In this document: piece after piece, positions 1-64,000 of the stretch
Layout of the letters: every line of letters starts with the position of its first letter
Position numbering within the stretch: the first letter of the stretch is position 1
Notes under the pieces: generated by a model
What the model saw: the letters and a program-made list of their open reading frames with translations, nothing else
Database searches by the model: none
What the model was told of the DNA's origin: nothing
From: Shigella phage ESH35
Sequence record: ON528745
DNA length: 64,000 nucleotides
Reading direction: 5' to 3' (one strand)
Position numbers and translations under genes: made by a program

Positions 1-2
1 AT

Positions 3-650
3 GGTCGACATATAACTAATAACATCAATGATTCGTATGTTGGTAGTGGAAATTATATAGAACGTGTAAAAGTGTCAAATGACCACATATTATCAAAAAC
101 GGTTTTAGAAGTTTTTGATAATTATGATAAAATGGTACAAGCTGAAATATTATATATCATGGCAGGTAAATTGAAATATGGAAAAAACTGTGTTAACCTG
201 TCATACGGGGGTGAAGGAGGAAAGGTTGCAGATGAAACTAGGATAAAATGCAAAAAGCATTCTATAAATTTATGGAAAAATCCTAATCATATACAGCATA
301 TGAAGAAAAAGATGAAAGAGGTCACATCCACGCCGGAAGCTAAATTAAACACTTCAATAAAAACTTCGCAACGATATAAGGACCCAGTTTTTGTTAGAAA
401 AGTTAGTAATATTATTAAAAAGAAACTAAACAATCCTGCAGTAAAAGAAAAGCATATTAATGGAATTAAAGCTGCAAAGCGTTCTCATTTAACTATATGG
501 CAGTATGAAGATGAATTATTCGAGCTTTGGAAAGAAACTAAATATGGATGGAGAAAATTTACAAAGGAAGCTATAAAACACGGATATCCAAATGAACCGT
601 ATCGTAGTATGGTATCAACTTTTCAGAAAAGACATTTAGAAGAATCCTAA
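3..650 (+). CDS. GIY-YIG-family homing endonuclease (Seg-like), 5' end outside window
   Basis: Frame of track ORF 72..650 stays open to the window edge; upstream residues ...NDSYVGSGNYIERVKVSNDH resemble the YIG-Arg-His half of the GIY-YIG motif (cf. I-TevI); basic C-terminal half looks like a DNA-binding domain. Confidence 0.5.
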   Translation, partial: GRHITNNINDSYVGSGNYIERVKVSNDHILSKTVLEVFDNYDKMVQAEILYIMAGKLKYGKNCVNLSYGGEGGKVADETRIKCKKHSINLWKNPNHIQHMKKKMKEVTSTPEAKLNTSIKTSQRYKDPVFVRKVSNIIKKKLNNPAVKEKHINGIKAAKRSHLTIWQYEDELFELWKETKYGWRKFTKEAIKHGYPNEPYRSMVSTFQKRHLEES

Positions 651-720
651 GACAAAAAGGCAGTTCAGAAATAGATTATATGGACTGCCATCAAAAAGAT
701 GACTAGAATTAAACTGGTAA

Positions 721-1035
721 ATGGAGGTAATGATGTTATACTCAAAGGCTCGTGAAATTTATGAAACTAAAATTAAAGAAGCAGTATTTCAGTTCGCAAC
801 GACAATGCGTTGGACAAATGATTGGGAGTATTCAAAAAATCATAAGAAGCCCTTGGTGACAAGAAAGGCTCATATGTTAGTGTTAATAGACCGTGAGCAG
901 ATTAAAGCCCGAGAAGCCCTCCAGAATCATAAAAAGGCTGCCTTTGAATGGTTTATGGATAACACTGCTCCTGAGACTAAGAAAGCAGTGAGCGCTTGGT
1001 TCAGTGGAAAAAATTGTGAAAGAAGTTTCTTTTAG
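721..1035 (+). CDS. hypothetical early protein
   Basis: 104-aa track ORF with GGAGG just upstream of in-frame ATGs at about 730/733; sits in nrdC-distal plastic region. Confidence 0.4.
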   Translation: MEVMMLYSKAREIYETKIKEAVFQFATTMRWTNDWEYSKNHKKPLVTRKAHMLVLIDREQIKAREALQNHKKAAFEWFMDNTAPETKKAVSAWFSGKNCERSFF

Positions 1036-1037
1036 TT

Positions 1038-1095
1038 GTTTACAAGACTGTTCCTCTGTGGTACTATACAACTATCAACTACGGAGGAACAGAAA
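1038..1095 (+). promoter_or_regulatory. early promoter/leader cassette copy A (PeSL-like)
   Basis: GTTTAC -35, TACTAT -10 after TGTGG, leader ACAACTATCAACTACGGAGGAACAGAAA; 9-bp arms CTGTTCCTC/GAGGAACAG flank the -10; coordinates +/-2. Confidence 0.6.
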
Positions 1096-1623
1096 ATGAA
1101 CGCTAAAGATATTTTCAACTTGGTAAATTACAACGATGGTAAATTTAAATCTGAAGCACAAAGCAAGTTCTTTAATGACATCTCAATCGGAGGTGAAATC
1201 ACTGTTGATGGAGGACAAATTTACAAATCCCGTTGGAATTGGATCGTTATTATCGATGAGATTGGTATTGTAGAAATTTACAAGAATACGAATAAAAATC
1301 GTACATTACACTGGTCTCGTGATACTAACGAACAGTACAAAAAGGATAAAGCATCTAAATTATCTCGTGTAACTCAAGAAGATATTGAGTTCATCAAGAA
1401 AGATATTTTGATGTATGATAACTTAATTGCTGAAGAGCAAGCTGTTATTGATAAATTTGACGAGATTAAAGCTTCTCGTGAAATTCCTGATTTTATGAAA
1501 GAATCAGTAAATGAACGATACACTCTCATTTCAGAGCGTATTGAAACTTACAAAAAGCAAAGAGCTGAACGCCAAAATACTCTTCGGAAGTTTGAAGAAC
1601 GGTTAAAGACGGTACTCGCATAA
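1096..1623 (+). CDS. hypothetical protein with helical/basic C-terminal tail
   Basis: Track ORF 1036..1623 begins inside the promoter cassette; start moved to internal ATG (index 21) preceded by GGAGGAACAGAAA. Confidence 0.55.
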   Translation: MNAKDIFNLVNYNDGKFKSEAQSKFFNDISIGGEITVDGGQIYKSRWNWIVIIDEIGIVEIYKNTNKNRTLHWSRDTNEQYKKDKASKLSRVTQEDIEFIKKDILMYDNLIAEEQAVIDKFDEIKASREIPDFMKESVNERYTLISERIETYKKQRAERQNTLRKFEERLKTVLA

Positions 1624-1678
1624 CCGCTTTATACCAAGGATGGTATAATGGTTCTAAGCCCTTTTAATTGAGATTATT

Positions 1679-2086
1679 ATGAAACAGTTGATAATTAAAA
1701 GATTGAATTTATTGATATGTTGTTTATGTGTAGTAGTTGCATATGGTTATTACGCAATTAATGATTATATGCATTATAAAGATTATGATGTTACTGTAGT
1801 TAATACCCTTACAGGAACTCAAGGAAAGGGGTCTAGTTTATCGTTTATTGCCGTATATGAACTCAAAGACGGTTATAGATTTAGCGAATATATTTCACCA
1901 GAGATGTATTCTTCAATAGAAAAAGGTGATAATATTACTGTAAGTTTACGTCCTTTCGACGTAAAACAGACATTGTTTGATAATATTGTTTGGTTCTTTG
2001 GAATGGTATTAGTTCAATCTGTATGCGGTGCTTATATAGTCTTTTCCATCATATTCTGCGTATTTAGTAAAATTGAAATTGAGTGA
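1679..2086 (+). CDS. small membrane protein (two hydrophobic segments)
   Basis: 135-aa ORF; N-terminal LLICCLCVVVAYGYYAI and C-terminal IVWFFGMVLVQSVCGAYIVFSIIFCVF hydrophobic stretches. Confidence 0.5.
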   Translation: MKQLIIKRLNLLICCLCVVVAYGYYAINDYMHYKDYDVTVVNTLTGTQGKGSSLSFIAVYELKDGYRFSEYISPEMYSSIEKGDNITVSLRPFDVKQTLFDNIVWFFGMVLVQSVCGAYIVFSIIFCVFSKIEIE

Positions 2087-2093
2087 GGAAAAT

Positions 2094-2981
2094 ATGTCAG
2101 TAGTAATTAATAATGTCAATGCAGTAATTAAATCTTTAGTTAATAAAAAATTGAATGAATGGACTGTACTTCGTCGTGGAGAGCCAGATAAATTTTTTCA
2201 TAGATTTAACCCAACTTTGGATTTGAATGTTATTGACAGAGATGTTCATGCTGAAATTTTAGATAAATTTAAAGTTGATATTGGGTTTGGATTAGATAAA
2301 CATTTACAGCGAACAAACGGGTCTGGAATGAGTTTATCTAATCGCATCATGAAAGCCCTTAATAAAATTGGAGCATTGTCTCGTATTAATGCAAGTGAAA
2401 TTCTTCGCAATTATAATAAAGGCTATGATCTTTACGGTCGACTAATGCCGAAATTATCATTTGACCAAATGATCGCAGATTTGTGGGAAAATCAACGACG
2501 ATTATTAGCATTAGGCGCTCGATTAGCTAAAGGTCTAGATAAACAAATGATTTTTAAGACCAATAATACAGAAGACCTTAAATGCTTTAAATTTAGCACT
2601 CGTGGAGATGATTATTACGTCAGAGCTCACTCTACAGATTATGCCAATATGGGTCATCATCTCTGTTTAGCTTTTGAAATTTTAAAAGAAGCCGGAACAT
2701 TAGAATATTCATCTGGTGCAAAATGTCCAATTGGTTCAAGTTGTATTTTAATTTATCGCCCGGATGAATCCAGTTCATCTAAATTACCTACAAAACCTGT
2801 ACCAGTTCGTAGTAACGAAAAACATTCTGAACAAATTGATTATTTTAATAAGCAAATTGAAGAGCTGAATATTTCTATTCAGCAATATGATGATGAAATT
2901 TTCAGACTATCTGGACTGAGTAGTAAAGCTAAATCTGAGCGTGAAAAGTTAATTAAAATTGTTGATTTACTTAAATCTTAA
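2094..2981 (+). CDS. hypothetical protein with C-terminal coiled coil (tandem family member 1)
   Basis: Track ORF 2073..2981 trimmed to ATG after GAGGAAAAT; about 295 aa; C-terminal heptad-like helix. Confidence 0.55.
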   Translation: MSVVINNVNAVIKSLVNKKLNEWTVLRRGEPDKFFHRFNPTLDLNVIDRDVHAEILDKFKVDIGFGLDKHLQRTNGSGMSLSNRIMKALNKIGALSRINASEILRNYNKGYDLYGRLMPKLSFDQMIADLWENQRRLLALGARLAKGLDKQMIFKTNNTEDLKCFKFSTRGDDYYVRAHSTDYANMGHHLCLAFEILKEAGTLEYSSGAKCPIGSSCILIYRPDESSSSKLPTKPVPVRSNEKHSEQIDYFNKQIEELNISIQQYDDEIFRLSGLSSKAKSEREKLIKIVDLLKS

Positions 2982-2989
2982 GGAACACT

Positions 2990-4015
2990 ATGAAAACTCG
3001 TTCTCAAATTGAAGATATGGTTCGTAATTGCAGCTATACTCGTGATGTTATGACATTTTTGTGCCAAAATAATTTAGACCCTGATAAAGTTAATCGTGAT
3101 ATTCACTTTAAATATATGAATAGCAGTGAATGGTTACGTCATTTTAGTAAAGCAGGGTATATTACGCAAATGACTGCTCGTGAACAGCTCACCGATTTCT
3201 GTAAAACTATTGATTATAAAAATCCTCTATTTGTTCAAGGTGTTGGTCAGAGTAAGGTCGATTTATCATCTGGATTTTTCAATCCAAATCATTATCGTAT
3301 TGAATGGAGATTTATTGCTCTATTCCGTAAACAATTAAAGCAAATTTTGTCGACGGCTAGTCGATTAAAAGGTTCTGACATTAACTTAAAGAATCTGAAA
3401 TTTGATGGTTATACTCTTCAGATGGAAGTAAGACCATTAAAAGAAAATAATAGAACTGCACGAATTAGCTTTAAACCTAGTACTAAAAATTCTCTTTCAA
3501 TTTGTGAATGTCTTAAATCACAGCTGACAGAAGCATTTAAGTATATGGATGTTGTTGCTGCTGTTCAATCTAAGATTTCGCAGCATTTCGAACGATTTAA
3601 ATTAGATACGACAACATATGAACTTGATATGATCGTTTCATTTAAATATGATTTTTTGAGAAAGGACGAAGTTACACAAGAGAAAAAGCAGGAAGTGCAA
3701 GATAACTTAAATTTAAATTTATCCAATTACTTATCAAACGATCCTAAATTTTGGATGTATAGTTCAGGTAATAAGGATGCATGGAAATTCAATAAAGTGA
3801 ATTTTCTTCCTATTGAAAATCCTAGTCTTAAACCTGTTGAAAAATGGCATGCAGATGCGATTGAGAAGTCTCTTAAGGCAGTAGATGATGAACTCGTTAA
3901 AGCGACCAATGAAGTGCTAGAAGCTGAAAAGGCGTTAGAACAAGCTCAGTCAAGGGTTCAAAATCTGACAAAGCAACGTTCTAAACTGAACAATGCACTA
4001 AATGCACTGAACTAG
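2990..4015 (+). CDS. hypothetical protein with C-terminal coiled coil (family member 2)
   Basis: 341-aa ORF starting MKTR..; ends in about 45-aa predicted coiled coil (EAEKALEQAQSRVQNLTKQRSKLNNALNALN). Confidence 0.6.
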   Translation: MKTRSQIEDMVRNCSYTRDVMTFLCQNNLDPDKVNRDIHFKYMNSSEWLRHFSKAGYITQMTAREQLTDFCKTIDYKNPLFVQGVGQSKVDLSSGFFNPNHYRIEWRFIALFRKQLKQILSTASRLKGSDINLKNLKFDGYTLQMEVRPLKENNRTARISFKPSTKNSLSICECLKSQLTEAFKYMDVVAAVQSKISQHFERFKLDTTTYELDMIVSFKYDFLRKDEVTQEKKQEVQDNLNLNLSNYLSNDPKFWMYSSGNKDAWKFNKVNFLPIENPSLKPVEKWHADAIEKSLKAVDDELVKATNEVLEAEKALEQAQSRVQNLTKQRSKLNNALNALN

Positions 4016-4044
4016 TTTACTTTGCCACAAGGATGTGGTATAAT
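4015..4044 (+). promoter_or_regulatory. early promoter (second repeated type)
   Basis: GTTTACTTTGCCACAAGGATGTGGTATAAT; near-identical copy at about 49027. Confidence 0.55.
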
Positions 4045-4072
4045 GTTCTTACTTTCTACTGAGGAGATTATT

Positions 4073-5074
4073 ATGACTCGTAACGAATATATCAAATCAT
4101 TCAATAGCGTTATTGATGATAAAGCTATACCGATGTTTGGACAAAATAGCGTTCTTTCTATTATCAATCAATGGCTCAATAGTGTTGATGCAGGTATTGT
4201 TTCTTCTGCTAAATTTATTCATGAAATTCGTAAAATTTCTAGCCGTGTAGATAAAGATAATATCAAGAAAACCTTTAAAGAGTCTCGTCTTCTTTCATAT
4301 TTGGTTAATCGGGATATTCTTGGTAATTTTGGGAAAGAAATTAAACGAACCAAAGATGTAGTAGGATATAATTGGTTCGGTGATGTTAATTCTTATCATC
4401 TTAATAATAAAGAAGACCCTGAGAATATTTTTACTCGTCGTTGGATTAGTAATTTCAGACTTTTCAAAGGACAAATTCTAAAATCAGCTTCTAAATTATG
4501 TTATGGCGATTATCGTCAAATTCATCCTTTGGCTTCTGATATGATTATCGTAAAAGAATATGAGCTTGATGAAAATAAAGTATCTATTTTTGTGAATTAT
4601 GGATTTTTTACACCAGAAACTAACCAAAAGAATATTAATAAATTTTTCTCAATTGCTAGCACTATAACTCGTCAATTAGAGACCGCATTACTTTGTATGG
4701 AAACAGTAGAAAATATTCATACTTATCCTTTTAAGAATATATGCGGTTGGGAAGGATATAAAATTATAATTAGCCTTCGTGAAGTGAAATGTGCGTACTC
4801 ACCGACTGATAAAGAAATTTACCAACAAAAATGTGAAGAAATTGTGAATACTCCTAAAGAAGAAACTACCCTTGAGGAACTAATGGAATGTCTTGACGAT
4901 TCACCTGAACCGGTAGAAATTCGTCCAGAAGTTATTGCACTAGAAAAAGCTTATAAAGAAGTTCTAGAAATTTCTAATAAAGCACAGAAAGAATATGAGC
5001 AGGCTAAAAGGATTTGGGAAGAATCTGTTAATCGCTTGGATCGTCTTGAACAAGCTTTACAGTTAATTAAGTAA
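4073..5074 (+). CDS. hypothetical protein with C-terminal coiled coil (family member 3)
   Basis: Track ORF 4022..5074 trimmed to ATG (index 18) after GAGGAGATTATT; early promoter GTTTAC..TATAAT upstream; C-terminal coiled coil. Confidence 0.6.
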   Translation: MTRNEYIKSFNSVIDDKAIPMFGQNSVLSIINQWLNSVDAGIVSSAKFIHEIRKISSRVDKDNIKKTFKESRLLSYLVNRDILGNFGKEIKRTKDVVGYNWFGDVNSYHLNNKEDPENIFTRRWISNFRLFKGQILKSASKLCYGDYRQIHPLASDMIIVKEYELDENKVSIFVNYGFFTPETNQKNINKFFSIASTITRQLETALLCMETVENIHTYPFKNICGWEGYKIIISLREVKCAYSPTDKEIYQQKCEEIVNTPKEETTLEELMECLDDSPEPVEIRPEVIALEKAYKEVLEISNKAQKEYEQAKRIWEESVNRLDRLEQALQLIK

Positions 5075-5126
5075 TTTAAAGCCAAGGATGGCTCGGAGTA
5101 TAAATCATTAACCAAGTGAGAAGAAC

Positions 5127-6056
5127 ATGAAAACTCGTAAACATTATATTGATTATTTTGATAGTCTTATTACTAAACACCGTAATTATCAGATCGGACA
5201 CAGAGCAGTAATCAATAATATTCTTCGTGATTTCCTTCAATATGTTGGCCAGGAAAATCATATCTGTAAAGATACTCAGAACGCTTATTCTTATTCGGTA
5301 GGCAATTTGCTTGAATGGTTTAAACGTTCTCGTATGTTATCTTCTACTGTAGCTCGTGATAACATTGAAAACTTTATGAAGCCGAGCTTCATTAAATCTG
5401 CGACATCTATAACCGATTTGGTTGAATTTACTATTGTTAACGATGTTAAAAAGACCCATTTGGCTGATTGGTTATCTACCATTCCTGAAACTAAATTTGC
5501 TGATAAATTTGCTTGTCAATTCAATGACCAAGTGAATATGCTTTTTAAGCATGCTCGCAAACTATTTACCGCGGGCGATGACCGTACAAATACAGTTCAT
5601 GTTAAGGACTGGGTTATTGCTGATGAAGTAACACACAAGCCAGGTGGTTCATCAGTATTAATTAATATCCAGGTTCCTTATTATTACTCACGTAATCTTG
5701 GCACCATGACAGCTAAAGAAATTAATAAGCACAACAAAACTATTCGTTCGTTGTCTTATAAACTCCGCATGGTGTTAAAAATTATGGACGTAGTGGAAAT
5801 GTATGACGAAACCGAAGATAATGGTTCAATGTTATACAGTTCACGCATTCTAATTAAACTGAAGAACCCTAATACATATAAGACAGTTGTAAAAGAGCCT
5901 AAAGTAGAAAAGGTTGATAATCTGAGTGAAGAACGTGAATATCTCAATGCCCGTTTGATTGAAGTTGAAGCCCAAATTACAGAACACACCAAATTGTTAA
6001 AAGCTCTTAATGCAAAAGCAAATGGTTTACGTAATGCTATTGAGGTATTGAAATGA
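5127..6056 (+). CDS. hypothetical protein with C-terminal coiled coil (family member 4)
   Basis: 309-aa ORF starting MKTRK..; C-terminal helix [42 protein letters not shown]. Confidence 0.6.
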   Translation: MKTRKHYIDYFDSLITKHRNYQIGHRAVINNILRDFLQYVGQENHICKDTQNAYSYSVGNLLEWFKRSRMLSSTVARDNIENFMKPSFIKSATSITDLVEFTIVNDVKKTHLADWLSTIPETKFADKFACQFNDQVNMLFKHARKLFTAGDDRTNTVHVKDWVIADEVTHKPGGSSVLINIQVPYYYSRNLGTMTAKEINKHNKTIRSLSYKLRMVLKIMDVVEMYDETEDNGSMLYSSRILIKLKNPNTYKTVVKEPKVEKVDNLSEEREYLNARLIEVEAQITEHTKLLKALNAKANGLRNAIEVLK

Positions 6057-6442
6057 AAAAGCGTTTATTAGAAGACATTGCAGCTTCAAGTAATTCCAGT
6101 TTAATTAAAATTATTATGGCTGGTGAGGAAGATGATATGGAAATGCGTGGAAAGATTCACGGCTGCGACGATTTAGATTTTAAACCTCCAGCATGGGATG
6201 CTATTATGGCTATGGTTGAACGACGTGAAAGAGCTTCTAAAAACGTTCCTAATTGCCCTGAATGCGGTACTGAACAAGTTCAATTGATTAACTGGCGTAA
6301 ACCAGAGCTTGAATATAAATGCCGTCAATGTAAACATAAATTCAGTAAGCATGCTCCGGAAATGGTTAAATTGCCTGACTCTACTGAGTTCTTTAAAGAA
6401 CTTGTGAGTGTTCAACCAATGCCTAATAATATTTTGGATTAA
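6053..6442 (+). CDS. zinc-ribbon protein
   Basis: 129 aa; CPECG...CRQCKHKF CxxC-x18-CxxC motif; start overlaps upstream stop (ATGA). Confidence 0.5.
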
Positions 6443-6444
6443 AA

Positions 6445-6687
6445 ATGACCAAGCGTAAAGAATATATGGAGGCTGCTGAAAAGGCAGTCCGTGAATTAGC
6501 AATAGCTTATTATAATGAACATGGTAAATTTCCTGATAGATACAGCGTGCTTAAATCTGCTTTAACTCGTTCATATAAAAATATGCTATCAGAAGTAAGT
6601 GATATTATATACAAACATAAAGAACAAACGGGCCAAAGTCTTGATTACGACGAGACTTTTAAACAAGTACTAGGAATTAAGGAATAA
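6445..6687 (+). CDS. hypothetical early protein
   Basis: 80-aa ORF tightly packed between neighbours. Confidence 0.45.
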
Positions 6688-6688
6688 T

Positions 6689-6952
6689 ATGTTTAAAGTA
6701 TATGGTTATGATAGCAACATTCATAAATGTGTGTATTGCGATAATGCAAAACGTCTTTTGACCGTGAAGAAACAGCCGTTTGAATTTATCAACATTATGC
6801 CGGAAAAAGGTGTTTTTGATGATGAGAAAATCGCTGAGCTTCTGACTAAACTAGGTCGTGATACTCAAATCGGCTTGACAATGCCCCAGGTATTTGCTCC
6901 TGATGGAAGTCATATTGGTGGATTTGACCAACTGCGAGAATATTTTAAATGA
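6689..6952 (+). CDS. nrdC: thioredoxin/glutaredoxin NrdC
   Basis: 87 aa, CVYC redox motif, sequence recognised as T4 thioredoxin. Confidence 0.85.
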   Translation: MFKVYGYDSNIHKCVYCDNAKRLLTVKKQPFEFINIMPEKGVFDDEKIAELLTKLGRDTQIGLTMPQVFAPDGSHIGGFDQLREYFK

Positions 6953-7164
6953 TGCTCGAAGGAACTGACTATATTCATGATTACCGCGGAAGCGCGGTAT
7001 ATGTAGGTGATGAAGTTGCAGTTTATTATGGGTATGGAACTTTGATGACAGCCAAGGTTATTCAAATTAAAAATAATCGTGCTAAACTTGAAGTTTATTA
7101 TTCTAATGGTGAAAAGTCTATTTCTAAGTGGAAATACGGCGATTGTATGGTCAAACTGGGGTAA
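6949..7164 (+). CDS. hypothetical protein (49.3 position)
   Basis: 71-aa ORF overlapping nrdC stop by 4 nt. Confidence 0.45.
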   Translation: MMLEGTDYIHDYRGSAVYVGDEVAVYYGYGTLMTAKVIQIKNNRAKLEVYYSNGEKSISKWKYGDCMVKLG

Positions 7165-7166
7165 AT

Positions 7167-7337
7167 ATGATTTACGATATTAATGTAGCAAGAGCTCCGT
7201 CAATGGTTACTATTCCTGCTGAAGAACTAGATCGTCTTCATAAAATTGAAGAACTTCTTTGGGAAATTGAATCTGATTTGCCATCAGGATTAGAATCCTG
7301 GATTGATTATGAAGAACTTAATAAATTGCGAAATTAA
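7167..7337 (+). CDS. hypothetical protein (49.2 position)
   Basis: Track ORF 7128..7337 trimmed to internal ATG (index 14). Confidence 0.4.
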   Translation: MIYDINVARAPSMVTIPAEELDRLHKIEELLWEIESDLPSGLESWIDYEELNKLRN

Positions 7338-7347
7338 TTGGTGAAAA

Positions 7348-7668
7348 ATGACTATTGAAAATAAATTAGATGTTGATGCAGTTCTGAGCGAAATCATTGA
7401 AGACCATGATGCATTTTCGGAAAACTATGATTTCGATTTTTCCGATTATCTTAAACCTATCGAAATAGAAGACTGGGTGCAAGATGGTAAATGCCAATAT
7501 CGTCAGTGTGTTTACTTTAGTCCAAAACATAATGTACATGTAGCGGTAAATGAATCTCGGTCAGGTTCTTATCATTCTGACTGGTATTATGCAGTTCCGA
7601 CTGTTGAACTAGTCGAGCCCCGTGAACGTGTAGTAACTCAGATAGTACGAGAATGGATTACGATATAA
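7348..7668 (+). CDS. hypothetical acidic protein (49.1 position)
   Basis: 106-aa ORF, acidic N-terminus. Confidence 0.5.
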   Translation: MTIENKLDVDAVLSEIIEDHDAFSENYDFDFSDYLKPIEIEDWVQDGKCQYRQCVYFSPKHNVHVAVNESRSGSYHSDWYYAVPTVELVEPRERVVTQIVREWITI

Positions 7669-7791
7669 AACCTTGGTGGGCGGCTAGATGGGAAACTGTA
7701 GAGCCAGAGCCGGAAGAACCGGTTTACACTGATGAAGAAACAGTATATAATGAACCAACGATAAATGACTTAATTGATATGGATATGGGAC

Positions 7792-8277
7792 ATGATTACA
7801 GTAGATAAGTGGTTTAGAATTAATCGTGCTGATACAGGGCTGTGTAATTACTGGCCGGAACTTAGTGCAGGTACTGTCTTTAAAGTTCGTGAACTTGCAA
7901 AAGAATGTGAAGATGATATAGAGCCTGATACTGGAATTATTGAAATTGAACTTTCCGACGGAAAGATTATTAATATCTATGATAAGCCAATTACGTATTG
8001 GTGCTTATGGAATACTGAATCCATTGAAAATGGCGAAATTGAAGAAGTTGTAGAGCGAACTAATCAAGTTGTTCAGAAGCCTAAAGCCGATTTTCAAGGT
8101 GAACGTATTTCATACGCATTAGCTAAATTAGCTGCACAAGAAAATAACGATGGCTATGAAGGAAATTTGATGCAAACTGCGGCAGAATATATTGAATGGC
8201 TTGAAACCCAAATTTCTTTTTCTGACCAAAAGATTCGGCAATATAAGCGATTGAATCAAATGTTTTACAATACTTGA
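7792..8277 (+). CDS. pin: possible Pin (protease inhibitor) homologue
   Basis: Track ORF 7774..8277 (TTG start) trimmed to ATG, giving 161 aa, the T4 Pin length; position immediately upstream of gene 49 matches T4 synteny; no sequence identity check possible. Confidence 0.45.
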   Translation: MITVDKWFRINRADTGLCNYWPELSAGTVFKVRELAKECEDDIEPDTGIIEIELSDGKIINIYDKPITYWCLWNTESIENGEIEEVVERTNQVVQKPKADFQGERISYALAKLAAQENNDGYEGNLMQTAAEYIEWLETQISFSDQKIRQYKRLNQMFYNT

Positions 8278-8319
8278 AAATAATAAATACCCTTATCTAT
8301 TTAAGGTAAGGGTTTTATT

Positions 8320-8793
8320 ATGTTATTGACTGGCAAATTATACAAAGAAGAAAAACAGAAATTTTATGATGCACAAAATGGTAAATGCTTAATTTGCCAA
8401 CGAGAACTAAATCCTGACGTTCAAGCTAATCACCTCGACCATGACCATGAATTAAATGGACCAAAAGCAGGAAAGGTACGTGGATTGCTTTGTAATCTCT
8501 GCAATGCCGCAGAAGGTCAAATGAAGCATAAATTTAATCGTTCTGGCTTAAAGGGACAAGGTGTTGATTATCTTGAATGGTTAGAAAATTTACTTACTTA
8601 TTTAAAATCCGATTACACCCAAAATAATATTCACCCTAACTTCGTTGGAGATAAATCAAAGGAATTTTCTCGTTTAGGAAAAGAGGAAATGATGGCCGAG
8701 ATGCTTCAAAGAGGATTTGAATATAATGAATCTGACACCAAAACACAATTAATAGCTTCATTCAAGAAGCAGCTTAGAAAGAGTTTAAAATGA
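8320..8793 (+). CDS. 49: endonuclease VII (Holliday junction resolvase)
   Basis: 157 aa; N-terminal zinc-binding CLICQ..HLDHDH..CNLCN; recognised as T4 gp49. Confidence 0.85.
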   Translation: MLLTGKLYKEEKQKFYDAQNGKCLICQRELNPDVQANHLDHDHELNGPKAGKVRGLLCNLCNAAEGQMKHKFNRSGLKGQGVDYLEWLENLLTYLKSDYTQNNIHPNFVGDKSKEFSRLGKEEMMAEMLQRGFEYNESDTKTQLIASFKKQLRKSLK

Positions 8794-10607
8794 CAATTGA
8801 AAAAGAAATTGAAGGATTGATTCATAAAACTAATAAAGACCTTTTGAACGAGAATGCTAATAAAGATTCTCGTGTTTTTCCAACTCAACGGGACCTTATG
8901 GCTGGTATTGTGTCTAAACACATTGCCAAAAATATGGTCCCGTCTTTTATTATGAAAGCGCATGAAAGCGGAATTATTCATTTCCATGATATTGATTATT
9001 CCCCTGCTCTTCCATTTACTAATTGTTGTTTAGTAGATTTAAAAGGAATGCTTGAAAACGGATTTAAGCTAGGTAATGCACAGATTGAAACTCCTAAATC
9101 AATTGGAGTTGCTACTGCAATTATGGCACAAATTACTGCGCAAGTTGCTTCTCACCAATACGGCGGAACGACTTTTGCGAATGTAGATAAAGTACTTTCT
9201 CCTTATGTTAAACGCACCTATGCAAAACATATTGAGGATGCAGAAAAATGGCAAATCGCTGATGCGTTAAATTATGCTCAATCTAAAACAGAAAAAGATG
9301 TATACGATGCATTCCAAGCTTATGAATATGAAGTAAATACTCTCTTTAGTTCAAACGGACAGACTCCTTTTGTAACAATTACATTTGGTACGGGAACTGA
9401 CTGGACTGAACGAATGATTCAGAAAGCAATTCTGAAAAATCGTATTAAAGGTCTCGGTCGTGATGGGATAACTCCTATTTTCCCTAAGCTTGTTATGTTC
9501 GTTGAAGAAGGTGTTAATCTTTATAAAGACGATCCGAACTATGATATTAAGCAGCTTGCTCTAGAGTGTGCAAGCAAAAGGATGTATCCTGATATTATTT
9601 CAGCTAAGAACAATAAAGCTATCACCGGCTCATCTATTCCTGTTTCTCCAATGGGTTGCCGCAGTTTCTTGAGTGCGTGGAAAGATTCAACCGGTAATGA
9701 AATTCTTGATGGACGTAATAATCTTGGTGTTGTAACACTGAATCTTCCTCGTATTGCGTTGGATTCTTATATTGGAACACAGTTCAATGAACAGAAATTT
9801 ACTGAATTGTTCAATGAGCGAATGGATTTATGTTTTGAAGCTTTGATGTGTAGAATTAGTTCCTTAAAAGGAGTTAAAGCGACTGTTGCTCCTATTCTTT
9901 ATCAAGAAGGTGCATTCGGGGTTCGTCTTAAACCTGATGACGACATAATTGAGTTATTTAAAAACGGTAGAAGTTCAGTGTCTTTAGGATACATTGGTAT
10001 TCATGAATTGAATATTCTTGTCGGTCGTGATATTGGACAAGAAATTTTAACTAAAATGAATGCTCGTCTTAAACAGTGGGCTGAAAGAACTGGGTTTGCT
10101 TTTAGTTTGTATTCGACTCCTGCTGAAAACCTTTGTTATCGCTTCTGTAAACTTGATACAGAAAAATATGGAAGTGTAAAAGATGTTACCGATAAAGGAT
10201 GGTACACTAACAGTTTCCATGTTTCAGTAGAAGAAAATATTACTCCGTTTGAAAAGATTTCTCGCGAAGCCCCATATCATTTCATTGCGACAGGTGGTCA
10301 CATTTCTTATGTTGAACTTCCTGATATGAAAAATAACCTAAAAGGTCTTGAGGCTGTCTGGGATTATGCTGCACAACATTTAGATTATTTTGGTGTTAAT
10401 ATGCCAGTAGATAAATGTTTTACATGTGGAAGTACCCATGAAATGACTCCTACTGAAAACGGATTTGTTTGTTCTATTTGTGGAGAAACTGATCCTAAAA
10501 AGATGAACACAATAAGAAGAACATGTGGTTATTTGGGAAATCCGAACGAACGCGGATTTAATCTCGGCAAAAATAAAGAAATCATGCATAGGGTTAAGCA
10601 CCAATGA
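8790..10607 (+). CDS. nrdD: anaerobic ribonucleotide reductase large subunit NrdD
   Basis: 605-aa continuous ORF; C-terminal Zn site CFTCGS..CSICG and glycyl-radical motif RRTCGYLG. Confidence 0.92.
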   Translation: MTIEKEIEGLIHKTNKDLLNENANKDSRVFPTQRDLMAGIVSKHIAKNMVPSFIMKAHESGIIHFHDIDYSPALPFTNCCLVDLKGMLENGFKLGNAQIETPKSIGVATAIMAQITAQVASHQYGGTTFANVDKVLSPYVKRTYAKHIEDAEKWQIADALNYAQSKTEKDVYDAFQAYEYEVNTLFSSNGQTPFVTITFGTGTDWTERMIQKAILKNRIKGLGRDGITPIFPKLVMFVEEGVNLYKDDPNYDIKQLALECASKRMYPDIISAKNNKAITGSSIPVSPMGCRSFLSAWKDSTGNEILDGRNNLGVVTLNLPRIALDSYIGTQFNEQKFTELFNERMDLCFEALMCRISSLKGVKATVAPILYQEGAFGVRLKPDDDIIELFKNGRSSVSLGYIGIHELNILVGRDIGQEILTKMNARLKQWAERTGFAFSLYSTPAENLCYRFCKLDTEKYGSVKDVTDKGWYTNSFHVSVEENITPFEKISREAPYHFIATGGHISYVELPDMKNNLKGLEAVWDYAAQHLDYFGVNMPVDKCFTCGSTHEMTPTENGFVCSICGETDPKKMNTIRRTCGYLGNPNERGFNLGKNKEIMHRVKHQ

Positions 10608-11074
10608 ATTATGATAGATTTTATCCTTGCGATTTTGTTAATGGTCCTGGCTGTAGGACCGTTCTTTTCGTTACAGGTTGTTTGCATAAATGTGAAGGGT
10701 GTTATAATAAATCAACATGGAATGCTAGAAATGGTGTTCCATTCACTGGTGAAACACTAGAACAATTAATTGAATGTTTGAATAATGATTATATAGAAGG
10801 ATTGACTATAACCGGAGGTGACCCTCTCTATCCTGATAACCGAGATGTTGTTCATTGCATTGTTCAAACAGTAAAAAATTTTTATCCCAATAAAAGCATT
10901 TGGTTGTGGACAGGATATAAATTTGAAGATATTAAACAACTAGAAATGCTTAAATATGTTGATGTTATTATTGATGGGAAGTATGAGAAAAATCTTCCGA
11001 CCAAAAAGCTGTGGCGAGGATCAGATAATCAGCGACTTTGGTCAAATACCGATGGGGTGTGGAAACATGATTAA
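10604..11074 (+). CDS. nrdG: anaerobic RNR activating protein NrdG (radical SAM)
   Basis: 156 aa; CLHKCEGC radical-SAM cysteine motif; start overlaps nrdD stop. Confidence 0.88.
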   Translation: MNYDRFYPCDFVNGPGCRTVLFVTGCLHKCEGCYNKSTWNARNGVPFTGETLEQLIECLNNDYIEGLTITGGDPLYPDNRDVVHCIVQTVKNFYPNKSIWLWTGYKFEDIKQLEMLKYVDVIIDGKYEKNLPTKKLWRGSDNQRLWSNTDGVWKHD

Positions 11075-11188
11075 ATTGAATTATATTATGGACACTATAA
11101 ATGATATGATTTTTCATTTTGGTCCAGAATTTTATTCGCAATATAGTTTAGTGCTTATCAATGCTTGGTTAATCAATTAAGGGTAAAT

Positions 11189-11401
11189 ATGTATAAATTT
11201 CGTAAAGGTTTAGCTGATTTTCTTACAACCGTAACATTCTTTTTGTTTATGGCAGTTGGAGCTATTTTCCTTATTCCTTTTATTGCTATATTTTTCGTGA
11301 TTAGTTTGATTTCTCCAGAAAAAGGACTATCTTCTAGTGAGTTCAATGAGCGTCTGGATAAAATTACTAATAAGCTGAATGCTGCTCTTAGTAAGGAATA
11401 G
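11189..11401 (+). CDS. small membrane protein
   Basis: Track ORF 11165..11401 trimmed to internal ATG; hydrophobic core TVTFFLFMAVGAIFLIPFIAIFFVISLI. Confidence 0.4.
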   Translation: MYKFRKGLADFLTTVTFFLFMAVGAIFLIPFIAIFFVISLISPEKGLSSSEFNERLDKITNKLNAALSKE

Positions 11402-11403
11402 TT

Positions 11404-11712
11404 GTGAAACAAAACAAGATTGAAGTCTATGGAATTCCAGATGAAGTAGGTCGTTGTCCTGGATGTCAATCAGTTACAAAACTTCTAAAGGAGCTCAATG
11501 CTCCTTTTACTTTCTATAAAGTTCTTACAAATAATGGTAAGATTGAGTATGATCGTCCACTGATTGTATCTCTTGCTAAACGCGCTGGATTCACATCTCT
11601 TAACATTCGTTATCCAGTCATTTTCATCAATGATTCTAGACAAAAGAACATTAAACACTTCAAAGAAACTCTCATTTCACTTGGATATGATAGAGATATC
11701 ATAGAAGACTAA
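11404..11712 (+). CDS. nrdH: glutaredoxin-like protein NrdH
   Basis: 102 aa, CPGC redox motif, GTG start; followed by terminator hairpin. Confidence 0.7.
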   Translation: MKQNKIEVYGIPDEVGRCPGCQSVTKLLKELNAPFTFYKVLTNNGKIEYDRPLIVSLAKRAGFTSLNIRYPVIFINDSRQKNIKHFKETLISLGYDRDIIED

Positions 11713-11715
11713 GAC

Positions 11716-11737
11716 GGGCCCTCTGGGCCTTTCTTTC
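11716..11737 (+). terminator. intrinsic terminator
   Basis: GGCCC-TCT-GGGCC hairpin followed by TTTCTTTCT after nrdH. Confidence 0.5.
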
Positions 11738-11809
11738 TCGCATTCTGTATATTACCATTCTAAGCTATCGTTCCCTTCTTATCGTTCCCTAAAATAATTT
11801 CACAAAGTT

Positions 11810-11839
11810 GTTTACAAGAAGTTCAAACTGTGGTATTAT
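11810..11839 (+). promoter_or_regulatory. early promoter
   Basis: AATTTCACAAAGTTGTTTACAAG...TGTGGTATTATT; coordinates approximate. Confidence 0.5.
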
Positions 11840-11869
11840 TAACATATGAATTGCCTTTGAGGATTTGAT

Positions 11870-12046
11870 ATGGTTGATAAAGAGATTAAAAAGGATCAGT
11901 ATTATCGTGTTAACGGACATATTGTTATTGTTACAGCAGTAGATGATCTAGATGTTCATTATACTGTACTTAAATGGAATAAACAGATGATTTGCGATCG
12001 TGCTGTATTTAGTTCAGTTGCTAAGGAAATTAAACTCCATGGGTAA
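11870..12046 (+). CDS. hypothetical small protein (58 aa)
   Basis: Not in track (<60 aa); read by eye after early promoter and GAGGA; stop overlaps next start (ATGGGTAA); coordinates approximate. Confidence 0.3.
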   Translation: MVDKEIKKDQYYRVNGHIVIVTAVDDLDVHYTVLKWNKQMICDRAVFSSVAKEIKLHG

Positions 12047-12332
12047 AACGTATCGTCGTAAAGATTTAAAAGTACGTGATTATGACTATTTCGGAAAGCG
12101 TAAAGCTCCTGATGGTGTAAGTCATAAAGATATGGTTGAAAACATTTTTCGCTCAGATAAATGGCGTAGAATGAAAGGCATTGATTCAGAAGTTAAAGAT
12201 GAGTTAAATCGTCAATTACGTGGTGAAGTAAGAAAGTTGAAAAAATCAGTTTACATTGACGATGATTTTGATTACAATACTTCTCAACGAGTTGCTAAGC
12301 GTAAATCAAACGAGTGCTATCGTTACAGCTGA
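12039..12332 (+). CDS. hypothetical basic protein
   Basis: Track ORF 12000..12332 (GTG) trimmed to ATG index 14; Lys/Arg-rich. Confidence 0.45.
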   Translation: MGKTYRRKDLKVRDYDYFGKRKAPDGVSHKDMVENIFRSDKWRRMKGIDSEVKDELNRQLRGEVRKLKKSVYIDDDFDYNTSQRVAKRKSNECYRYS

Positions 12333-12339
12333 GGAAAAT

Positions 12340-12471
12340 ATGAATATCAAACGCATGCTTTTTAAACAGGGATTATATACTTTAAATGTTGCTCCAAAAG
12401 GCGATACGACCAAGTGGTCAGTAAATGACTGGATTAAATTTATTGATGAAAATGGTAATTGGAAAATTTAA
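12340..12471 (+). CDS. hypothetical small protein
   Basis: Internal ATG of track ORF 12256..12471 preceded by GAGGAAAAT. Confidence 0.3.
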   Translation: MNIKRMLFKQGLYTLNVAPKGDTTKWSVNDWIKFIDENGNWKI

Positions 12472-12672
12472 ATGAATCCTGAATCTAAATTATCGCAACG
12501 AATTGCTGAAGCTCGTCGCCAGTTCTTTGAAAATATGATAGCCCAGGGTATTGATGACGAAGTTTTTCTGAACTGGTTTTGGAATCACAAATATTCAAAA
12601 TGCGCAGGAGCAATATTAATATCAGCCGCAATGATGTACGAAGGCTGGAAGGGTGCCAAACAGTTTAGCTAA
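12472..12672 (+). CDS. hypothetical protein
   Basis: 66-aa ORF followed directly by GGGCTTCGGCCC terminator. Confidence 0.45.
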   Translation: MNPESKLSQRIAEARRQFFENMIAQGIDDEVFLNWFWNHKYSKCAGAILISAAMMYEGWKGAKQFS

Positions 12673-12690
12673 GGGCTTCGGCCCTTTTTG
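12672..12690 (+). terminator. intrinsic terminator (UUCG tetraloop)
   Basis: GGGCTTCGGCCC + TTTTTG. Confidence 0.6.
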
Positions 12691-12724
12691 GATAATAAAA
12701 TTTTAACGCAATTGAGGATAATGT

Positions 12725-13051
12725 ATGACTATTCAAATTAAAAACGCCATCAATTCTTATGCATATGATAAAGTAGTTTCTCTGCTAGAAAAAGGCGATA
12801 TTGTAACTCCTCAAATTTTGGATAAATGGGAAAAAGAGCTTCATCAGACGATGAAACAGAATGATCAGAAGATTGGACGAAATACTGTCCGTGAATTGTT
12901 GGTTCAATATATCTTGTCAGAATTTGATGTTAAAGCTTTTGGTGTAGAATCTAAAGCTTATCAAAAACATGAAATTTCCGATAAAACTATTCGTCGTATG
13001 AAAAATCAACGCAAGAAAAAATTTGCTGACCTGAAAATTGCTAAGGTATGA
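12725..13051 (+). CDS. hypothetical protein
   Basis: 108-aa ORF with AGGA upstream. Confidence 0.5.
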   Translation: MTIQIKNAINSYAYDKVVSLLEKGDIVTPQILDKWEKELHQTMKQNDQKIGRNTVRELLVQYILSEFDVKAFGVESKAYQKHEISDKTIRRMKNQRKKKFADLKIAKV

Positions 13052-13269
13052 ATATGAACGAAGCTCTTATTAACGATTTACGTCTTGCCGGATATGAAGT
13101 AAATACAAATGGCATTGGTTTAACTCAAATTGAAGGAAATGGATTCATCCTTGAGTATGAATTTAGCCAATGGTGGTTATACGCTAATTATGGCGAATTG
13201 ATTGAATACGTTGACCAGTTTGATTCACTAGATGCAGCTCTCGAAGCGGCTAAGTTGATGAATGTATGA
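13048..13269 (+). CDS. hypothetical acidic protein
   Basis: 73-aa ORF, start overlaps upstream stop. Confidence 0.5.
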   Translation: MNMNEALINDLRLAGYEVNTNGIGLTQIEGNGFILEYEFSQWWLYANYGELIEYVDQFDSLDAALEAAKLMNV

Positions 13270-13535
13270 AATTTATTAATATTTCTATTACTATTGAAAA
13301 TTATGGCATTTTCTATGTTGACCAATACATGAAAATTTCATTTTTCCCAAATAAGACTGGTATTGGATATTGGGAAAGCCATGTTTCTGAATTAAATGAA
13401 AGTGAATATGTTAGTACACATGAAAAGTTTTTAGACTTTTTATATCATGCTGATCTAACTAGTCATTATATAGATATTCATGAATTTAAAAAGATGATGG
13501 AAAAAGTATTCCAAGCATACTGTTTACTTAGATAA
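13266..13535 (+). CDS. hypothetical protein
   Basis: 89-aa ORF, start overlaps upstream stop. Confidence 0.45.
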   Translation: MKFINISITIENYGIFYVDQYMKISFFPNKTGIGYWESHVSELNESEYVSTHEKFLDFLYHADLTSHYIDIHEFKKMMEKVFQAYCLLR

Positions 13536-13613
13536 CTGATATCCTCTATGCTTTAAGATAGATCTTCAAATATTATGATATAATAGATCTATGAATTGAG
13601 CTAAGAGGTGAAA

Positions 13614-14171
13614 ATGACAGAAACTAAGCCTAAATATAATTACGTAAACAATAAAGAGCTTTTACAAGCTATTATTGATTGGAAAACAGAATTAGCAAAT
13701 AATAAAGACCCAAATAAAGTAGTTCGTCAGAATGATACTATCGGATTAGCCATTATGCTTATTGCAGAAGGCTTATCTAAGCGTTTCAACTTTTCAGGAT
13801 ACACCCAGTCCTGGAAACAAGAAATGATTGCAGATGGTATAGAAGCTTCTATTAAGGGGCTTCATAATTTTGATGAAACGAAATATAAAAACCCACATGC
13901 ATATATAACTCAAGCTTGTTTTAATGCATTCGTCCAACGTATTAAAAAAGAACGTAAGGAAGTTGCAAAGAAATATAGTTACTTCGTTCACAATGTCTAT
14001 GACAGCCGTGACGACGATATGGTTGCGTTAGTAGATGAAACTTTTATTCAAGACATCTATGATAAAATGACGCATTACGAAGAATCAACCTATAGAACAC
14101 CGGGGGCTGAAAAGAAAAGTGTTGTAGACGATTCTCCTAGTTTGGATTTTTTATATGAGGCTAACGATTAA
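13614..14171 (+). CDS. 55: late-transcription sigma factor gp55
   Basis: Track ORF 13608..14171 trimmed to ATG; [23 protein letters not shown]... recognised as T4 gp55 (about 185 aa). Confidence 0.9.
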
Positions 14172-14373
14172 CCTCTCCGGATTCTTGGAAGAAATACCTG
14201 AAGTTGAAGCTATTCCCTATTTACTTAAAATGTATCTCAGGGAAGTTTTAGCTCTTGACATTGATATTGATCCAGAAAATCCGTATGATACCGCTTTTAA
14301 ATCTAATGGTGTAGAATTAAACTATCGGTATCATTTAACAGATGATGATTTTTATTTTATATTAGAGAAATAA
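14155..14373 (+). CDS. hypothetical protein
   Basis: 72-aa ORF overlapping gene 55 end. Confidence 0.4.
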
Positions 14374-14374
14374 T

Positions 14375-14692
14375 ATGACTGATAAACCCGAAATTAATGA
14401 TGAAGTGGAAAAGCTTATTTCTTCTATTGAAGAAAAGAACCGTCTTGAAGCAGAAAGAAAAGCAAATAAGTTATTGTCTAAAAACAAACGCGAACTGAAC
14501 CGTCTTTATAAGCACGCTCAGATTGCAGCTGAAAACAATAATTTCGCTCAATACGAATATGCTATCAAGAAAAGTCGGGATATTCTAAAACAGCCATATA
14601 ACGATGAACTCATTAGTATTCTTTGGAAGACTACTAGATCGCAGATTGAGGATATGATTGATGCTTACACACGTAAAATTCAAGCGTCTTAA
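14375..14692 (+). CDS. hypothetical helical protein
   Basis: 105-aa ORF, charged helical composition. Confidence 0.5.
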   Translation: MTDKPEINDEVEKLISSIEEKNRLEAERKANKLLSKNKRELNRLYKHAQIAAENNNFAQYEYAIKKSRDILKQPYNDELISILWKTTRSQIEDMIDAYTRKIQAS

Positions 14693-14864
14693 AATTAATG
14701 CAGGATTTACTGAATCTTTGAATGGTCATCTTTGCGTGAAAATTTCTGAAAAAGAATACCATGATAGTTCAATTAAAGAAGTTAATCCTCCTATTGTAAG
14801 AGCAGACCCTAATATGAAAGTGTGGGTTGATTCCTATCAAGTCAAAAAATGGTGGCAACTGTGA
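14658..14864 (+). CDS. hypothetical protein
   Basis: 68-aa track ORF (TTG/ATG start) overlapping upstream ORF by 35 nt. Confidence 0.35.
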   Translation: MMLTHVKFKRLKINAGFTESLNGHLCVKISEKEYHDSSIKEVNPPIVRADPNMKVWVDSYQVKKWWQL

Positions 14865-15040
14865 AAGATGAACACCCAGACTTCTGAAATAGATTATAAT
14901 AAAATTCGTTCCTCTAAAGAGGAAATGATGAGACGCTTTAAAGAGTCTCATGATAAAGCTAAAGCAGAAGGAACTATAAAATATAAGCGCATAAAATTTA
15001 AAAGTTCTAACGAGCCTCTGTATGGCGTATTATGTGGATA

Positions 15041-15066
15041 GGAGCTTCGGCTCCTATATTGCTTTA
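15041..15066 (+). terminator. intrinsic terminator (UUCG tetraloop)
   Basis: GGAGCTTCGGCTCC then T-rich tract, upstream of alpha-gt. Confidence 0.5.
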
Positions 15067-15107
15067 TAAATTTTTGGTAAAATAAACCAAAACAAAGAGG
15101 ATATTAA

Positions 15108-16310
15108 ATGAAAGTATGTATTTTTATGGTTCGAGGTCTTGAAGGTTGTGGTGTAACTAAATTTTCTCTTGAGCAACGTGATTGGTTTATTAAGAATGGT
15201 CATGAAGTAACTTTGGTTTATGCTAAAGATAAATCATTTACTCGTAATTGCGCGCATGATTATAAATCATTTTCAATTCCGGTTTTATTGGCAAAAGAAT
15301 ATGATAAAACACTTAAGCTGGTAAATGATTGTGATATTCTAATTATCAATTCAGTTCCTGCTACTTCGGTTGAAGAAGACACTATTAATAACTATAAAAA
15401 AATTATTGATAACATTAAACCTTCTGTTCGTGTTGTAGTTTATCAACATGACCATTCTTCTCTTTCTTTGCGCCGAAATTTGGGATTAGAAGAAACTGTT
15501 CGTCGAGCTGATGTTATTTTTAGCCATTCTGATAATGGTGATTTTAATAAAGTTCTGATGAAAGAATGGTATCCTGAAACAGTTTCTCTGTTTGATGATA
15601 TTGAAGAAGCACCGACAGTATATAACTTTCAGCCTCCTATGGATATTGCGAAGGTTCGGTCAACCTACTGGAAAGATGTTTCTGAAATTAACATGAATAT
15701 CAACCGTTGGATTGGTCGTACGACCACATGGAAAGGTTTTTATCAGATGTTTGATTTTCATGAAAAACATCTTAAACCTGCAGGACTAAGTACTATTATG
15801 GAAGGTCTGGAACGTTCTCCAGCGTTCATTCCTATTAAAGAAAAAGGAATTCCATACGAGTATTATCGTCTTCATCAAGTAGACCAAATTAAAATTGCTC
15901 CTAATTTGCCAACGCAAATTCTTGACCGTTATGTAAATAGCGAAATGCTTGAACGTATGAGTAAATCCGGATTTGGTTATCAGTTGAGTAAGTTGGATAA
16001 AAAATATCTACAGCGTTCTTTAGAATATACTCATCTCGAGCTTGGTGCATGTGGAACAATTCCGGTATTTTGGAAATCTACTGGCGAAAATTTAAAATTC
16101 CGTGTTGATAATACTCCTTTGACCTCGCATGATAGCGGTATCATTTGGTTTGATGAAAATGATATGGAATCAACATTTGAACGTATTAAAGAACTGTCAT
16201 CTGACCGAGCTCTTTATGACCGTGAGCGAGAAAAAGCATATGAATTTTTGTATCAGCATCAAGATTCAAGCTTCTGCTTTAAAGAACAGTTTGACATTAT
16301 TACAAAATAA
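15108..16310 (+). CDS. a-gt: DNA alpha-glucosyltransferase
   Basis: 400 aa; near-identical to remembered T4 alpha-gt N-terminus MRICIFMARGLEGCGVTKFSLEQRDWFIKNGHEV. Confidence 0.9.
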   Translation: MKVCIFMVRGLEGCGVTKFSLEQRDWFIKNGHEVTLVYAKDKSFTRNCAHDYKSFSIPVLLAKEYDKTLKLVNDCDILIINSVPATSVEEDTINNYKKIIDNIKPSVRVVVYQHDHSSLSLRRNLGLEETVRRADVIFSHSDNGDFNKVLMKEWYPETVSLFDDIEEAPTVYNFQPPMDIAKVRSTYWKDVSEINMNINRWIGRTTTWKGFYQMFDFHEKHLKPAGLSTIMEGLERSPAFIPIKEKGIPYEYYRLHQVDQIKIAPNLPTQILDRYVNSEMLERMSKSGFGYQLSKLDKKYLQRSLEYTHLELGACGTIPVFWKSTGENLKFRVDNTPLTSHDSGIIWFDENDMESTFERIKELSSDRALYDREREKAYEFLYQHQDSSFCFKEQFDIITK

Positions 16311-16335
16311 AGGGCTTCGGCCCTTTAGCTTTATA
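16311..16335 (+). terminator. intrinsic terminator (UUCG tetraloop)
   Basis: GGGCTTCGGCCC + TTTAGCTTTA after alpha-gt. Confidence 0.6.
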
Positions 16336-16349
16336 CGGAGTTTGATATA

Positions 16350-16490
16350 ATGATATTTCTTGGATATGTGATACTTTTTCTTGCATTTTATCTATTCACT
16401 AGAGCATGCTGGATTGGGTTCTTTAGCACTCCAGATGGATTTATTTCAATAATTTTATTTTGCATTTCAATGACGGTTCTTGATATATGA
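16350..16490 (+). CDS. small hydrophobic protein (47.1 position)
   Basis: Not in track; about 46-aa hydrophobic ORF ending in ATGA overlap with gene 47 start; coordinates approximate. Confidence 0.3.
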   Translation: MIFLGYVILFLAFYLFTRACWIGFFSTPDGFISIILFCISMTVLDI

Positions 16491-17506
16491 AAATTTTAAA
16501 TTTAGGTGATTGGCATTTAGGCGTTAAAGCCGATGATGAGTGGGTTCAATCCATTCAGTTAGATGGAATTAAACAAGCAATAGAATATTCTAAGAAAAAT
16601 GGAATTACTACCTGGATTCAATATGGTGATATTTTTGATGTGCGAAAAGCAATCACACATAAAACTATGGAGTTCGCTCGTGAAATAGTTCAAATGCTTG
16701 ATGATGCTGGTATTACCCTGCATACTGTTGTAGGAAACCATGATATGCACTTTAAAAATACTTTAACTCCAAATGCCTCTACTGAGCTTTTGGCTAAATA
16801 TCCTAATGTTAAAGTATATGATAAGCCTACTACAGTAGATTTTGACGGATGTTTAATTGATTTAATTCCTTGGATGTGTGAAGAAAATACTGGTGAAATT
16901 CTCGAGCACATAAAAACTTCTTCTGCTTCTTTTTGTGTTGGTCACTGGGAACTGAATGGATTTTATTTTTATAAAGGAATGAAATCTCACGGTCTTGAAC
17001 CTGATTTCCTTAAGACTTATAAAGAGGTGTGGTCTGGTCACTTCCATACTATTTCTGAGGCTGCAAACGTCAGATATATTGGGACACCATGGACACTAAC
17101 TGCAGGTGACGAGAATGACCCTCGTGGGTTCTGGATGTTTGATACAGAAACAGAACGAATGGAATTTATTCCAAACAACACTACCTGGCATCGTAGAATT
17201 CATTATCCATTTAAAGGAAAAATTGACTATAAAGATTTTACAAATCTATCAGTACGTGTTATAGTAACTGAAGTAGACAAAAATCTAACGAAGTTCGAAT
17301 CTGAACTAGAAAAAGTTGTGCATTCGTTACGAGTTGTGTCAAAGATTGATAACTCTGTCGAGTCAGATGACAGTGAAGAAGTTGAAGTTCAATCTCTTCA
17401 GACGTTGATGGAAGAATACATTAATGCAATTCCAGACATCACTGATTCTGACCGCGAAGCACTTATTCAATATGCAAATCAGTTATATGTAGAGGCAACG
17501 CAATGA
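16487..17506 (+). CDS. 47: recombination nuclease subunit gp47 (Mre11-like)
   Basis: 339 aa; phosphoesterase motifs DWHLG, GDIFD, GNHD, GHWE, GHFH. Confidence 0.9.
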   Translation: MKILNLGDWHLGVKADDEWVQSIQLDGIKQAIEYSKKNGITTWIQYGDIFDVRKAITHKTMEFAREIVQMLDDAGITLHTVVGNHDMHFKNTLTPNASTELLAKYPNVKVYDKPTTVDFDGCLIDLIPWMCEENTGEILEHIKTSSASFCVGHWELNGFYFYKGMKSHGLEPDFLKTYKEVWSGHFHTISEAANVRYIGTPWTLTAGDENDPRGFWMFDTETERMEFIPNNTTWHRRIHYPFKGKIDYKDFTNLSVRVIVTEVDKNLTKFESELEKVVHSLRVVSKIDNSVESDDSEEVEVQSLQTLMEEYINAIPDITDSDREALIQYANQLYVEATQ

Positions 17507-17766
17507 CTTTTGATGAATTTAAAAATGTTATGATGAGTCAGCATTTTGAATGCGAAGTAAAAGATGATATTGGTCATAAAGAAATTATTGAATATTGGTT
17601 TGAACCGTTAGAGGTTGAAGATAATTGTATTAAAAAGGTTACAGTCTGCACTGACTGGGCTGTATCTTTTAACTTCAACATTTTAGATAATGACACACCT
17701 AAATCATTACAAGATATGGCTGTATCTTGTATTAAGGATGCATACTGTGAAGTTTTCGACATTTGA
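17503..17766 (+). CDS. hypothetical protein (46.2 position)
   Basis: 87-aa ORF overlapping gene 47 stop. Confidence 0.45.
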   Translation: MTFDEFKNVMMSQHFECEVKDDIGHKEIIEYWFEPLEVEDNCIKKVTVCTDWAVSFNFNILDNDTPKSLQDMAVSCIKDAYCEVFDI

Positions 17767-17953
17767 CATTAATGATGAATTCATAGCAAACATTGATTAT
17801 ACCGAAGAAGATTCTAGATATGTTGGAATAATTTATATCACATCAAAAACAGCACAAGGCGTTGTTTGCATGGCTGAATTTGATGAATACTTTTTAGATT
17901 ATGATGATATGATAGAATGGTCTAAAAGATACATTAAAAGGAATCTTTTGTGA
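17738..17953 (+). CDS. hypothetical protein (46.1 position)
   Basis: Track ORF 17690..17953 trimmed to internal ATG to reduce overlap; start uncertain. Confidence 0.4.
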   Translation: MHTVKFSTFDINDEFIANIDYTEEDSRYVGIIYITSKTAQGVVCMAEFDEYFLDYDDMIEWSKRYIKRNLL

Positions 17954-19638
17954 AGAATTTTAAACTAAACCGAGTTAGGTATCAAAATATAATGTCAGTA
18001 GGTGGAAATCCTATTGACATTCAATTAGATAAGGTTCAAAAAACTCTTATTACTGGACGAAATGGCGGTGGTAAGTCTACTATGTTAGAAGCCATCACAT
18101 TTGGGCTTTTTGGCAAGCCATTTCGTGATGTAAAGAAAGGTCAATTAATAAACAGCACAAATAAGAAAGAACTTTTAGTTGAACTGTGGATGGAATATGA
18201 TGAGAAAAAGTACTATATCAAAAGAGGACAAAAACCAAACGTTTTCGAAATCACCGTTAACGGTACACGTCTTAATGAATCTGCCAGCAGTAAAGATTTC
18301 CAAGCAGAATTTGAACAGCTTATCGGAATGTCATATGCCAGTTTCAAGCAGATTGTTGTCCTTGGTACAGCAGGGTATACCCCTTTCATGGGTTTGTCGA
18401 CCCCTGCACGAAGAAAGCTTGTGGAAGACCTGCTTGAGGTAGGAACATTAGCTGAAATGGATAAGCTTAATAAAGCACTAATACGTGAATTAAATTCACA
18501 AAACCAAGTGCTTGATGTTAAAAAAGATAGTATTATCCAACAAATTAAAATATATAATGATAACGTTGAACGCCAGAAAAAATTAACTGGTGACAACCTT
18601 ACTCGTCTTCAAAATATGTATGATGATTTGGCAAAAGAAGCTAGAACGCTAAAATCAGAAATAGAAGAAGCTAATGAAAGATTAGTTAATATTGTTTTAG
18701 ACGAAGACCCGACTGATGCATTTAATAAAATCGGTCAAGAAGCAGTTTTAATTAAATCAAAAATTGACTCGTATAATAAAGTCATTAATATGTATCATGA
18801 AGGTGGATTATGTCCAACCTGCTTGTCACAATTAAGTTCCGGTGATAAAGTTGTTTCTAAAATTAAAGATAAAGTTTCTGAATGTACGCATTCGTTTGAA
18901 CAGCTTTCAACACATCGTGATAATTTAAAAGTTCTTGTTGATGAATACCGAGATAATATTAAAACCCAGCAGTCGTTGGCAAATGATATTCGCAATAAAA
19001 AGCAATCTCTAATCACGACGGTAGATAAAGCTAAAAAAGTTAAAGCAGCTATAGAAAAAGCATCTTCTGAGTTTATTGACCATGCTGATGAAATAGCATT
19101 GCTTCAAGAAGAACTTGATAAAATTGTTAAGACAAAAACTAATTTAGTAATGGAAAAATACCACCGAGGAATTTTGACTGATATGCTCAAAGATTCTGGT
19201 ATTAAAGGTGCTATTATTAAAAAGTACATTCCATTATTTAATAAGCAGATTAACCATTATCTTAAAATAATGGAAGCGGATTATGTGTTTACATTAGATG
19301 AAGAATTTAATGAGACAATTAAATCCCGTGGTCGTGAAGATTTTAGTTATGCTTCATTCAGTCAAGGTGAAAAAGCGCGAATTGATATTGCTCTTTTATT
19401 TACTTGGCGTGATATTGCTGAAAAAGTTTCAGGTGTTAAAATAAGTTGTTTATTTCTTGATGAAGTGTATGACGGTGCATTTGATGCTGAAGGCATTAAA
19501 AATGTAGCTAAAATTTTAGATGGTTTGAAGGATACCAACTTCTTCATAATTTCGCATAAAGACCATGATCCGCAGGATTATGGACAGCATATTAAAATGG
19601 AAAAAGTTGGTAGATTTAGTGTTGCCACTATTAATTAA
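17950..19638 (+). CDS. 46: recombination ATPase subunit gp46 (Rad50/SbcC-like)
   Basis: 562 aa; Walker A GRNGGGKST, central coiled coil with CPTC zinc hook, C-terminal signature/Walker B. Confidence 0.9.
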   Translation: MKNFKLNRVRYQNIMSVGGNPIDIQLDKVQKTLITGRNGGGKSTMLEAITFGLFGKPFRDVKKGQLINSTNKKELLVELWMEYDEKKYYIKRGQKPNVFEITVNGTRLNESASSKDFQAEFEQLIGMSYASFKQIVVLGTAGYTPFMGLSTPARRKLVEDLLEVGTLAEMDKLNKALIRELNSQNQVLDVKKDSIIQQIKIYNDNVERQKKLTGDNLTRLQNMYDDLAKEARTLKSEIEEANERLVNIVLDEDPTDAFNKIGQEAVLIKSKIDSYNKVINMYHEGGLCPTCLSQLSSGDKVVSKIKDKVSECTHSFEQLSTHRDNLKVLVDEYRDNIKTQQSLANDIRNKKQSLITTVDKAKKVKAAIEKASSEFIDHADEIALLQEELDKIVKTKTNLVMEKYHRGILTDMLKDSGIKGAIIKKYIPLFNKQINHYLKIMEADYVFTLDEEFNETIKSRGREDFSYASFSQGEKARIDIALLFTWRDIAEKVSGVKISCLFLDEVYDGAFDAEGIKNVAKILDGLKDTNFFIISHKDHDPQDYGQHIKMEKVGRFSVATIN

Positions 19639-20348
19639 TGTTTGTGCTTACAGTTATCATTATGCCACCTTGATAAATTTCCGAAAGTGGTAACTTTACC
19701 ACAATGGACGCAAGTACCAGTCTTTTCAGTTTTCTTGCGTCCATTTGGATTTTTCTTGCAGAAATTTCTATGCGCTGCGATAACGCATTTCTTGCCTATC
19801 ATTCCGCAGAATTCGCAGGATGTTTCTTCAAGAATGATTGCTTTAAGCCCGTTTGAGATATTATTTCTGTGTTCTTTAGACATCGGTGGTCTAACTTTAG
19901 GATTAGGGTGATTCGGGCAGTTATCAAAATGCCATCGATTCATATTCCCGCTTAATCCGGACTTACCGCAATGTGGACAAGTTAGTCTTGCTTTATTAGC
20001 TACTGCATCAGACATTTTCTTTCGTGTCTCCTGGGAGAATTCTTTATTCTTTTCTATTTCCCAGAGTTTACGACGAATCCAACCGAAAGTTTTATTGTTA
20101 CGTTTAGCGTATTTCGTGGAAACTGTCATCATGTTAGCAGCATAGACTAATTTTGGTTCAGAAGGATAAATTTTTACTAAAAGTTGATGAGCTACATAGT
20201 GCTCTTCCGGTGTTAAATCTACTAAGTTTGAAGCATCATCGCTGCCATTTAAACAGCGTGGTATAATGTGATGAGATTCAGTATAGCAATCAAGTTTTCG
20301 AGATTTAGCATTAGAGATTAACTTTTCATAAATTAGTTTATAATTCAT
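19635..20348 (-). CDS. freestanding HNH homing endonuclease with three C-terminal zinc-finger repeats
   Basis: 237 aa; HNH motif ESHHIIPRCLNGSDDASNLVDLTPEEHYVAH; three CxxCG..RWH..NC modules; opposite strand to all neighbours; TATAAATA late-promoter match about 34 nt upstream. Confidence 0.8.
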   Translation of the reverse strand: MNYKLIYEKLISNAKSRKLDCYTESHHIIPRCLNGSDDASNLVDLTPEEHYVAHQLLVKIYPSEPKLVYAANMMTVSTKYAKRNNKTFGWIRRKLWEIEKNKEFSQETRKKMSDAVANKARLTCPHCGKSGLSGNMNRWHFDNCPNHPNPKVRPPMSKEHRNNISNGLKAIILEETSCEFCGMIGKKCVIAAHRNFCKKNPNGRKKTEKTGTCVHCGKVTTFGNLSRWHNDNCKHKH

Positions 20349-20381
20349 AACATATCCTTTTGATACAGCGAGTGATAAACA

Positions 20382-20389
20382 TATTTATA
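20382..20389 (-). promoter_or_regulatory. late promoter (TATAAATA) for the HNH endonuclease gene
   Basis: + strand TATTTATA, i.e. TATAAATA on - strand, about 34 nt upstream of the HNH ATG. Confidence 0.55.
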
Positions 20390-20399
20390 CGGAGGAACT

Positions 20400-20591
20400 G
20401 TGGCAGAATATTCAACTGGACAGCATCTATTAACTTTTCCTGAAATAAAACGATATATTCTGAGAAATAATTTTTCTAATGAAGAGCATATAGTTACTGA
20501 ATCTATGCTTAGGAATGCATTTAAAGCAGAATATACAAAAATAATGTCCAATAGAAATGAAGCTTGGACTGTTACTGATTATTATGACTAA
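20400..20591 (+). CDS. hypothetical protein (45.2 position)
   Basis: 63-aa ORF with GTG start after GGAGGA. Confidence 0.5.
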   Translation: MAEYSTGQHLLTFPEIKRYILRNNFSNEEHIVTESMLRNAFKAEYTKIMSNRNEAWTVTDYYD

Positions 20592-20600
20592 AGGTGTATT

Positions 20601-20990
20601 ATGACTAAAATTACTGTGAATTATACTGTTGATGTAAAAGATATTCAGCCAAAACACGTGCGTTCTGAATCAAATCCACAAAACCAAAATAAAATTCGTC
20701 GAGCATGGGTTTTGTCTCTTTCTGATAACGCAATGGAAGTTATTCAGAACAAAATTAAATCTGCACCTGCTCGTCATGCGTATTATGAAGCTATCGATCG
20801 TGAAGTAAGTAATAAATGGATTGAACTAATGCGCAAACATACTACAGAATCCCTAAACGCCGGTGCTAAATTTATTATGACTTCATGCGGTGAACGTCTT
20901 GAAGATGAATATTGCGGCAATGCAGATGAACGTCTGATTGTTGCTGCTCAAATTGTTGCCGAAACAATCGCAGCTGATTTTAATCGTTAA
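20601..20990 (+). CDS. rpbA: RNA polymerase-binding protein RpbA
   Basis: 129 aa (T4 RpbA length) immediately upstream of gene 45, matching T4 synteny. Confidence 0.7.
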
Positions 20991-21045
20991 TTGCTTTATT
21001 AAATTAGTTATAAAATTAAATCTCATTTGAATTGAAGGAAATTAC

Positions 21046-21732
21046 ATGAAACTGTCTAAAGATACTACTGCTCTGCTTAAAAATTTCGCTACTATTAACT
21101 CTGGTATTATGCTTAAATCAGGTCAATTTATTATGACTCGTGCGGTTAATGGTACAACTTATGCGGAAGCAAATATTTCTGACGTTATTGATTTTGATGT
21201 AGCAATTTACGATTTGAACGGTTTTCTCGGTATTCTGTCTCTAGTTAATGATGATGCAGAAATTTCCCAGTCAGAAGATGGAAATATTAAAATTGCTGAT
21301 GCCCGCTCAACAATTTTTTGGCCAGCAGCCGATCCGAGTACAGTAGTTGCTCCTAATAAACCAATTCCATTCCCGGTAGCATCTGTTGTTACTGAAATTA
21401 AAGCTGAAGACCTTCAACAGCTGTTGCGTGTATCTCGTGGTCTGCAGATTGATACAATTGCTATCACGGTAAAAGAAGGTAAAATCGTAATTAACGGTTT
21501 TAATAAAGTAGAAGATTCTGCTCTTACCCGTGTTAAATATTCTTTGACTCTTGGTGATTATGATGGTGAAAATACATTTAATTTCATTATCAATATGGCA
21601 AATATGAAAATGCAACCAGGAAATTATAAACTTCTGCTCTGGGCAAAAGGTAAACAAGGCGCTGCTAAATTTGAAGGTGAACACGCGAATTATGTAGTAG
21701 CTCTTGAAGCTGATTCTACCCACGATTTTTAA
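21046..21732 (+). CDS. 45: sliding clamp gp45
   Basis: 228 aa; MKLSKDTTALLKNFATINSGIMLKSGQFIMTRAV recognised as T4 gp45. Confidence 0.95.
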   Translation: MKLSKDTTALLKNFATINSGIMLKSGQFIMTRAVNGTTYAEANISDVIDFDVAIYDLNGFLGILSLVNDDAEISQSEDGNIKIADARSTIFWPAADPSTVVAPNKPIPFPVASVVTEIKAEDLQQLLRVSRGLQIDTIAITVKEGKIVINGFNKVEDSALTRVKYSLTLGDYDGENTFNFIINMANMKMQPGNYKLLLWAKGKQGAAKFEGEHANYVVALEADSTHDF

Positions 21733-21734
21733 TA

Positions 21735-21755
21735 GAGGGCTTCGGCCCTTTATAA
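21735..21755 (+). terminator. intrinsic terminator (UUCG tetraloop)
   Basis: GGGCTTCGGCCC + TTTATAATTT after gene 45. Confidence 0.6.
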
Positions 21756-21783
21756 TTTACACTAAAACTTGAATGAGGAAATT

Positions 21784-22743
21784 ATGATTACCGTAAATGA
21801 AAAAGAACACATTCTTGAACAGAAATATCGTCCATCTACTATCGATGAATGTATTCTTCCCGCCTTTGATAAAGAAACCTTTAAATCTATTACAAGTAAA
21901 GGTAAGATTCCACATATTATTCTTCATTCTCCTTCTCCAGGAACAGGTAAAACAACTGTAGCAAAAGCATTGTGTCATGATGTAAATGCTGATATGATGT
22001 TTGTGAATGGGTCAGATTGTAAAATTGATTTCGTTCGTGGTCCTTTGACTAATTTTGCCAGCGCCGCTTCATTTGATGGTCGTCAAAAAGTAATCGTTAT
22101 TGATGAATTTGACCGTTCAGGGTTAGCAGAGTCTCAGCGACATCTTCGTTCCTTTATGGAAGCTTATAGTTCAAACTGCAGTATTATTATTACTGCTAAC
22201 AATATTGATGGTATTATTAAACCGCTTCAGTCACGCTGTCGAGTTATTACATTCGGTCAACCAACTGATGAAGATAAAATTGAAATGATGAAGCAGATGA
22301 TTCGTCGATTAACTGAAATCTGCAAGCATGAAGGAATTGCTATAGCTGATATGAAAGTTGTAGCAGCTTTGGTTAAAAAGAATTTTCCTGATTTTCGTAA
22401 AACTATTGGTGAGCTCGATAGTTATTCATCTAAAGGTGTTTTGGATGCTGGTATTTTATCACTGGTTACTAACGATCGTGGTGCTATTGATGATGTTCTT
22501 GAATCTCTCAAAAATAAAGATGTTAAACAGCTCAGAGCTTTAGCGCCAAAATATGCAGCTGATTATTCGTGGTTCGTAGGTAAACTTGCCGAAGAAATCT
22601 ATACACGCGTAACTCCACAAAGTATTATTCGTATGTATGAAATTGTTGGTGAAAATAACCAGTATCACGGAATTGCGGCTAATACTGAATTACATTTAGC
22701 ATATCTTTTCATTCAATTAGCATGCGAAATGCAGTGGAAGTGA
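21784..22743 (+). CDS. 44: clamp loader large subunit gp44 (AAA+)
   Basis: Track ORF trimmed to [11 protein letters not shown] (319 aa); Walker [11 protein letters not shown]; arginine finger SRC. Confidence 0.95.
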
Positions 22744-22744
22744 T

Positions 22745-23308
22745 ATGAGCTTATTTGAAGATGATATTCAATTAAACGAGCATCAAGTTGCTTGGTATTC
22801 AAAAGATTGGACAGCTGTCCAATCTGCTGCTGATTCTTTTAAGGAAAAAGCTGAAAATGAATTTTTTGAAATAATTGGAGCTATTAATAATAAAACTAAA
22901 TGCTCTATTGCTCAAAAAGATTATTCAAAATACATGGTTGAGAATGCATTATCACAATTTCCTGAATGCATGCCAGCTGTATATGCTATGAATTTAATTG
23001 GATCAGGTTTAAGCGATGAAGCCCATTTTAATTATCTGATGGCTGCTGTTCCTCGTGGTAAAAGATATGGTAAATGGGCAAAACTGGTCGAAGATTCTAC
23101 TGAAGTATTGATTATTAAGTTGCTTGCTAAGCGATATCAAGTTAATACAAATGATGCAATTAACTATAAATCAATTCTTACTAAAAATGGAAAACTTCCT
23201 TTAGTATTAAAAGAACTAAAAGGTTTAGTCACGGATGATTTTTTAAAAGAAGTGACTAAGAATGTAAAAGAACAGAAACAACTCAAAAAACTAGCATTGG
23301 AATGGTAA
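22745..23308 (+). CDS. 62: clamp loader small subunit gp62
   Basis: 187 aa; start coupled to gene 44 stop (TGATATG). Confidence 0.9.
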
Positions 23309-23309
23309 A

Positions 23310-23678
23310 ATGATTGAAATTACTCTTAAAAAACCTGAAGATTTTCTGAAAGTAAAAGAAACTTTGACTCGTATGGGAATTGCTAATAATAAAGATAAAG
23401 TTCTGTATCAGTCCTGCCACATTCTTCAGAAAAAAGGACTATACTATATCGTCCATTTTAAAGAAATGCTTCGTATGGATGGTCGTCAGGTTGAAATGAC
23501 AGAAGAAGATGAAGTTCGTCGTGATTCGATTGCGTGGCTGTTAGAAGATTGGGGATTGATTGAAATCGTTCCTGGTCAAAGAACTTTTATGAAAGATTTA
23601 ACCAATAACTTCCGAGTTATTTCTTTTAAACAAAAACATGAATGGAAACTTGTTCCTAAATATACGATTGGTAATTAA
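23310..23678 (+). CDS. regA: translational repressor RegA
   Basis: 122 aa; recognised T4 RegA sequence and position. Confidence 0.9.
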   Translation: MIEITLKKPEDFLKVKETLTRMGIANNKDKVLYQSCHILQKKGLYYIVHFKEMLRMDGRQVEMTEEDEVRRDSIAWLLEDWGLIEIVPGQRTFMKDLTNNFRVISFKQKHEWKLVPKYTIGN

Positions 23679-23679
23679 T

Positions 23680-23901
23680 ATGACTGCTATAATTCCGCAA
23701 GAATACATGGCGTCTCTTAAAGAAAAATATAATCTTTCTGCAACAGAAACACTTTTTGATTTACCAGAAAACCTCCAACTAAAATTTCAGGTAGAATTTC
23801 AAAAATTAGTTCACCCAGAACAAAAACACTTTACCGCAGTGGTTAAGTCAATTAATGCAGATGGATTAACAATTTTTCACCGACAACTGGTATTAATTTA
23901 A
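23680..23901 (+). CDS. hypothetical protein
   Basis: Track ORF 23638..23901 trimmed to ATG index 15; followed by GGGGCTTCGGCCCC terminator. Confidence 0.45.
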   Translation: MTAIIPQEYMASLKEKYNLSATETLFDLPENLQLKFQVEFQKLVHPEQKHFTAVVKSINADGLTIFHRQLVLI

Positions 23902-23904
23902 GCA

Positions 23905-23927
23905 AGGGGCTTCGGCCCCTTATTTGG
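23905..23927 (+). terminator. intrinsic terminator (UUCG tetraloop)
   Basis: GGGGCTTCGGCCCC + TTATTTGG before gene 43. Confidence 0.6.
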
Positions 23928-23942
23928 AGTATAATATATCAA

Positions 23943-23961
23943 GAGCCTAATAACTCGGGCT
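23943..23961 (+). promoter_or_regulatory. gene 43 translational operator hairpin
   Basis: GAGCCTAATAACTCGGGCT stem-loop about 20 nt upstream of the gene 43 ATG, matching the remembered T4 gp43 autoregulatory operator. Confidence 0.6.
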
Positions 23962-23979
23962 ATAAACTAAGGAATATCT

Positions 23980-26676
23980 ATGAAAGAATTTTATATCTCT
24001 ATCGAAACAGTCGGAAATAATATTGTTGAACGTTATATTGATGAAAATGGAAAGGAACGTACCCGTGAAGTAGAATATCTTCCGACTATGTTTAGGCATT
24101 GTAAGGAAGAGTCAAAATACAAAGACATTTATGGTAAAAATTGTGCTCCTCAAAAATTTCCATCAATGAAAGATGCACGAGACTGGATGAAACGAATGGA
24201 AGACATTGGTCTCGAAGCTCTCGGTATGAACGATTTTAAACTCGCTTATATCAGTGATACATATGGTTCAGAAATTGTTTATGACCGAAAATTTGTTCGT
24301 GTAGCTAACTGTGACATTGAGGTTACTGGTGATAAATTTCCTGACCCAATGAAAGCAGAATATGAAATTGATGCTATCACTCATTATGATTCAATTGACG
24401 ATCGTTTTTACGTCTTTGATTTGTTGAATTCAATGTACGGTTCAGTATCAAAATGGGATGCAAAGTTAGCTGCTAAGCTTGACTGTGAAGGTGGTGATGA
24501 AGTTCCTCAAGAAATTCTTGACCGAGTAATTTATATGCCATTTGATAATGAGCGTGATATGCTCATGGAATATATTAATCTCTGGGAACAGAAACGACCT
24601 GCTATTTTTACCGGTTGGAATATTGAGGGATTTGACGTTCCGTATATCATGAATCGTGTTAAAATGGTTCTCGGTGAACGTAGTATGAAACGCTTCTCTC
24701 CAATCGGTCGAGTAAAATCTAAACTAATTCAAAATATGTACGGTAGCAAAGAAATTTATTCTATTGATGGCGTATCTATTCTTGATTATTTAGATTTATA
24801 CAAGAAGTTCGCATTTACTAATTTGCCATCGTTCTCTTTGGAATCAGTTGCTCAACATGAAACCAAAAAAGGTAAATTGCCGTACGATGGTCCTATTAAT
24901 AAACTTCGTGAGACTAATCATCAACGATACATTAGTTATAACATCATTGACGTAGAATCAGTTCAAGCAATTGATAAAATTCGTGGGTTTATCGATCTAG
25001 TTTTAAGTATGTCTTATTACGCTAAAATGCCTTTTTCTGGTGTAATGAGTCCTATTAAAACTTGGGATGCTATTATTTTTAACTCACTGAAAGGTGAACA
25101 TAAGGTTATTCCTCAACAAGGTTCGCACGTTAAACAGAGTTTTCCAGGTGCATTTGTGTTTGAACCTAAACCGATTGCTCGTCGATACATTATGAGTTTT
25201 GACTTGACGTCTCTGTATCCTAGCATTATTCGTCAGGTTAACATTAGTCCTGAGACTATTCGTGGGCAGTTTAAAGTTCATCCAATTCATGAATATATCG
25301 CAGGAACAGCTCCTAAGCCAAGTGATGAATATTCTTGCTCTCCGAATGGATGGATGTATGATAAGCACCAAGAAGGTATCATTCCAAAGGAAATCGCTAA
25401 AGTATTTTTCCAGCGTAAAGATTGGAAAAAGAAAATGTTCGCGGAAGAAATGAATGCCGAAGCTATTAAAAAGATTATTATGAAAGGTGCAGGGTCTTGC
25501 TCAACTAAACCAGAAGTTGAACGATATGTTAAGTTCAATGATGATTTCTTAAACGAATTATCGAATTACACTGAATCTGTTCTTAATAGTCTGATTGAAG
25601 AATGTGAAAAAGCTGCTACACTCGCTAACACAAATCAGCTGAACCGTAAAATTCTTATTAACAGTCTTTATGGTGCTCTTGGTAATATTCATTTCCGCTA
25701 CTATGATTTGCGAAATGCTACTGCTATCACAATTTTCGGTCAAGTCGGTATTCAGTGGATTGCTCGTAAAATTAATGAGTATCTAAATAAAGTATGTGGA
25801 ACTAATGGTGAAGATTTCATCGCAGCAGGTGATACTGATTCGGTATATGTTTGTGTAGATAAAGTTATTGAAAAAGTAGGTCTTGACCGCTTTAAAGAAC
25901 AAAATGATTTAGTTGAATTCATGAATCAGTTCGGTAAGAAAAAGATGGAACCTATGATTGATGTTGCATATCGTGAGTTATGTGATTATATGAATAATCG
26001 CGAGCATCTGATGCATATGGACCGTGAAGCTATTTCTTGTCCTCCGCTTGGTTCAAAGGGTGTTGGTGGATTTTGGAAAGCGAAAAAACGTTATGCTCTG
26101 AACGTTTATGATATGGAAGATAAGCGATTTGCTGAACCACATCTAAAAATCATGGGTATGGAAACTCAGCAGAGTTCAACACCAAAAGCAGTACAAGAAG
26201 CTCTCGAAGAAAGTATTCGTCGTATTCTTCAAGAAGGTGAAGAGTCTGTCCAAGAATATTACAAGAACTTCGAGAAAGAATATCGTCAACTTGACTATAA
26301 AGTTATTGCTGAAGTAAAAACTGCGAACGATATAGCGAAATATGATGATAAAGGTTGGCCAGGATTTAAATGCCCGTTCCATATTCGTGGTGTGCTAACT
26401 TATCGTCGAGCTGTTAGCGGTTTAGGTGTAGCTCCAATTTTGGATGGAAATAAAGTAATGGTTCTTCCATTGCGTGAAGGAAATCCATTTGGTGACAAAT
26501 GCATTGCTTGGCCGTCGGGTACAGAACTTCCAAAAGAAATTCGTTCTGACGTACTGTCTTGGATTGACTACTCAACTTTGTTCCAAAAATCGTTTGTTAA
26601 ACCGCTTGCGGGCATGTGTGAATCGGCTGGTATGGACTATGAAGAAAAAGCTTCGTTAGACTTCCTGTTTGGCTGA
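23980..26676 (+). CDS. 43: DNA polymerase gp43 (family B, with 3'-5' exonuclease)
   Basis: 898 aa; Exo I DIE, polymerase motifs DxxSLYPS and YGDTDS; translational operator hairpin upstream. Confidence 0.97.
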   Translation: MKEFYISIETVGNNIVERYIDENGKERTREVEYLPTMFRHCKEESKYKDIYGKNCAPQKFPSMKDARDWMKRMEDIGLEALGMNDFKLAYISDTYGSEIVYDRKFVRVANCDIEVTGDKFPDPMKAEYEIDAITHYDSIDDRFYVFDLLNSMYGSVSKWDAKLAAKLDCEGGDEVPQEILDRVIYMPFDNERDMLMEYINLWEQKRPAIFTGWNIEGFDVPYIMNRVKMVLGERSMKRFSPIGRVKSKLIQNMYGSKEIYSIDGVSILDYLDLYKKFAFTNLPSFSLESVAQHETKKGKLPYDGPINKLRETNHQRYISYNIIDVESVQAIDKIRGFIDLVLSMSYYAKMPFSGVMSPIKTWDAIIFNSLKGEHKVIPQQGSHVKQSFPGAFVFEPKPIARRYIMSFDLTSLYPSIIRQVNISPETIRGQFKVHPIHEYIAGTAPKPSDEYSCSPNGWMYDKHQEGIIPKEIAKVFFQRKDWKKKMFAEEMNAEAIKKIIMKGAGSCSTKPEVERYVKFNDDFLNELSNYTESVLNSLIEECEKAATLANTNQLNRKILINSLYGALGNIHFRYYDLRNATAITIFGQVGIQWIARKINEYLNKVCGTNGEDFIAAGDTDSVYVCVDKVIEKVGLDRFKEQNDLVEFMNQFGKKKMEPMIDVAYRELCDYMNNREHLMHMDREAISCPPLGSKGVGGFWKAKKRYALNVYDMEDKRFAEPHLKIMGMETQQSSTPKAVQEALEESIRRILQEGEESVQEYYKNFEKEYRQLDYKVIAEVKTANDIAKYDDKGWPGFKCPFHIRGVLTYRRAVSGLGVAPILDGNKVMVLPLREGNPFGDKCIAWPSGTELPKEIRSDVLSWIDYSTLFQKSFVKPLAGMCESAGMDYEEKASLDFLFG

Positions 26677-26687
26677 TAGAATAAATC

Positions 26688-26711
26688 TAGGGACCTCCGG
26701 GTCCCTTTTTC
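26688..26711 (+). terminator. intrinsic terminator
   Basis: GGGACCTCCGGGTCCC + TTTTTC after gene 43. Confidence 0.65.
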
Positions 26712-26779
26712 ATACAAGTAATATAAATCTATACTTATGAAAAACAGATGATTCTGGACCTTTAGAATTCCCTAAAAAA

Positions 26780-26859
26780 TTTTCACAAAACTGTTTACAA
26801 GACTGTTCTTCTGTGGTACTATACAACTATCAACTACTGATACAGATTTGGAGAATAAA
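26780..26859 (+). promoter_or_regulatory. early promoter/leader cassette copy B
   Basis: TTTTCACAAAA UP-like, GTTTACAAGACTGTTCTTCTGTGGTACTATACAACTATCAACTACTGATACAGA leader. Confidence 0.6.
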
Positions 26860-27096
26860 ATGAAAATTGTTATGGGATGCTTAGCAGTTTGTTTAGTTGC
26901 ATTAGTAGCAGTTCCATTTGTTAGTGTTGAAAATGATACTCAACCTGTGATTAAATCTAGCACCGTTATTCACACTAATGGTAAAATATCAGTTAAAATT
27001 GATGATAATCTTCATATGAATACTAATGGAACGTTGGGTGTTCAATTAGGTAATACCTGTGTAAGCACTACTGGAGTAATTACTACTTGTATTTGA
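26860..27096 (+). CDS. small secreted protein (signal peptide)
   Basis: Track ORF 26848 (TTG) trimmed to ATG after GGAGAATAAA; N-terminal MKIVMGCLAVCLVALVAVPFVSV signal-like. Confidence 0.55.
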   Translation: MKIVMGCLAVCLVALVAVPFVSVENDTQPVIKSSTVIHTNGKISVKIDDNLHMNTNGTLGVQLGNTCVSTTGVITTCI

Positions 27097-27106
27097 GGAA
27101 ATTATT

Positions 27107-27487
27107 ATGAAAATCGCTATTTTGGTTATTGCATTAGGTCTTACTGGCTGTGTAGCTCAAGGACCGGTAGTAAATCAATCTGATGTAGGAAAAATTGTAA
27201 ACTGTTCAAGCAAATTTTATAATCCTAATGTTAAGTGTTATAAAGAAGCTCCAAAACAGACAGTAGAACAGATGCAGGCGAATTTTGACGAAGCTATTCG
27301 CCCAGATGAATCTGCTCAAGCATATCGTAATTCAGATGTAATTACACGCGAAGAAAAAATTGAAAACTACTGCGCCGAAATTTGGGCTAATTGGGCTAAT
27401 AATTACCAATGGCGTACTGGTAAAAATGCTCCGATGGAGTATGTAGTGAATTCTTATAATTCATGTGTAAAAAATTTGACTAAGTGA
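27107..27487 (+). CDS. putative lipoprotein
   Basis: 126 aa; N-terminal MKIAILVIALGLTGC lipobox (L-T-G-C). Confidence 0.6.
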   Translation: MKIAILVIALGLTGCVAQGPVVNQSDVGKIVNCSSKFYNPNVKCYKEAPKQTVEQMQANFDEAIRPDESAQAYRNSDVITREEKIENYCAEIWANWANNYQWRTGKNAPMEYVVNSYNSCVKNLTK

Positions 27488-27494
27488 GGAAAAC

Positions 27495-27746
27495 ATGGAA
27501 ACTTTAGTAGCAGGTTCAATTTTTATGGTTTTAGTTTCAGGTGTGTTGGCTATTATTATATACATGCTTCCATGGTTCATCGCCTTGATGCGTGGGTCAA
27601 AATCAACAGTAGGAATCTTTTTCACGTCTTTACTGTTTAACTGGTCAATTATTGGTTGGTTTATTACATTTATTTGGTCAATTGCGGGTGAAACTAAAAA
27701 GTCTGCACAACCAAATCAGGTAATTATCATCAGAGAGAAGGAATGA
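27495..27746 (+). CDS. imm: Imm-like two-helix membrane protein (superinfection immunity)
   Basis: 83 aa (T4 Imm length), two hydrophobic helices, position between 43 and 42. Confidence 0.55.
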   Translation: METLVAGSIFMVLVSGVLAIIIYMLPWFIALMRGSKSTVGIFFTSLLFNWSIIGWFITFIWSIAGETKKSAQPNQVIIIREKE

Positions 27747-27892
27747 AAAGCAAAATTATAGCAGTGTTGCTTTTAATCTTGATGATTATAATAAGTATAT
27801 ACTATAGTGTAACGGTTCCTCTTATGATTCCAACTATTATTTTAGGTTGGGGTTTATTACTGTTACAAGTTAAATATGAATGTATCAATTGA
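27743..27892 (+). CDS. small hydrophobic protein
   Basis: Not in track; about 49-aa ORF read by eye, ATGA overlap with upstream stop; coordinates approximate. Confidence 0.3.
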   Translation: MKSKIIAVLLLILMIIISIYYSVTVPLMIPTIILGWGLLLLQVKYECIN

Positions 27893-27899
27893 GGTTTAA

Positions 27900-28640
27900 A
27901 TGATTAGTGACTCTATGACAGTTGAAGAAATCCGTCTTCATTTGGGGCTTGCATTAAAAGAAAAAGATTTCGTAGTTGATAAAACTGGTGTTAAAACTAT
28001 TGAAATTATTGGCGCATCATTTGTAGCAGATGAACCGTTTATTTTTGGCGCTCTTAATGATGAATACATTCAGCGTGAACTTGAATGGTATAAATCTAAG
28101 AGCTTGTTTGTTAAAGATATTCCAGGTGAAACACCAAAGATTTGGCAGCAGGTAGCATCTTCTAAAGGCGAAATTAACTCGAATTATGGTTGGGCTATCT
28201 GGTCAGAAGATAACTATGCCCAGTATGATATGTGTTTAGCTGAACTTGGTCAAAATCCTGATTCTCGACGTGGTATCATGATTTATACTCGTCCATCCAT
28301 GCAATTTGACTACAATAAAGATGGTATGTCAGATTTCATGTGTACGAATACAGTACAGTACCTGATTCGTGATAAGAAAGTCAATGCAGTAGTAAGCATG
28401 CGTTCAAATGACGTGGTCTTCGGATTCCGTAATGATTATGCATGGCAAAAATACGTATTAGATAAATTAGTATCTGATTTGAATGCAGGTGATTCAACTC
28501 GTCAGTATAAAGCAGGTTCCATTATATGGAATGTCGGGAGCCTTCATGTGTATTCCCGTCATTTTTATTTGGTTGACCATTGGTGGAAAACTGGTGAAAC
28601 ACATATTGCGAAAAAAGATTATAACGGTGAGTGGAAATGA
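27900..28640 (+). CDS. 42: dCMP hydroxymethylase gp42
   Basis: 246 aa (T4 gp42 length), thymidylate-synthase-like, conserved position. Confidence 0.9.
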   Translation: MISDSMTVEEIRLHLGLALKEKDFVVDKTGVKTIEIIGASFVADEPFIFGALNDEYIQRELEWYKSKSLFVKDIPGETPKIWQQVASSKGEINSNYGWAIWSEDNYAQYDMCLAELGQNPDSRRGIMIYTRPSMQFDYNKDGMSDFMCTNTVQYLIRDKKVNAVVSMRSNDVVFGFRNDYAWQKYVLDKLVSDLNAGDSTRQYKAGSIIWNVGSLHVYSRHFYLVDHWWKTGETHIAKKDYNGEWK

Positions 28641-29479
28641 TTCAATTCGTAATTCCAAGCTATCAACGCGTAGGGGCAGTTTCTGCCCTTGATATGTTTC
28701 CATCTGATTATGAACCGCATATTGTAGTACGTGAACACGAAGAAAAAGCTTATTATGACGCTTACGGGTCTAGAGCTAAAATTATAACTATTCCTGATGA
28801 TGTTAACGGAATTGCTGGTACTCGTAAAGCAATTACTGATATGTATGCAGGTCAACGAATTTGGATGATTGATGATGATACTACTATTTGTATGAGTTCA
28901 ATGCGAAAGAAAGATGATCGTCGCTGTGTAGATAAAATTAATCAATTAACTCGTGAACAGTTCTATGAATTGATTCAATACGTTAAAGATGCCATGGATT
29001 GCGGTTATTATCATGGCCATGCTCGTCTACCTATTTTTAAAATTACTTCATCTTGGGGTAATTATCGTGAAAATTCATATGGATTCACGAATACTTGGTA
29101 TGACCTTGGAAAACTTACAACAGAACAAATTGGGTATGGAAAAATTGATTTATGCGAAGATATGTATGCATTTCTCAATTTAATTAATCAAGGTTATCCG
29201 CATTTGGCCTTGTTCAAATATCTGGTTGTATCTGGAAAAGCACAGGCTCCGGGCGGGTGCAGTTCAATTCGTAGTAATTCAAAACATAATAGAGCTCTTG
29301 AGCAAATCAATAGAGAGTTTCCAGAGCAAGCTCGTTGGAAAACTTCTAATATTGAAAAACGAAAATCGTTGGGTGAAGAAGACGAGCCATTAAAGGTTCT
29401 TCGCATGTGTGTTTCGCGCAAAGAAAAATCAGAAGCATTTCATAAGTTTAATGCTATTCATCCAATAGCAGTTGATTAA
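28631..29479 (+). CDS. GT-A-type glycosyltransferase (DxD motif) in the locus where T4 has beta-gt
   Basis: 282 aa; RIWMIDDDTT DxD motif; no similarity to remembered T4 beta-gt. Confidence 0.6.
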   Translation: MEMIQFVIPSYQRVGAVSALDMFPSDYEPHIVVREHEEKAYYDAYGSRAKIITIPDDVNGIAGTRKAITDMYAGQRIWMIDDDTTICMSSMRKKDDRRCVDKINQLTREQFYELIQYVKDAMDCGYYHGHARLPIFKITSSWGNYRENSYGFTNTWYDLGKLTTEQIGYGKIDLCEDMYAFLNLINQGYPHLALFKYLVVSGKAQAPGGCSSIRSNSKHNRALEQINREFPEQARWKTSNIEKRKSLGEEDEPLKVLRMCVSRKEKSEAFHKFNAIHPIAVD

Positions 29480-29556
29480 TGCCTAAATTTATTGTGTTAT
29501 AATTACTCTATCTTTAACCAGTGAGGAAAATATAATGATGCCTATGGAAAAAATGA

Positions 29557-30738
29557 ATGTCTATTGCAGATTTAAAATCCCGTTTGATTAAAGCTTCCAC
29601 TTCTAAAATGACTGCTGAACTGACTACATCTAAATTCTTTAATGAAAAGGATGTAATCCGTACAAAAATCCCAATGCTTAATATTGCTATTTCTGGTGCG
29701 ATTGATGGCGGCATGCAGTCTGGTTTAACTATTTTCGCAGGGCCTTCTAAACACTTTAAATCAAATATGTCTTTGACTATGGTTGCGGCATATTTGAACA
29801 AATATCCTGACGCGGTTTGTCTATTCTATGATAGTGAATTTGGTATTACTCCAGCTTATTTGCGATCTATGGGAGTTGACCCGGAACGAGTAATTCATAC
29901 GCCGATTCAGTCAGTTGAACAGCTGAAAATTGATATGGTGAACCAGCTTGAAGCTATTGAGCGTGGTGAAAAGGTTATTGTATTCATCGACTCAATTGGT
30001 AATATGGCTTCTAAGAAAGAAACGGAAGATGCCTTGAATGAAAAATCTGTGGCAGATATGACTCGTGCTAAATCACTGAAGTCATTATTCCGTATTGTTA
30101 CTCCTTATTTTAGTATTAAAAATATTCCATGTGTTGCAGTTAACCATACAATTGAAACAATTGAAATGTTTAGTAAAACCGTGATGACAGGTGGTACAGG
30201 CGTAATGTATTCGGCTGATACTGTATTCATTATCGGTAAGCGTCAGATTAAAGATGGTTCTGATCTTCAGGGGTATCAATTTGTTCTAAATGTAGAAAAA
30301 TCTCGTACCGTTAAAGAAAAAAGTAAATTCTTTATTGATGTTAAATTTGACGGTGGTATCGATCCTTATTCTGGATTGTTAGATATGGCTCTAGAATTAG
30401 GATTTGTAGTAAAACCTAAAAATGGCTGGTATGCTCGTGAATTTCTTGACGAAGAAACCGGCGAGATGATTCGCGAAGAAAAATCTTGGCGTGCAAAAGA
30501 TACTAACTGCACTACATTCTGGGGTCCTTTATTTAAGCATCAACCATTCCGAGATGCTATTAAACGTGCTTATCAGTTAGGTGCTATTGATAGTAATGAA
30601 ATTGTTGAAGCTGAAGTTGATGAATTGATTAACTCAAAGGTTGAAAAATTTAAATCTCCAGAAAGTAAAAGTAAATCAGCTGCTGATTTAGAAACTGACC
30701 TCGAGCAGTTAAGTGATATGGAAGAATTTAATGAATAA
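29557..30738 (+). CDS. uvsX: recombinase UvsX (RecA-like)
   Basis: 393 aa; MSIADLKSRLIKASTSK... recognised; Walker A GPSKHFKS. Confidence 0.95.
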   Translation: MSIADLKSRLIKASTSKMTAELTTSKFFNEKDVIRTKIPMLNIAISGAIDGGMQSGLTIFAGPSKHFKSNMSLTMVAAYLNKYPDAVCLFYDSEFGITPAYLRSMGVDPERVIHTPIQSVEQLKIDMVNQLEAIERGEKVIVFIDSIGNMASKKETEDALNEKSVADMTRAKSLKSLFRIVTPYFSIKNIPCVAVNHTIETIEMFSKTVMTGGTGVMYSADTVFIIGKRQIKDGSDLQGYQFVLNVEKSRTVKEKSKFFIDVKFDGGIDPYSGLLDMALELGFVVKPKNGWYAREFLDEETGEMIREEKSWRAKDTNCTTFWGPLFKHQPFRDAIKRAYQLGAIDSNEIVEAEVDELINSKVEKFKSPESKSKSAADLETDLEQLSDMEEFNE

Positions 30739-31075
30739 AGATGATTTAGATTTAGATCTAGAAATTATCGATGAATCCCCCTCTTCGGAGGGGGAAGAAG
30801 AAAGAAAAGAACGTCTTTTTAATGAATCTCTTAAGATAATTAAATCCGCTATGGAAAATGTTATCCAGGAGATTGTCATTAAACTAGAAGATGGTTCTAC
30901 ACATATAGTGTATGTAACTAAACTGGATTGGGTTGATGGAAAGGTTGTAATGGACTTTGCTGTTCTTGACCAAGAAAGAAAAGCTGAGTTAGCTCCTCAT
31001 GTAGAAAAATGTATTACAATGCAACTACAAGATGCATTTAATAAAAGGTCAAAGAAAAAGTTTAAATTCTTTTAA
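30731..31075 (+). CDS. 40: gp40 head-vertex assembly chaperone (by position)
   Basis: Track ORF 30713 (GTG) trimmed to ATG overlapping uvsX stop (ATGAATAA); acidic N-terminus. Confidence 0.6.
   Translation: MNKDDLDLDLEIIDESPSSEGEEERKERLFNESLKIIKSAMENVIQEIVIKLEDGSTHIVYVTKLDWVDGKVVMDFAVLDQERKAELAPHVEKCITMQLQDAFNKRSKKKFKFF
30777..30794 (+). other. stable hairpin inside the 5' end of gene 40
   Basis: CCCCCTC-TTCG-GAGGGGG (7-bp G/C stem, UUCG loop) encoding ..SPSSEGE..; no U-run after it. Confidence 0.4.
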
Positions 31076-31084
31076 GGAGTAAGT

Positions 31085-32512
31085 GTGGTAGAAATTATTC
31101 TTTCTCATCTTATATTTGATCAAGCTTATTTTTCAAAAGTTTGGCCATATATGGATTCAGAATATTTTGAAAGTGGTCCAGCTAAAAATACATTCAAATT
31201 AATTAAATCTCATGTTAATGAGTACCATAGCGTTCCATCTATTAATGCGTTAAATGTTGCATTAGAAAATAGTTCATTTACTGAAACAGAATATTCTGGT
31301 GTAAAAACACTTATTTCAAAACTGGCTGATTCTCCGGAAGACCACAGCTGGTTAGTAAAAGAAACAGAAAAATATGTTCAGCAAAGGGCGATGTTTAACG
31401 CCACATCTAAAATAATTGAAATTCAAACTAATGCTGAGCTTCCTCCGGAAAAACGAAATAAGAAAATGCCGGATGTTGGTGCTATTCCTGACATCATGCG
31501 CCAAGCATTATCAATTTCATTTGATAGTTACGTTGGTCATGATTGGATGGATGACTACGAAGCACGTTGGCTATCTTATATGAATAAAGCTCGTAAGGTT
31601 CCATTTAAACTCAGAATTCTAAACAAAATTACGAAAGGCGGAGCTGAAACTGGAACGCTGAACGTTTTAATGGCTGGCGTTAACGTTGGTAAGTCATTAG
31701 GATTGTGTTCATTGGCAGCAGATTATTTACAGCTCGGACATAATGTTCTTTACATTTCCATGGAAATGGCAGAAGAAGTCTGCGCTAAACGTATTGATGC
31801 TAATATGCTTGATGTTTCTCTTGATGACATTGATGATGGGCATATTTCTTACGCTGAGTATAAAGGAAAAATGGAAAAATGGCGTGAGAAATCTACTCTC
31901 GGTCGTTTAATCGTTAAACAGTATCCTACTGGTGGAGCAGATGCTAATACATTTCGATCGCTTTTAAACGAATTAAAGCTCAAGAAGAATTTTGTTCCAA
32001 CAATCATTATTGTCGACTATCTGGGTATTTGTAAATCTTGCCGCATTAGAGTTTACTCAGAAAATAGTTACACAACTGTTAAAGCCATTGCAGAGGAATT
32101 ACGTGCTCTTGCTGTTGAAACCGAAACTGTTCTTTGGACTGCAGCACAGGTTGGTAAACAAGCTTGGGATTCTTCTGATGTTAACATGAGCGATATTGCA
32201 GAATCTGCCGGTCTTCCAGCAACAGCTGATTTTATGCTTGCGGTCATTGAAACCGAGGAGTTAGCAGCTGCTGAACAACAACTTATTAAGCAAATCAAAT
32301 CACGATATGGTGATAAGAATAAATGGAATAAGTTTTTGATGGGTGTTCAAAAAGGAAATCAGAAATGGGTAGAAATTGAACAAGATTCTACTCCAACCGA
32401 AGTGAGTGAAGTAGCAGGTTCACAACAGATTCAGGCTGAACAGAATCGCTATCAAAGAAACGAATCAGCTCGAGCTCAGTTAGATGCTTTGGCAAATGAA
32501 TTAAAATTTTAG
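31085..32512 (+). CDS. 41: replicative DNA helicase gp41 (DnaB family)
   Basis: 475 aa; Walker A GVNVGKS; GTG start. Confidence 0.95.
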   Translation: MVEIILSHLIFDQAYFSKVWPYMDSEYFESGPAKNTFKLIKSHVNEYHSVPSINALNVALENSSFTETEYSGVKTLISKLADSPEDHSWLVKETEKYVQQRAMFNATSKIIEIQTNAELPPEKRNKKMPDVGAIPDIMRQALSISFDSYVGHDWMDDYEARWLSYMNKARKVPFKLRILNKITKGGAETGTLNVLMAGVNVGKSLGLCSLAADYLQLGHNVLYISMEMAEEVCAKRIDANMLDVSLDDIDDGHISYAEYKGKMEKWREKSTLGRLIVKQYPTGGADANTFRSLLNELKLKKNFVPTIIIVDYLGICKSCRIRVYSENSYTTVKAIAEELRALAVETETVLWTAAQVGKQAWDSSDVNMSDIAESAGLPATADFMLAVIETEELAAAEQQLIKQIKSRYGDKNKWNKFLMGVQKGNQKWVEIEQDSTPTEVSEVAGSQQIQAEQNRYQRNESARAQLDALANELKF

Positions 32513-32545
32513 TTTACAAGCTGACAAGACTATGGTATAGTAGTC
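32512..32545 (+). promoter_or_regulatory. early promoter upstream of dmd with 9-bp inverted repeat across the -10
   Basis: GTTTACAAGCTGA CAAGACTAT GGT ATAGTCTTG. Confidence 0.5.
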
Positions 32546-32570
32546 TTGTTGGTTAAATGAGGAGATTGTT

Positions 32571-32747
32571 ATGGAATTGGTAAAGGTAGTTTTTATGGGG
32601 TGGTTTAAGAATGAAAGCATGTTTACTAAAGAAATCACAATGATGAAAGATGACGTTCAATGGGCTACTACTCAATATGCTGAAGTTAATAAAGCATTAG
32701 TTGAAGCTTTCATTGATGACAAGAAAGTATGTGAAGTGGATTGCTGA
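32571..32747 (+). CDS. dmd: Dmd antitoxin (inhibitor of RnlA/LsoA)
   Basis: Not in track (58 aa); MELVKVVFMGWFKNESMFTKEITMMKDDVQWATTQYAEVNKALVEAFIDDKKVCEVDC recognised as T4 Dmd. Confidence 0.8.
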   Translation: MELVKVVFMGWFKNESMFTKEITMMKDDVQWATTQYAEVNKALVEAFIDDKKVCEVDC

Positions 32748-32754
32748 GGATAAT

Positions 32755-33012
32755 ATGCATATTGTTTTATTTAAACCTACTCCGTATAACGTCAGGAAAA
32801 ATACTCAATTCAAAGCACTTATTGCAGATACATGGGAATTGGTGTTAGATATTCCAGCAGAAGAAAGTCCTCCATTTGGTCGAGTGGAATTTATTAAGTT
32901 TGCTGTACGTCCTACGAAGAGGCAGATTCGTCAGTATAAAAGGTATTTTCGTAAAATCGTTAAGCTAGAGAAACAGTTTGTAACATGTGATTACGCAGAA
33001 GTTTTAAAATAG
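32755..33012 (+). CDS. gene 61.4-position protein (possible TifA-like ToxN inhibitor)
   Basis: Track ORF 32701 (TTG) trimmed to ATG after GAGGATAAT; 85 aa; assignment is by synteny and memory only. Confidence 0.5.
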   Translation: MHIVLFKPTPYNVRKNTQFKALIADTWELVLDIPAEESPPFGRVEFIKFAVRPTKRQIRQYKRYFRKIVKLEKQFVTCDYAEVLK

Positions 33013-33072
33013 CTGTTTACTTTTGTTGGAAATTGAGATACTATATAAACATAAACTACTGAGGAGATTATC

Positions 33073-33366
33073 ATGAAAAAATTTATTTTTGCTACAATTT
33101 TTACTTTGGCTTCTTGTGCTGCTCAGCCTGCTATGGCAGGTTATGATAAAGATTTGTGCGAATGGTCTATGACTGCTGATCAGACTGAGGTTGAAACTCA
33201 AATTGAAGCAGATATTATGAATATCGTTGAGCGCGATCGCCCTGAAATGAAAGCTGAAGTGCAAAAACAGCTTAAGTCTGGTGGTGTAATGCAGTATAAT
33301 TATGTTCTATATTGCGATAAAAACTTTAATAATAAAAATATCATCGCTGAAGTGGTAGGTGAATAA
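33073..33366 (+). CDS. sp: Spackle periplasmic protein
   Basis: 97 aa with signal peptide MKKFIFATIFTLASCAAQPAMA; T4 Sp length and position. Confidence 0.75.
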   Translation: MKKFIFATIFTLASCAAQPAMAGYDKDLCEWSMTADQTEVETQIEADIMNIVERDRPEMKAEVQKQLKSGGVMQYNYVLYCDKNFNNKNIIAEVVGE

Positions 33367-33992
33367 TGCTCTATCAAATGCACAAGTGCAAAGATACATA
33401 CAAATATAAAGGTGCCCAGTGTTATATCATTAATCGTGAAAACGCGGGTCCAGGTCATTCGCATCAATCACGGTTTGTATTCGTTAAAAACAATGAAATT
33501 ATAGCAGTTGCTAATTATATGCTTGTGACTAATGATGTTAATCCGGTGCCTTTTACATATTATAATCTAATGGACTTGGCGTACGATTATAATTGGTTTA
33601 ATCATGACACTTTGGCTCATATCGAAGGCGTAGGATTTGACATCTCTTATTCTAGTTACTCGTTGTGTCCTATGAGCAGAGCTCATAAAGAGCCTGAATA
33701 TTTTTCATTTCGTCGGCGTGTAGACTCTAAACGCAGTACAGAGTATGTCGGTGGAATCTTTGTTAAAGATAATCGAATTACTCGCATTATTTATCCTTTG
33801 GGCTGTGGTCAAAAAGATATTGATGTTGATTTAGACTTTACTGAAAACATCATTAATCATATTGCTTCTGTGTATTTTGATATTGATCACAAAATTGTAA
33901 TATGTGGATATGAATTACCATCAGAAAAACAGTCTAAAGTAGATGTTTCTATTGATGACCAAATTTTTAATGCTTTTATGAATAGAGGTTAA
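33366..33992 (+). CDS. gene 61.2-position protein (possible AdfA-like anti-DarT factor)
   Basis: 208 aa; syntenic with T4 61.2; function from memory, unverified. Confidence 0.5.
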   Translation: MLYQMHKCKDTYKYKGAQCYIINRENAGPGHSHQSRFVFVKNNEIIAVANYMLVTNDVNPVPFTYYNLMDLAYDYNWFNHDTLAHIEGVGFDISYSSYSLCPMSRAHKEPEYFSFRRRVDSKRSTEYVGGIFVKDNRITRIIYPLGCGQKDIDVDLDFTENIINHIASVYFDIDHKIVICGYELPSEKQSKVDVSIDDQIFNAFMNRG

Positions 33993-33993
33993 T

Positions 33994-34158
33994 ATGAAAA
34001 CATATAAAGAATTTATTAAAGAAGATATGGTAGCTGGAGATTCAGGTGGTAATCCTGAAAATATCTCTACTGGAACAACGTCAGGTGCTGTAGTAAATAA
34101 AGGTCCTGAACAGATTCCTAAAAAGAAAAAAGAGGAATCTAAAGAAAAAGAAGAGTAA
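33994..34158 (+). CDS. small Lys/Glu-rich protein (61.1 position)
   Basis: Not in track; about 54-aa ORF between 61.2 stop and gene 61 start. Confidence 0.35.
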   Translation: MKTYKEFIKEDMVAGDSGGNPENISTGTTSGAVVNKGPEQIPKKKKEESKEKEE

Positions 34159-34160
34159 AA

Positions 34161-35189
34161 ATGTCATTAATACCTTGGATTGATAATGAGTTTGCATACC
34201 GTGCATTGGCTCATTTACCTAAATTCGCACAAGTAAATAATAGTTCAACTTTTAAATTACGGTTTAGATGTCCCGTTTGTGGAGATTCAAAAACCGATCA
34301 AAATAAAGCCCGTGGATGGTATTATGGCGATAATAATGAAGGAAATATTCATTGTTATAACTGTAACTATCATGCACCAATTGGAATATATTTAAAGGAG
34401 TTTGAACCTGATTTATATCGTGAGTATATCTTTGAAATAAGAAAAGAAAAAGGTAAAAGTCGTCCAGTAGAAAAACCTAAAGAACTTCCTAAACAACCTG
34501 AGAAAAAAATAATTAAATCTCTTCCGTCATGTATTAGATTAGATAAACTGGCGGAAGACCATCCAATTATAAAATATGTAAAAGCTCGTTGTATTCCAAA
34601 GGATAAATGGAAATATCTTTGGTTTACAACCGAATGGCCTAAATTAGTTAATAGTATAGCGCCAGGAACATATAAAAAGGAAATACCTGAGCCTCGTCTT
34701 GTTATTCCAATTTATAATGCTAACGGAAAAGCCGAGTCTTTTCAAGGCCGTGCATTAAAGAAAGATGCTCCTCAAAAATATATCACCATAAAAGCTTATC
34801 CTGAAGCAACAAAAATCTATGGCGTTGAACGAGTTAAAGATGGTGATGTATATGTTCTAGAAGGACCTATAGATTCACTTTTTATTGAAAATGGTATAGC
34901 TATTACGGGTGGTCAATTAGACCTAGAAGTTGTTCCATTTAAAGATAGACGTGTGTGGGTTTTAGATAATGAACCTCGTCATCCTGACACTATTAAACGA
35001 ATGACTAAATTAGTTGATGCAGGAGAAAGGGTTATGTTTTGGGACAAATCTCCCTGGAAATCAAAAGATGTTAATGATATGATTAGAAAGGAAGGTGCAA
35101 CCCCTGAACAAATTATGGAATATATGAAAAATAATATTGCTCAGGGGTTGATGGCTAAAATGCGGTTATCTAAATATGCTAAGATTTAA
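34161..35189 (+). CDS. 61: DNA primase gp61
   Basis: 342 aa; zinc ribbon CPVCGDS...CYNCNYH, TOPRIM core; recognised T4 gp61. Confidence 0.95.
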   Translation: MSLIPWIDNEFAYRALAHLPKFAQVNNSSTFKLRFRCPVCGDSKTDQNKARGWYYGDNNEGNIHCYNCNYHAPIGIYLKEFEPDLYREYIFEIRKEKGKSRPVEKPKELPKQPEKKIIKSLPSCIRLDKLAEDHPIIKYVKARCIPKDKWKYLWFTTEWPKLVNSIAPGTYKKEIPEPRLVIPIYNANGKAESFQGRALKKDAPQKYITIKAYPEATKIYGVERVKDGDVYVLEGPIDSLFIENGIAITGGQLDLEVVPFKDRRVWVLDNEPRHPDTIKRMTKLVDAGERVMFWDKSPWKSKDVNDMIRKEGATPEQIMEYMKNNIAQGLMAKMRLSKYAKI

Positions 35190-35386
35190 ATTAACCCAAC
35201 TAAAGCGAATGCTAAATCTACAAATGTATCAAGAGTAACTACTGGAATATTAATACCATGTGCAATTGCAACAGGTGATAGAATAAAGTTCCAGAGTAAA
35301 ATTCCTACCATAGCAGAAATAGTAAAAGCTATACGTTTTTTATTACCTTTTATGGCATTAACAAGTGCCATTAATTTTTGTACCAT
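35186..35386 (-). CDS. antisense small membrane protein
   Basis: 66-aa ORF on opposite strand with GGAGGA 5 nt upstream of ATG; two hydrophobic segments; stop overlaps gene 61 stop. Confidence 0.4.
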   Translation of the reverse strand: MVQKLMALVNAIKGNKKRIAFTISAMVGILLWNFILSPVAIAHGINIPVVTLDTFVDLAFALVGLI

Positions 35387-35459
35387 ATGTCCTCCTTATT
35401 GCTTTATATATTTATTGTATAATTAATCTACTAACCCATGAATTGAAAGGAAAAATAAC

Positions 35460-35978
35460 ATGCCACATTTCAACGAATGTAGTCAACTGATCGAAGGCGC
35501 TGATAAAGCTCAAAATGAATATTGGGATATTCTCGGTGATGAAAAAGACCCGCTGCAGGTAATGCTTGACATGCAGAAATCTCTGCAGATTCGTTTAGCT
35601 AAAGATAAACCTGAATATAATCGTCATCCTGATGATTTGGCTACTGCCGGTGAAGTTGTTGATTGGCTACGTAATCAGAAAGATTATATTGACGATGAAT
35701 TCCGTGAACTTCTGACATCTCTTGGCGGTATGAGCAATGGCGAAAAAGATGCATCTGCTGTATGGAAGCCTTGGAAAGCTCAACATGGTGAACGCCGTGA
35801 AACTCTGATTACTGATTTGTCTCCACAAGACCAATTGGAAATTAAATTTGAAATGATTGATATTCTCCATTTCGTTCTGAACATGTTCCAAGGTCTTGGT
35901 CTTACAGCTGAAGAAATCTTTAAACTTTATTACCTGAAAAATGCTGAAAATTTCGCACGTCAAGACCGAGGTTATTAA
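35460..35978 (+). CDS. 56: dCTP pyrophosphatase gp56
   Basis: 172 aa; MPHFNEC..IEGADKAQNEYWDILGDEKDPLQVMLDMQ recognised as T4 gp56. Confidence 0.9.
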   Translation: MPHFNECSQLIEGADKAQNEYWDILGDEKDPLQVMLDMQKSLQIRLAKDKPEYNRHPDDLATAGEVVDWLRNQKDYIDDEFRELLTSLGGMSNGEKDASAVWKPWKAQHGERRETLITDLSPQDQLEIKFEMIDILHFVLNMFQGLGLTAEEIFKLYYLKNAENFARQDRGY

Positions 35979-36046
35979 CAGCTCGTCTTAAAAGCCGCGA
36001 GAATTTATTATAAATAATCATGTAATTTAAATAAAAGGAGAATTAC

Positions 36047-36304
36047 ATGGCTAGTACTCGCGGTTATGTTAATATCAAAACATTTGACCAAGCAGTTGAT
36101 GGTGGTACAATTCAGGGTAAAGAAATTTCTGTAGCTTTCCCTCTTTATTCTGATGTTCACAAAATTTCTGGTGCTCATTATCAGACATTCCCTTCTGAAA
36201 AAGCAGCATATTCTACAGTATATGAAGAAAATCAGCGTACTAAATGGATCACTGCTAATGAAGGTCTTTGGACTGTTACACCGACACCAGGTGTCGGTGG
36301 TTAA
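36047..36304 (+). CDS. soc: small outer capsid protein Soc
   Basis: 85 aa; MASTRGYVNIKTF..ISVAFPLYSDVHKISGAHYQTFPSEKAAYSTVYEENQRT recognised as T4 Soc. Confidence 0.9.
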   Translation: MASTRGYVNIKTFDQAVDGGTIQGKEISVAFPLYSDVHKISGAHYQTFPSEKAAYSTVYEENQRTKWITANEGLWTVTPTPGVGG

Positions 36305-36311
36305 ATAATTT

Positions 36312-36338
36312 AAGGAATCCTCCGGGATTCCTTTTTTC
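36312..36338 (+). terminator. intrinsic terminator
   Basis: GGAATCCTCCGGGATTCC + TTTTTTC after soc. Confidence 0.65.
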
Positions 36339-36402
36339 ATTTTATGGTTTACATGTCAAAATGAGTGTGGTATAATAAAAATATCTTATAGAGGAGAACA
36401 CT

Positions 36403-36615
36403 ATGTTAAATCGTTGGATTAAACCAAATGAAGACCTCCAGAAGGTTCTTGATAAAGCTATCGCTGATAAATGGGGTATGAAAAGCTGGGATTGTGATGT
36501 CGTCACGCATTCATTCATGATGCACGCAGATGGTTCAGTCGAGTTCAATGCTGAAATGCGATATACTGACTGGGGTGGATTTCAAAGAGTCGAATTTCAA
36601 AGAGGATTTTTGTGA
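36403..36615 (+). CDS. hypothetical protein
   Basis: 70-aa ORF after promoter GTTTAC..TATAAT and AGAGGAG. Confidence 0.45.
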   Translation: MLNRWIKPNEDLQKVLDKAIADKWGMKSWDCDVVTHSFMMHADGSVEFNAEMRYTDWGGFQRVEFQRGFL

Positions 36616-36956
36616 TGTTTATCTTTAATTGGTTTAAAAGTTTCTTTACGGATTTTTTCTCTACGACTCCTGGGGAAGGTGTAGTTCCTATTTCAAATGA
36701 CTACCTCCCTTTAACTGTAGTTGAATATGTTTATATGGGAGATGGAACAGTAGAAGCAGTTACTATGACTTATGAAGAAGCCCAAGAATATTATAAAAAT
36801 CCTTGGCGCTGGTCAACACCTACTACATCATCTAATACGCAGAATACACAGTCTAGTTCTGATTCATATGACACTAATGTTCCTGTTCATGTATGGACGG
36901 GCGATTCGTGTGGAAGTTCTTGCGATTCTAGTTGTTCATCTACATCATGCGATTGA
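36615..36956 (+). CDS. hypothetical protein with Cys/Ser-rich C-terminal tail
   Basis: 113 aa; tail ...[20 protein letters not shown]. Confidence 0.45.
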
Positions 36957-36964
36957 GGAAAAAT

Positions 36965-37450
36965 ATGGAAGCGATTTTGTTTGAAATGTATATTAGCAGT
37001 AATAGCATGTCGTTTGCTAAAGACGTTCCAATTACCGTAGCAGTAATGATTGATAAGGGTTATTGTGACCCAATGTATCTCGTAGAAAATTTTGTTTCAA
37101 TGCCAGTTCCAGAAGATGCTGAAATAAAACTTAAAAAGATTGGTATTATTGAAACTGTACCAAATATTCCGTTTAGAGCAATTGAAGCATTTACTAAATC
37201 TGAATACATTAATGTTAGCACAGAACATTATAATGATAAACCTTTATCTTTCTATTCGTATGATTCAGTATATAGTTGGAAAATAGATAAAGGAAATAAA
37301 TTTATAATTGTGAGTGAAGATGCTTTATCATACTTTATTTCTTCTGTATGGAATAGTTTACATCCAAATTTGCTAAAAATTCATGAATTTGATGATGCTC
37401 CTACTGTTGTTTTAGGTAAAACAAATGAAAGTTCTGAAGAAAATGTTTGA
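36965..37450 (+). CDS. mrh: possible Mrh (modulator of host rpoH)
   Basis: Track ORF trimmed to ATG after GAGGAAAAAT gives 161 aa, the T4 Mrh length; position downstream of soc fits. Confidence 0.5.
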
Positions 37451-37628
37451 ATGGTTCAATAGACCAAACTCAATGTACATTGATGATGGTTGGGTTGAAC
37501 AAGCAAATAAAGAAATGCAGAACGAGTCAGAAGAATGGATGAAATCAATGATTAGTGCTGAGAAAGAAAAGAAATTAGAACGCTCAGCGCTTAAATTGAT
37601 GAGAGACATCTATGGTGATAAATCATGA
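37443..37628 (+). CDS. hypothetical small protein
   Basis: Track ORF 37425..37628, internal ATG chosen (ATGTTTGA overlap with upstream stop). Confidence 0.35.
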
Positions 37629-37789
37629 CCAAAGATATGACGTTAGAAGAGGCTAAAGCTAAAGCAAATGAAGCCTTGGATTTGCTTCTTAAAATTGGCA
37701 GTAAAATGATGGAAGAAAATGAGAAGTATATCCAGGAAAATAAAATTCCTGACGGTCCATTAGTAGGCAAAAGGAAATCACATGATTGA
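37625..37789 (+). CDS. hypothetical small protein
   Basis: Not in track; about 54-aa ORF linked by ATGA overlaps at both ends; approximate. Confidence 0.3.
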
Positions 37790-38252
37790 AGTAGCAAAAT
37801 TATATTCAATAGAATTTATGTCCAAAGAAGGTAAATCAGTAAATACACTTGATAAAAAATGCTCATTGATTATTCCTTTAGCAGAAAATCCGGATTTTTT
37901 AATTAAAGATATAAAAGAAAGAAAATATCCAGAAAATGTTATTCTAATTATAAAGCATACTGAAGATATTTTGCAGAATACTGATTCACCGTTTTCTTCT
38001 TCTGAAGCTTTAACTATTAAAGGCTATAAAAGAGCTCATGAATATGGTCTTTTTGACCTGTTTGAAGATGATAAAGTTAAATTAGCGAGTCAGCCTTTTA
38101 AAAGTAAAACATTCATTATTGAAGATATTAAAGATATAAATGCATTTGTTAAGATGGTCTGGGCTCATTTTGATGTTGGACTACGCTGGAGAATGTCCGA
38201 AGAAGAAAGAAAGATTATTGAAGCTAATCGTCAATTTGGTTTTTATCGCTAG
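37782..38252 (+). CDS. hypothetical protein
   Basis: 156-aa ORF. Confidence 0.5.
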
Positions 38253-38260
38253 GAATTAAT

Positions 38261-38443
38261 ATGGATTTATTTGAGATGTTAGAAGATAATCATTCTACGA
38301 ATATCCAGAATGATTCTAGTGATTATAAGAAAGAGTACCGTATAGTATTACAGAATTATGGAATTGAAGCCCCAGATGCTCTTCTAGAAGAACTAGCTTC
38401 ATACCATCTTGACCCTCCGCCTTGGGCTCCCTGGGCAAAATAA
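38261..38443 (+). CDS. hypothetical acidic small protein
   Basis: 60-aa ORF. Confidence 0.4.
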   Translation: MDLFEMLEDNHSTNIQNDSSDYKKEYRIVLQNYGIEAPDALLEELASYHLDPPPWAPWAK

Positions 38444-38510
38444 TTCAAAAAGTTGTTTACTTTCCTTTCTAACGATGATATGATAGCTTCTGAAGTATAC
38501 GGAGGCTATC

Positions 38511-39134
38511 ATGATTATTAATCTTGCAGATGTTGAACAGTTATCTATAAAAGCTGAAAGCGTTGATTTTCAATATGATATGTATAAAAAGGTCTGTGAA
38601 AAATTTACTGACTTTGAACAGTCAATTCTTTGGCAATGTATGGAAGCCAAAAAGAATGAAGCTCTTCATAGGCAGTTGAATAAAATCATTAAAAAGCATT
38701 TAACTAAATCACCTTATCAGTTATATCGTGGTATATCAAAATCGACAAAAGAACTCATTAAAGATTTACAAGTTGGAGAAGTGTTTTCAACGAACAGGGT
38801 AGATTCATTTACTACTAGTTTGCACACAGCATGTGGTTTTTCTTATGTTGAGTATTTCACTGAAATAATATTTCGCTTAAAAACTGATAAAGCTTTTAAT
38901 TATTCTGACCATATCAGCGATATTATACTTTCTTCTCCTAATACTGAGTTTAAGTACACGTATGAAGATACTGGTGGGCTAGATTCAGAGCGTACTGATA
39001 ACTTAATGATGATTGTGCGTGAACAAGAATGGATGATTCCAATTGGAAAGTATAGAATAACTTCTATTTCAAAAGAAAAATTACACGATTCATTTGGAAC
39101 ATTTAAAGTGTATGATATTGAGGTAGTTGAATGA
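38511..39134 (+). CDS. modB: ADP-ribosyltransferase ModB
   Basis: 207 aa; R-S-E triad candidates (YRGIS, STS, EQEWMIP); paralogous to next ORF. Confidence 0.7.
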   Translation: MIINLADVEQLSIKAESVDFQYDMYKKVCEKFTDFEQSILWQCMEAKKNEALHRQLNKIIKKHLTKSPYQLYRGISKSTKELIKDLQVGEVFSTNRVDSFTTSLHTACGFSYVEYFTEIIFRLKTDKAFNYSDHISDIILSSPNTEFKYTYEDTGGLDSERTDNLMMIVREQEWMIPIGKYRITSISKEKLHDSFGTFKVYDIEVVE

Positions 39135-39733
39135 AATATTCAGCAATGCAATTAAAAGATTTTAAAATCAAATCAATGGATGCATCTGTGCGTGCTTCTA
39201 TTCGTGAAGAATTACTTTCCGAAGGATTTAATTTATCTGAAATTGAACTTTTAATTCATTGTATTACTAATAAACCAGACGATCATTCTTGGTTAAATGA
39301 AATAGTCAAATCTCGTTTGGTTCCAAACGATAAACCTCTTTGGAGAGGTGTTCCAGTTGAGACTAAACAGGTGTTAAATCAAGGAATTGATATTATTACA
39401 TTTGATAAAGTAGTATCAGCTTCATATGATAAAAATATAGCTCTACATTTTGCTTCTGGATTAGAATACAACACACAAGTTATTTTTGAATTCAAAGCTC
39501 CTATGGTGTTTAATTTCCAGGAGTATGCTATAAAAGCTTTACGTTGTAAAGAATATAGTCCGAGTTTTAAGTTTCCGGATAGCCATCGCTATCGTAATAT
39601 GGAATTAGTTTCAGATGAACAAGAAGTAATGATACCAGCTGGAAGTGTATTTAGAATTGCGGATAGATACGAGTATAAAAAGTATTCAACATACACTATC
39701 TATACTCTTGATTTTGAAGGATTTAATCTATAA
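39131..39733 (+). CDS. modA: ADP-ribosyltransferase ModA
   Basis: 200 aa; LWRGV, S-x-S, EQEVMIP motifs; start overlaps modB stop. Confidence 0.7.
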   Translation: MKYSAMQLKDFKIKSMDASVRASIREELLSEGFNLSEIELLIHCITNKPDDHSWLNEIVKSRLVPNDKPLWRGVPVETKQVLNQGIDIITFDKVVSASYDKNIALHFASGLEYNTQVIFEFKAPMVFNFQEYAIKALRCKEYSPSFKFPDSHRYRNMELVSDEQEVMIPAGSVFRIADRYEYKKYSTYTIYTLDFEGFNL

Positions 39734-39849
39734 TGGAAGGACTTAGATTCATTATACCATGAAAGTTTTAAAGCATTTTTCATAAAGTTGTTTACAAGCC
39801 AAGGTAAAAATGTTATAGTATAAGTAGTTAACCCGTCCGTGAGAAAAAT

Positions 39850-40596
39850 ATGAAACTGTCTAAAAATCAAATTCGTAAAATTACACGTCGTCTAGAGCAC
39901 ACTCAGGCATCTGCTAAAAGACGTTCTAAAGATTTTAACTTAGACTTCAATTACATTAAGAACATTTTAGATCAGAAAGTTTGCGCTTACTCAGGAGAAC
40001 CTTTTGATAATCGTATTGAAGGAGAGAAATTATCATTAGAACGTTTTGATAATAACGTTGGATACATTAAAGGGAATGTTATTGCAGTAAAGAAAAAGTA
40101 CAATACATTTCGTTCTGATTATACTTTAGAAGAGTTGATTGAAAAACGGGATTTATTTGCTTTGCGAATTGGTCGTTCATCTGCGAAAAAAGTTCATAAA
40201 CTAAATTTAGATGAAAAGAAATGGGCTAAAATCAAAAAGACTTATAATCAAATTAAAGCTATACAGAAAAAACGTGAAAATCGAATTGAACACATTTCTC
40301 AGCTTTCTAAATCAAAACAGACCTCTGACATTAAGCTAAGGATTATAGCACTTAAAGCTCGTATTGATGGTTCTCGCATAGCAGAAGGCGCTGAAGTTGT
40401 TAAACTGAACGTTCTTCTTAAAGGCTCGGATTGGAAAATTGTGAAAAAGTTGTCAGAAGCAGAAATGCAATATGATATGTGTGATAAAATTATTCAAGGT
40501 GTAGAGCGGTATCAAAACTTGTCTTTTATTGATAAACTTAAACTGAAAAGAGGATACCCGCTAAATTGTTCAATTTTTAAACTTATCCGAGGATAA
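39850..40596 (+). CDS. srd: Srd-like protein
   Basis: 248 aa, basic; length and position match T4 Srd; early promoter upstream. Confidence 0.55.
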   Translation: MKLSKNQIRKITRRLEHTQASAKRRSKDFNLDFNYIKNILDQKVCAYSGEPFDNRIEGEKLSLERFDNNVGYIKGNVIAVKKKYNTFRSDYTLEELIEKRDLFALRIGRSSAKKVHKLNLDEKKWAKIKKTYNQIKAIQKKRENRIEHISQLSKSKQTSDIKLRIIALKARIDGSRIAEGAEVVKLNVLLKGSDWKIVKKLSEAEMQYDMCDKIIQGVERYQNLSFIDKLKLKRGYPLNCSIFKLIRG

Positions 40597-40597
40597 T

Positions 40598-40909
40598 ATG
40601 GTTTATGTATATGCGATAGTTTACCGAGACAAAGACGGATTTACGGCGCCAGTTCCACTTGATGAACATCGTCCTGCTGTGTTTTTTGAAAGAGAGATTG
40701 CTGATAGAGTTTTTACTACTCTCAAAGACCAATATAAACTAGCTTTAGGTATGGGAATTCCAAGACTAGTTGAGACTCCACGCAAGTTTTGGTTTAATAA
40801 AATAGAAGTTAAACATGTTAAGCCTGATGTAGATACACAAAGATTATATCAACGAATTCTAGATACTGGGCGTATTGTTAGTATTCCAATTGCAGGGACT
40901 TTCCGATGA
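40598..40909 (+). CDS. hypothetical protein (dda.1 position)
   Basis: 103-aa ORF overlapping dda start. Confidence 0.45.
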   Translation: MVYVYAIVYRDKDGFTAPVPLDEHRPAVFFEREIADRVFTTLKDQYKLALGMGIPRLVETPRKFWFNKIEVKHVKPDVDTQRLYQRILDTGRIVSIPIAGTFR

Positions 40910-42225
40910 CATTTGATGATTTGACAGAAGGCCAGAAAAACGCCTTTAACATCGTTATGAGGGCTATTAAAGAAAAGAAACATCATGTAACTATTAATGG
41001 ACCTGCTGGTACTGGTAAGACTACTCTTACTAAGTTCATCATTGAAGCTTTAATATCAACAGGCGAAACTGGTATCATTTTGGCAGCTCCTACACATGCA
41101 GCTAAAAAGATTCTTTCAAAACTGTCGGGGAAAGAAGCGAGTACTATTCACAGCATTCTTAAAATTAACCCGGTAACATATGAAGAAAATGTTCTTTTTG
41201 AACAGAAGGAAGTACCAGATTTAGCTAAATGCAGGGTATTAATCTGCGATGAAGTGTCAATGTATGATAGAAAGCTATTTAAAATTCTGCTTTCAACTAT
41301 TCCACCTTGGTGTACTATAATTGGAATAGGGGATAATAAGCAAATTAGACCTGTTGATCCAGGAGAAAATACTGCTTATATCAGTCCATTCTTTACACAC
41401 AAAGATTTTTATCAGTGTGAACTTACTGAAGTTAAACGCAGTAATGCTCCTATTATTGATGTAGCTACTGATGTTCGTAACGGTAAGTGGATTTATGATA
41501 AAGTTGTTGACGGGCATGGAGTACGTGGATTTACTGGTGATACCGCTTTACGCGATTTTATGGTAAATTATTTTTCAATCGTCAAATCGCTAGATGATTT
41601 GTTTGAAAATCGCGTAATGGCATTTACGAATAAATCTGTTGACAAGTTAAACAATATTATTCGCAAAAAGATTTTTGAAACTGATAAAGATTTTATTGTC
41701 GGTGAAATTATTGTAATGCAAGAACCGTTAATTAAAACATATAAAATTGATGGAAAGCCTGTATCAGAAATTATTTTTAATAACGGACAATTAGTTCGTA
41801 TTATAGAAGCAGAGTATACATCGACGTTTGTTAAAGCTCGTGGTGTTCCTGGAGAATATCTAATTCGTCATTGGGATTTAACAGTAGAAACTTACGGTGA
41901 TGATGAATATTATCGTGAAAAGATTAAAATAATTTCATCTGATGAAGAGTTATATAAGTTTAACCTATTTTTAGGTAAAACGGCAGAAACTTATAAAAAT
42001 TGGAACAAAGGCGGAAAAGCTCCGTGGAGTGATTTTTGGGATGCTAAATCACAGTTCAGTAAAGTGAAAGCACTTCCTGCATCAACATTCCATAAAGCTC
42101 AGGGTATGTCTGTAGACCGTGCTTTCATTTATACGCCTTGTATTCATTATGCAGATGCTGAATTAGCTCAACAACTTCTTTATGTTGGTGTTACCCGTGG
42201 TCGTTATGACGTATTTTATGTGTGA
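40906..42225 (+). CDS. dda: Dda DNA helicase (SF1)
   Basis: 439 aa; Walker A GPAGTGKTT, Walker B LICDEVSM. Confidence 0.92.
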   Translation: MTFDDLTEGQKNAFNIVMRAIKEKKHHVTINGPAGTGKTTLTKFIIEALISTGETGIILAAPTHAAKKILSKLSGKEASTIHSILKINPVTYEENVLFEQKEVPDLAKCRVLICDEVSMYDRKLFKILLSTIPPWCTIIGIGDNKQIRPVDPGENTAYISPFFTHKDFYQCELTEVKRSNAPIIDVATDVRNGKWIYDKVVDGHGVRGFTGDTALRDFMVNYFSIVKSLDDLFENRVMAFTNKSVDKLNNIIRKKIFETDKDFIVGEIIVMQEPLIKTYKIDGKPVSEIIFNNGQLVRIIEAEYTSTFVKARGVPGEYLIRHWDLTVETYGDDEYYREKIKIISSDEELYKFNLFLGKTAETYKNWNKGGKAPWSDFWDAKSQFSKVKALPASTFHKAQGMSVDRAFIYTPCIHYADAELAQQLLYVGVTRGRYDVFYV

Positions 42226-42231
42226 GGATAT

Positions 42232-42492
42232 ATGATTAACATCAATTCAAAATATTTAAATCGTCTAATAGATGGTATAAGGAAGCATACTAATAAGCAA
42301 GATAATCTCGATGTTATGGTAACAGGAGCTGAGCTCCTTCATAAGCTTTATCTTATAAGTGATACTATATTAGCAATTAAACGAATTGAAAAACAATCAT
42401 ATCACAGTAATACAGATACGGTAATTACACTAGATGAAAGTGTCTGTAAATTACTAATTAAATTTGAGGAAGCTATTCGTGGAAATAACTAA
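42232..42492 (+). CDS. hypothetical protein (paralog triplet 1)
   Basis: 86-aa ORF. Confidence 0.45.
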   Translation: MININSKYLNRLIDGIRKHTNKQDNLDVMVTGAELLHKLYLISDTILAIKRIEKQSYHSNTDTVITLDESVCKLLIKFEEAIRGNN

Positions 42493-42724
42493 AGACCAGT
42501 TTTATCTGCTTCAAGATAAAGTGAGCGAAATTTATGAAATAGCTTATAGTAAAAATCGTAGAAATGTAAAAATTGAATCTGGCAAGTTAATGCTTCAATT
42601 AGAAGAAATTGAACGAGATTTAATTGCGTTAGAATTCTTTTGTGGTGAAGTGAAAACTGTTACAATCAGTGATTATGTTTTAGGCGAAATTAGCCATCTT
42701 TATAAGGCGATTATTAATGATTGA
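42464..42724 (+). CDS. hypothetical protein (paralog triplet 2)
   Basis: 86-aa ORF; C-terminal ..DYVLGEISHLYKAI. Confidence 0.45.
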   Translation: MRKLFVEITKDQFYLLQDKVSEIYEIAYSKNRRNVKIESGKLMLQLEEIERDLIALEFFCGEVKTVTISDYVLGEISHLYKAIIND

Positions 42725-42959
42725 ATTAAGTTGGTATCAGTTTAAATCTCTTATGGCAAATGTTAAAGCTGTCATTGAAGAAAATCCAGGACCTGAAAAT
42801 GTAACTATTCGTGAAAAAGCTTCAAAGATAGTATACAGTCTTGAAGAGATGCAAAAAGATATTGAATCTATGGCAAAATTTATTGATGAGCCCATTAATA
42901 AAGTTTATATCCAAGATTATACTGTAGGTCAAATTCGCGATTTAGCGAGGAAAGTTTAA
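42717..42959 (+). CDS. hypothetical protein (paralog triplet 3)
   Basis: 80-aa ORF; C-terminal ..DYTVGQIRDLARKV similar to previous ORF. Confidence 0.45.
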   Translation: MIELSWYQFKSLMANVKAVIEENPGPENVTIREKASKIVYSLEEMQKDIESMAKFIDEPINKVYIQDYTVGQIRDLARKV

Positions 42960-43642
42960 TGTTTGATTTTATTATAGATTTTGAAACGATGGGAAGCGGT
43001 GAAAAAGCAGCTGTTATTGATTTGGCTGTAATTGCTTTTGACCCTAACCCGGAAGTTGTTGAAACATTCGATGAACTAGTTTCACGTGGCATTAAAATTA
43101 AATTTGACTTAAAAAGTCAAAAAGGACATCGTCTTTTTACTAAAAGCACTATCGAATGGTGGAAGAATCAATCTCCTGAAGCTAGAAAAAATATTGCACC
43201 ATCAGATGAAGATGTAAGCACTATCGATGGTATTGCAAAATTCAATGATTACATCAATGCACATAACATCGATCCTTGGAAATCTCAAGGTTGGTGCCGT
43301 GGAATGTCGTTTGATTTTCCAATTTTAGTCGATCTCATTCGCGATATTCAACGTCTTAACGGCGTTTCCGAGAATGAGCTTGATACATTTAAGTTAGAAC
43401 CGTGTAAATTCTGGAATCAACGCGACATTCGTACTAGAATTGAAGCACTTCTCCTTGTTCGTGATATGACCACTTGTCCTCTTCCAAAGGGAACTTTAGA
43501 TGGATTCGTTGCACATGATTCTATTCATGACTGTGCGAAAGACATCCTGATGATGAAGTATGCTTTGCGATACGCTATGGGTCTTGAAGATGCTCCGTCA
43601 GAGGAAGAGTGCGATCCTCTGTCTCTTCCAACAAAACGATAA
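42959..43642 (+). CDS. dexA: exonuclease A DexA (DEDDh 3'-5' exonuclease)
   Basis: 227 aa; N-terminal DFETMG motif; length and position match T4 DexA. Confidence 0.8.
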   Translation: MFDFIIDFETMGSGEKAAVIDLAVIAFDPNPEVVETFDELVSRGIKIKFDLKSQKGHRLFTKSTIEWWKNQSPEARKNIAPSDEDVSTIDGIAKFNDYINAHNIDPWKSQGWCRGMSFDFPILVDLIRDIQRLNGVSENELDTFKLEPCKFWNQRDIRTRIEALLLVRDMTTCPLPKGTLDGFVAHDSIHDCAKDILMMKYALRYAMGLEDAPSEEECDPLSLPTKR

Positions 43643-43705
43643 AAAGTTGTTTACTTCCTCGGTTAGTTGTGGTATTATAACACCATAGCTACTGAGGATA
43701 ATAAA

Positions 43706-44218
43706 ATGAAAATTTATCGTGTTGAATCATCGTTTAGCGCATTAAATGATGATAGTGGTATAATGAAAATTAGGCAAGAGTTATGTGTTCAATCAACTCC
43801 TTATCGTGGATTTGATTCTATGAAAACTCGAACTTGGCTAAAATTTTGCGGTATTAATTCATCGTCATTTCATCATCATAGCGATAATTATGAAAGCCAT
43901 GAAAGTATTCCTATTCCACACGATGATAAGTTATTAGTTGAAAATGCTAATGATGCTATTAAAACTAAATGGAATAAAGATTATTCACGAATTGAAAATT
44001 ATATTCCATTGTGGTTTATTGCATTATATCATTTTGCTTTCGCTAGTGAATATGATATAATGAGATGGTTTACTCGAGAAGAGCGTGAAGACTTAAAAGA
44101 TCGTGGAATGTACATTGCGATTTATGAAGTGCCAGATGATCAAGTTATCATTGGTGGGCATCAAGTAATGTTTCGCAAATCGCATGCCGAATTAAAAGGC
44201 TTTATTACCTTAGATTAA
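43706..44218 (+). CDS. hypothetical protein (motB-region)
   Basis: Track ORF 43667 trimmed to ATG after GAGGATAATAAA; 170 aa. Confidence 0.5.
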   Translation: MKIYRVESSFSALNDDSGIMKIRQELCVQSTPYRGFDSMKTRTWLKFCGINSSSFHHHSDNYESHESIPIPHDDKLLVENANDAIKTKWNKDYSRIENYIPLWFIALYHFAFASEYDIMRWFTREEREDLKDRGMYIAIYEVPDDQVIIGGHQVMFRKSHAELKGFITLD

Positions 44219-44227
44219 AGGAAAATT

Positions 44228-44728
44228 ATGATTAAAATTAATACTACGTATCAAATGAAAAAACCATCTGAAATTGATTTCCAGACAATGTCGAATACGA
44301 CTGATAGCAAGTTTTGGGAACTTCTTGGTACAACTGGCGGATATCCTTTTACTGTTATTAGTGTTAATAGCGGAATTCTCATTGGTACAGTGTACATGGA
44401 AATTAGAAACTATTATGGAAGGGTATCATCATTCATCATCTATGAAGAAGATTTCAATTTATTGACAGAAATTGAAAAAGAAGAACAAGAAAAATCCCAT
44501 ATTGATATGGATTTAGTTTCTATGTATGTAACACCAGTTGAAAAAATTGAAGACCCGACTGATTTGTTGTGTAAGGCAGTTTATATTCGTCGTCCATTCG
44601 CGAATCCGATTGGCGGTTGGGTAACTGATCAGTGGATTGAAGATGGTGTTGAACTTCTGAACGTAGTTCATGCTGGAGAGTACTCTGTAGTTCCTCGCAG
44701 CGCAGTGATTAATGTTCGTGTAAGCTAG
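44228..44728 (+). CDS. hypothetical protein (paralog pair A)
   Basis: 166 aa; C-terminal motif VTDQWIEDGVELLNVVHAGEYSVVP. Confidence 0.5.
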   Translation: MIKINTTYQMKKPSEIDFQTMSNTTDSKFWELLGTTGGYPFTVISVNSGILIGTVYMEIRNYYGRVSSFIIYEEDFNLLTEIEKEEQEKSHIDMDLVSMYVTPVEKIEDPTDLLCKAVYIRRPFANPIGGWVTDQWIEDGVELLNVVHAGEYSVVPRSAVINVRVS

Positions 44729-44801
44729 TTTACAAACTCTTGGGATCAGAGTATAATGGTCCTGCGGAGTATAAAATCTTTTTAACAAGTGAGAGATAAT
44801 T

Positions 44802-45293
44802 ATGAATATTAATATCGGTGAAATTGCTCGTGTATCTGATAAATCCCGTTCTAAAGCAGCAGGAAAATTGGTTGAAGTCGTAAGCATTCAGCTTAAACAT
44901 GGTGTTAAAGATGAAGATTCTGAAGTAAAAGTGCGTATCATTCCTAAAGATGGAATGTCTAAACCTCAGTTTGGTTATGTTCGATGGAAATTTCTTGAGC
45001 CTGCGTTTTTGAAAGCTGTTCCCGCTAAAGGAATTGAAACGATTGATACTTCGCATGTAGGTGTAGACTTTAAGTGGAAACTTGGTCAAGCTATCAAGTT
45101 CGTTGCTCCTTATGAGTTTGAATTTACTGAAGGTGAGGAAGGTGTTGTTAACCGTACTCGCGCTATGTGTGCATACATTACTGATCAATGGGTAGAAGAT
45201 GGCGTTAAGTTATACAACGCGGTATTTTTAGGAACATACAAAGTCATTCCTGAAAGTTGGATTAAACACTACAGCAAAGCTCGCTATGCATAA
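44802..45293 (+). CDS. hypothetical protein (paralog pair B; MotB-sized)
   Basis: 163 aa; C-terminal motif ITDQWVEDGVKLYNAVFLGTYKVIP shared with previous ORF. Confidence 0.5.
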   Translation: MNINIGEIARVSDKSRSKAAGKLVEVVSIQLKHGVKDEDSEVKVRIIPKDGMSKPQFGYVRWKFLEPAFLKAVPAKGIETIDTSHVGVDFKWKLGQAIKFVAPYEFEFTEGEEGVVNRTRAMCAYITDQWVEDGVKLYNAVFLGTYKVIPESWIKHYSKARYA

Positions 45294-45310
45294 AGTTTAA
45301 TTTTTTTTTC

Positions 45311-45391
45311 ATAAAACTATATACATCAGTAGTTGATTATGGTACTATATCAATATCAACTACTGATACAGAAAACAACTTGGAGAATAAA
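45311..45391 (+). promoter_or_regulatory. promoter/leader cassette copy C (degenerate -35, 11-bp inverted repeat)
   Basis: CAGTAGTTGAT...TATGGTACTATATCAAT...ATCAACTACTGATACAGA; same downstream leader as copy B. Confidence 0.5.
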
Positions 45392-45661
45392 ATGGAAAAC
45401 TTAATTATCATCGAGCAATCTTTCAACGATTATGGTATGGCTTACGGTTATCGTGCGATAATGGAAGATTCTCGTGGATGTGTTATCGATATTGCTGAAT
45501 GTAAAGATTTACTGCAGCTTTTGAAGATTGTTCGCAAAAATTGGGATTGTGAAAACATTAAAGCTCGTGTTGTTACAGAAGAAGAAACTGTTTTTCATGA
45601 TGTAAAATTCGCTAAAGGTGCTGCTACTCTTCTGAAACGTATCGCTCCACTGTTCAATTAA
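45392..45661 (+). CDS. hypothetical protein
   Basis: Track ORF 45380 (TTG) trimmed to ATG after GGAGAATAAA, same leader as ORF 26860. Confidence 0.5.
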   Translation: MENLIIIEQSFNDYGMAYGYRAIMEDSRGCVIDIAECKDLLQLLKIVRKNWDCENIKARVVTEEETVFHDVKFAKGAATLLKRIAPLFN

Positions 45662-45674
45662 TGAGGAAATTGTA

Positions 45675-45890
45675 ATGAAACGTAAAATTGTTCAGAATTG
45701 CACTAATGACGAATTTGAAGATGTATTATTTGATCCAGATTTGGTAGTGGTTCAAAAGGAACATACCGTTAAGTTTACTCACTTGACTTCGGTTTATGTG
45801 TATGAAAAGGTTGGTGATAAACAACCAATTTACGGTGTATTTCGTGAAATTACTGAAGATGGCACAACTTACTGGAAGGAAATTTATTAA
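45675..45890 (+). CDS. hypothetical protein
   Basis: 71-aa ORF. Confidence 0.45.
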
Positions 45891-46315
45891 TGGCTATTAA
45901 ATTTGAAGTTAATAAATGGTATCAATTTAAAAATAAACAAGCTCAAGAAGATTTTATCAAGGACCATACTGAAAACGGAATTTATGCACGACGTCTTGGT
46001 ATGGAACCTTTTAGAGTTACAGATATTGACTATCTTGGTCGTCCTACTAAAATTATGTCATTTACTGGCACAATTGGATATGCAACACATGGTGATATCC
46101 TTGACGAAAACTTTATCTGGCTCTCTACTAACGAAGCCGAGTTCTTTGATGAAGTGGAAAATCCATATCAGGCAGCTGAAGAGCAAGAGCAGGAAGAGAA
46201 AGAGCAAGAACAAATAGAAGATTTCACAGAATTTCCTGTCATGAAAGTTACTATTGAAAATAATGAACAGGCATGGTCCTTGTATCAAATGCTGAAAGCA
46301 CACTTTAAGGAATAA
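45890..46315 (+). CDS. hypothetical protein with strongly acidic C-terminal tail
   Basis: 141 aa; tail ..[28 protein letters not shown]. Confidence 0.5.
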
Positions 46316-46317
46316 TT

Positions 46318-46494
46318 ATGCCAACGTATGATTATAAATGCCAATCCGAAGATTGCGGGCATGAATATGAAAAAATTAAAAAGATTTCTGAACGAGAAAA
46401 TGATGTTTGCCCTAAATGTCATCGTTTGTCTACTCGTCGGCCTTCTGCTCCTAAGCATGTGAATGGCGGTTTTTACGATTTACTTAAAGGGTGA
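46318..46494 (+). CDS. small zinc-ribbon protein
   Basis: Not in track; about 58 aa; YDYKCQSEDCGH..CPKCH CxxC..CxxC. Confidence 0.35.
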   Translation: MPTYDYKCQSEDCGHEYEKIKKISERENDVCPKCHRLSTRRPSAPKHVNGGFYDLLKG

Positions 46495-46496
46495 TT

Positions 46497-46871
46497 ATGT
46501 TTAAAATCGGTAAGAAATATCGTGTTCGCGAAGGTGAAGAAAAGAAATATCTACTTTCTGCTAGTAATAGGAATGGTTCTATTAATGCCGTAATATCTAC
46601 AAGCGAATTTATCGTTGAAGATATGAAAGGTCATAATGTTACAATGATTAGTACAGCAACTAGCAGAAATGCTGGAAAAATTCTTCACAGTCTGCGGAGT
46701 GAAGTTCTAATTTATGATGAAGAATTTGACTTCTTCGAAGAAGTTCCTGAAGATTTTGATTTTGAATGCACTATCACTATGAAATCTGGTGACCCTCTTT
46801 CTTTTACAGTTAAAGATGAAAGAAGCCGTTTGAGAATTATTAGTCTCCTTCAAGCCATTAAATTTAAGTGA
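46497..46871 (+). CDS. hypothetical protein
   Basis: Track ORF 46491 (GTG) trimmed to ATG. Confidence 0.45.
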   Translation: MFKIGKKYRVREGEEKKYLLSASNRNGSINAVISTSEFIVEDMKGHNVTMISTATSRNAGKILHSLRSEVLIYDEEFDFFEEVPEDFDFECTITMKSGDPLSFTVKDERSRLRIISLLQAIKFK

Positions 46872-47137
46872 AAATTATGAAATATATTAATCGTTCTATC
46901 GCGGCATTAGTATTAGCAGTGTCTTTAGCAGGATGTACTGATGCTGATAATGCAACCAAAGTTTTATCTTCAAGTGGTTTTACTAATATTGAAATCACTG
47001 GATATAATTGGTTTGGTTGTTCTGAAAATGATTTCCAACATACTGGATTTCGTGCTATTGGACCTACTGGGCAGAAAGTAGAAGGAACAGTATGTTCTGG
47101 GCTGTTCTTTAAGGATTCAACTATTCGTTTTAAATAA
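46868..47137 (+). CDS. putative lipoprotein
   Basis: 89 aa; signal plus lipobox ..LAVSLAGC; followed by terminator. Confidence 0.5.
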   Translation: MKIMKYINRSIAALVLAVSLAGCTDADNATKVLSSSGFTNIEITGYNWFGCSENDFQHTGFRAIGPTGQKVEGTVCSGLFFKDSTIRFK

Positions 47138-47160
47138 AAGGCCTTCGGGCCTTTAGCTTT
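47138..47160 (+). terminator. intrinsic terminator (UUCG tetraloop)
   Basis: AGGCCTTCGGGCCT + TTAGCTTTA before gene 39. Confidence 0.55.
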
Positions 47161-47206
47161 ATGATTGCCGGAGTATAATATTCCCGAAACCAAACGAGGA
47201 TAAGTG

Positions 47207-49024
47207 ATGATTAAGAATGAAATTAAAATTCTGAGCGATATTGAACATATCAAAAAGCGTAGCGGCATGTATATTGGCTCTTCTGCTAATGAAATGCATG
47301 AGCGCTTTCTGTTTGGTAAATGGGAAAGTGTTCAGTATGTACCTGGTCTTGTTAAGCTTATTGATGAAATTATCGATAACTCAGTAGATGAAGGTATTCG
47401 TACTAAGTTTAAATTCGCGAATAAAATTAATGTTACCATTAAAGATAATCAGGTAACAGTTGAAGATAACGGTCGCGGTATTCCACAAGCGATGGTTAAA
47501 ACACCTACTGGTGAAGAAATTCCTGGTCCTGTTGCTGCCTGGACTATTCCAAAAGCAGGTGGTAACTTCGGTGATGATAAAGAACGCGTCACCGGTGGTA
47601 TGAATGGTGTTGGTTCTAGTTTGACAAACATTTTTTCTGTGATGTTTGTCGGTGAAACTGGCGATGGTCAAAATAATATTGTAGTTCGTTGTTCAAATGG
47701 TATGGAAAATAAATCCTGGGAAACTATTCCTGGAAAATGGAAAGGAACTCGTGTTACTTTCATTCCTGATTTTATGTCATTTGAAACTAATGAGCTGTCT
47801 CAGGTTTATCTTGACATTACACTGGACCGTCTCCAGACACTTGCTGTCGTTTATCCTGATATTCAATTTACTTTTAATGGTAAAAAGGTTCAGGGCAATT
47901 TTAAGAAATATGCACGACAGTATGATGAACATGCTATTGTTCAAGAACAAGAAAATTGTTCTATTGCGGTTGGTCGTTCACCGGATGGTTTTCGTCAATT
48001 AACTTACGTGAATAACATTCATACTAAGAATGGTGGCCATCACATTGACTGTGTTATGGATGATATTTGCGAAGACCTTATTCCACAAATCAAACGTAAA
48101 TTCAAAATTGATGTAACTAAAGCACGCGTTAAAGAATGTTTGACTATCGTTATGTTTGTTCGTGATATGAAAAACATGCGATTTGATTCTCAAACTAAAG
48201 AGCGTTTGACTTCTCCATTTGGCGAAATTCGTAGTCATATTCAACTTGATGCTAAAAAGATTTCACGCGCTATTCTAAATAATGAAGCAATTCTGATGCC
48301 GATTATTGAAGCTGCGTTGGCTCGTAAATTGGCGGCAGAAAAAGCAGCAGAAACTAAAGCAGCTAAAAAGGCTTCTAAAGCTAAGGTTCATAAACATATC
48401 AAAGCGAATCTTTGTGGTAAAGATGCTGACACTACTCTTTTCTTGACTGAGGGTGATTCTGCTATCGGATATCTTATTGATGTTCGTGATAAAGAACTTC
48501 ATGGTGGTTATCCATTGCGTGGTAAAGTTCTTAACAGCTGGGGTATGTCATATGCTGATATGCTTAAAAACAAAGAACTATTTGATATTTGCGCAATCAC
48601 TGGATTAGTTCTTGGTGAAAAAGCTGAAAACTTGAATTATCATAATATTGCTATTATGACCGATGCTGACCATGATGGTCTAGGAAGCATTTATCCTTCT
48701 CTGCTCGGGTTTTTTAGTAATTGGCCAGAATTGTTTGAGCAAGGACGAATTCGCTTTGTCAAAACTCCTGTAATCATCGCTCAGGTCGGTAAAAAACAAG
48801 AATGGTTTTATACAATCGCTGAATATGAGAGTGCCAAAGATGCTCTACCTAAACATAGCATCCGTTATATTAAAGGACTTGGCTCTTTGGAAAAATCTGA
48901 ATATCGTGAGATGATTCAAAATCCAGCATATGATGTTGTTAAACTTCCTGAGAACTGGAAAGAGCTTTTTGAAATGCTCATGGGAGATAATGCTGACCTT
49001 CGCAAAGAATGGATGAGCCAGTAG
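47207..49024 (+). CDS. 39: DNA topoisomerase II large subunit, fused gp39+gp60 type (GHKL ATPase + TOPRIM)
   Basis: About 605-aa single ORF (track 47204 GTG, ATG at 47207); MIKNEIKILSDIEHIKKRSGMYIGS.. recognised; longer than split T4 gp39. Confidence 0.92.
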   Translation: MIKNEIKILSDIEHIKKRSGMYIGSSANEMHERFLFGKWESVQYVPGLVKLIDEIIDNSVDEGIRTKFKFANKINVTIKDNQVTVEDNGRGIPQAMVKTPTGEEIPGPVAAWTIPKAGGNFGDDKERVTGGMNGVGSSLTNIFSVMFVGETGDGQNNIVVRCSNGMENKSWETIPGKWKGTRVTFIPDFMSFETNELSQVYLDITLDRLQTLAVVYPDIQFTFNGKKVQGNFKKYARQYDEHAIVQEQENCSIAVGRSPDGFRQLTYVNNIHTKNGGHHIDCVMDDICEDLIPQIKRKFKIDVTKARVKECLTIVMFVRDMKNMRFDSQTKERLTSPFGEIRSHIQLDAKKISRAILNNEAILMPIIEAALARKLAAEKAAETKAAKKASKAKVHKHIKANLCGKDADTTLFLTEGDSAIGYLIDVRDKELHGGYPLRGKVLNSWGMSYADMLKNKELFDICAITGLVLGEKAENLNYHNIAIMTDADHDGLGSIYPSLLGFFSNWPELFEQGRIRFVKTPVIIAQVGKKQEWFYTIAEYESAKDALPKHSIRYIKGLGSLEKSEYREMIQNPAYDVVKLPENWKELFEMLMGDNADLRKEWMSQ

Positions 49025-49026
49025 TT

Positions 49027-49056
49027 TACTTTACCACAAGGATGTGGTATAATTAA
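49027..49056 (+). promoter_or_regulatory. early promoter upstream of rIIA.1/rIIA
   Basis: GTTTACTTTACCACAAGGATGTGGTATAAT, one mismatch from the 4015 copy. Confidence 0.55.
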
Positions 49057-49078
49057 TTGGGCAAATGAGGATATTGGA

Positions 49079-49282
49079 ATGAAATCATATAAAGTAAATT
49101 TAGAACTTTTTGATAAAGCAGTTCATCGAGAATATAGAATCATTCAACGCTTTTTCGATATGGGAGAAGCCGAAGAATTTAAAAACCGCTTTAAAGATAT
49201 TAGAGATAAAATTCAATCCGACACTGCAACTAAAGATGAACTACTAGAAGTTGCTGAAGTTATTAAGCGTAATATGAATTAA
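49079..49282 (+). CDS. hypothetical protein (rIIA.1 position)
   Basis: 67-aa ORF after early promoter GTTTAC..TATAAT. Confidence 0.5.
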
Positions 49283-49292
49283 TGAGGAAATT

Positions 49293-51470
49293 ATGATTAT
49301 CACCACTGAAAAAGAAACAATTCTTGGTAATGGTTCTAAATCAAAAGCATTTAGCATCACAGCATCTCCTAAAGTATTTAAAATTCTGTCATCTGATTTG
49401 TATACAAACAAAATTCGCGCAGTTGTTCGTGAATTGATTACCAACATGATTGATGCCCATGCTCTCAATGGAAATCCTGAAAAATTTATCATTCAAGTTC
49501 CTGGACGTTTAGATCCACGATTTGTTTGTCGAGATTTTGGTCCGGGTATGAGTGATTTTGATATTCAGGGTGATGATAATTCTCCTGGGTTATATAATTC
49601 ATACTTCAGTTCATCTAAGGCTGAATCTAACGATTTCATTGGCGGATTTGGTTTAGGTTCTAAATCTCCGTTTAGTTATACTGATACGTTTAGTATTACT
49701 TCGTATCATAAAGGTGAAATTCGTGGTTATGTAGCTTACATGGATGGTGATGGTCCACAAATTAAACCTACATTCGTGAAAGAAATGGGTCCAGATGATA
49801 AAACTGGTATTGAAATCGTAGTTCCAGTTGAAGAAAAAGACTTTAGAAACTTTGCTTATGAAGTTTCTTATATCATGCGACCGTTCAAAGATTTGGCTAT
49901 TATTAATGGTCTTGACCGCGAAATTGATTATTTTCCGGATTTTGATGACTATTACGGTGTAAATCCAGAAAGATACTGGCCTGATCGTGGTGGATTATAT
50001 GCTATCTATGGTGGTATTGTTTATCCTATCGATGGTGTTATTAGAGACCGTAACTGGCTAAGCATTCGCAATGAAGTGAATTACATTAAATTTCCAATGG
50101 GTTCACTTGATATTGCTCCATCTCGCGAGGCTCTTTCACTGGATGATCGTACTCGTAAAAATATTATTGAACGAGTTAAAGAACTCAGTGAGAAAGCATT
50201 TAATGAAGATGTAAAACGATTTAAAGAATCTACATCTCCCCGTCACACATATCGTGAATTGATGAAGATGGGGTATTCTGCTCGAGATTATATGATTAGT
50301 AATTCAGTCAAATTCACGACTAAAAATCTGTCATATAAAAAGATGCAGAGCATGTTTGAACCTGACAGTAAGTTATGTAATGCAGGCGTGGTGTATGAAG
50401 TAAATCTTGACCCTCGACTGAAACGCATTAAGCAAAGTCATGAAACATCAGCCGTTGCGTCAAGTTATCGTCTGTTTGGTATTAATACAACAAAAATTAA
50501 TATCGTTATTGATAATATTAAAAATCGTGTTAATATTGTCCGTGGATTAGCACATGCGCTAGATGATAGTGAATTTAATAACACTTTAAATATTCATCAC
50601 AATGAGCGTCTTCTGTTTATTAATCCGGAAGTAGAATCGCAGATTGATTTACTACCTGATATTATGGCAATGTTTGAAAGTGATGAAGTTAACATTCATT
50701 ATTTGTCAGAAATTGAAGCTTTAGTTAAAAGCTATATTCCAAAGGTAGTTAAAAGTAAAGCTCCTCGTCCTAAAGCTGCTACAGCATTTAAGTTTGAAAT
50801 TAAAGATGGGCGTTGGGAAAAAGAGGAATTATTTACACTTACGTCAGAAGCAGATGAAATTACTGGTTATGTAGCGTATATGCATCGTTCTGATATTTTC
50901 TCTATGGATGGTACTACATCACTTTGTCATCCATCTATGAATATTTTGATTCGTATGGCTAATCTTATTGGCATTAATGAATTTTATGTTATTCGTCCGC
51001 TTTTACAGAAAAAGGTAAAAGAACTCGGTCAGTGCCAATGTATTTTTGAAGCTTTGCGTGATTTATATGTAGATGCTTTTGATGATGTAGATTATGATAA
51101 GTATGTAGGTTATTCAAGTTCAGCTCAACGATATATTGATAAAATTATCAAGTATCCTGAACTAGATTTTATGATGAAGTACTTCAGTACAGATGAAGTT
51201 TCTGAAGAATATACACGACTTGGTAATATGGTTAGTTCATTACGCGGTGTGTATTTCAATGGTGGAAAAGATACCATCGGTCATGATATCTGGACAGTAA
51301 CTAATCTCTTTGATGAATTATCACGTAATGCTTCAAAAAATAGTGATAAAATGGTTGCTGAGTTTACCAAGAAATTCCGTATTGTTTCCGACTTCATCGG
51401 ATATCGCAACTCTTTAAGTGATGATGAAGTTTCCCAAATCGCTAAAACTATGAAGGCCCTTGCGGCCTAA
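49293..51470 (+). CDS. rIIA: RIIA protein
   Basis: 725 aa, exact T4 RIIA length, adjacent to 312-aa RIIB. Confidence 0.9.
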
Positions 51471-51481
51471 TAAGGAAAATT

Positions 51482-52420
51482 ATGTACAATATTAAATGCC
51501 TGACCAAAAACGAACAAGCTGAAATTGTTAAGCTGTATTCAAGTGGTAATTACACCCAACAGGAATTGGCTGATTGGCAAGGTGTATCGGTTGACACAAT
51601 TCGTCGTGTTTTGAAAAATGCTGAAGAAGCTAAACGCTCTAAAGTTACTATTAGCGGTGATATTACAATTAAAGTTAATAGCGATGCAGTTATTGCTCCA
51701 GTTGCTAAATCTGACATTATTTGGAATGCATCTAAAAAATTCATTTCAATTACTGTTGACGGTGTAACTTATAACGCAACTCCTAATACTCATTCAAACT
51801 TCCAGGAAATTCTTAATCTGCTTGTAGCAGATAAGTTGGAAGAAGCGGCACAAAAAATTAATGTTCGTCGCGCTGTTGAAAAATATATTTCCGGCGATGT
51901 TCGAATTGAAGGCGGAAGCTTGTTCTATCAAAATATCGAATTACGGTCTGGTTTAGTTGATCGTATTCTCGATTCGATGGAAAAAGGTGAAAACTTTGAA
52001 TTTTATTTTCCGTTCTTGGAAAATCTGCTGGAAAACCCAAGCCAGAAAGCGGTATCTCGACTCTTTGATTTCTTGGTAGCAAACGATATTGAAATTACAG
52101 AAGATGGTTACTTCTATGCTTGGAAAGTAGTTCGTGACAACTACTTTGACTGTCACTCAAACACCTTTGATAACAGTCCTGGTAAAGTAGTTAAAATGCC
52201 GCGTACTCGTGTGAATGACGATGATACACAAACTTGTTCTCGTGGTCTGCATGTGTGTTCTAAATCTTATATTCGTCACTTTGGCAGTTCAACCAGCCGA
52301 GTTGTAAAAGTTAAAGTACATCCACGTGATGTAGTATCAATTCCGATTGATTACAACGATGCTAAAATGCGTACCTGCCAATACGAAGTAGTTGAAGACG
52401 TTACTGAACAATTTAAATAA
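51482..52420 (+). CDS. rIIB: RIIB protein
   Basis: 312 aa, exact T4 RIIB length; followed by terminator. Confidence 0.9.
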   Translation: MYNIKCLTKNEQAEIVKLYSSGNYTQQELADWQGVSVDTIRRVLKNAEEAKRSKVTISGDITIKVNSDAVIAPVAKSDIIWNASKKFISITVDGVTYNATPNTHSNFQEILNLLVADKLEEAAQKINVRRAVEKYISGDVRIEGGSLFYQNIELRSGLVDRILDSMEKGENFEFYFPFLENLLENPSQKAVSRLFDFLVANDIEITEDGYFYAWKVVRDNYFDCHSNTFDNSPGKVVKMPRTRVNDDDTQTCSRGLHVCSKSYIRHFGSSTSRVVKVKVHPRDVVSIPIDYNDAKMRTCQYEVVEDVTEQFK

Positions 52421-52440
52421 GGGCTTCGGCCCTTATCATA
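52418..52440 (+). terminator. intrinsic terminator (UUCG tetraloop)
   Basis: AAGGGCTTCGGCCCTT after rIIB. Confidence 0.55.
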
Positions 52441-52452
52441 TTAAGGAAAATT

Positions 52453-52647
52453 ATGTTAGGTTATCAAGCACGAGTAAAAGAAGAATACGATCAATTAATG
52501 CTCAAAATTAATGCACTGAGCAAATTTTTAGAAAGCGCAAAGTTTCTAACAGTTAACGCAGTTGAGCAAGAACTGCTACTTTCGCAGTTCATCTCAATGA
52601 AATCTTATGCTGAGTGTCTAGAGAAAAGAATCGCACAATTCAAATAA
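52453..52647 (+). CDS. hypothetical helical protein bracketed by two terminators
   Basis: 64-aa ORF; AAGGGCTTCGGCCCTT hairpins immediately before and after. Confidence 0.45.
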   Translation: MLGYQARVKEEYDQLMLKINALSKFLESAKFLTVNAVEQELLLSQFISMKSYAECLEKRIAQFK

Positions 52648-52649
52648 AA

Positions 52650-52674
52650 TAAGGGCTTCGGCCCTTTTGTTTTA
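52650..52674 (+). terminator. intrinsic terminator (UUCG tetraloop), duplicate of 52418 copy
   Basis: AAGGGCTTCGGCCCTTTTGTTTT. Confidence 0.6.
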
Positions 52675-52710
52675 AGAGAAATTATGATTCCGACATAAAG
52701 GAAAGTTTAA

Positions 52711-53268
52711 ATGCAGAAAACGAATCCGGGTTTACAGAGACTATTTCAGATTCCGACATTTACCCTATCGAACAGTGACTTGACTAGTGAAATGAAGGTC
52801 AAAATTGCTGATACAGCAAGATACTCTTTAAAACAAAACCCGAACCAGGATAAAGCAGAAGTTATCGAAAGATGCCGTATCGCTGTGTACGCAGAGTTTT
52901 TTGTGGCAGATTGGCTAAGCGGATATGTCAATAAAGGCCAAGAAAATGTCGATGATCCGTACACGTATGCATGGGATGTTTTAGCGCATCCAAAATATTG
53001 CGGGCTTCGTGTAGAAGTCAAAACACATCAAACTGACTCGCGTTGGATTTCGGTAACAACGGGATGCAGCGGAGAGTATCCATATGGTTCTGGAATAAAT
53101 TTAGGGCCCATTCTAAATCATCAAGTCGCTGACTGTATAATTATATTCAACACTAAAGAAATTCATCCAGGTGTCATCCAGTACACTCCGAAGTTCATCG
53201 GTGACAGAGAAGACCTTCGTAAGGTTGTAAGAAAAAGCAACTACAACGGATGGTATCTTTCCATTTAA
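52711..53268 (+). CDS. denB: probable endonuclease IV DenB
   Basis: 185 aa (T4 DenB length) in the position after rIIB. Confidence 0.6.
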   Translation: MQKTNPGLQRLFQIPTFTLSNSDLTSEMKVKIADTARYSLKQNPNQDKAEVIERCRIAVYAEFFVADWLSGYVNKGQENVDDPYTYAWDVLAHPKYCGLRVEVKTHQTDSRWISVTTGCSGEYPYGSGINLGPILNHQVADCIIIFNTKEIHPGVIQYTPKFIGDREDLRKVVRKSNYNGWYLSI

Positions 53269-53269
53269 A

Positions 53270-53344
53270 AATTTTTTCACAAAACGGTTTACATACCACA
53301 AGGACCGTGGTACTATTACCCTATCAACTACGGAGGAGCGGAAA
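53270..53344 (+). promoter_or_regulatory. early promoter/leader cassette copy D
   Basis: TTTTCACAAAACGGTTTAC...CGTGGTACTATTACCCTATCAACTACGGAGGAGCGGAAA. Confidence 0.6.
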
Positions 53345-53608
53345 ATGAAATTTAAATTTTATTACGCTAAACATAAAATAACTGATGAGTTTGTGTCAGT
53401 TGAATATTCTAGCGATGATGAAGGCATGATTTATACTCGCTTAGGATTATCGCATTGGGAGTCTGATCAGCCTTATTTTTCAACTCCCGAAGAAATTACA
53501 CGCTTAGTTAATGGTCATATGAATGACCACTGGAATGTAATTCTTTCAGATAGTCTTAAAGCGGCTATTAATAGTAATGAAATGAAAATCGCTGAGATTG
53601 AGCTATGA
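53345..53608 (+). CDS. hypothetical protein
   Basis: 87-aa ORF driven by promoter-cassette copy D. Confidence 0.45.
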   Translation: MKFKFYYAKHKITDEFVSVEYSSDDEGMIYTRLGLSHWESDQPYFSTPEEITRLVNGHMNDHWNVILSDSLKAAINSNEMKIAEIEL

Positions 53609-54263
53609 GTTCATTATGGTGGTGTTTCGTTTGGTTAATTAGTATTCCATTAATTTGTTTAACATTTACTTTTGTGATGAGGTTATTATGAAAATTTTGA
53701 ATTCTGTACTTATTGCTTGTGCGTGGTGGGTTGCACAGGTTTCAGCAGTGGTGATTGGTATTCACATTTATTACGAATATTTTTAAAAAGTTGTTTACAA
53801 GACTGTTCTTCCGTGGTACTATTACCCTATCAACTACGGAGGAACAGAAAATGAAAAAGATTGTTAAAGCTATATGGAATGTAGTTATAATACTAATAGT
53901 TTTGAGTATATTCCCAATCGTTTTAATGATTGATGTATTAAACGTTTACTTTGGATTTATGTGAGGAAAATATGAATATTGCAAAATTATTAGGAGTTAT
54001 TTCATTTATTTGTTGGATAGTAGCATGTGTTTTAACTATCTGTATTGATGCTAGCAGTGTGTTTTCACAAGCTTTAGCCCAGGGTATGTGTGCATATTTA
54101 ACATTTGTGTTGTTATCTACTAATGATTAAGAAAATCTTGGGCTATTCACTAGCCCTTGCTACTTTATTGGTAGCACTATATTATGGAGTAATGTTCGGA
54201 TTAATTCAAGTCGTGCTTTTCATTTCTGATGTTATTATGGCACTACATTCACTAGTATGGTAA
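53604..54263 (+). other. cluster of at least five short hydrophobic ORFs (28-52 aa), ndd/ac/stp-equivalent region
   Basis: Read by eye: MSSLWWCFVWLISIPLICL.., MKILNSVLIACAWWVAQV.., MKKIVKAIWNVVIILIVLSIFPIVLMI.. (track 53755..53964 trimmed), MNIAKLLGVISFICWIVACVL.., MIKKILGYSLALATLLVALYYGVMFGL..; individual coordinates approximate. Confidence 0.35.
53787..53850 (+). promoter_or_regulatory. early promoter/leader cassette copy E
   Basis: GTTTACAAGACTGTTCTTCCGTGGTACTATTACCCTATCAACTACGGAGGAACAGAAA. Confidence 0.6.
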
Positions 54264-54267
54264 ATTT

Positions 54268-55596
54268 ATGCAACTGAATAATCGCGATTTAAAAAGTATC
54301 ATTGATAATGAAGCACTGGCTTATGCTATGTACACGGTTGAAAATCGTGCTATCCCAAATATGATTGACGGATTTAAGCCAGTTCAACGATTTGTTATTG
54401 CTCGAGCTCTTGATTTGGCACGAGGAAATAAAGATAAGTTTCACAAACTCGCTTCTATCGCAGGTGGTGTAGCGGACCTTGGATATCATCATGGCGAAAA
54501 CTCTGCACAAGACGCAGGTGCTTTGATGGCTAACACTTGGAATAATAACTTTCCTCTGTTAGATGGTCAAGGAAACTTCGGTTCTCGTACCGTTCAAAAA
54601 GCAGCGGCAAGTCGTTATATTTTTGCTCGTGTAAGTAAAAATTTCTATAACGTATATAAAGATACTGAGTATGCTCCGGTACATCAAGATAAAGAACACA
54701 TTCCGCCTGCTTTCTATTTGCCTATTATTCCTACTGTTCTTCTTAATGGCGTTTCCGGTATTGCAACTGGTTATGCAACTTACATTCTTCCTCATAGTGT
54801 TTCTTCTGTCAAGAAAGCTGTACTGCAAGCTCTTCAAGGAAAGAAAGTAACTAAACCGAAGGTAGAATTCCCAGAATTTCGTGGTGAAGTTGTTGAAATT
54901 GATGGGCAGTATGAAATTCGTGGAACATATAAGTTTACTTCACGAACTCAAATGCATATCACTGAGATTCCATATAAGTATGATCGTGAAACTTATGTGA
55001 GTAAAATCTTAGACCCACTTGAAGATAAAGGCTTCATTACATGGGATGATGCTTGCGGTGAGCACGGTTTTGGATTCAAAGTTAAATTCCGCAAAGAATA
55101 TTCTTTGAGCGATAATGAAGAAGAACGCCATGCAAAAATTATGAAAGACTTCGGGTTGATTGAGCGTCGTTCTCAGAATATTACGGTTATTAATGAGAAA
55201 GGAAAACTACAAGTTTACGATAACGTAGTTGATTTAATTAAAGATTTCGTTGAAGTTCGTAAAACTTATGTCCAAAAACGAATTGATAACAAAATTAAAG
55301 AAACTGAGTCAGCTTTTCGTTTAGCCTTTGCCAAGGCACATTTCATTAAGAAAGTAATTTCAGGTGAAATTATTGTACAGGGTAAAACTCGTAAAGAACT
55401 GACCGAAGAACTTTCGAAAATCGATATGTATTCTTCTTATGTTGATAAATTAGTTGGAATGAATATTTTTCATATGACTTCCGACGAAGCAAAGAAACTT
55501 GCTGAAGAAGCTAAAGCTAAAAAAGAAGAAAACGAATATTGGAAAACTACTGATGTAGTTACTGAATACACCAAAGATTTAGAGGAAATCAAATGA
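54268..55596 (+). CDS. 52: DNA topoisomerase II medium subunit gp52 (GyrA-like)
   Basis: 442 aa; IPNMIDGFKPVQRFVIARAL.. recognised as T4 gp52. Confidence 0.93.
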   Translation: MQLNNRDLKSIIDNEALAYAMYTVENRAIPNMIDGFKPVQRFVIARALDLARGNKDKFHKLASIAGGVADLGYHHGENSAQDAGALMANTWNNNFPLLDGQGNFGSRTVQKAAASRYIFARVSKNFYNVYKDTEYAPVHQDKEHIPPAFYLPIIPTVLLNGVSGIATGYATYILPHSVSSVKKAVLQALQGKKVTKPKVEFPEFRGEVVEIDGQYEIRGTYKFTSRTQMHITEIPYKYDRETYVSKILDPLEDKGFITWDDACGEHGFGFKVKFRKEYSLSDNEEERHAKIMKDFGLIERRSQNITVINEKGKLQVYDNVVDLIKDFVEVRKTYVQKRIDNKIKETESAFRLAFAKAHFIKKVISGEIIVQGKTRKELTEELSKIDMYSSYVDKLVGMNIFHMTSDEAKKLAEEAKAKKEENEYWKTTDVVTEYTKDLEEIK

Positions 55597-55742
55597 GTCC
55601 ATTCATTGGTATTACAAGCGCTGCATTAGTATCTGGTAGCATTTTACTGGCGGGTTTAGGCGTTGTTCCAGCCGTAGCAGGAGGTCTTCTTGCGTTCGGA
55701 ATTCAACGTGTTATCATGACAGTTATCACAGTCATGCAGTAA
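55593..55742 (+). CDS. small membrane protein (52.1 position)
   Basis: Not in track; about 49-aa Gly/Ala-rich hydrophobic ORF with ATGA overlap at gene 52 stop. Confidence 0.3.
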   Translation: MSPFIGITSAALVSGSILLAGLGVVPAVAGGLLAFGIQRVIMTVITVMQ

Positions 55743-55745
55743 TTT

Positions 55746-55776
55746 TAGGGAGAGCCGAGGCTCTCCCTTTTTTATT
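55746..55776 (+). terminator. intrinsic terminator
   Basis: GGGAGAGCCGAGGCTCTCCC + TTTTTTATTTT after gene 52.1. Confidence 0.7.
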
Positions 55777-55779
55777 TTA

Positions 55780-55869
55780 AAATTTTTTTCACAAAACGGT
55801 TTACAACCAAAGCATACTGTGGTACTATACAACTATCAACTACTGATACAGAATTACGGAGATTAGAAA
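55780..55869 (+). promoter_or_regulatory. early promoter/leader cassette copy F (upstream of motA)
   Basis: TTTTCACAAAACGGTTTAC...CTGTGGTACTATACAACTATCAACTACTGATACAGA. Confidence 0.6.
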
Positions 55870-56505
55870 ATGTCTAAAGTAACTTACATCATCAAAGCTT
55901 CTAACGATGTTCTGAATGAAAAAACTGCTGCGATTTTAATTACTATTGCTAAGAAAGATTTCATTACAGCTGCAGAAGTTCGTGAGGTGCATCCAGATTT
56001 AGGTAACGCAGTAGTTAATAGTAATATTGGGGTATTGATTAAAAAAGGCCTGGTGGAGAAATCTGGTGATGGATTAATCATTACAGGTGAAGCTCAGGAT
56101 ATTATTTCAAACGCAGCAACTTTATACGCGCAGGAAAATGCTCCGGAACTGCTGAAAAAACGAGCAACTCGTAAAGCTCGTGAGATTACTTCTGATATGG
56201 AAGAAGATAAAGACCTCATGTTAAAACTTTTAGATGAAAATGGATTTGTTCTTAAAAAGGTCGAAACTTATCGCAGTAACTATCTCGCTATTTTAGAAAA
56301 ACGCACTCACGGAATTCGTAATTTTGAAATTAACAATAATGGAAATATGCGAATTTTTGGATACAAAATGATGGAACATCATATTCAGAAATTTACTGAT
56401 ATCGGAATGTCATGTAAAATCGCTAAAAACGGTAATGTGTATCTTGACATTAAACGTTCAGCAGAAAACATTGAAGCTGTAATCACTGTAGCATCTGAAC
56501 TGTGA
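55870..56505 (+). CDS. motA: middle-transcription activator MotA
   Basis: 211 aa (T4 MotA length); sequence recognised. Confidence 0.85.
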   Translation: MSKVTYIIKASNDVLNEKTAAILITIAKKDFITAAEVREVHPDLGNAVVNSNIGVLIKKGLVEKSGDGLIITGEAQDIISNAATLYAQENAPELLKKRATRKAREITSDMEEDKDLMLKLLDENGFVLKKVETYRSNYLAILEKRTHGIRNFEINNNGNMRIFGYKMMEHHIQKFTDIGMSCKIAKNGNVYLDIKRSAENIEAVITVASEL

Positions 56506-56515
56506 GGAATAAATA

Positions 56516-56845
56516 ATGAACAAGTTAGAAATTATCAATGAACTTCGTCGTTGTGCAGAACCTACTCAAGAGGGTTGGGATATCTGGTACCATGGAGCTT
56601 ATCTTGGAAGTATCGTAAAGATTAAGACTGGTAAATATTTAATCATCCGTGGCGGTTCTGAAGCCTCTATGGGAATTCGCAAGAACTTTATGGCAGCGAT
56701 CAGTACTTTTGTTCAAGCGGCTTATGAAATTTACCTTGCTGATTATAAAGAATTCCAGGAATCTCAACCAGTTATTCGCTCAATTGGTGTTAACAAAGCT
56801 CAACAGAAAACTTTGTGGCAGCGTATTAAAGGATGGTTTAAATGA
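56516..56845 (+). CDS. hypothetical protein
   Basis: 109-aa ORF. Confidence 0.5.
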
Positions 56846-57303
56846 ACCCATTTATTAATCGTTTAAAAATGTTGAATGTTCCTTTATCTCGTGAGACTCC
56901 AGAAAGTCTTGTTGAAAAATTTAAAGCGCATGGTTATAAATGCACAGAAGAAGATATTCTGAAAGAAGTTCCTGAAATCTGTTGGCAGTCTGCATATTGG
57001 GACGAAAATCAAAAATATCAACGACGAATTGTTTGCGCAGCCAACCGTTTTAAATTAAAAGATGGACGAACTCTTATTATTCCAGGTGCTCGTCATTATT
57101 CTAAAGATATGGCAGAAGTTTTAGATGTAGTTAAACCTCAATTAGTTACTCAGCAAGTTTGTGATGATGACCAAGGGTTTATTGACCAATATAGTAATTA
57201 TTGGACACGTGAAGAAGCAATGATTATTGCAACTTACGCCGGACAAGTACGTATTGAACGCGGTGGTAGTGAAAAAGAACTTTACTCTGAGGACCTTTAC
57301 TAA
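56842..57303 (+). CDS. hypothetical protein
   Basis: 153-aa ORF, start overlaps upstream stop. Confidence 0.5.
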
Positions 57304-57599
57304 TGAATATTAAAAAGTTTCAAATTGATGGAATTATGAATCAAATCCAGGCATTGGAATATGCCAATAAAATGATGTCAACTAATTGGGGAATTTATGC
57401 CAATGAACCGGTATTTAAGTTCTGTAATATGGAATTCACCAAAAAGCTCGTAGGAAAAGATTATGTATGTCCATTTAGTTCTCCAATAAATGGAATGCTA
57501 AAACCTGCTTTACGCGATCTTTATATTGCGATGAACGAAGAAATGATAAAAGAATTAAAACGTCAACTGAAGGTGATTCAATTTGGCCAGGGAAATTAA
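57303..57599 (+). CDS. hypothetical protein
   Basis: 98-aa ORF. Confidence 0.45.
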   Translation: MNIKKFQIDGIMNQIQALEYANKMMSTNWGIYANEPVFKFCNMEFTKKLVGKDYVCPFSSPINGMLKPALRDLYIAMNEEMIKELKRQLKVIQFGQGN

Positions 57600-57801
57600 T
57601 TCAAAATCTGACTATTTTAATTCTCTCAATGATAAAGATAAAAATCTAATACGGCATTTTATCGTTGAGATGGGATATACTGATACACGTGATTTAAGAG
57701 AACATATATTTGAATGTGGTGTAGCTAAAAAGTTTTCATTCACATGCAAATGTTTAAGAGAGGTAATTCAGCACTATGAACAATTTAGTCGCAAAACATA
57801 A
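57583..57801 (+). CDS. hypothetical protein
   Basis: 72-aa track ORF; start uncertain. Confidence 0.35.
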   Translation: MAREINSKSDYFNSLNDKDKNLIRHFIVEMGYTDTRDLREHIFECGVAKKFSFTCKCLREVIQHYEQFSRKT

Positions 57802-57884
57802 TTTTAATAAAGCTTCTGTTCATAAGGATAAGAAGAAAGCGTTTAAAGAATCTAATCGCAAACAGAAACATAAGGGGAAGGTCT

Positions 57885-58163
57885 ATGATTATTGATTCTC
57901 AATCCGTGGTTCAATACACAATCAAAATTGATATTCTAGAAAAGCTATATAAGTTTCTACCAAATCTATACCATTCAATTGTCAATGAATTAGTTGAAGA
58001 ACTACATCTTGAGAATAACGATTTCTTAATTGGAACTTATAAAGACCTCTCAAAAGTAGGATATTTTTACGTAATTCCAGCTCCAGGAAAAAGTATTGAT
58101 GATGTATTAAAAACTATAATGATTTATGTCCATGATTACGAAATTGAAGATTATTTCGAATGA
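57885..58163 (+). CDS. arn: possible Arn (anti-restriction, McrBC inhibitor)
   Basis: 92 aa acidic protein (T4 Arn length) near asiA; assignment by size and synteny only. Confidence 0.4.
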   Translation: MIIDSQSVVQYTIKIDILEKLYKFLPNLYHSIVNELVEELHLENNDFLIGTYKDLSKVGYFYVIPAPGKSIDDVLKTIMIYVHDYEIEDYFE

Positions 58164-58312
58164 GTCATAATCTTGAAATGGTAATCGAGCATAATGCAGC
58201 TCAGGAACGCGAGTCGTTCAAGGAATTCGTAGAAAAAATTTTTGAAGAAAATAACACAGACCAGTTTACAAATCAAGCGTCTGATGATATTATAACAAAG
58301 TCAACTAATTGA
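58160..58312 (+). CDS. hypothetical acidic small protein
   Basis: Not in track; about 50-aa ORF with ATGA overlap. Confidence 0.3.
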   Translation: MSHNLEMVIEHNAAQERESFKEFVEKIFEENNTDQFTNQASDDIITKSTN

Positions 58313-58324
58313 GTGGTATAGTTA

Positions 58325-58597
58325 ATGAATAAAAATATTGATACAGTTCGTGAAATTATTACTGTTGCGTCTATTTTGATTAAATTTTCCAGAGAAGATA
58401 TTGTTGAGAATCGTGCTAATTTTATTGCATTTCTGAATGAGATTGGAGTAACGCATGAAGGTAGAAAATTAAATCAGAATTCATTCCGTAAAATTGTTTC
58501 TGAATTAACCCAAGAAGATAAGAAAACCCTCATCGACGAATTCAACGAGGGTTTTGAGGGTGTATATCGATATCTAGAGATGTATACAAACAAATAA
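58325..58597 (+). CDS. asiA: anti-sigma-70 factor AsiA
   Basis: 90 aa; MNKNIDTVREIITVASILIKFSREDIVENRANFIAFLNEIG.. recognised as T4 AsiA. Confidence 0.9.
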   Translation: MNKNIDTVREIITVASILIKFSREDIVENRANFIAFLNEIGVTHEGRKLNQNSFRKIVSELTQEDKKTLIDEFNEGFEGVYRYLEMYTNK

Positions 58598-59254
58598 TTA
58601 TTTAGCCCTTCCTAATATTCTGGCCGCCTGAGAACATATTGATTCAAGGCGGTCATTACTTATATGATCATTTCTATACCAGTACATGGTTATTGTTCCA
58701 GCATAGATGTTATCCAAATTAAAATATGGACAACTGTACATGTAGTTTATTTCGGGAGTAGGCTTTTTAGTTGGTAAAAAAGCAAATTTTGAGTTGGAAT
58801 AATAATGACGTCCATTTAAATGAACTGTATATTCATCCATAGTTTTATCAACAGGATATCCTCCAAGTGATTTTTCACTTATTGTTGAAGGTAATTTTCC
58901 TTCATATGCTATAACATCAACAAAATAGTTTAAGTTTTTAGGGCGGAAAGAATACACCGCACTAAAGTCTGCCTCAGATGATATGTGAACTATCTGGAGT
59001 TGTTCCAGGGCGACAGATTCAAAGCGTGCATTTCTTTCCTTTTCAATAATTTCACTGTATGTTTCATACTTTGATTGCTTATAGTACTCAAAGAAACTAT
59101 CTCCCCTATACCAAACAATCGCCATCATAAATAAAAGAATTACGACAGCTACCCGGGAAGCAAGAACTTTCCCGGTAGCGTTATCTTTGAACAAGCGATC
59201 TAGAACACCAAATAGAATATCAGAGGGCGAAAATGATATTCTAGGTGCTGCCAT
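58598..59254 (-). CDS. t: holin T
   Basis: 218 aa (T4 T length); N-terminal TM segment VAVVILLFMMAIVWY; AGGAGG upstream. Confidence 0.9.
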   Translation of the reverse strand: MAAPRISFSPSDILFGVLDRLFKDNATGKVLASRVAVVILLFMMAIVWYRGDSFFEYYKQSKYETYSEIIEKERNARFESVALEQLQIVHISSEADFSAVYSFRPKNLNYFVDVIAYEGKLPSTISEKSLGGYPVDKTMDEYTVHLNGRHYYSNSKFAFLPTKKPTPEINYMYSCPYFNLDNIYAGTITMYWYRNDHISNDRLESICSQAARILGRAK

Positions 59255-59284
59255 AGACCCTCCTTTTAAGGATATTTATTCAAA

Positions 59285-60073
59285 TTATACTCTTGGACCA
59301 TATATTGCTCCAACGTTTTGCCATGTCGGTGTAGACCCTATGACGGCATAACCAGCAGCTCCGCCATCGTATTCAGATCCTTGACCACGAATATTACATC
59401 TACCTCCTGCGGAGCCAACTTCGCCACCGCCACCGCCGCTATAGATACCGTTCACAGACCCTGCGCCAGGCGCAGAAATAGTACCAGCAGTTGCTCCTGA
59501 TTGCATATCAATAGATCCGCCCGGTGCGCCAAACGGACGCCCGCCGCCGCCGCCAAAAGTCAATCTCATTTGTGAAAAAGGAGAATAATATCCGCCGCCG
59601 CCACCGCCGCCACCTCCAGCAATAGCTCCGCCATTATTAATTCTTAGTCTCCCACCAATATCGTTTTGAATACAATGACCTCCAGCTGAGCCAGGACTAT
59701 TGCTACCGCCATTACCGCCACGTCCATACATCGTTACGCCGTGTATATTCAACTGAACATATTCATTCGGTGTATCTCCATACATGAAGAATAAAGGAAC
59801 ATCTTTAGAATATGATACTAAATCTCCAGTGATATTAAACACTATAGGTGCACTACCTGCCTCAAAACATCTATCTCGGAACCATTGACCATTGAAGTTA
59901 TGGTCTGCTCCAAGTGTGTGAATTACTTCAACAGATCGACCTATCATATTACTCATCCAAAACGGAATTCCCATTCTCAATCTCTGTGCGGCACCACCCA
60001 TCCAAGGATCTCCAGTCTGTACCCTTGCAGACCATCCTACCCACGGTCCTGTTACTGCCATATAAACCTCCAA
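59285..60073 (-). CDS. 38: T2-type tail-fibre adhesin gp38 with glycine-rich motifs
   Basis: 262 aa; several poly-Gly islands ([39 protein letters not shown]). Confidence 0.8.
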
Positions 60074-60088
60074 GGGGCCGAAGCCCCT
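60073..60088 (-). other. stem-loop in the gene 37-38 intergenic region
   Basis: GGGGCTTCGGCCCC (on - strand) between gp37 stop and the GGAGG RBS of gp38; no U-run on the late strand. Confidence 0.4.
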
Positions 60089-60092
60089 CTTA

Positions 60093-63000
60093 TTATTTTA
60101 ACAATGATTTAACTAATGCTTTAAGTTCTTCAATTTCTGATTTAAGTTCCGCAATTTCTGCAGTATGCTCATTGATTGCAGCTGTATTTAAACCAATTAC
60201 ACCGTTATAGTTCAAACGAAGTAAAGCTTCGCCATCAGGGTCACCTTCAACTAATTCAGGCAAAATAGCTTGAACTTCTTGAGCTATCAAACCGGCGTTT
60301 GGTTCCCATTTCTGATTACCTTCTTCATCTAGGCCTCGCTTCTGCATATAAGTGTAACCATTAATTTTTGAAAGCTTCTCAGAAGCATTTTCAAATTTAA
60401 CGAGGTCTTTTTTAACACGAATATCAGAACGGACATAAACATCACGGACAAACGTTGAATAACTATCATTTGCCTGAACGAGATGCCCATGAGAAACGAT
60501 AGCTCTTCCAACTTCTGTCCAAAAAGCACCGGTTGAATCCCAAAGCCCAGGATGAGATTGATAGCCTGCTCCCCAGTTTGCAATATGTATACCATTGGCA
60601 ACCATATTGATTCGGCCGTCACCGCCATGAACTAACCCAGTGTCATTATCACCAATAACAACGCATGCGCCTGTCCATACAGGGTCACCTCCACCAGCTG
60701 ATAATCTTACTCCAGCTTTAACCATGTCAGGAACGTACATGTTTCCATTATGGTGGAATTCGAAGATAGCTTGCGGATCGCTAGCATTTTCCTGATTACC
60801 TACACGGATAATACCTTGTGCCCAGTTATTAGTAATGCGTCGCATACCGAAATCAACACCAGATACGTACCCTTCATTAGTAATAACAGATTTTCCTTTA
60901 ATAATAGGATAATAGCAGTCATTGCCGACACTACCAAAATCCACAAATATAGGAGCTTCTTGATGCCATTGGTTTCCCCAGTCACCAGCTTGATGCGCAG
61001 TCCATTGAGTCCCATTTATATGGAGACGATCGCAGTTAAAGTTAAATGTTGCAGCACCTTGTGGAATCAGCGCGATTTCACCAATAGAGTTAATTTGCAC
61101 AGCCCCATTGGTTTTATAGTTGTAGAATGATACGGTATTATCAGCGCCGCCTTTACCAATATACCATTGATTTTCTCCACCGCCAGTAGAAAGAAGGTAG
61201 CTTGCATCAGTCGCTGAAGGCGCAGCTAAGTTAATAGCATCAGAATCTCTTCTAATAATCAACTTGCCGGTCATCGTGTCGCCTTCTTTCGAAACACGAG
61301 TCGCAATAGCATCGCGAATATTAGTTACGTCGCCAGCTGAAGTAAACGTTTTCCAGATATCAGACCAGATATTACCATTGCGAGCAATAGTAGCTTCACC
61401 GCCGCCAACAGAAACGTTATCTGGGAAGTTAACAGTACCGTCTTGATTAAAACGAGACGTATGGCCTTGTGAACCATCTTCTTTCAGATGATGAATAACG
61501 AATGTACCCGAATTAATTTCAGTACCTAAAGACCAAACGGATTTACCGTTTAGAAACTTCTGTTTAACAATAGGATAATATTTGCTTACAGCATCGTCAT
61601 CGATTTCCTGGAAAACAGGAGCTGCTTGAGCATATTGAATATCATAACCACCAGCGCCTGCACCATGGCCAACAAATTTAATATAGCCGTTCGCAGTGAT
61701 CGTATTGTATTTTGATTGTAAATCTGGAATAGTAACTTTACCAGTATCTAAAGCCATACTAAACGGGCGAAGTGGACCGATATCGCCATCTTTGCCTTCG
61801 CCATAAGCAGTTGGAATAATATGAAGACTTTCTTCTGAACGTCTAAAAATGGCTCCATAATCTGCGTTCCAAATACGAAGAGCATTCACTGCTCCAGATG
61901 AAATTTCACCTGTTGTGTGAACTCCTCTATCTCCAGCAGTAACACCAGATGATTCAAATGAACCATTAACGTTCATTTCTACTTCACCTGTTGTAAGTCT
62001 TTGAATATAGCTCATCCAACTAGTTGCATCAGAAATTTCCATGACATTTTTACGATTACCTACGCTAGGATTAGTAAACGTGTTACCCCACACGGAAATT
62101 GTCATATTATCAACTGAACTACTACCAGTTGTGTTACCTCTAAACAACAGAGTAGATGCATTGTTGCGGCCGTCAATATTAACCGAACCACCAATAACAT
62201 TAATATCACCTGGAGTAACTAACAAACCGCCTTGAGTATTAATGTTTGTAGTACCCTTACCGCGGAAATAATGATGATAGTTACCGCCTTGGTAATATCC
62301 TAAAAGAGTTTGACCGTCACCATACGCGTTATTATCATGGTAAGTAACAACAGTGGCCAAAGCATAGTTTTCTGTCGGTGGCGTTGTCATAAGAAGCCCA
62401 TCTGGAGAATAAGCCATAACCATTTTTCTAAGGCTTTGCGTTTCTCCTGGGCCATAGATGAAAGTTTTTGTTCCGTTGTTTACTGTATAGAAATATCCAT
62501 CTTGATGCCATTTTAACCCAGTGTCATTATCACCAAGAGCAATTGAGGCAGTCCCTAATTCAGAATATCCTTTTGGACCGCCTGGGGTACCTATAGAAAT
62601 AGAATGACCCGCTTTCAACCCACCGGACCACGTAAACGACCAAAGATAGGCATCTAACCCGTCACCGGCGTACCAGGTTATCCCGTCGTTATCTTTAACT
62701 TCATGGAATATACCAGATCCTACGGCATTTCGCATAACACGGAGGTGGTTAATAGCCGTTTCGCTTTCTGCCAATGGAGTGTTATTTGCTAATGAATAGA
62801 TATCATAATCGCCTGTCTTCTTCCCATTTGTAATAACTTTATCGGTCAGAATTTGTGGAGACGAAATAGATTTCCATGCTGATACTTCAGGTGAAGTAAA
62901 TAGGCCACTGCCTGAAAATGCATAAGTGCTTTCGCTACCAGCGGCGTAGTCTTGAACCCTGATATTAAGTACTTGTGTAGTTAAACCATCATTAGCCGGG

Positions 63001-63407
63001 GCATAAATGATTCCACGTTCGCGACTATTGCCATCGAAAAAACGAACATGCGCTGTACCTGAACTTTTTGTAATAAGTTCTCCGCCTTCAGTCATAATCT
63101 GCCCGGCGGCAATAATATCACGAGTTACTCGAGCAATACCAGTTAAATTAAAATTACCTGTCTGAGTGAATGTGCCATTTAAAGTATAATCGCCAGTTTG
63201 GTTATAATTGCCTGTATGAATAACATTCCCGTCAATATTACCGCCTTTAGCAAAACCCAGATCAATAATATTTCCTTGGTCATCTTTAGTAAAAAGTACA
63301 CGGTCTTTTAAGTTTATAGCCAATTCACCTTCGGCTAATACTGAAGCGGCAGGACGTGCTCCTGCAGTTTTGCTTCTTTTAAATTGTATTTGTTTTAAAG
63401 TAGCCAT
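60093..63407 (-). CDS. 37: long tail fibre distal subunit gp37
   Basis: 1104-aa ORF rich in G/T/N/S repeats immediately upstream of gp38 on the late strand. Confidence 0.85.
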
Positions 63408-63415
63408 AAGTCCTC

Positions 63416-64000
63416 TTAATAATAGCCGAAATCTTGAACAGAATCCTTAATAACAATTTGGTCAAATCGTGGAACATGTGAGGGTTGAGATGCAGGATTC
63501 TGTGAAAAAAGGTTTGGCGCAGTTAAATTTCCTGTCATAGTGTCTCCAGAGCGTAATACCCTAGAGTTTGCGTTTGCTGTAACAATATTTATTGCTCCAT
63601 CAACATAATCTTTCCGCGTAAGGTCATAATTATTTACTGGTGATAACGAAGTTACACGGATTTGTGATGCTTCAATTACGCCCTTTGAGCTAATATCTCC
63701 ATTTCGTGTGTTAATTACTACAGTTCTACCTGCTGTTCCTTGTGATGATTTAAAACCAATACCATACCACGAAACAATATCCATATTTGTAGTATCATAC
63801 GTGGCACTATCACCAGGACCAGCAAAAATACCATTATCGCCTGACCCTGCGCCAGGAACAGTCATTCCTTTATTAAAAATTACTTTATTTAAATAAGTAC
63901 CACCATTAGCTTTAGAAACGAAATCGTTATCTGCAGCTTGTGGTTTATTATATTCTGAATATATTTTAAATGATTTATAGAGTACATCGTCACCGGCTGG
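63416..64000 (-). CDS. 36: tail fibre protein gp36, 5' end outside window
   Basis: Track ORF 63416..63865; I read the frame as open past the track ATG to the window edge. Confidence 0.65.
   Translation of the reverse strand, partial: PAGDDVLYKSFKIYSEYNKPQAADNDFVSKANGGTYLNKVIFNKGMTVPGAGSGDNGIFAGPGDSATYDTTNMDIVSWYGIGFKSSQGTAGRTVVINTRNGDISSKGVIEASQIRVTSLSPVNNYDLTRKDYVDGAINIVTANANSRVLRSGDTMTGNLTAPNLFSQNPASQPSHVPRFDQIVIKDSVQDFGYY

What the first reader, a model, noticed from the sequence alone, without database searches (positions are those of the whole stretch)
35186..35460. Antisense membrane ORF in the 61-56 gap, where I expected dam
The roughly 270-bp gap between primase gene 61 and dCTPase gene 56 holds only a 66-aa - strand ORF with a strong GGAGGA and two hydrophobic segments. 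It has no room for the roughly 259-aa DNA adenine methyltransferase I recall T4 encoding between 56 and 61. Either dam is elsewhere or absent, which would change the restriction-evasion profile. The antisense membrane peptide is itself unexplained.
Basis: inference. Interest (0 to 1): 0.4.

Follow-up and report, generated by a model that had tools for sequence, protein, structure and literature searches.

The report
Conserved late membrane gene; dam absent
The small reverse-strand ORF between the primase and dCTPase genes is a real, widely conserved but uncharacterised membrane-protein gene of T4-type phages, which T4 also carries unannotated, and the "missing" dam methylase is an optional cassette that this phage, like about two thirds of its close relatives, lacks.

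Summary
A 66-codon minus-strand ORF (35186..35386) with an AAGGAGGA ribosome site and two hydrophobic segments fills the 270-bp gap between gene 61 and gene 56.

**The ORF**
- It is a genuine gene, not chance. It is RB32ORF030w / RB69ORF029w, family PHROG 2024.
- It lies in the same place, convergent with the primase gene, in at least six Tevenvirinae genera.
- Its frame is the only one open in all 11 lineages compared, and it shows purifying selection.
- Every lineage has the late-promoter core ATAAATA about 20 nt upstream. This motif is four-fold depleted in the window.
- I read it as a gp55-dependent late gene for a small inner-membrane protein. Its function is unknown.

**dam**
- The ORF does not replace dam. 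T4 has both: an intact copy lies at T4 17738..17938, unannotated in the reference record.
- dam is an 899-bp accessory cassette inserted between this gene's promoter and the gene 56 middle promoter.
- About 36% of Tequatrovirus records carry it.
- The window has no Dam, and neither does the whole genome of RB32, which has the same junction.

Both features are ordinary and already present in public annotations. The modest point of interest is a conserved late membrane gene missing from the T4 reference.

The parts
34161..35189 (+). Gene 61, DNA primase (342 aa)
   Evidence: ORF list. PHROG 47 'DNA primase', E 9e-107. 96% identical at DNA level to RB32/RB51 gene 61.
35186..35386 (-). 66-aa ORF: small membrane protein, PHROG 2024 (= RB32ORF030w, 'similar to RB69ORF029w'); predicted late gene
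   Evidence: PHROG 2024, E 1.4e-31, full length. RB32 annotation. 692 phage records. Exact protein seen on 259 contigs. Only frame open in 11 lineages, with the lowest pN/pS. AlphaFold2 model, pLDDT 82: helices 2-12, 16-42 and 52-63.
35390..35397 (-). Shine-Dalgarno AAGGAGGA, 3 nt upstream of the ATG
   Evidence: Read from the sequence. (A)GGAGG is conserved in all lineages compared.
35409..35416 (-). AATAAATA: T4-type late-promoter core (consensus TATAAATA), 22 nt upstream of the ATG
   Evidence: ATAAATA occurs 9 times in the window against 39 +/- 5.8 expected. Other copies precede gene 49, a mob-like HNH gene, soc and holin t; 49 and t use the same AATAAATA variant. ATAAATA sits 11-23 nt upstream of the ATG in all 11 lineages although the flanks differ. 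Position -13 is poorly conserved in T4-like phages (PMC1524935).
35352..35381 (+). Terminator-like hairpin plus T-run, about 165 nt after the gene 61 stop and inside the 5' end of the ORF on the other strand
   Evidence: Consensus scan. Not found in Mosigvirus or Gaprivervirus homologues, so it is probably specific to Tequatrovirus.
35399..35423 (+). MotA-type middle-promoter-like site for gene 56: TTGCTTTA, 11 nt, TATAAT. The late-promoter core on the other strand lies in its spacer
   Evidence: Read from the sequence. Corresponds to T4 P(M)16.53 (mot box plus -10) annotated upstream of gene 56/69 in X01416, and to the oriA primer promoter noted in NC_000866. Inference by similarity.
35398..35417 (.). 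Junction that T4 fills with an 899-bp dam cassette (T4 16826..17724)
   Evidence: blastn of window 35101..35520 against the T4 locus: 96% identity up to 35397, resuming at 35418 on the far side of dam.
35460..35978 (+). Gene 56, dCTPase/dUTPase (172 aa)
   Evidence: ORF list. PHROG 173, E 1.5e-46. RB32 annotation.
35098..35150 (.). Strong hairpin inside the 3' end of gene 61, about 40 nt downstream of the ORF stop. It could end the late transcript or stabilise the 61 mRNA
   Evidence: RNA fold of the minus strand 35200..35060: -31.4 kcal/mol, z = -4.4, 0 of 200 shuffles as stable. Any role is inferred.

Best explanation
The 270-bp gap is the ancestral gene 61-gene 56 junction of T-even-type phages. 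It contains one small transcription unit on the opposite strand.

**The unit.** A gp55-type late-promoter core (AATAAATA) is followed by a strong ribosome site and 66 codons. Together they make a small inner-membrane protein of family PHROG 2024.

**The protein.** It has a basic amphipathic N-terminus, placed in the cytoplasm by the positive-inside rule. One long transmembrane helix (about 16-42) follows, then a short loop, then a second hydrophobic helix (about 48-66) that packs back against the first. The invariant residues (W32, N33, P38, G44, P48, D/E53, G64) cluster around the periplasm-facing turn.

**How it probably works (inferred).** The protein is made only late in infection. It acts at the inner membrane by self-association or by binding another envelope protein, and so modulates a late envelope process. 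Lysis timing, or protection from outside attack, is my best guess, at no more than about 0.3.

**dam.** dam is not 'missing' from this unit. It is an accessory cassette that about a third of Tequatroviruses (T4, T2) carry. It sits between this gene's promoter and the MotA-dependent middle promoter of gene 56. This phage lacks the cassette and so should not add phage-specified GATC methylation.

**Shown:** gene reality, conservation, synteny, the motifs, absence of dam. **Inferred:** late timing, topology, function.
For: **Coding**
- The frame is open in all 11 lineages; every other frame has stops.
- pN/pS is lowest in this frame: 0.16 (dhabil/Biddle), 0.11 (CIP9/PEi20), 0.37 (window/G2469). 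dN/dS is about 0.14 within Tequatrovirus.
- Length differences between homologues are whole codons.

**Family**
- PHROG 2024, E 1.4e-31; divergent members also hit it.
- A profile search finds 115 clusters, all proteins of 41-74 aa from T4-like phages.

**Synteny**
- Convergent with primase in Tequatro-, Mosig-, Gapriver-, Dhaka-, Jiaoda- and Kanagawavirus.

**Late promoter**
- ATAAATA occurs 9 times against 39 expected in the window. The other copies precede genes 49, mob, soc and t.
- The motif is kept 11-23 nt upstream of the ATG in every lineage despite diverged flanks. It is a perfect TATAAATA in Biddle_MM4 and CIP9.
- Variability at -13 is documented (PMC1524935).

**Membrane protein**
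- Hydropathy and charge distribution. AlphaFold2 model, pLDDT 82.

**dam cassette**
- T4 has dam and the ORF side by side, and so does T2.
- The identical protein occurs in 8 dam- and 2 dam+ contexts.
- The breakpoints are mapped.
- RB32 has no Dam in its whole genome.
- Dam at 90% identity or more is in 182 records, against the ORF in 502.
Against: - I found no transcript, ribosome-profiling or proteomic evidence for this gene in any phage (literature searches).
- The promoter lacks the consensus T at -13 in this phage and in T4 (A and G). Its strength is unknown.
- The AlphaFold2 model rests on 15 sequences. It cannot decide between a two-span hairpin and one span plus an interfacial helix.
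- Nothing links the protein to lysis. As reviewed (PMC6832632), the rapid-lysis mutant classes are assigned to rI, rII, rIII, rIV (= sp) and rV, not to this locus.
- Only 64 kb of this phage was visible. Absence of dam from the rest of its genome is inferred from RB32 and from the single-locus pattern of T4-type Dam.
Confidence: 0.8

Rival explanations
1. The ORF is a holin, pinholin or antiholin-type lysis regulator: a small two-segment membrane protein made late that sets or tunes the time of lysis alongside holin T.
For: Small, with two hydrophobic segments and predicted late expression. It uses the same AATAAATA promoter variant as gene t in this window. One UniRef entry for a 63-aa variant is labelled 'Holin'.
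Against: - No match to any Pfam holin family even at E 10, and PHROG 2024 is 'unknown function'.
- It has no charged C-terminal tail; the protein ends ...ALVGLI and all basic residues are N-terminal.
- It is not next to an endolysin, spanin, t, rI or rIII gene.
- The single 'Holin' label is an isolated automatic name among hundreds of 'hypothetical protein' entries.
- The r-mutant classes reviewed are assigned to other genes (PMC6832632).
Confidence: 0.12
2. The ORF is a toxin-like hydrophobic peptide kept silent early by antisense RNA, in the manner of type I toxin-antitoxin pairs. Early read-through from gene 61 is complementary to the whole ORF and would gate its expression to late times.
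For: - The plus-strand transcript from gene 61 must cross the whole ORF before reaching the terminator-like hairpin at 35352..35381.
- The peptide is small and hydrophobic.
- The convergent, overlapping arrangement with gene 61 is conserved in most lineages.
Against: - Any convergent gene pair gives such overlap.
- No dedicated antisense promoter stands out above chance: 6 promoter-like sites against 4.5 expected.
- The hairpin is absent in Mosig- and Gaprivervirus.
- In DK-13 a homing endonuclease gene separates the ORF from primase, and the ORF is not lost.
- A late promoter already explains the timing.
Confidence: 0.06
3. The ORF is not translated. The conserved sequence is a non-coding element, such as the 3' UTR and terminator of gene 61 or part of the oriA/gene 56 promoter region.
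For: A terminator-like hairpin and a middle-promoter-like site lie in or beside the ORF. In T4, oriA is mapped just downstream, at the start of gene 56. The T4 reference record does not annotate the ORF.
Against: - Synonymous sites are saturated between genera, yet the protein stays alignable and the frame stays open in 11 lineages. The other five frames carry 1-9 stops.
- The hairpin is not conserved outside Tequatrovirus.
- The SD and ATG are conserved in every lineage.
Confidence: 0.03
4. dam has moved: the phage encodes Dam or another adenine methyltransferase outside the 64-kb window.
For: About 100 kb of the genome was not visible. Other T4-like genera carry Dam homologues of 45-61% identity at other map positions.
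Against: - RB32, which has the same junction (95.8% DNA identity), has no Dam by tblastn (best E 1.0). It also has no annotated methyltransferase and no credible DPPY-type ORF in 165,890 bp.
- In Tequatrovirus records numbered from rIIA, T4-type Dam sits at about 16-17 kb, which is this locus.
- The closest relatives of the window are of the dam- type.
Confidence: 0.04

Closest known systems
RB32ORF030w / RB69ORF029w (PHROG 2024), conserved hypothetical small protein of T4-like phages
   Same: 97% identical to RB32ORF030w. The window protein is itself an exact database sequence seen on 259 contigs. Same locus, orientation and length. Full-length PHROG 2024 match.
   Different: Nothing material. 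The window gene is simply a member. The family has no assigned function and no Pfam or NCBIfam model.
T4 dam (Dam family N6-adenine methyltransferase, PF02086) at the 61-56 locus
   Same: Same chromosomal interval. The T4 and T2 arrangements share the flanking genes 61 and 56 and the small ORF.
   Different: The window lacks the 899-bp cassette entirely. Twenty bp stand in its place. No Dam-like sequence or motif occurs elsewhere in the window.
Class II holins / pinholins (e.g. phage 21 S68); comparison from general knowledge
   Same: Similar size, two hydrophobic segments, likely N-in topology, and late expression.
   Different: No sequence relationship. No basic C-terminal tail. Not in a lysis cassette. 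T-even phages already use the unrelated holin T, which is present in this window with ATG at about 59245 on the minus strand.
Small T4 envelope proteins Imm, Sp, RI, Ac (superinfection exclusion, lysis inhibition, acridine sensitivity)
   Same: Small phage-encoded proteins acting at the inner membrane or periplasm. sp lies only about 2 kb away in the same cluster.
   Different: Those genes are on the early strand and belong to early or middle transcription units (strand; timing from general knowledge). This one is on the opposite strand behind a late-promoter core. No sequence similarity was detected by any search.
Type I toxin-antitoxin peptides (hok/sok-like)
   Same: Short hydrophobic peptide whose mRNA is fully complementary to another transcript.
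   Different: The complementary RNA would be the tail of an mRNA, not a dedicated sRNA. No toxicity data exist. A late promoter already explains the timing.

Membership tests
PHROG 2024 (RB69ORF029w-like small membrane proteins) | Full-length profile match | tested here: met
   E 1.4e-31; residues 2-66 against profile positions 1-65 of 65. The divergent Dhakavirus and Jiaodavirus homologues hit the same PHROG.
PHROG 2024 (RB69ORF029w-like small membrane proteins) | Conserved core W-N-[FLY]-x4-P ... G ... P ... [DE] | tested here: met
   W32, N33, P38, G44, P48 and G64 are invariant in the nine-sequence alignment, which spans Tequatro-, Mosig-, Gapriver-, Dhaka- and Jiaodavirus plus a Klebsiella phage. 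Position 53 is D or E. The Kanagawavirus homologues keep W, N, both P and G44.
PHROG 2024 (RB69ORF029w-like small membrane proteins) | Syntenic position: opposite strand, convergent with primase gene 61, upstream of gene 56 | tested here: met
   Window; RB32; T4; Mosigvirus; Gaprivervirus; Klebsiella phage, Dhakavirus and Jiaodavirus; Kanagawavirus.
T4-type late genes (gp55/gp33/gp45-dependent) | TATAAATA-type element a short distance upstream of the gene | tested here: met
   AATAAATA at 35409..35416 (7 of 8 positions, the same variant as before genes 49 and t in this window). The motif is depleted four-fold in the window and conserved in all lineages.
T4-type late genes (gp55/gp33/gp45-dependent) | Transcript appears late and depends on gp55 and DNA replication | not testable with these tools
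   No expression data were found.
Holins (class II / pinholin type) | Small protein with one or more transmembrane segments | tested here: met
   Hydrophobic stretches at about 19-42 and 45-66. Helices 16-42 and 52-63 in the model.
Holins (class II / pinholin type) | Hydrophilic, charged C-terminal tail | tested here: not met
   The C-terminus is ...FALVGLI. K/R residues are at positions 4, 13, 16, 17 and 18 only.
Holins (class II / pinholin type) | Sequence membership of a described holin family | tested here: not met
   No Pfam or NCBIfam hit at E 10. The PHROG category is 'unknown function'. The only BFVD structural matches are its own family.
Holins (class II / pinholin type) | Located in a lysis cassette beside endolysin or spanin genes | tested here: not met
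   The neighbours are primase and dCTPase. t, e, pseT.2/.3, rI and rIII map elsewhere in RB32.
Dam family N6-adenine methyltransferase (PF02086) | ORF of about 260 aa with a DPPY catalytic motif in the 61-56 interval | tested here: not met
   The gap is 270 bp, and its longest ORF is the 66-aa membrane protein. tblastn with T4 Dam gives a best E of 0.65, away from the gap. No [DNS]PP[YFW] occurs in ORFs of 120 aa or more in the window.
Type I toxin-antitoxin | Dedicated antisense RNA with its own promoter overlapping the toxin mRNA | tested here: inconclusive
   The only evident antisense RNA is gene 61 read-through up to the hairpin at 35352..35381. Promoter-like sites are not enriched: 6 against 4.5 +/- 2.0.
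Type I toxin-antitoxin | Peptide is toxic / depolarises the membrane | not testable with these tools
   Needs expression experiments.

The most novel reading that the evidence does not exclude
PHROG 2024 is an unrecognised late-phase component of T-even envelope biology. It is a micro-protein made from its own gp55 promoter. Its conserved periplasm-facing turn would bind a partner such as the periplasmic domain of holin T or RI, or host cell-wall or lipid machinery. Through that partner it would tune lysis timing, lysis inhibition or resistance to attack from outside. It has gone unnoticed partly because the T4 reference genome never annotated it (T4 17738..17938).
Probability: 0.2. Interest if true: 0.55.

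Novelty: already known. Interest (0 to 1): 0.28.

Why it matters
**For this window.** The feature is ordinary. The ORF is an annotated conserved hypothetical gene, and the lack of dam is the majority state among T4's closest relatives.

**Two practical points**
- The curated T4 reference (NC_000866.4) omits a gene that is conserved, under purifying selection and probably late-expressed in more than 700 T4-like genomes across at least six genera. Gene-by-gene screens built on that annotation never test it.
- dam in T-even phages is a movable accessory cassette with defined insertion boundaries next to two promoters. This is relevant when predicting GATC methylation of therapeutic or engineered T4-like phages.

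If the small protein proved to act in lysis control or envelope protection, it would add a player to one of the oldest model systems in virology.

Tried and rejected
**Searches that gave nothing beyond the family**
- Exhaustive phmmer of the 66-aa protein against 1.84 billion representatives. It found only three real 61-65-aa relatives, a few fragments, and three long repetitive proteins that I discount as compositional matches.
- Word-indexed search with the single sequence: close relatives only. With a nine-sequence profile: 115 clusters, all small T4-like phage proteins without names or domains.
- Pfam, NCBIfam and PADLOC at E 10: nothing.
- PDB by sequence profile: one chance hit at E 1. 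PDB by fold: one hit at E 6.
- BFVD by fold: its own family plus one weaker 63-aa match without a name (E 0.21). This did lead me to Kanagawavirus members.

- The afdb50 fold library was not available.

**Literature**
- Five searches for the ORF names, T4 ribosome profiling, late transcription start sites and unannotated T4 genes found nothing about this gene.
- A T2 RNA-seq table in the Kiwa preprint was not held.

**Ideas rejected**
- The plus-strand terminator-like hairpin explains the conservation: rejected, because it is absent outside Tequatrovirus.
- A minus-strand intrinsic terminator follows the ORF: none by the consensus scan. Only the non-canonical hairpin at 35098..35150 is there.
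- The 'Holin' label: rejected as an isolated automatic name.
Full report
**What is there.**
The window is a Tequatrovirus (T4-like) genome segment. The 1.5 kb around the finding is 96-97% identical to phages such as LF73P1, RB51 and RB32. A 24-kb stretch is about 96% identical to EPIMRB01, RB18 and AR1.

Gene 61 (primase) occupies 34161..35189 and gene 56 (dCTPase) occupies 35460..35978, both on the plus strand. The 270-bp gap holds a 66-codon minus-strand ORF at 35186..35386. It has AAGGAGGA ending 3 nt before its ATG, and its stop overlaps the end of gene 61 by 4 nt.

The product is MVQKLMALVNAIKGNKKRIAFTISAMVGILLWNFILSPVAIAHGINIPVVTLDTFVDLAFALVGLI. It has five basic residues in the first 18 positions and two hydrophobic stretches, about 19-42 and 45-66.

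**Is it more than chance?**
Length alone is not. Antisense ORFs of up to 110 aa occur inside neighbouring genes. Conservation settles the question.
- The ORF is annotated in RB32 as RB32ORF030w, 'similar to RB69ORF029w'. It matches PHROG 2024 (unknown function) over its full length, E 1.4e-31.
- tblastn finds it in 692 phage records: 502 at 90% identity or more and 190 at about 45-57%. A divergent subtype adds up to 122 more records, partly overlapping.
- The exact window protein has been seen on 259 contigs.
- I compared eleven lineages: window, T4, RB32, Mosigvirus G2469, Gaprivervirus DK-13 and TH40, Klebsiella phage Biddle_MM4, Dhakavirus dhabil, Jiaodavirus PSE-D1, and Kanagawavirus CIP9 and PEi20. 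This frame has no stop in any of them, while each of the other five frames has 1-9 stops.
- pN/pS is lowest in this frame at informative distances: 0.11, 0.16 and 0.37. Within Tequatrovirus, dN/dS is about 0.14.
- Length differences between homologues are whole codons.

It is a protein-coding gene.

**Relation to dam.**
NC_000866 has dam (16846..17625) between 56 and 61. But T4 also has the small ORF, intact and 97% identical, at 17738..17938 in the 310-bp space between dam and 61.

It is not annotated in NC_000866.4, KJ477684 or the original X01416 entry. A Pyrodigal/pharokka-annotated T4 record and a T2 record do call it.

Alignment of the window against T4 places the difference precisely. 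Homology runs at 96% up to window 35397 and resumes at 35418. T4 has 899 bp (16826..17724, dam plus about 100 bp upstream) where the window has 20 bp.

The identical 66-aa protein is found in eight dam-less and two dam-containing contexts. The dam-containing ones also carry a 186-aa gene.

All non-Tequatrovirus genera examined have the ORF next to 56, or next to an extra NTP pyrophosphohydrolase, without dam. dam is therefore best read as an insertion in part of the Tequatrovirus lineage. T4-type Dam at 90% identity or more is in 182 records, against 502 with the Tequatrovirus-type ORF.

**Is dam elsewhere?**
- In the window: tblastn with T4 Dam gives nothing better than E 0.65. No ORF of 120 aa or more contains a [DNS]PP[YFW] motif.
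- In RB32, which has the same junction: I read the whole 165,890-bp genome. It has no annotated methyltransferase, the best tblastn E is 1.0, and there are only three incidental motif hits in unrelated frames.
- In records numbered from rIIA, T4-type Dam always lies at about 16-17 kb, which is this locus.

I conclude that dam is absent, at about 0.95. About 100 kb of this particular phage was not visible.

**Expression signals.**
Twenty-two nt upstream of the ATG, on the ORF strand, is AATAAATA (35409..35416). The T4 late-promoter consensus is TATAAATA at -13 to -6, and position -13 is reported as poorly conserved in T4-like phages (PMC1524935).
- The 7-mer ATAAATA is strongly avoided in the window: 9 copies on both strands against 39 +/- 5.8 in shuffles. 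TATAAATA occurs 2 times against 9.8.
- Of the other eight copies, four lie 18-34 nt upstream of the start codons of gene 49, a mob-like HNH gene, soc and holin t. Genes 49 and t use the same AATAAATA variant.
- Every homologue examined has ATAAATA 11-23 nt upstream of its ATG and an (A)GGAGG site, although the surrounding sequence, the -13 base and the spacing differ. It is a perfect TATAAATA in Biddle_MM4 and CIP9.

I take this as good evidence for a gp55-dependent late gene. No transcript data were available to confirm it.

On the plus strand, the same 25 bp carry a MotA-box-like TTGCTTTA, 11 nt, then TATAAT (35399..35423). This corresponds to the T4 middle promoter P(M)16.53 that serves gene 56 and primes oriA. 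The late core lies in its spacer.

A terminator-like hairpin with a T-run (35352..35381, plus strand) follows gene 61 inside the ORF's 5' end. It is not found in Mosig- or Gaprivervirus, so it does not explain the conservation.

No canonical terminator follows the ORF. A strong hairpin (35098..35150, z = -4.4) lies about 40 nt downstream, inside gene 61.

**The protein.**
AlphaFold2 with a 15-sequence alignment gives pLDDT 82. The model has helices at 2-12, 16-42 and 52-63, with a loop at 43-51.

The basic N-terminus suggests an N-in orientation. The second hydrophobic stretch either spans the membrane (48-66) or lies back against the first helix.

Residues invariant in the nine-sequence alignment are W32, N33, P38, G44, P48 and G64, and position 53 is always D or E. 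The cytoplasmic half is variable. The constrained part is therefore the periplasm-proximal turn. That points to an interaction at that face, either self-association through the Asn or acidic residues or binding to a partner. This is inference.

**Homology gives no function.**
There are no Pfam, NCBIfam or PADLOC hits and no PDB relatives by sequence or fold. BFVD returns its own family and one weaker unnamed 63-aa match. An exhaustive phmmer search and a profile search return only proteins of 41-74 aa from enterobacterial T4-like phages.

Names in databases are 'hypothetical protein'. The exceptions are evident transfer errors: 'Holin', 'dCTP pyrophosphatase' and 'DNA packaging ATPase'.

**Mechanism and rivals.**
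My best account is a monocistronic late gene whose product inserts in the inner membrane and acts on a late envelope process.
- A holin or antiholin role is possible, but several holin features fail: no charged C-terminal tail, no family match, no lysis-cassette context. The reviewed rapid-lysis loci are all assigned elsewhere (PMC6832632).
- A type-I-toxin-like gating by antisense read-through from gene 61 is conceivable but unnecessary.
- A purely non-coding explanation is contradicted by the frame and substitution pattern.

**Verdict.**

Both features are already represented in public annotation, so I rate the finding as already known and of low to moderate interest. The one point worth passing on is that the T4 reference lacks a conserved, probably late, membrane-protein gene whose function nobody appears to have tested.

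Noticed in passing
L021 1841..2401 (-), L022 1837..2397 (-), L008 (T2) 942..1487 (+); not present in the window: In T2-type phages the dam cassette carries a second gene of 181-186 aa (PHROG 8706, unknown function) immediately upstream of dam. It has weak, sub-threshold Pfam similarity to the GATC-specific restriction endonuclease DpnII (PF04556, E 0.0045, 16.8 bits against a cut-off of 23) and to RE_BanI. For phage Shinka, the features listed under the Dam match include a 'putative restriction endonuclease'. This may be a Dam plus GATC-endonuclease module in a virulent phage.
   Followed up: partly
T4 NC_000866.4 17738..17938 (+) = L002 4239..4439: The curated T4 reference, KJ477684 and X01416 do not annotate the conserved 66-aa ORF. 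An automatically annotated T4 record (OZ209057) does, as PHROG 2024.
   Followed up: yes
window 35098..35150: A long, stable hairpin (stem CAACCCCUGAGCAA / UUGUUCAGGGGUUG) lies inside the 3' coding end of gene 61. On the minus-strand RNA z = -4.4, and 0 of 200 shuffles fold as well. It is conserved in T4 and RB32. It could end the late transcript of the small ORF or stabilise the gene 61 mRNA.
   Followed up: partly
whole window: The late-promoter core is strongly avoided genome-wide: TATAAATA 2 against 9.8 expected, ATAAATA 9 against 39 expected. Three further copies have no obvious late gene behind them: 33788 (-), followed directly by a 34-aa ORF antisense to a 61.2-like gene; 56509 (+), directly before a 109-aa ORF; and 59127 (+), with no ORF.
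   Followed up: partly
L025 2529..2729 (MN850621 dhabil_90); P0105 (Klebsiella phage SAKp28); P0149 (Salmonella phage SEA1); UniRef A0A482MZV5: Homologues of the small ORF carry wrong transferred names in public records: 'dCTP pyrophosphatase', 'DNA packaging ATPase' and 'Holin'.
   Followed up: yes
L005 2872..3621 (DK-13); L028 2677.. (PEi20 mobE); window about 20382 (-): Homing-endonuclease genes are inserted at varying points around the primase locus in different phages. In DK-13 one lies between the small ORF and primase; in PEi20 a mobE lies upstream of primase. In the window, a 237-aa HNH gene follows a perfect TATAAATA at 20382.
   Followed up: no
L023 2529..2813 (Enterobacter phage vB_Ecl_id4496): This T4-like phage (primase 63% identical) has no minus-strand small ORF after primase. 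It has a 94-aa plus-strand gene there instead, so the family is not universal at this locus.
   Followed up: partly

Follow-up and report, generated by a model that had tools for sequence, protein, structure and literature searches.

Three small genes between dda and dexA of Shigella phage ESH35: T4 dexA.2, dexA.1 and a probable remote relative that T4 lacks

The analysed window is a stretch of 64,000 nucleotides of Shigella phage ESH35 (ON528745), a Tequatrovirus and close relative of T4. Over positions 41900-43300, the window shares 99.1% identity with Escherichia phage vB_EcoM_ASO78A and 90-99% with 497 phage records. The genes modA (39131-39733), srd (39850-40596), dda.1 (40598-40909) and dda (40906-42225) are followed by three small open reading frames, termed here ORF A (42232-42492), ORF B (42479-42724) and ORF C (42717-42959), and by dexA (42959-43642), all on the plus strand. 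The upstream anchor, dda, is a 439-aa ORF nearly identical to the T4 Dda DNA helicase. The downstream anchor, dexA, is a 227-aa ORF identical to T4 DexA (exonuclease A), a protein that is 100% identical in many Tequatrovirus records. The gene order in the T4 record NC_000866 (srd, dda.1, dda, dexA.2, dexA.1, dexA) matches that of ESH35 apart from ORF A, which is the sole extra gene in the dda-dexA interval and is missing from T4. An earlier note, made from the letters of the sequence, had described three ORFs of 80-86 aa with overlapping ends between dda and dexA. We confirmed them at 42232-42492, 42464-42724 and 42717-42959 (plus strand), and its count of two dexA.x ORFs in T4 was right, as the T4 interval holds dexA.2 and dexA.1 only.

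The ESH35 string dda.1-dda-A-dexA.2-dexA.1-dexA is tightly packed, with stop and start codons that overlap or abut. ORF A starts with an ATG 6 nt past the dda stop codon, preceded by GAGGA 4 nt upstream, and encodes a near-neutral protein of 86 aa (9.9 kDa, pI 7.9). The ATG of ORF C (80 aa, 9.3 kDa) overlaps the stop codon of ORF B (ATGATTGA), and the ORF C stop codon overlaps the start of dexA (TAATG). ORF B had been given a TTG start at 42464 (86 aa) in the earlier note. No Shine-Dalgarno sequence was found upstream of this TTG; the GTG at 42479 is preceded by GAGG 9 nt upstream, and T4 dexA.2 is annotated from the corresponding GTG. For these reasons the GTG at 42479 is most likely the start, and the five additional residues from the TTG are probably not translated. 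Read from the GTG, ORF B has 81 aa (9.5 kDa, pI 4.8) and overlaps ORF A by 14 nt instead of 29; T4 DexA.2 has likewise been described as a 9.5 kDa protein (PMC10097602). An Rfam scan of 41800-43400 returned zero matches at E <= 1, and a promoter and terminator scan of the locus DNA gave signals at chance level.

ORFs B and C correspond to known T4 genes. ORF B is 91% identical to T4 DexA.2 (NP_049631, UniProt P39418), and ORF C is 94% identical to T4 DexA.1 (NP_049630, UniProt P32285). They are orthologues with the same position, order, overlaps and GTG start, and without any material difference. A tblastn search found dexA.2 and dexA.1, each at >=80% identity, in about 480-500 phage records. 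ORF B matches positions 1-80 of phrog_1700 (E 7e-50) and ORF C positions 80-159 (E 1.4e-42), and Pfam PF26837 has been precomputed on proteins near-identical to both. The phrog_1700 profile, with a length of 160, is built on the fused dexA.2-dexA.1 length. Some records do carry the two genes as one fused ORF of 159 aa, e.g., BFVD G1FHL1 (phage ime09 'dexA.1'), which reflects either a genuine +1 fusion or an error of sequencing or annotation. In the records of phages Kha5h and Aplg8, an 11-nt 'prophage attachment site (type HK022)' is annotated inside dexA.2, at about ESH35 42678-42688 (Kha5h segment 1079-1089). The Aplg8 record adds 'insertion site confirmed by experiment', which is odd for a virulent T4-like phage.

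The comparison of ORFs B and C by BLASTP gave 25% identity over 79 aa (E 2e-9). Their Smith-Waterman score was 82, whereas shuffled sequences averaged 26.8 (sd 4.9), which corresponds to z 11.4, and none of 2000 shuffles reached 82. The C-terminal pattern that the earlier note had recognised in the second and third ORFs is thus part of a full-length similarity. Judged from these alignments, ORFs B and C are clear but old paralogues. A DNA repeat search revealed no direct repeat longer than 25 nt and none linking the three ORFs in register. Since no DNA-level repeat connects the ORFs, the duplication is ancient. A recent tandem duplication was ruled out by the missing nucleotide repeat, by the 25% identity of B and C and by the presence of the B/C pair already in T4. 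The local tandem duplication proposed in the earlier note therefore stands in kind, but it is neither recent nor specific to ESH35.

ORF A is also widespread. It was found by tblastn at >=80% of its length and >=80% identity in 308 phage records, and dexA.2 (>=80% identity) in about 496. By these counts, most of the T4 relatives searched carry ORF A, which makes T4 one of the minority that do not. In five genomes, the pN/pS of ORF A was 0.16 in its own frame versus 0.39 and 1.05 in the other two; the values for dexA.2 and dexA.1 were 0.13 and 0.31, respectively. ORF A is a real gene under purifying selection. Its orthologues (phrog_4967), among them AR1_017, RB14ncORF015c, RB51 ncORF017c and KNT57_gp250 of Shigella phage KNP5, are 90-100% identical to it and lie directly after dda, as in ESH35. 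They are annotated as hypothetical proteins only, and their records carry no link to the DexA.1/DexA.2 family, unlike the assignment made here.

At least two of the 308 records, those of RB14 and sb1, have a frameshift or a stop codon in ORF A. In RB14, a 10-nt tandem duplication (ATATTTAAAT twice) shifts the frame after codon 9, at about ESH35 42250-42262 (RB14 segment ~1175-1200), and the record annotates just a 58-aa internal remnant (RB14ncORF015c). Natural pseudogenisation or an error in sequencing could each account for this lesion; taken as it stands, the frameshift suggests that ORF A can be lost. In the record of Shigella phage sb1, an in-frame stop codon interrupts ORF A, and dda appears as three separate CDS. 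The sb1 assembly is probably rich in errors, rather than a record of true gene decay.

The earlier note had called all three ORFs paralogous. It offered no evidence for a three-way relationship, and it named a lack of significant pairwise similarity as a refutation of the claim. Such similarity is evident between B and C, but ORF A shows none, either to ORF B (z 0.7) or to ORF C (z 1.05), and on pairwise comparison alone the three-way claim would have fallen. Its link to the family emerged at the profile level and through an intermediate sequence. The profile of phrog_5263 (77 positions) matches all three ORFs over their full length, with E-values of 1.8e-5 for A, 3.5e-8 for B and 7e-3 for C. 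The only protein encoded in the dda-dexA interval of the Gaprivervirus VR20 (gp014) is the closest detectable relative of ORF A (29% identity), with a Smith-Waterman z of 7.7-8.4 that none of 3000 shuffles equalled. The same protein scored z 12 with ORF B, z 5.5 with ORF C and z 10-17 with the equivalents in five other genera. A hidden Markov model built from 12 family members without A gave ORF A 22.9 bits (E 2e-5), whereas the highest score among 5000 shuffles of A with matched composition was 15.4, lower by 7.5 bits. Applied to 374 stop-to-stop ORFs of the window, this model matched only A, B and C. With hhalign, the alignment of the ORF A family was compared with a 23-sequence alignment of the remaining members, and residues 1-84 were aligned on 1-81 with a probability of 92.5% and E 5e-7.

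The structures predicted by AlphaFold2 show the same topology for ORFs A and B, although the two models are not independent, because the input alignment of A held B/C relatives. In ORF A (pLDDT 88.5), strands are predicted at residues 2-5 and 64-67 and helices at 6-21, 26-52 and 69-85. In ORF B (pLDDT 94.4), the strands are placed at 2-4 and 60-62 and the helices at 5-24, 28-55 and 65-79. The predicted fold of A, B and C is a generic three-helix bundle, in which a short N-terminal strand is followed by two long helices, then by another short strand and the last helix. All three ORFs fit the family in length (about 76-86 aa), in locus (dda-dexA) and in strand. ORF A departs from the other members in a loop between helix 2 and strand 2 that is 6 residues longer, in the missing (S/E)DY motif that is conserved before helix 3 and in its near-neutral charge, most members, including most single-copy ones, being acidic.

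It could be argued that ORF A is unrelated to dexA.1 and dexA.2, being an independent small gene or an inserted moron whose likeness to the profiles reflects the convergence of small helical proteins. The missing pairwise similarity to B and C would agree with this, as would the longer loop, the lack of the SDY/DY motif and the placement of ORF A in a PHROGs family of its own (phrog_4967, E 8e-59). Precomputed hits of PF26837 exist for B, C and most single-copy members and are missing for ORF A, and a word-indexed homologue search with ORF A alone as the query brought back only near-identical proteins. Against it, four partly independent tests (phrog_5263, the VR20 protein, the leave-A-out model and hhalign) agree on a full-length, colinear match. 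ORF A also shares its length class, locus and strand with B and C, and its stop and start codons overlap or abut those of its neighbours. We consider an unrelated origin quite improbable. ORF A is best described, from its profile-level matches and through the Gaprivervirus intermediate, as a strongly diverged, remote member of the DexA.1/DexA.2 family. The paralogy of the three ORFs thus holds for B and C on direct comparison, and for A by the profile and intermediate tests only. The assignment of ORF A (phrog_4967) to this family is the only new element.

The alignment of the window with T4 revealed that the two phages differ by 232 nt, a segment present in ESH35 at 42226-42457 (plus strand) and missing in T4, with breakpoints ambiguous by a few nucleotides. 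Among the matches listed, every record aligned in two pieces (those containing ORF A) spans 423-433 nt where records aligned in a single piece span 189-201 nt. After dda, T4 reads TGA-TTAAATTTGAGGAAGCTATTCGTGGAAATAACTAA, which comprises a 21-nt spacer and the dexA.2 start, and it is identical to ESH35 from TTAAATTT onward. What T4 keeps of ORF A is its 3' end (42458-42492 in ESH35, plus strand), made up of the last 11 codons and the stop codon; dexA.2 has its ribosome-binding site (GAGG) and its GTG start within this piece. Read in the frame of ORF A, the T4 spacer still codes for its 11 C-terminal residues (IKFEEAIRGNN) followed by the same stop codon, and these residues complete helix 3 of the family fold. 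Imperfect 8-nt direct repeats, T[G/A]ATTAA, are found at 42234-42240 and 42454-42461. The ambiguous breakpoints fit either one 232-nt deletion together with a synonymous GTG-to-GTA change, or deletions of 10 nt and 222 nt between the T[G/A]ATTAA repeats.

Because T4 retains this 3' end of ORF A, a deletion in the T4-type allele is, on the sequence comparison, the likely event, and we favour it over an insertion in ESH35. A single 232-nt deletion accounts for this in a simple way: it would have taken away the first 75 codons of ORF A together with its start codon and ribosome-binding site, leaving the last 11 codons in the T4-type allele. The opposite course, in which the short T4 allele is ancestral and ORF A entered a T4-like ancestor with two genes by recombination with another T4-like phage, appears to be the less likely one. 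In its favour, the outgroup genera have one or two copies and never an orthologue of ORF A, and both alleles are spread widely across Tequatrovirus, points that also limit confidence in the polarity. The nearest relative of ORF A, that of Gaprivervirus, is only 29% identical, so ORF A did not arise by a recent duplication of B or C. An insertion would, however, require a stop-less fragment of 75 codons to land in frame upstream of a spacer that already codes for the end of ORF A. A search for signs of mobile elements or homing endonucleases around the 232-nt segment gave no terminal inverted repeats above chance level and no mobility or endonuclease ORF. The ORF A state is, moreover, the commoner one (308 records versus about 496 with dexA.2). 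The term 'inserted', which the earlier note had used for all three ORFs, is not supported: only ORF A is extra with respect to T4, and it belongs to the commoner state, of which T4 retains the 3' end.

This is a very small family, restricted to T4-like phages. When 1.84 billion representative proteins were searched exhaustively with a profile, only 16 hits at E <= 0.001 were obtained, with no distant relatives of known function among them. Four of the 16 were the three families of the window and the Dhakavirus-type copy. Most of the others, about 40-110 aa long, were further members, fragments or short chimeras, and two were long (653 and 742 aa) with multiple partial matches. In every genus carrying them, at least nine genera of Tevenvirinae, the members occupy the dda-dexA interval on the same strand, and the last copy ends in a stop codon that overlaps the dexA start in all genera examined but Gaprivervirus VR20. 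The number of copies ranges from none in RB69 (Mosigvirus), which keeps dda and dexA, through one each in Dhakavirus, Gaprivervirus, Jiaodavirus, Kanagawavirus, Winklervirus, Gelderlandvirus and Karamvirus and two in Tegunavirus and T4, to three in the ESH35 window. The other genera with family members carry one or two copies versus three in ESH35. Their single-copy proteins (VR20 gp014, Dhakavirus IME08 'dexA.1' etc.; phrog_5263) agree with those of ESH35 in size, locus and profile. A Biquartavirus (Aeromonas phage) keeps dda and dexA with no family member between them. In Krischvirus and in Acinetobacter phages, the interval contains different small ORFs, which do not match the family at the sequence level.

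The Dhakavirus IME08 copy (segment 1998-2237) is closer to dexA.2 at its N-terminus (TKDQFY) and in part of helix 2. In its last third it shares 18 of 28 residues with dexA.1 and 7 of 28 with dexA.2. This block-wise pattern is suggestive of a B/C chimera but too weak to claim one; it could result from unequal crossing-over between copies or from complementary divergence after duplication. A second local pair of paralogues lies downstream of dexA in the window, consisting of motB.1 (so named in the AR1 annotation; 44228-44728, 166 aa) and motB (44802-45293, 163 aa). The two have a common C-terminal motif, TDQW[IV]EDGV.L.N.V..G.Y.V[IV]P, and BLASTP gave 55% identity over 29 aa (E 9e-10).

Searches for domains and structures gave no sign of an enzyme. 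Pfam-A and NCBIfam returned no domain for A, B or C, and no PF26837 match even for B and C, this model being probably absent from the Pfam copy searched. A PDB sequence search gave only coiled-coil noise and no relative with a solved structure. With Foldseek, no significant match was obtained in the PDB, where the top fold matches were generic three-helix bundles, the first of them designed de novo. In BFVD, every hit was an uncharacterised protein (about 70-112 aa), and most came from T4-like phages (CC31, Cronus, Acj9 and Aeh1), with two hits each in Cronus and Acj9. In the literature searched, the papers that mention dexA.1 or dexA.2 of phages assign no function to them.

Several data are available for T4. 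Both DexA.1 and DexA.2 have been detected as proteins, their RNA being classed as early and the proteins as middle (PMC9697503 supplement), and all genes from dda.1 to dexA.1 could be expressed from a single transcription start site upstream of dda.1 (bioRxiv 10.1101/2024.04.04.588121). By analogy with T4, the string from dda.1 to dexA may be transcribed as one early/middle unit with coupled translation. Knock-down of dexA.1, dexA.2, dda and dexA by CRISPRi-ART was scored "Not Fit" in each case (PMC11879866 supplement file 15). We read this score as no fitness effect and T4 DexA.1 and DexA.2 as expressed but dispensable. In addition, two T4 proteins were found to be joined to cGAS by Cap2 in CBASS, and DexA.2 is one of them (PMC10097602).

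From the T4 experiments, the tight packing, the 0 to 3 copies, the deep divergence and the occasional loss, we infer a binding or accessory role. None of A, DexA.2 and DexA.1 would be an enzyme. They are most likely small accessory factors that bind proteins, serving either against host or defence proteins or in the nucleic-acid transactions of Dda and DexA. The family genes would be dispensable on laboratory hosts and subject to quick gain, loss and diversification. Our best guess, based on size, fold, context and variability, is that all three are small non-enzymatic binding or accessory proteins. Taken as a whole, we hold with good confidence that this is a small, old and locally expanded DexA.1/DexA.2 family (PF26837, phrog_1700, phrog_5263), with three copies in ESH35, whose members would act as binding or accessory factors.

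More specific roles have to be weighed against this reading. The three proteins might be dedicated accessory subunits or regulators of the Dda helicase or the DexA exonuclease, since at least nine Tevenvirinae genera have members in the interval between the two genes, the last copy runs into the dexA start in nearly all of them, and the T4 data suggest co-transcription from one start site. Gene overlap is, however, general in T4-like genomes and a weak sign of interaction. RB69 and the Aeromonas phages, which keep dda and dexA without a family member, argue against an obligatory partnership, as does a copy number of 0 to 3. The T4 knock-down had no fitness effect, though the same was true of dda and dexA themselves. 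We regard such a dedicated role as possible but rather unlikely. Many GenBank/RefSeq records call dexA.2 'dextranase', or dexA.1 and dexA.2 'exonuclease'. That the proteins have either activity is hardly credible, as these product names are its only backing and evidently derive from the gene symbol "dexA.x". The proteins are 80-aa three-helix bundles in which neither Pfam nor NCBIfam finds a catalytic domain, and their structural matches are equally generic.

A further reading is that the dda-dexA interval is a small diversifying array, in which copies of one three-helix-bundle scaffold would be duplicated, diverge and be lost (0 to 3 copies) because each binds and neutralises a different host factor or component of anti-phage defence. 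Arn, IPI*, Dmd and Acb2/Vs.4, which are host-takeover or anti-defence genes of T4-like phages, are likewise small genes of early or middle expression that vary between relatives, are non-essential under laboratory conditions and often encode acidic proteins. The likeness is one of analogy only, as no sequence or specific fold similarity was found between them and DexA.1, DexA.2 or A. To our knowledge, no defence-related phenotype is known for these three proteins. We consider the array an improbable, speculative reading. If it were true, ORF A would be a counter-defence or host-range determinant that sets most Tequatroviruses apart from T4, and DexA.2 would be conjugated by Cap2-cGAS because it truly interacts with CBASS, and not as a labelled bystander.

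For annotation, the result offers a clean-up. In hundreds of Tequatrovirus genomes, ORF A stands as an orphan, which can now be linked to a family, and the false enzyme names of its relatives can be flagged. Beyond this and the allelic series described below, the finding is real but ordinary. T4, the reference phage, most likely represents the deleted state at the dda-dexA locus and is hence atypical. Together, the series from 0 to 3 copies and the presence or absence of ORF A within Tequatrovirus form a natural allelic series that is usable to find the function of the DexA.1/DexA.2 family.

What the first reader, a model, noticed from the sequence alone, without database searches (positions are those of the whole stretch)
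44228..45293. Paralogous pair sharing a conserved C-terminal motif in the motB region
ORFs 44228 (166 aa) and 44802 (163 aa) both end with (I/V)TDQW(V/I)EDGV(K/E)L(L/Y)N(V/A)V..G.Y.V(V/I)P. A shared C-terminal domain on different N-terminal halves suggests domain shuffling. The second ORF is MotB-sized and has its own early promoter.
Basis: seen in the sequence. Interest (0 to 1): 0.4.

Follow-up and report, generated by a model that had tools for sequence, protein, structure and literature searches.

The report
MotB and MotB.1 share one domain
Two neighbouring early genes of this T4-like phage, motB.1 and motB, do end in the same small beta-barrel domain attached to different front halves, but this was published in 2021, so the finding is real and ordinary.

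Summary
ORF 44228-44728 (166 aa) is MotB.1 and ORF 44802-45293 (163 aa) is MotB of a Tequatrovirus, about 99% identical to phages AR1 and wV7. Their C-termini share a 29-residue core (16/29 identical, BLASTP E 9e-10, shuffle z 14). Family profiles extend the match to about 51 aligned columns (hhalign 98.3%, E 2e-14). Nothing aligns in the N-terminal halves. AlphaFold2 models give each protein two small beta-barrels joined by a disordered linker: KOW-like plus shared barrel in MotB, and an LSm-like barrel with a helix plus shared barrel in MotB.1.

The "domain shuffling" reading is supported. The same C-terminal barrel occurs behind at least five N-terminal arrangements, all in T4-like phages of enterobacteria; only 32 representatives were found among 1.84 billion proteins.

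All of this is already published: Son et al. 2021 (PMC7827196) for the shared C-terminal domain and the proposed duplication, and Kim et al. 2025 (PMC12152347) for the MotB.1 N-terminal domain.

Two minor additions come from this work. The models favour SH3-like strand order over the published OB-fold assignment. The T4 reference sequence carries one extra G that truncates MotB.1 inside the shared motif, and 13 other T4 or near-identical records lack it.

The parts
44228..44728 (+). motB.1 coding sequence (166 aa). It starts 10 nt after the motB.2 stop and has an AAGGA ribosome-binding site.
   Evidence: ORF list; phrog_2333 at 1.8e-83 over the full length; annotated motB.1 in AR1 and wV7.
44228..44479 (+). 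MotB.1 N-terminal barrel, residues 1-84. This is the published LSm-like or SH3-like domain, with a helix at residues 23-36.
   Evidence: AlphaFold2 model with pLDDT 83-90; elements E7-10, H23-36, E41-48, E54-60, E66-72, E79-82. No Pfam hit. Described in Kim 2025.
44480..44545 (+). A 22-residue insert (residues 85-106) in the disordered linker. It is absent from the 143/144-aa T4-type MotB.1. Together with the next residue (Ile107) it carries the recurrent IDxDxxSxYxxPxxP linker motif, residues 92-107.
   Evidence: Alignment A1; pLDDT below 50 at residues 85-107; motif counts in relatives.
44552..44725 (+). MotB.1 C-terminal shared barrel, residues 109-166. The hhalign-aligned part is residues 112-162 (nt 44561-44713) and the core motif is nt 44621-44695.
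   Evidence: hhalign; Pfam PF17613 profile positions 118-153, 35.6 bits; model strands E117-120, E128-138, E141-148, E151-156, a helical turn, then E160-162, with pLDDT 86-90.
44729..44757 (+). Sigma-70 / T4-early-type promoter-like site, TTTACA-17-TATAAT, in the 73-nt gap before motB.
   Evidence: 11 of 12 matches; both hexamers conserved in T4; annotated as a promoter in wV7. Activity was not tested.
44802..45293 (+). motB coding sequence (163 aa).
   Evidence: PF17613 positions 1-162 of 162, E 1.1e-96; phrog_1671 at 2.2e-76.
44802..45005 (+). MotB N-terminal KOW-like barrel, residues 1-68. It is basic, with pI 9.6.
45069..45290 (+). MotB C-terminal shared barrel, residues 90-163. The aligned part is residues 92-156 (nt 45075-45269) and the core motif is nt 45177-45251. 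A ~13-residue hairpin insert (residues 101-113, nt 45102-45140) has no counterpart in MotB.1.
   Evidence: hhalign; alignment A3; model strands E97-110, E115-132, E135-142, E145-150, a helical turn, then E154-157.

Best explanation
These are the known T4-type early genes motB.1 and motB. Each encodes a two-domain protein: an N-terminal small beta-barrel, a disordered linker, and a C-terminal small beta-barrel. The C-terminal barrel is homologous between the two. It spans about 55 residues in MotB.1 and about 70 in MotB, because MotB has a hairpin inserted between the first two strands.

The N-terminal barrels differ. MotB has a basic KOW-like barrel. MotB.1 has an acidic LSm-like barrel with a helix. 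The pair arose by an old duplication with replacement of the N-terminal module, inside a small family confined to T4-like phages in which the C-terminal barrel is the constant part and the N-terminal modules are swapped.

Function comes from the literature, not from tests here. MotB binds DNA tightly and non-specifically, co-purifies with H-NS and StpA, changes the H-NS footprint on DNA, and doubles burst size.

My inference, held with low confidence, is that the shared C-terminal barrel is the common partner-binding or self-association module. On this view the variable N-terminal barrel supplies the nucleic-acid contact: DNA for the basic KOW domain of MotB, and possibly RNA for the LSm-like domain of MotB.1. 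The confidence figure given refers to the identity, architecture and evolutionary parts. The functional split deserves roughly 0.3.
For: Identity and position in the genome:
- PF17613 matches ORF2 over its full length.
- The gene order dexA, motB.2, motB.1, motB, cef, goF, 39 is the same as in AR1, wV7 and T4.

Homology limited to the CTD.

Two-domain models with a disordered linker, pLDDT 83-93 in the barrels.

Modular family:
- KOW + long CTD: about 100 of the 225 proteins retrieved.
- LSm-like barrel + short CTD.
- Linker + 'GKTYKL' barrel + short CTD, about 180 aa.
- Forms of about 250 aa with additional N-terminal modules, some with two 'GKTYKL' barrels, before the short CTD.
- KOW + linker + short CTD in Klebsiella, Pectobacterium and Edwardsiella phages.
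- Intermediates carrying the MotB.1-type 'DPTDLL' start together with a MotB-type hairpin insert: P0233, P0236, P0237.

Age of the duplication: 57% nucleotide identity over the core, with only 12 of 29 third codon positions identical.

Restricted distribution: 32 representatives at E<=1e-3 in 1.84e9 proteins.

Charge: MotB NTD pI 9.6, MotB.1 CTD pI 5.6, whole MotB.1 pI 4.6. The invariant core TDQW-E-G--L-N is acidic and aromatic.

Literature: PMC7827196, PMC6070864, PMC12152347.
Against: - No experiment assigns DNA binding, H-NS interaction or dimerisation to either MotB domain.
- Son 2021 consider that either domain could bind DNA.
- Charge is a weak predictor, and the MotB CTD itself is mildly basic (pI 8.0).
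- T4 lacking motB.1 shows no phenotype, and MotB.1 had no effect in an RNA reporter assay. However, the expression construct followed the truncated reference ORF.
- The structure models come from shallow alignments of 18 and 24 sequences, with pTM 0.47.
Confidence: 0.93

Rival explanations
1. The shared C-terminal domain is an OB-fold nucleic-acid-binding domain, as proposed by Son et al. 2021 from HHpred hits to archaeal eIF5A. On this view both MotB and MotB.1 bind DNA or RNA through it, and the N-terminal barrels provide other contacts.
Against: - In both AlphaFold2 models the only helical turn of the CTD lies between strands 4 and 5, the SH3-like order. An OB fold has it between strands 3 and 4.
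- EF-P and IF5A themselves begin with a KOW/SH3-like domain.
- The MotB.1 CTD is acidic, pI 5.6.
Confidence: 0.25
2. The motif is a chance or low-complexity coincidence between two unrelated small proteins.
For: Only 29 residues align in the pairwise BLASTP comparison.
Against: BLASTP E 9e-10; shuffle z 14.4; hhalign 98.3% probability; Pfam gathering score passed. The motif is compositionally diverse, and its residues are invariant across both families.
Confidence: 0.01
3. The similarity reflects recent gene conversion or recombination between the adjacent genes rather than an old paralogy kept by selection.
For: The genes are adjacent and on the same strand. Deletion remnants joining motB.2 to the tail of motB.1 exist (P0243).
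Against: - Nucleotide identity over the core is only 57%.
- Third codon positions are identical at 12 of 29 sites, and 6 of the 16 identical residues use different codons.
- Both lineages are separately conserved across many genera of T4-like phages.
Confidence: 0.03

Closest known systems
T4 MotB (modifier of transcription; Pfam PF17613; phrog_1671)
   Same: ORF2 matches over its full length, with the same size, gene position and KOW + CTD architecture.
   Different: Nothing of note. Its closest database clusters are 86-95% identical; identity to T4 MotB itself was not computed.
T4 MotB.1 (phrog_2333; Category 2 of Son et al. 2021; the LSm-like fold family of Kim et al. 2025)
   Same: ORF1 matches over its full length, lies at the same position between motB.2 and motB, and has the same N-terminal barrel and MotB-type CTD.
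   Different: The window's protein has a 22-residue linker insert carrying the IDxDxxSxY motif; the 166-167-aa forms P0001-P0003 have the same insert, and the 164-169-aa forms P0027-P0029 carry a related one. The T4 reference entry is cut to 119 aa by an extra G, while the window's copy is intact.
SH3-like small beta-barrels (KOW, Tudor, chromo, PWWP, Sm/LSm)
   Different: There is no sequence-level relationship. The profile search against PDB sequences found nothing. No aromatic cage or KOW glycine motif was demonstrated in the shared CTD.
Phage antagonists of H-NS silencing (for example T7 gp5.5, Arn of T4)
   Same: MotB changes H-NS-dependent repression and the H-NS footprint on DNA.
   Different: MotB binds DNA itself and has an unrelated fold and mechanism. 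Nothing is shown for MotB.1.

Membership tests
Pfam PF17613 (MotB, modifier of transcription) | Full-length match above the gathering score (25 bits) | tested here: met
   ORF2: 321.5 bits, positions 1-162 of 162.
Pfam PF17613 (MotB, modifier of transcription) | ORF1 matches the whole model, including the KOW-like N-terminal half | tested here: not met
   ORF1 matches only profile positions 114-153, at 33.4 bits. Its NTD alone has no Pfam hit. hhalign aligns only the CTD. ORF1 therefore carries the MotB C-terminal domain but is not a MotB orthologue.
MotB.1 (T4 gene motB.1, phrog_2333) | Full-length similarity and position between motB.2 and motB | tested here: met
   phrog_2333 at 1.8e-83 over residues 1-165. 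82% identity to T4 MotB.1 over the part the reference encodes. Synteny shown.
LSm-like fold family of Tevenvirinae (GoF, MotB.1, Frd.2; Kim 2025) | N-terminal bent five-stranded antiparallel beta-sheet, with structural similarity to GoF, Frd.2 and Hfq-like proteins | tested here: met
OB-fold (cold-shock-like) for the shared CTD (Son 2021) | Five strands with the helix between strands 3 and 4, and OB proteins as nearest structural neighbours | tested here: inconclusive
KOW / SH3-like barrel for the MotB NTD | Small barrel structurally nearest to Spt5 and NusG KOW domains | tested here: met

The most novel reading that the evidence does not exclude
The shared C-terminal barrel may be an SH3-like protein-binding or self-association module, not an OB-fold DNA binder, that directs differently armed N-terminal barrels to one common target such as the H-NS/StpA-DNA complex. 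MotB would bring a DNA-binding KOW domain and MotB.1 an LSm-like domain. If so, MotB.1 works alongside MotB, and its published lack of activity partly reflects use of the truncated reference ORF.
Probability: 0.2. Interest if true: 0.35.

Novelty: already known. Interest (0 to 1): 0.12.

Why it matters
The finding matters little as a discovery. The shared domain, the differing N-terminal domains and the duplication hypothesis were published in 2021, and the MotB.1 N-terminal fold in 2025.

Two small points may be useful to people working on these proteins:
- The shared domain looks SH3-like rather than OB-like in AlphaFold2 models, and it is the invariant part of a modular family found only in T4-like phages.
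- The T4 reference MotB.1 (119 aa, "13.8 kDa") is cut off inside the shared motif by a single extra G. The 13 other near-identical records listed, 11 of them named T4 or T4T, lack that G. Constructs synthesised from the reference ORF would therefore lack most of this domain.

Tried and rejected
- **More copies in the window:** I searched for further copies of the shared domain with HMMs of both CTD types against all six-frame segments. No third copy was found.
- **Solved relatives:** a search of PDB sequences with the CTD profile found nothing; the best hit had E 1.2.
- **MotB.2:** it is unrelated to the MotB.1 profile.
- **GoF:** it is not detectably similar to the MotB.1 profile by sequence.
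- **Recent gene conversion:** rejected on codon-level divergence.
- **Terminators:** no intrinsic terminator was found in 43500-45800.
- **Weak repeat-protein hits:** the weak multi-stretch hits of the CTD profile in 600-1500-aa proteins (P0244, P0246-P0248, P0250, E 5e-6 to 9e-4) were not followed up. They look like short repeat matches rather than the domain.

Full report
**What the window is.** The region is 99% identical to Tequatrovirus phages KMB22, wV7 and AR1. The genes on the + strand run dda (40906-42225), three small ORFs, dexA (42959-43642), motB.2 (43706-44218), motB.1 (44228-44728), motB (44802-45293), a 89-93-aa ORF, cef, goF, 39.2 and then gene 39. The finding's first ORF is therefore MotB.1 and its second is MotB. 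ORF2 matches Pfam PF17613 end to end (1.1e-96) and phrog_1671. ORF1 matches phrog_2333 end to end (1.8e-83).

**Checking the observation.**
- BLASTP between the two proteins gives one significant segment: residues 130-158 against 124-152, 16/29 identical, E 9e-10.
- The Smith-Waterman score is 98, against 29.3 +/- 4.8 (maximum 52) in 2000 shuffles.
- ORF1 passes Pfam's gathering score for the motB model through this stretch alone (33.4 bits against 25).
- It also matches the PHROG MotB-like family over residues 79-162 (1.6e-15).
- I collected homologues of each protein and aligned them (A1 and A2). Profile-profile comparison gives 98.3% probability, E 2e-14. It aligns MotB.1 112-162 with MotB 92-156, with a ~13-residue insert in MotB, and aligns nothing in the N-terminal halves.
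- HMMs built from each C-terminal domain (CTD) find the other ORF (9e-11 and 1.5e-12) and no third copy anywhere in the six-frame translation of the window.

The motif is not low complexity and not chance.

**Age of the relationship.** Over the 29-codon core, nucleotide identity is 57%. Only 12 of 29 third positions agree, and 6 of the 16 identical residues use different codons. This is an old paralogy kept at the protein level, not recent conversion between neighbours.

**Architecture.** AlphaFold2 models (mean pLDDT 79.5 and 78.7; barrels 83-93; linkers below 50) show each protein as two small beta-barrels joined by a disordered linker.
- MotB.1: strands 7-10, helix 23-36, strands 41-48, 54-60, 66-72 and 79-82. 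A linker covers 85-107. The C-terminal barrel has strands 117-120, 128-138, 141-148 and 151-156, a helical turn at 157-159, and strand 160-162.
- MotB: an N-terminal barrel in residues 8-67, a linker at 70-86, then strands 97-110, 115-132, 135-142 and 145-150, a helical turn, and strand 154-157.

The shared domain is thus a five-stranded barrel. The extra residues in MotB lengthen the first hairpin.

**Domain shuffling.** Among the 225 proteins retrieved, the C-terminal barrel sits behind several different N-terminal arrangements:
- a KOW-like barrel, with the long CTD form: MotB proper;
- the T4-type MotB.1 barrel, in proteins of 143-169 aa;
- a linker motif plus a different 'GKTYKL' barrel, about 180 aa;
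- extra N-terminal modules, some with two such barrels, about 250 aa;
- in Klebsiella-type phages, a KOW-like barrel plus linker motif plus the short MotB.1-type CTD.

An exhaustive HMMER search with a CTD-only profile (A3) over 1.84 billion representatives found only 32 proteins at E<=1e-3, and 24 at E below 1e-9. The divergent ones are mostly KOW + 'xDxDVxSMY' linker + CTD. Some combine the MotB.1-type 'DPTDLL' start with a MotB-type hairpin insert (P0233, P0236, P0237). The two CTD forms are therefore ends of a continuum.

The three divergent members I checked lie in roughly 165-177-kb T4-like phages of Klebsiella, Pectobacterium, Edwardsiella, Enterobacter and Escherichia, in many records near genome position 6-9 kb. 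The likeliest history is an ancestral KOW + linker + CTD gene that was duplicated, with the N-terminal barrel replaced in the MotB.1 lineage.

**Promoter.** TTTACA-17-TATAAT at 44729-44757 matches 11 of 12 consensus positions. It lies in the 73-nt gap before motB, its hexamers are identical in T4, and it is annotated as a promoter in wV7. By contrast, motB.1 starts 10 nt after the motB.2 stop and is probably co-transcribed with it. Promoter activity was not tested here.

**What is known.** Son et al. 2021 (PMC7827196) report several things:
[quoted passage not shown] - One gene may have arisen by duplication of the other.
- Homologues fall into categories with distinct N-terminal domains (NTDs).
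- RB69 has a 29-aa remnant of the CTD.

Patterson-West et al. 2018 (PMC6070864) showed that MotB co-purifies with DNA, is toxic when expressed in E. coli, and that a motB amber mutant halves burst size. Its co-purification with H-NS and StpA and its altered H-NS footprint are reported in Son 2021. Kim et al. 2025 (PMC12152347) showed by AlphaFold3 that the MotB.1 NTD is an LSm-like or SH3-like barrel shared with GoF and Frd.2. They also found that deleting motB.1 has no phenotype.

**How it most likely works.** What is shown is the two-barrel architecture (predicted), homology restricted to the CTD, and the modularity of the family. What comes from the literature is MotB's DNA binding and its interference with H-NS.

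What follows is my inference. MotB's basic charge sits in the KOW barrel (pI 9.6). The shared barrel is near-neutral in MotB (pI 8.0) and acidic in MotB.1 (pI 5.6; whole protein 4.6), and its invariant core TDQW-E-G--L-N is acidic and aromatic. I therefore favour the shared barrel as a common partner-binding or self-association module, with the N-terminal barrels as the variable nucleic-acid-binding parts. I put this at about 0.3. The published alternative, that the CTD is itself the nucleic-acid-binding OB fold, remains open.

**Side observation on T4.** The reference T4 record (NC_000866.4, identical to AF158101.6) annotates MotB.1 as 119 aa ending ...GWVTDQWIGRWR*. Aligned with the window, it has one extra G (GGATTGGAAGAT against GGATT-GAAGAT) in the middle of the shared motif. 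The rest of the domain (EDGVELLNVVHAGEYSVVPRSAVVAILN*) is readable in the next frame.
- Only the two reference records match a 161-nt probe at 100%.
- Thirteen other records match over 160 nt, one base fewer: 11 named T4 or T4T (including T4T, KJ477684-6 and MT984581) plus RB55 and RB59.
- MT984581 and T4T annotate an intact 143-aa MotB.1.
- The 143-aa form is seen on 256 contigs (P0014).

The extra G is therefore probably a sequencing error, or a mutation particular to the stock first sequenced. The 2025 study had its genes synthesised and quotes 13.8 kDa for MotB.1. It probably expressed a form lacking most of the shared barrel.

**Verdict.** Novelty is nil, since it is already known, and interest is low.

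Noticed in passing
L003 (T4 NC_000866.4) 2292-2651, corresponding to window ~44636: The T4 reference motB.1 has one extra G inside the shared TDQWIEDG motif. This truncates the annotated protein to 119 aa (13.8 kDa). Thirteen other near-identical records (11 named T4 or T4T, plus RB55 and RB59) lack the G, and the two inspected encode an intact 143-aa protein. Published MotB.1 expression constructs were synthesised and are quoted at 13.8 kDa, the size of the truncated ORF.
   Followed up: yes
window 46491-46871 (+): A 126-aa ORF (AR1 'ar1_005'; no such ORF is annotated between 39.2 and 39.1 in T4) matches the N-terminal barrel of the MotB.1 family profile: hhalign 93.5%, E 2.3e-7, 79 columns. 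It appears to be a further member of the 'GKxY' LSm-like small-barrel family in this phage.
   Followed up: partly
window 44480-44545 (MotB.1 residues 85-106), and relatives P0031-P0060 and P0230-P0240: A recurrent linker motif, (I/T)D(F/M/T)D(V/L)xS(M/T)Yxx(P/L)xxP, precedes barrels throughout the family. In the window it lies within a 22-residue insert that T4-type MotB.1 lacks, and it is predicted to be disordered. Its role is unknown.
   Followed up: partly
window 45325-45367 (+), between motB and the next ORF: An imperfect 20-nt inverted repeat forms a stable hairpin as RNA (-21 kcal/mol, z -4.5 against shuffles). It is preceded by a run of nine T and not followed by one, so it does not fit the usual intrinsic-terminator pattern. 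It may be an RNA stability or processing element.
   Followed up: partly
P0243 (43 aa, from the representative library): This protein is the MotB.2 N-terminus (MKIYRVESSFS) fused to the last ~29 residues of the MotB.1 C-terminal barrel. It is a deletion remnant spanning motB.2 to motB.1 in some phage, comparable to the 29-aa RB69 peptide reported by Son et al. 2021.
   Followed up: no
window 47204-49024 (+): Gene 39 is a single 606-aa ORF here. In T4 the topoisomerase II large subunit is split into genes 39 and 60, as noted in the T4 annotation.
   Followed up: no

Follow-up and report, generated by a model that had tools for sequence, protein, structure and literature searches.

The 98-bp gap that separates motB from the next open reading frame of a T4-like phage holds a predicted early promoter whose -10 hexamer sits between the two arms of a perfect inverted repeat. 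Is this repeat the scar of a DNA rearrangement, as the first-pass annotation of the locus had proposed, or is it a working part of the promoter, and if so, on which molecule would it act? We addressed these questions in a window of 64,000 nucleotides, the whole stretch of DNA analysed, from Shigella phage ESH35 (ON528745).

Judging from its sequence, the 64-kb window is that of a T4-like phage, Tequatrovirus, and the region around the element is 95–99% identical to Tequatrovirus genomes, e.g. RB18, AR1 and wV7. The gene order on the + strand is motB-ORF-cef-goF. We identified motB (44802..45293, +), encoding a MotB-like transcriptional regulator, from the list of open reading frames, from its match to phrog_1671 (E = 2e-76) and from the annotation of wV7, RB18 and T4; its stop codon TAA is at 45291-45293 (+). 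The ORF of 89 aa on the other side of the gap (45392..45661, +; phrog_3720) is shared with RB18, AR1 and wV7. Beyond it lie cef (45675-45890, +) and goF (45890-46315, +), both served by the same predicted early promoter.

The element also marks a module boundary. T4-class genomes, which are without the 89-aa ORF, match only up to the element, and CAM-21-class genomes, which have a different upstream motB-like gene, match only from the element onward. In T4 (L006), most of the 89-aa ORF (phrog_3720) has been lost, as seen by comparing window positions 45392-45661 with L002 1400-1480. The loss is an internal deletion between short AAAA repeats, ATGGAAAA / TTCGCTAAAGG, after which about 11 codons of the ORF are left between the promoter and cef. 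The indel that adjoins the element in T4 is a microhomology deletion inside the ORF, not a cassette-to-cassette crossover.

The promoter and the geometry of its inverted repeat

T4 early promoters are of the UP/-35/TGn/-10 type, with extra conserved positions (PMC2988021). The cassette that recurs in the window comprises an A/T-rich tract followed by GTTTAC, a spacer of 18 nt with TGG at its end, the hexamer TACTAT and a start region of conserved sequence, ATCAACTAC(T/G)G. This layout fits the published description (PMC2988021), and by it the repeated "cassette" is a T4-type early promoter. Seven copies that carry the leader motif are present in the window, all on the + strand, at 1074, 26829, 33051, 45355, 53323, 53829 and 55835; the spacer sequence of the paralogs is AAGACTGTTCTTCTG.

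In the copy studied here, the A/T-rich tract TTTAATTTTTTTTTCATAAAACT (45296..45318, +) lies in the position of an UP element (PMC2988021) and is homologous to the tract of the paralogous cassettes. Comparison with cassettes and orthologs places a variant -35, ATATAC (45319..45324, +), 18 nt upstream of TACTAT. The first-pass annotation had described the -35 as missing; GTTTAC itself is indeed replaced, but ATATAC fills its position, matching it at 4 of 6 bases and keeping the distance of 18 nt to TACTAT found in all GTTTAC copies. The extended -10 TGGTACTAT (45340..45348, +), with the hexamer TACTAT at 45343-45348 (+), is identical to the -10 of paralogous early promoters, and the UP-like tract, TGG and TACTAT are likewise identical to those of strong paralogs. 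All the features by which a T4-type early promoter is recognized (UP-like tract, -35 type, TGn, TAnnnT and spacing) are present, the -35 as a variant. The usual 7-nt distance to the -10 gives A45355 as the predicted +1. Downstream of it, the Shine-Dalgarno (SD) sequence GGAG of the 89-aa ORF is at 45382-45385 (+) and its ATG at 45392-45394 (+).

Two other kinds of promoter were considered and rejected. A MotA-dependent middle promoter would carry a TGCTT box at -30 (consensus from PMC2988021), which is absent; on the minus strand, TGATATAGT is present but an antisense promoter finds no acceptable -35 or UP tract there. A search of the literature other than the T4 promoter tables gave nothing usable on T4 start-site maps or on 5' or 3' transcript ends at the site. 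Cassette leaders, e.g. at 45380-45394, end in GGAG followed by an A-rich run (GGAGAATAAAATG), which we take to be the kind of site that the T4 RegB endoribonuclease cuts in early mRNAs. If RegB cut at the leader GGAG, the upstream fragment would carry the hairpin close to its 3' end.

The 11-bp inverted repeat reported by the first-pass annotation is perfect, with CAGTAGTTGAT at 45327-45337 (+) and its reverse complement ATCAACTACTG at 45355-45365. Careful re-reading showed that the arms are perfectly complementary and extend 2 bp further, to 13 bp. The 5' arm ATCAGTAGTTGAT (45325..45337, +) is part of the promoter spacer and precedes the predicted start site, and the 3' arm ATCAACTACTGAT (45355..45367, +) makes up the first 13 nt of the predicted transcript and is the leader motif common to the other copies. 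The upstream arm is therefore, as had been noted, the complement of the leader motif, and the motif of the downstream arm is found at the predicted +1 of the six other co-oriented copies. The loop of 17 nt, TATGGTACTATATCAAT, contains the extended -10, and the centre of the palindrome, 45346, falls within TACTAT. The earlier description of a -10 flanked by the two arms holds, with the correction that five extra bases, TCAAT, separate 'TATGGTACTATA' from the downstream arm. Within the loop, a weak inner stem of 5 bp is possible, TGGTA pairing with TATCA.

No longer perfect inverted repeat with a loop of up to 30 nt is found in the 64-kb window, and first-order Markov random sequences give an expectation of 0.07 perfect repeats of at least 13 bp per window. 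The z-score of the fold energy is -5.1 as RNA (106 nt) and -4.9 as DNA, and the 60-nt core folds as RNA with -20 kcal/mol (z = -6.7). The prediction is thus of a stable hairpin whose loop contains the -10, in agreement with the first-pass annotation, although its further suggestion that the hairpin could sequester the promoter is not meaningful as a description at the RNA level. Perfect short-loop repeats of at least 11 bp number six in the window, against 0.8 expected by chance. Further ones of 11-12 bp are at 89-122, 2290-2343, 19703-19745 and 19229-19275, and an 11-bp perfect inverted repeat inside the motB.2 ORF (44022-44062; CATTATATCAT ... ATGATATAATG) puts the extended -10-like TGATATAAT on both strands.

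Conservation, covariation and origin of the hairpin

In the T4 group, the hairpin is essentially invariant, old and fixed. Of 533 phage records, 369, T4, T2 and T6 among them, have the 66-nt element with 100% identity, while the surrounding 301 nt reach at least 99% identity in 6 records only, so that the element is more conserved than the adjoining coding sequence. Carriers of the identical element include T4 (NC_000866.4, complement 6582-6624), T4 GT7, wV7, CAM-21 and pSe_SNUABM_01; the predicted start at window position 45355 corresponds to position 6594 of NC_000866.4, on the complement strand. In the variants that we fetched, changes fall in the T-run and just past the 3' arm. The arms themselves are changed in two cases only, A to G in SA21RB and A to G in TB004, both transitions that leave G.U pairs. 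A search of IMG/VR for further T4-group arm variants returned five contigs, none of which added to the existing set.

As orthologs we took the promoters upstream of cef in other T4-like genera. In RB69 (Mosigvirus; -35 ATGTAC), the 5' arm GGTCTAT and the 3' arm ATAGACC enclose gatact, and in IME08 (Dhakavirus; -35 GTATAC), TAGGGTA and TACCCTA enclose gtgatattat. With GTTTAC as the -35, Marfa has the arms TGGTAGGAGC and GCTCCTACCA around gtgatactat, KLB31 (Kanagawavirus) has GGTGTAGGA and TCCTACACC around ccatgatactatgt, and a further group (L030, L032, L034, L037) has AGGGCTAT and ATAGCCCT around gatact. The -35 versions of the orthologs are ATGTAC (RB69), GTATAC or GTGTAC (Dhakavirus) and GTTTAC (other genera). 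Among 26 distinct promoter cores, a hairpin with the -10 in or beside its loop is predicted for 23, in most cases with z between -3 and -7.5; the three exceptions form the most distant group and have a small CCACA/TGTGG spacer hairpin instead.

Covariation was examined in the 16 non-T4 cores that fall in one shared register. Cells were paired in 87% of cases, compared to 36-50% when the partner was slid along. Compensatory double changes were found in 6 of 13 pairs, and the covariation score was reached by none of 500 shuffles. RNAalifold recovered the same helix unprompted. The pairs that co-vary join columns 12-20 with columns 31-39, in the spacer and the discriminator, outside the promoter consensus positions. 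The three innermost pairs of the helix fall in TGn/-10 bases, never co-vary and account for the majority of the G.U pairs. Of 20 sequences, 18 fold more stably in the sense strand, due to G.U pairs in the constrained TGn/-10 bases; among the free outer pairs, 6 G.U and 4 A.C mismatches are about equal in number. A hairpin at the orthologous site with different, co-varying arms is the signature of a selected structure and not of an accident.

How, then, did the T4 version come by its perfect arm? Apart from its -35, spacer and discriminator, the cassette of the T4 group is nearly identical to paralogs (the 26814 copy, phiE142, SF and ECML-123-2), and the orthologs in other genera carry a different leader. 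We infer that the T4 lineage acquired a paralog-type leader and that a complementary spacer then restored a hairpin that was already under selection. Templated (strand-switch) copying of the leader is the most likely origin of the perfect 13-bp arm. Ripley's strand-switch model of templated mutation at quasi-palindromes, reportedly first described in T4 rII, resembles the present case in that a perfect arm is exactly complementary to nearby sequence; it differs in that it addresses how such a sequence arises and not its function.

A single record bears on what the arms can do. In Escherichia phage Pinarejo (PP925831.1, 5883-5948; L049 61-126), the 17-nt loop is inverted, ATTGATATAGTACCATA, with the 13-bp arms intact, the only case among about 500 records. 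The flipped loop provides the extended -10 TGATATAGT and keeps the 18-nt spacing from ATATAC. Either the hairpin may have mediated a genuine inversion here or the record may contain a consensus error; an inverted loop is the kind of product expected under the Ripley model from strand switching within a hairpin. Taken as recorded, the inversion shows that the arms can mediate such events.

Two explanations deny the hairpin any selected role. According to one, it is a by-product of promoter constraints, the self-complementarity of TGnTAnnAT and the flanking consensus giving a hairpin without selection for pairing. The behaviour of the three innermost ortholog pairs, confined to TGn/-10 bases, is what this explanation would lead one to expect, but the co-varying pairs are in non-consensus spacer and discriminator, the 13-bp T4 arms lie wholly outside the consensus elements, and mismatched spacer/leader combinations fail to pair, so that we give it hardly any credence. 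According to the other, which the first-pass annotation had put forward, the repeat is an accidental scar, left when two cassette copies in opposite orientation recombined, and has no function of its own. It would account for an upstream arm that is the exact complement of the motif at six other promoters, and Pinarejo, with its loop exactly inverted between intact arms, indicates that the arms can join in DNA rearrangement. Yet the complementarity ends exactly at 13 bp, with flanking bases unlike those of an inverted cassette, and all seven copies in the window are co-oriented, leaving no inverted partner. Moreover, conservation of the element, which is fixed, exceeds that of its coding flanks, and co-varying hairpins occupy the same place in other genera. 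The scar claim was not borne out, the covariation of the orthologs having largely refuted it, and we regard it as very improbable.

Known systems and sister promoters

Promoter-early stem-loop (PeSL) cassettes were defined in RB49 and phi1 by Arbiol et al. 2010 (PMC2839356). They consist of an upstream stop codon in an A/T-rich tract, -35, -10, stem-loop, SD and ATG; the stem-loop has five possible positions, one of them overlapping the -10, and PeSLs are located at indel boundaries (PMC2839356). The one RB49 PeSL stem-loop that was tested lowered the expression of a downstream lacZ to the same extent as rrnB T1 (PMC2839356). Comeau et al. 2014 (PMC4122927) extended PeSLs to T4/PST, with short stem-loops of the form AGNA-loop-TCNT placed 'just upstream' of the promoter.

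At the locus studied here, the stop codon TAA (45291-45293), the A/T tract (45296-45318), GGAG (45382-45385) and the ATG (45392) follow each other as in a PeSL, a 13-bp stem has the -10 in its loop with z of about -5 to -7, and repetition and plasticity are seen in seven co-oriented copies and in relatives that differ on either side of the element. The likeness extends to identical parts in identical order, the promoter being an early one of the sigma-70 type, to the existence of a -10-overlapping subclass, to the recurrence of the cassettes about 100 bp upstream of many small early genes and to their siting at boundaries where related genomes differ. In contrast to the G-run/C-run stems of RB49 and phi1, the stem here is a 13-mer rich in A/T that reproduces the leader of its own cassette, and terminator activity, demonstrated for one RB49 stem-loop only, is a proposal for the present element. 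By the structural definition of PMC2839356 the element can be assigned to this known kind, PeSL, with PMC4122927 putting the stem-loops of T4/PST upstream of the promoter.

As a stable intergenic hairpin just past a stop codon, the element also resembles an intrinsic terminator. It differs in its A/T-rich stem and in the U-tract, which is absent after the stem here and in the orthologs, and because of this absence it is not a canonical intrinsic terminator. A terminator scan of the + strand from 44000 to 47000 found none; the stem is followed by ACAGAAAACAAC, with no U-run, and the candidate was rejected on both grounds. Rfam 15 covariance models, run over 44700-46000 on both strands, gave no match at E of 1 or better. 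In the SA21RB record (OL960580.1; L003 334-381, 1347-1397), this hairpin and that of a neighbouring promoter are annotated by WebGeSTer as 'rho-independent terminator', and both annotations overlap an annotated early promoter.

A third comparison is with the hairpins at T4 late promoters of e, soc, 49 and I-TevI (reviewed in PMC3014915). There as here, the promoter lies inside the 5' strand or the loop of the hairpin, so that transcripts from upstream fold and those started at the embedded promoter remain unfolded. The T4 hairpins, which mask the SD/AUG, work with late (or middle) promoters, whereas the element here belongs to an early promoter and its 3' arm stops short of the SD.

The same design is found at other early promoters. 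Among the 14 early promoters of the window, five combine a leader with a spacer complementary to it (own versus mismatched combinations, permutation p = 0.0009); their -10 elements are near 1062, 43673, 44752, 45343 and 53817, and spacer/leader pairing at these five amounts to -15 to -24 kcal/mol, compared to about -7 with shuffled spacers. Neighbouring promoters of RB69 and IME08 have the same layout. At three sister promoters (arm pairs 1048-1061/1079-1092, 43655-43672/43683-43698 and 53803-53816/53834-53847), the spacer is complementary to a leader stretch that includes the Shine-Dalgarno sequence, over 14-16 bp with -23 to -24 kcal/mol. Masking is predicted for these sister cassettes (1048-1092, 43655-43698 and 53803-53847): from promoter-initiated to read-through RNA, the predicted accessibility of the ribosome site drops from 0.75 to 0.26 at 53814 and from 0.69 to 0.29 at 43670. 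According to these models, sister cassettes with the SD in the 3' arm would be the early-promoter counterpart of the T4 e/soc/49 switch.

Variations on this layout were also seen. The RB69 motB.2 promoter has the same SD-covering design, CTCCTCTGGTT / AACCAGAGGAG. At the motB promoter (GTTTAC...TATAAT), the spacer is complementary to the start region (44736-44748/44757-44770, -14.7 kcal/mol), and the 3' arm holds a GGAG distinct from the ribosome-binding site of motB. Another early-promoter subfamily has a CCACA-agga-TGTGG hairpin in the spacer and TGn (4025-4038 and 49034-49047; also L040-L042), a location that equals the PeSL position 'between -35 and -10'.

Proposed action on read-through RNA

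Since transcription is predicted to start with the first base of the 3' arm, the promoter's own mRNA lacks the 5' arm and cannot form the hairpin. Both arms are held only by RNA reading through from motB, the source of the read-through transcription that enters the element, and the hairpin would therefore act on read-through RNA. We consider it fairly probable that the element is the early promoter of (ORF89)-cef-goF built as a PeSL cassette, with a leader-templated arm and a -10-overlapping stem-loop that insulates against read-through RNA. A PeSL-type insulator is probably the most economical reading of the comparisons made above. In such a mechanism, the hairpin would separate two adjacent early transcription units by acting on the read-through RNA, which would be attenuated or paused, and/or would provide the motB mRNA with a protected 3' end; the embedded promoter would restart transcription past the hairpin. 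Our best guess at what is done to the read-through RNA is attenuation, or 3'-end formation and protection of the motB mRNA. The cassette of about 100 bp, repeated at many early genes, would in addition offer homology for module exchange, the genomes differing on both sides of it.

Two rivals accept selection for the hairpin but give it other tasks. The element could work at the DNA level, as the operator of a dimeric protein over the -10 or as a supercoil-driven cruciform that alters promoter opening. In all lineages the centre of the palindrome falls on the -10 hexamer, the flipped loop of Pinarejo still gives the extended -10 TGATATAGT at the same 18-nt spacing, which suggests a functionally near-symmetric loop, and the outer pairs, with G.U and A.C nearly in balance (6 versus 4), are compatible with DNA as well as with RNA. 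But among related phages the sequence and spacing of the arms vary freely while pairing is kept, which argues against a sequence-specific protein, for which the half-site sequence and not the pairing would be conserved. Arms as short as these (7-13 bp) and a loop of 17 nt, as in the T4 version, make poor cruciform formers. A review of T4 transcription mentions no sequence-specific repressor of T4 early promoters (PMC2988021), and action at the DNA level appears rather unlikely to us. Alternatively, the read-through hairpin, together with an upstream U-run that pairs to GGAGAAUAAAAUG, could hide the ribosome-binding site, so that the ORF would be translated only from transcripts of its own promoter, mirroring T4 e, soc, 49 and I-TevI. 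For such a translational gate there is the precedent reviewed in PMC3014915; the 3' arm of the sister cassettes covers the SD, with a sharp fall in predicted accessibility, and at the locus itself the SD and AUG are paired to the U-run in the minimum-energy fold of the read-through RNA, at all context lengths tried. The predicted change in accessibility is nevertheless small here (0.45 versus 0.38). In 25 orthologous cef promoters, tested with their true start codons and not with the ATG inside AAATGAGAGG, the means were 0.605 versus 0.565, with a lower value in 13 of these promoters (Wilcoxon p = 0.49), and no consistent effect was seen. With its last base at +13, the 3' arm stops 15 nt short of the SD, which is at +28. 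On the accessibility values here and in the orthologs, masking of the ribosome site was rejected for this element, and as an explanation of it we find the gate quite improbable.

Insulation of read-through RNA remains our preferred reading for this promoter, and a broader proposition may be entertained, tentatively, for the family of such hairpins. Hairpins around the -10 whose 5' arm is invariably part of the spacer may be under selection and co-vary at a large share of T-even early promoters, and together they would amount to a general 'read-through versus own-start' RNA switch. Cassettes whose hairpin covers the SD would be translated only while their own promoter fires, the others would mark or protect the end of the upstream message, and the T4 version of the present element would have been rebuilt by strand-switching.

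An apparent oddity of the sequence is thus an ordinary, conserved regulatory part of a very well-studied phage, for which the fitting annotation is an early promoter/stem-loop cassette upstream of ORF89-cef-goF and not a rearrangement scar. What the analysis adds is the compensatory evolution of the hairpin across T4-like genera, stronger evidence of selection than that of the original PeSL papers, and its read-through-only geometry, in which the 5' arm lies upstream of the predicted start. This geometry provides a testable handle on how the packed early genes of these phages may be insulated from one another, and it bears on how "immediate early" and "delayed early" RNAs are told apart. A general switch, if true, would go beyond the published picture of PeSL stem-loops as generic terminators and recombination linkers.
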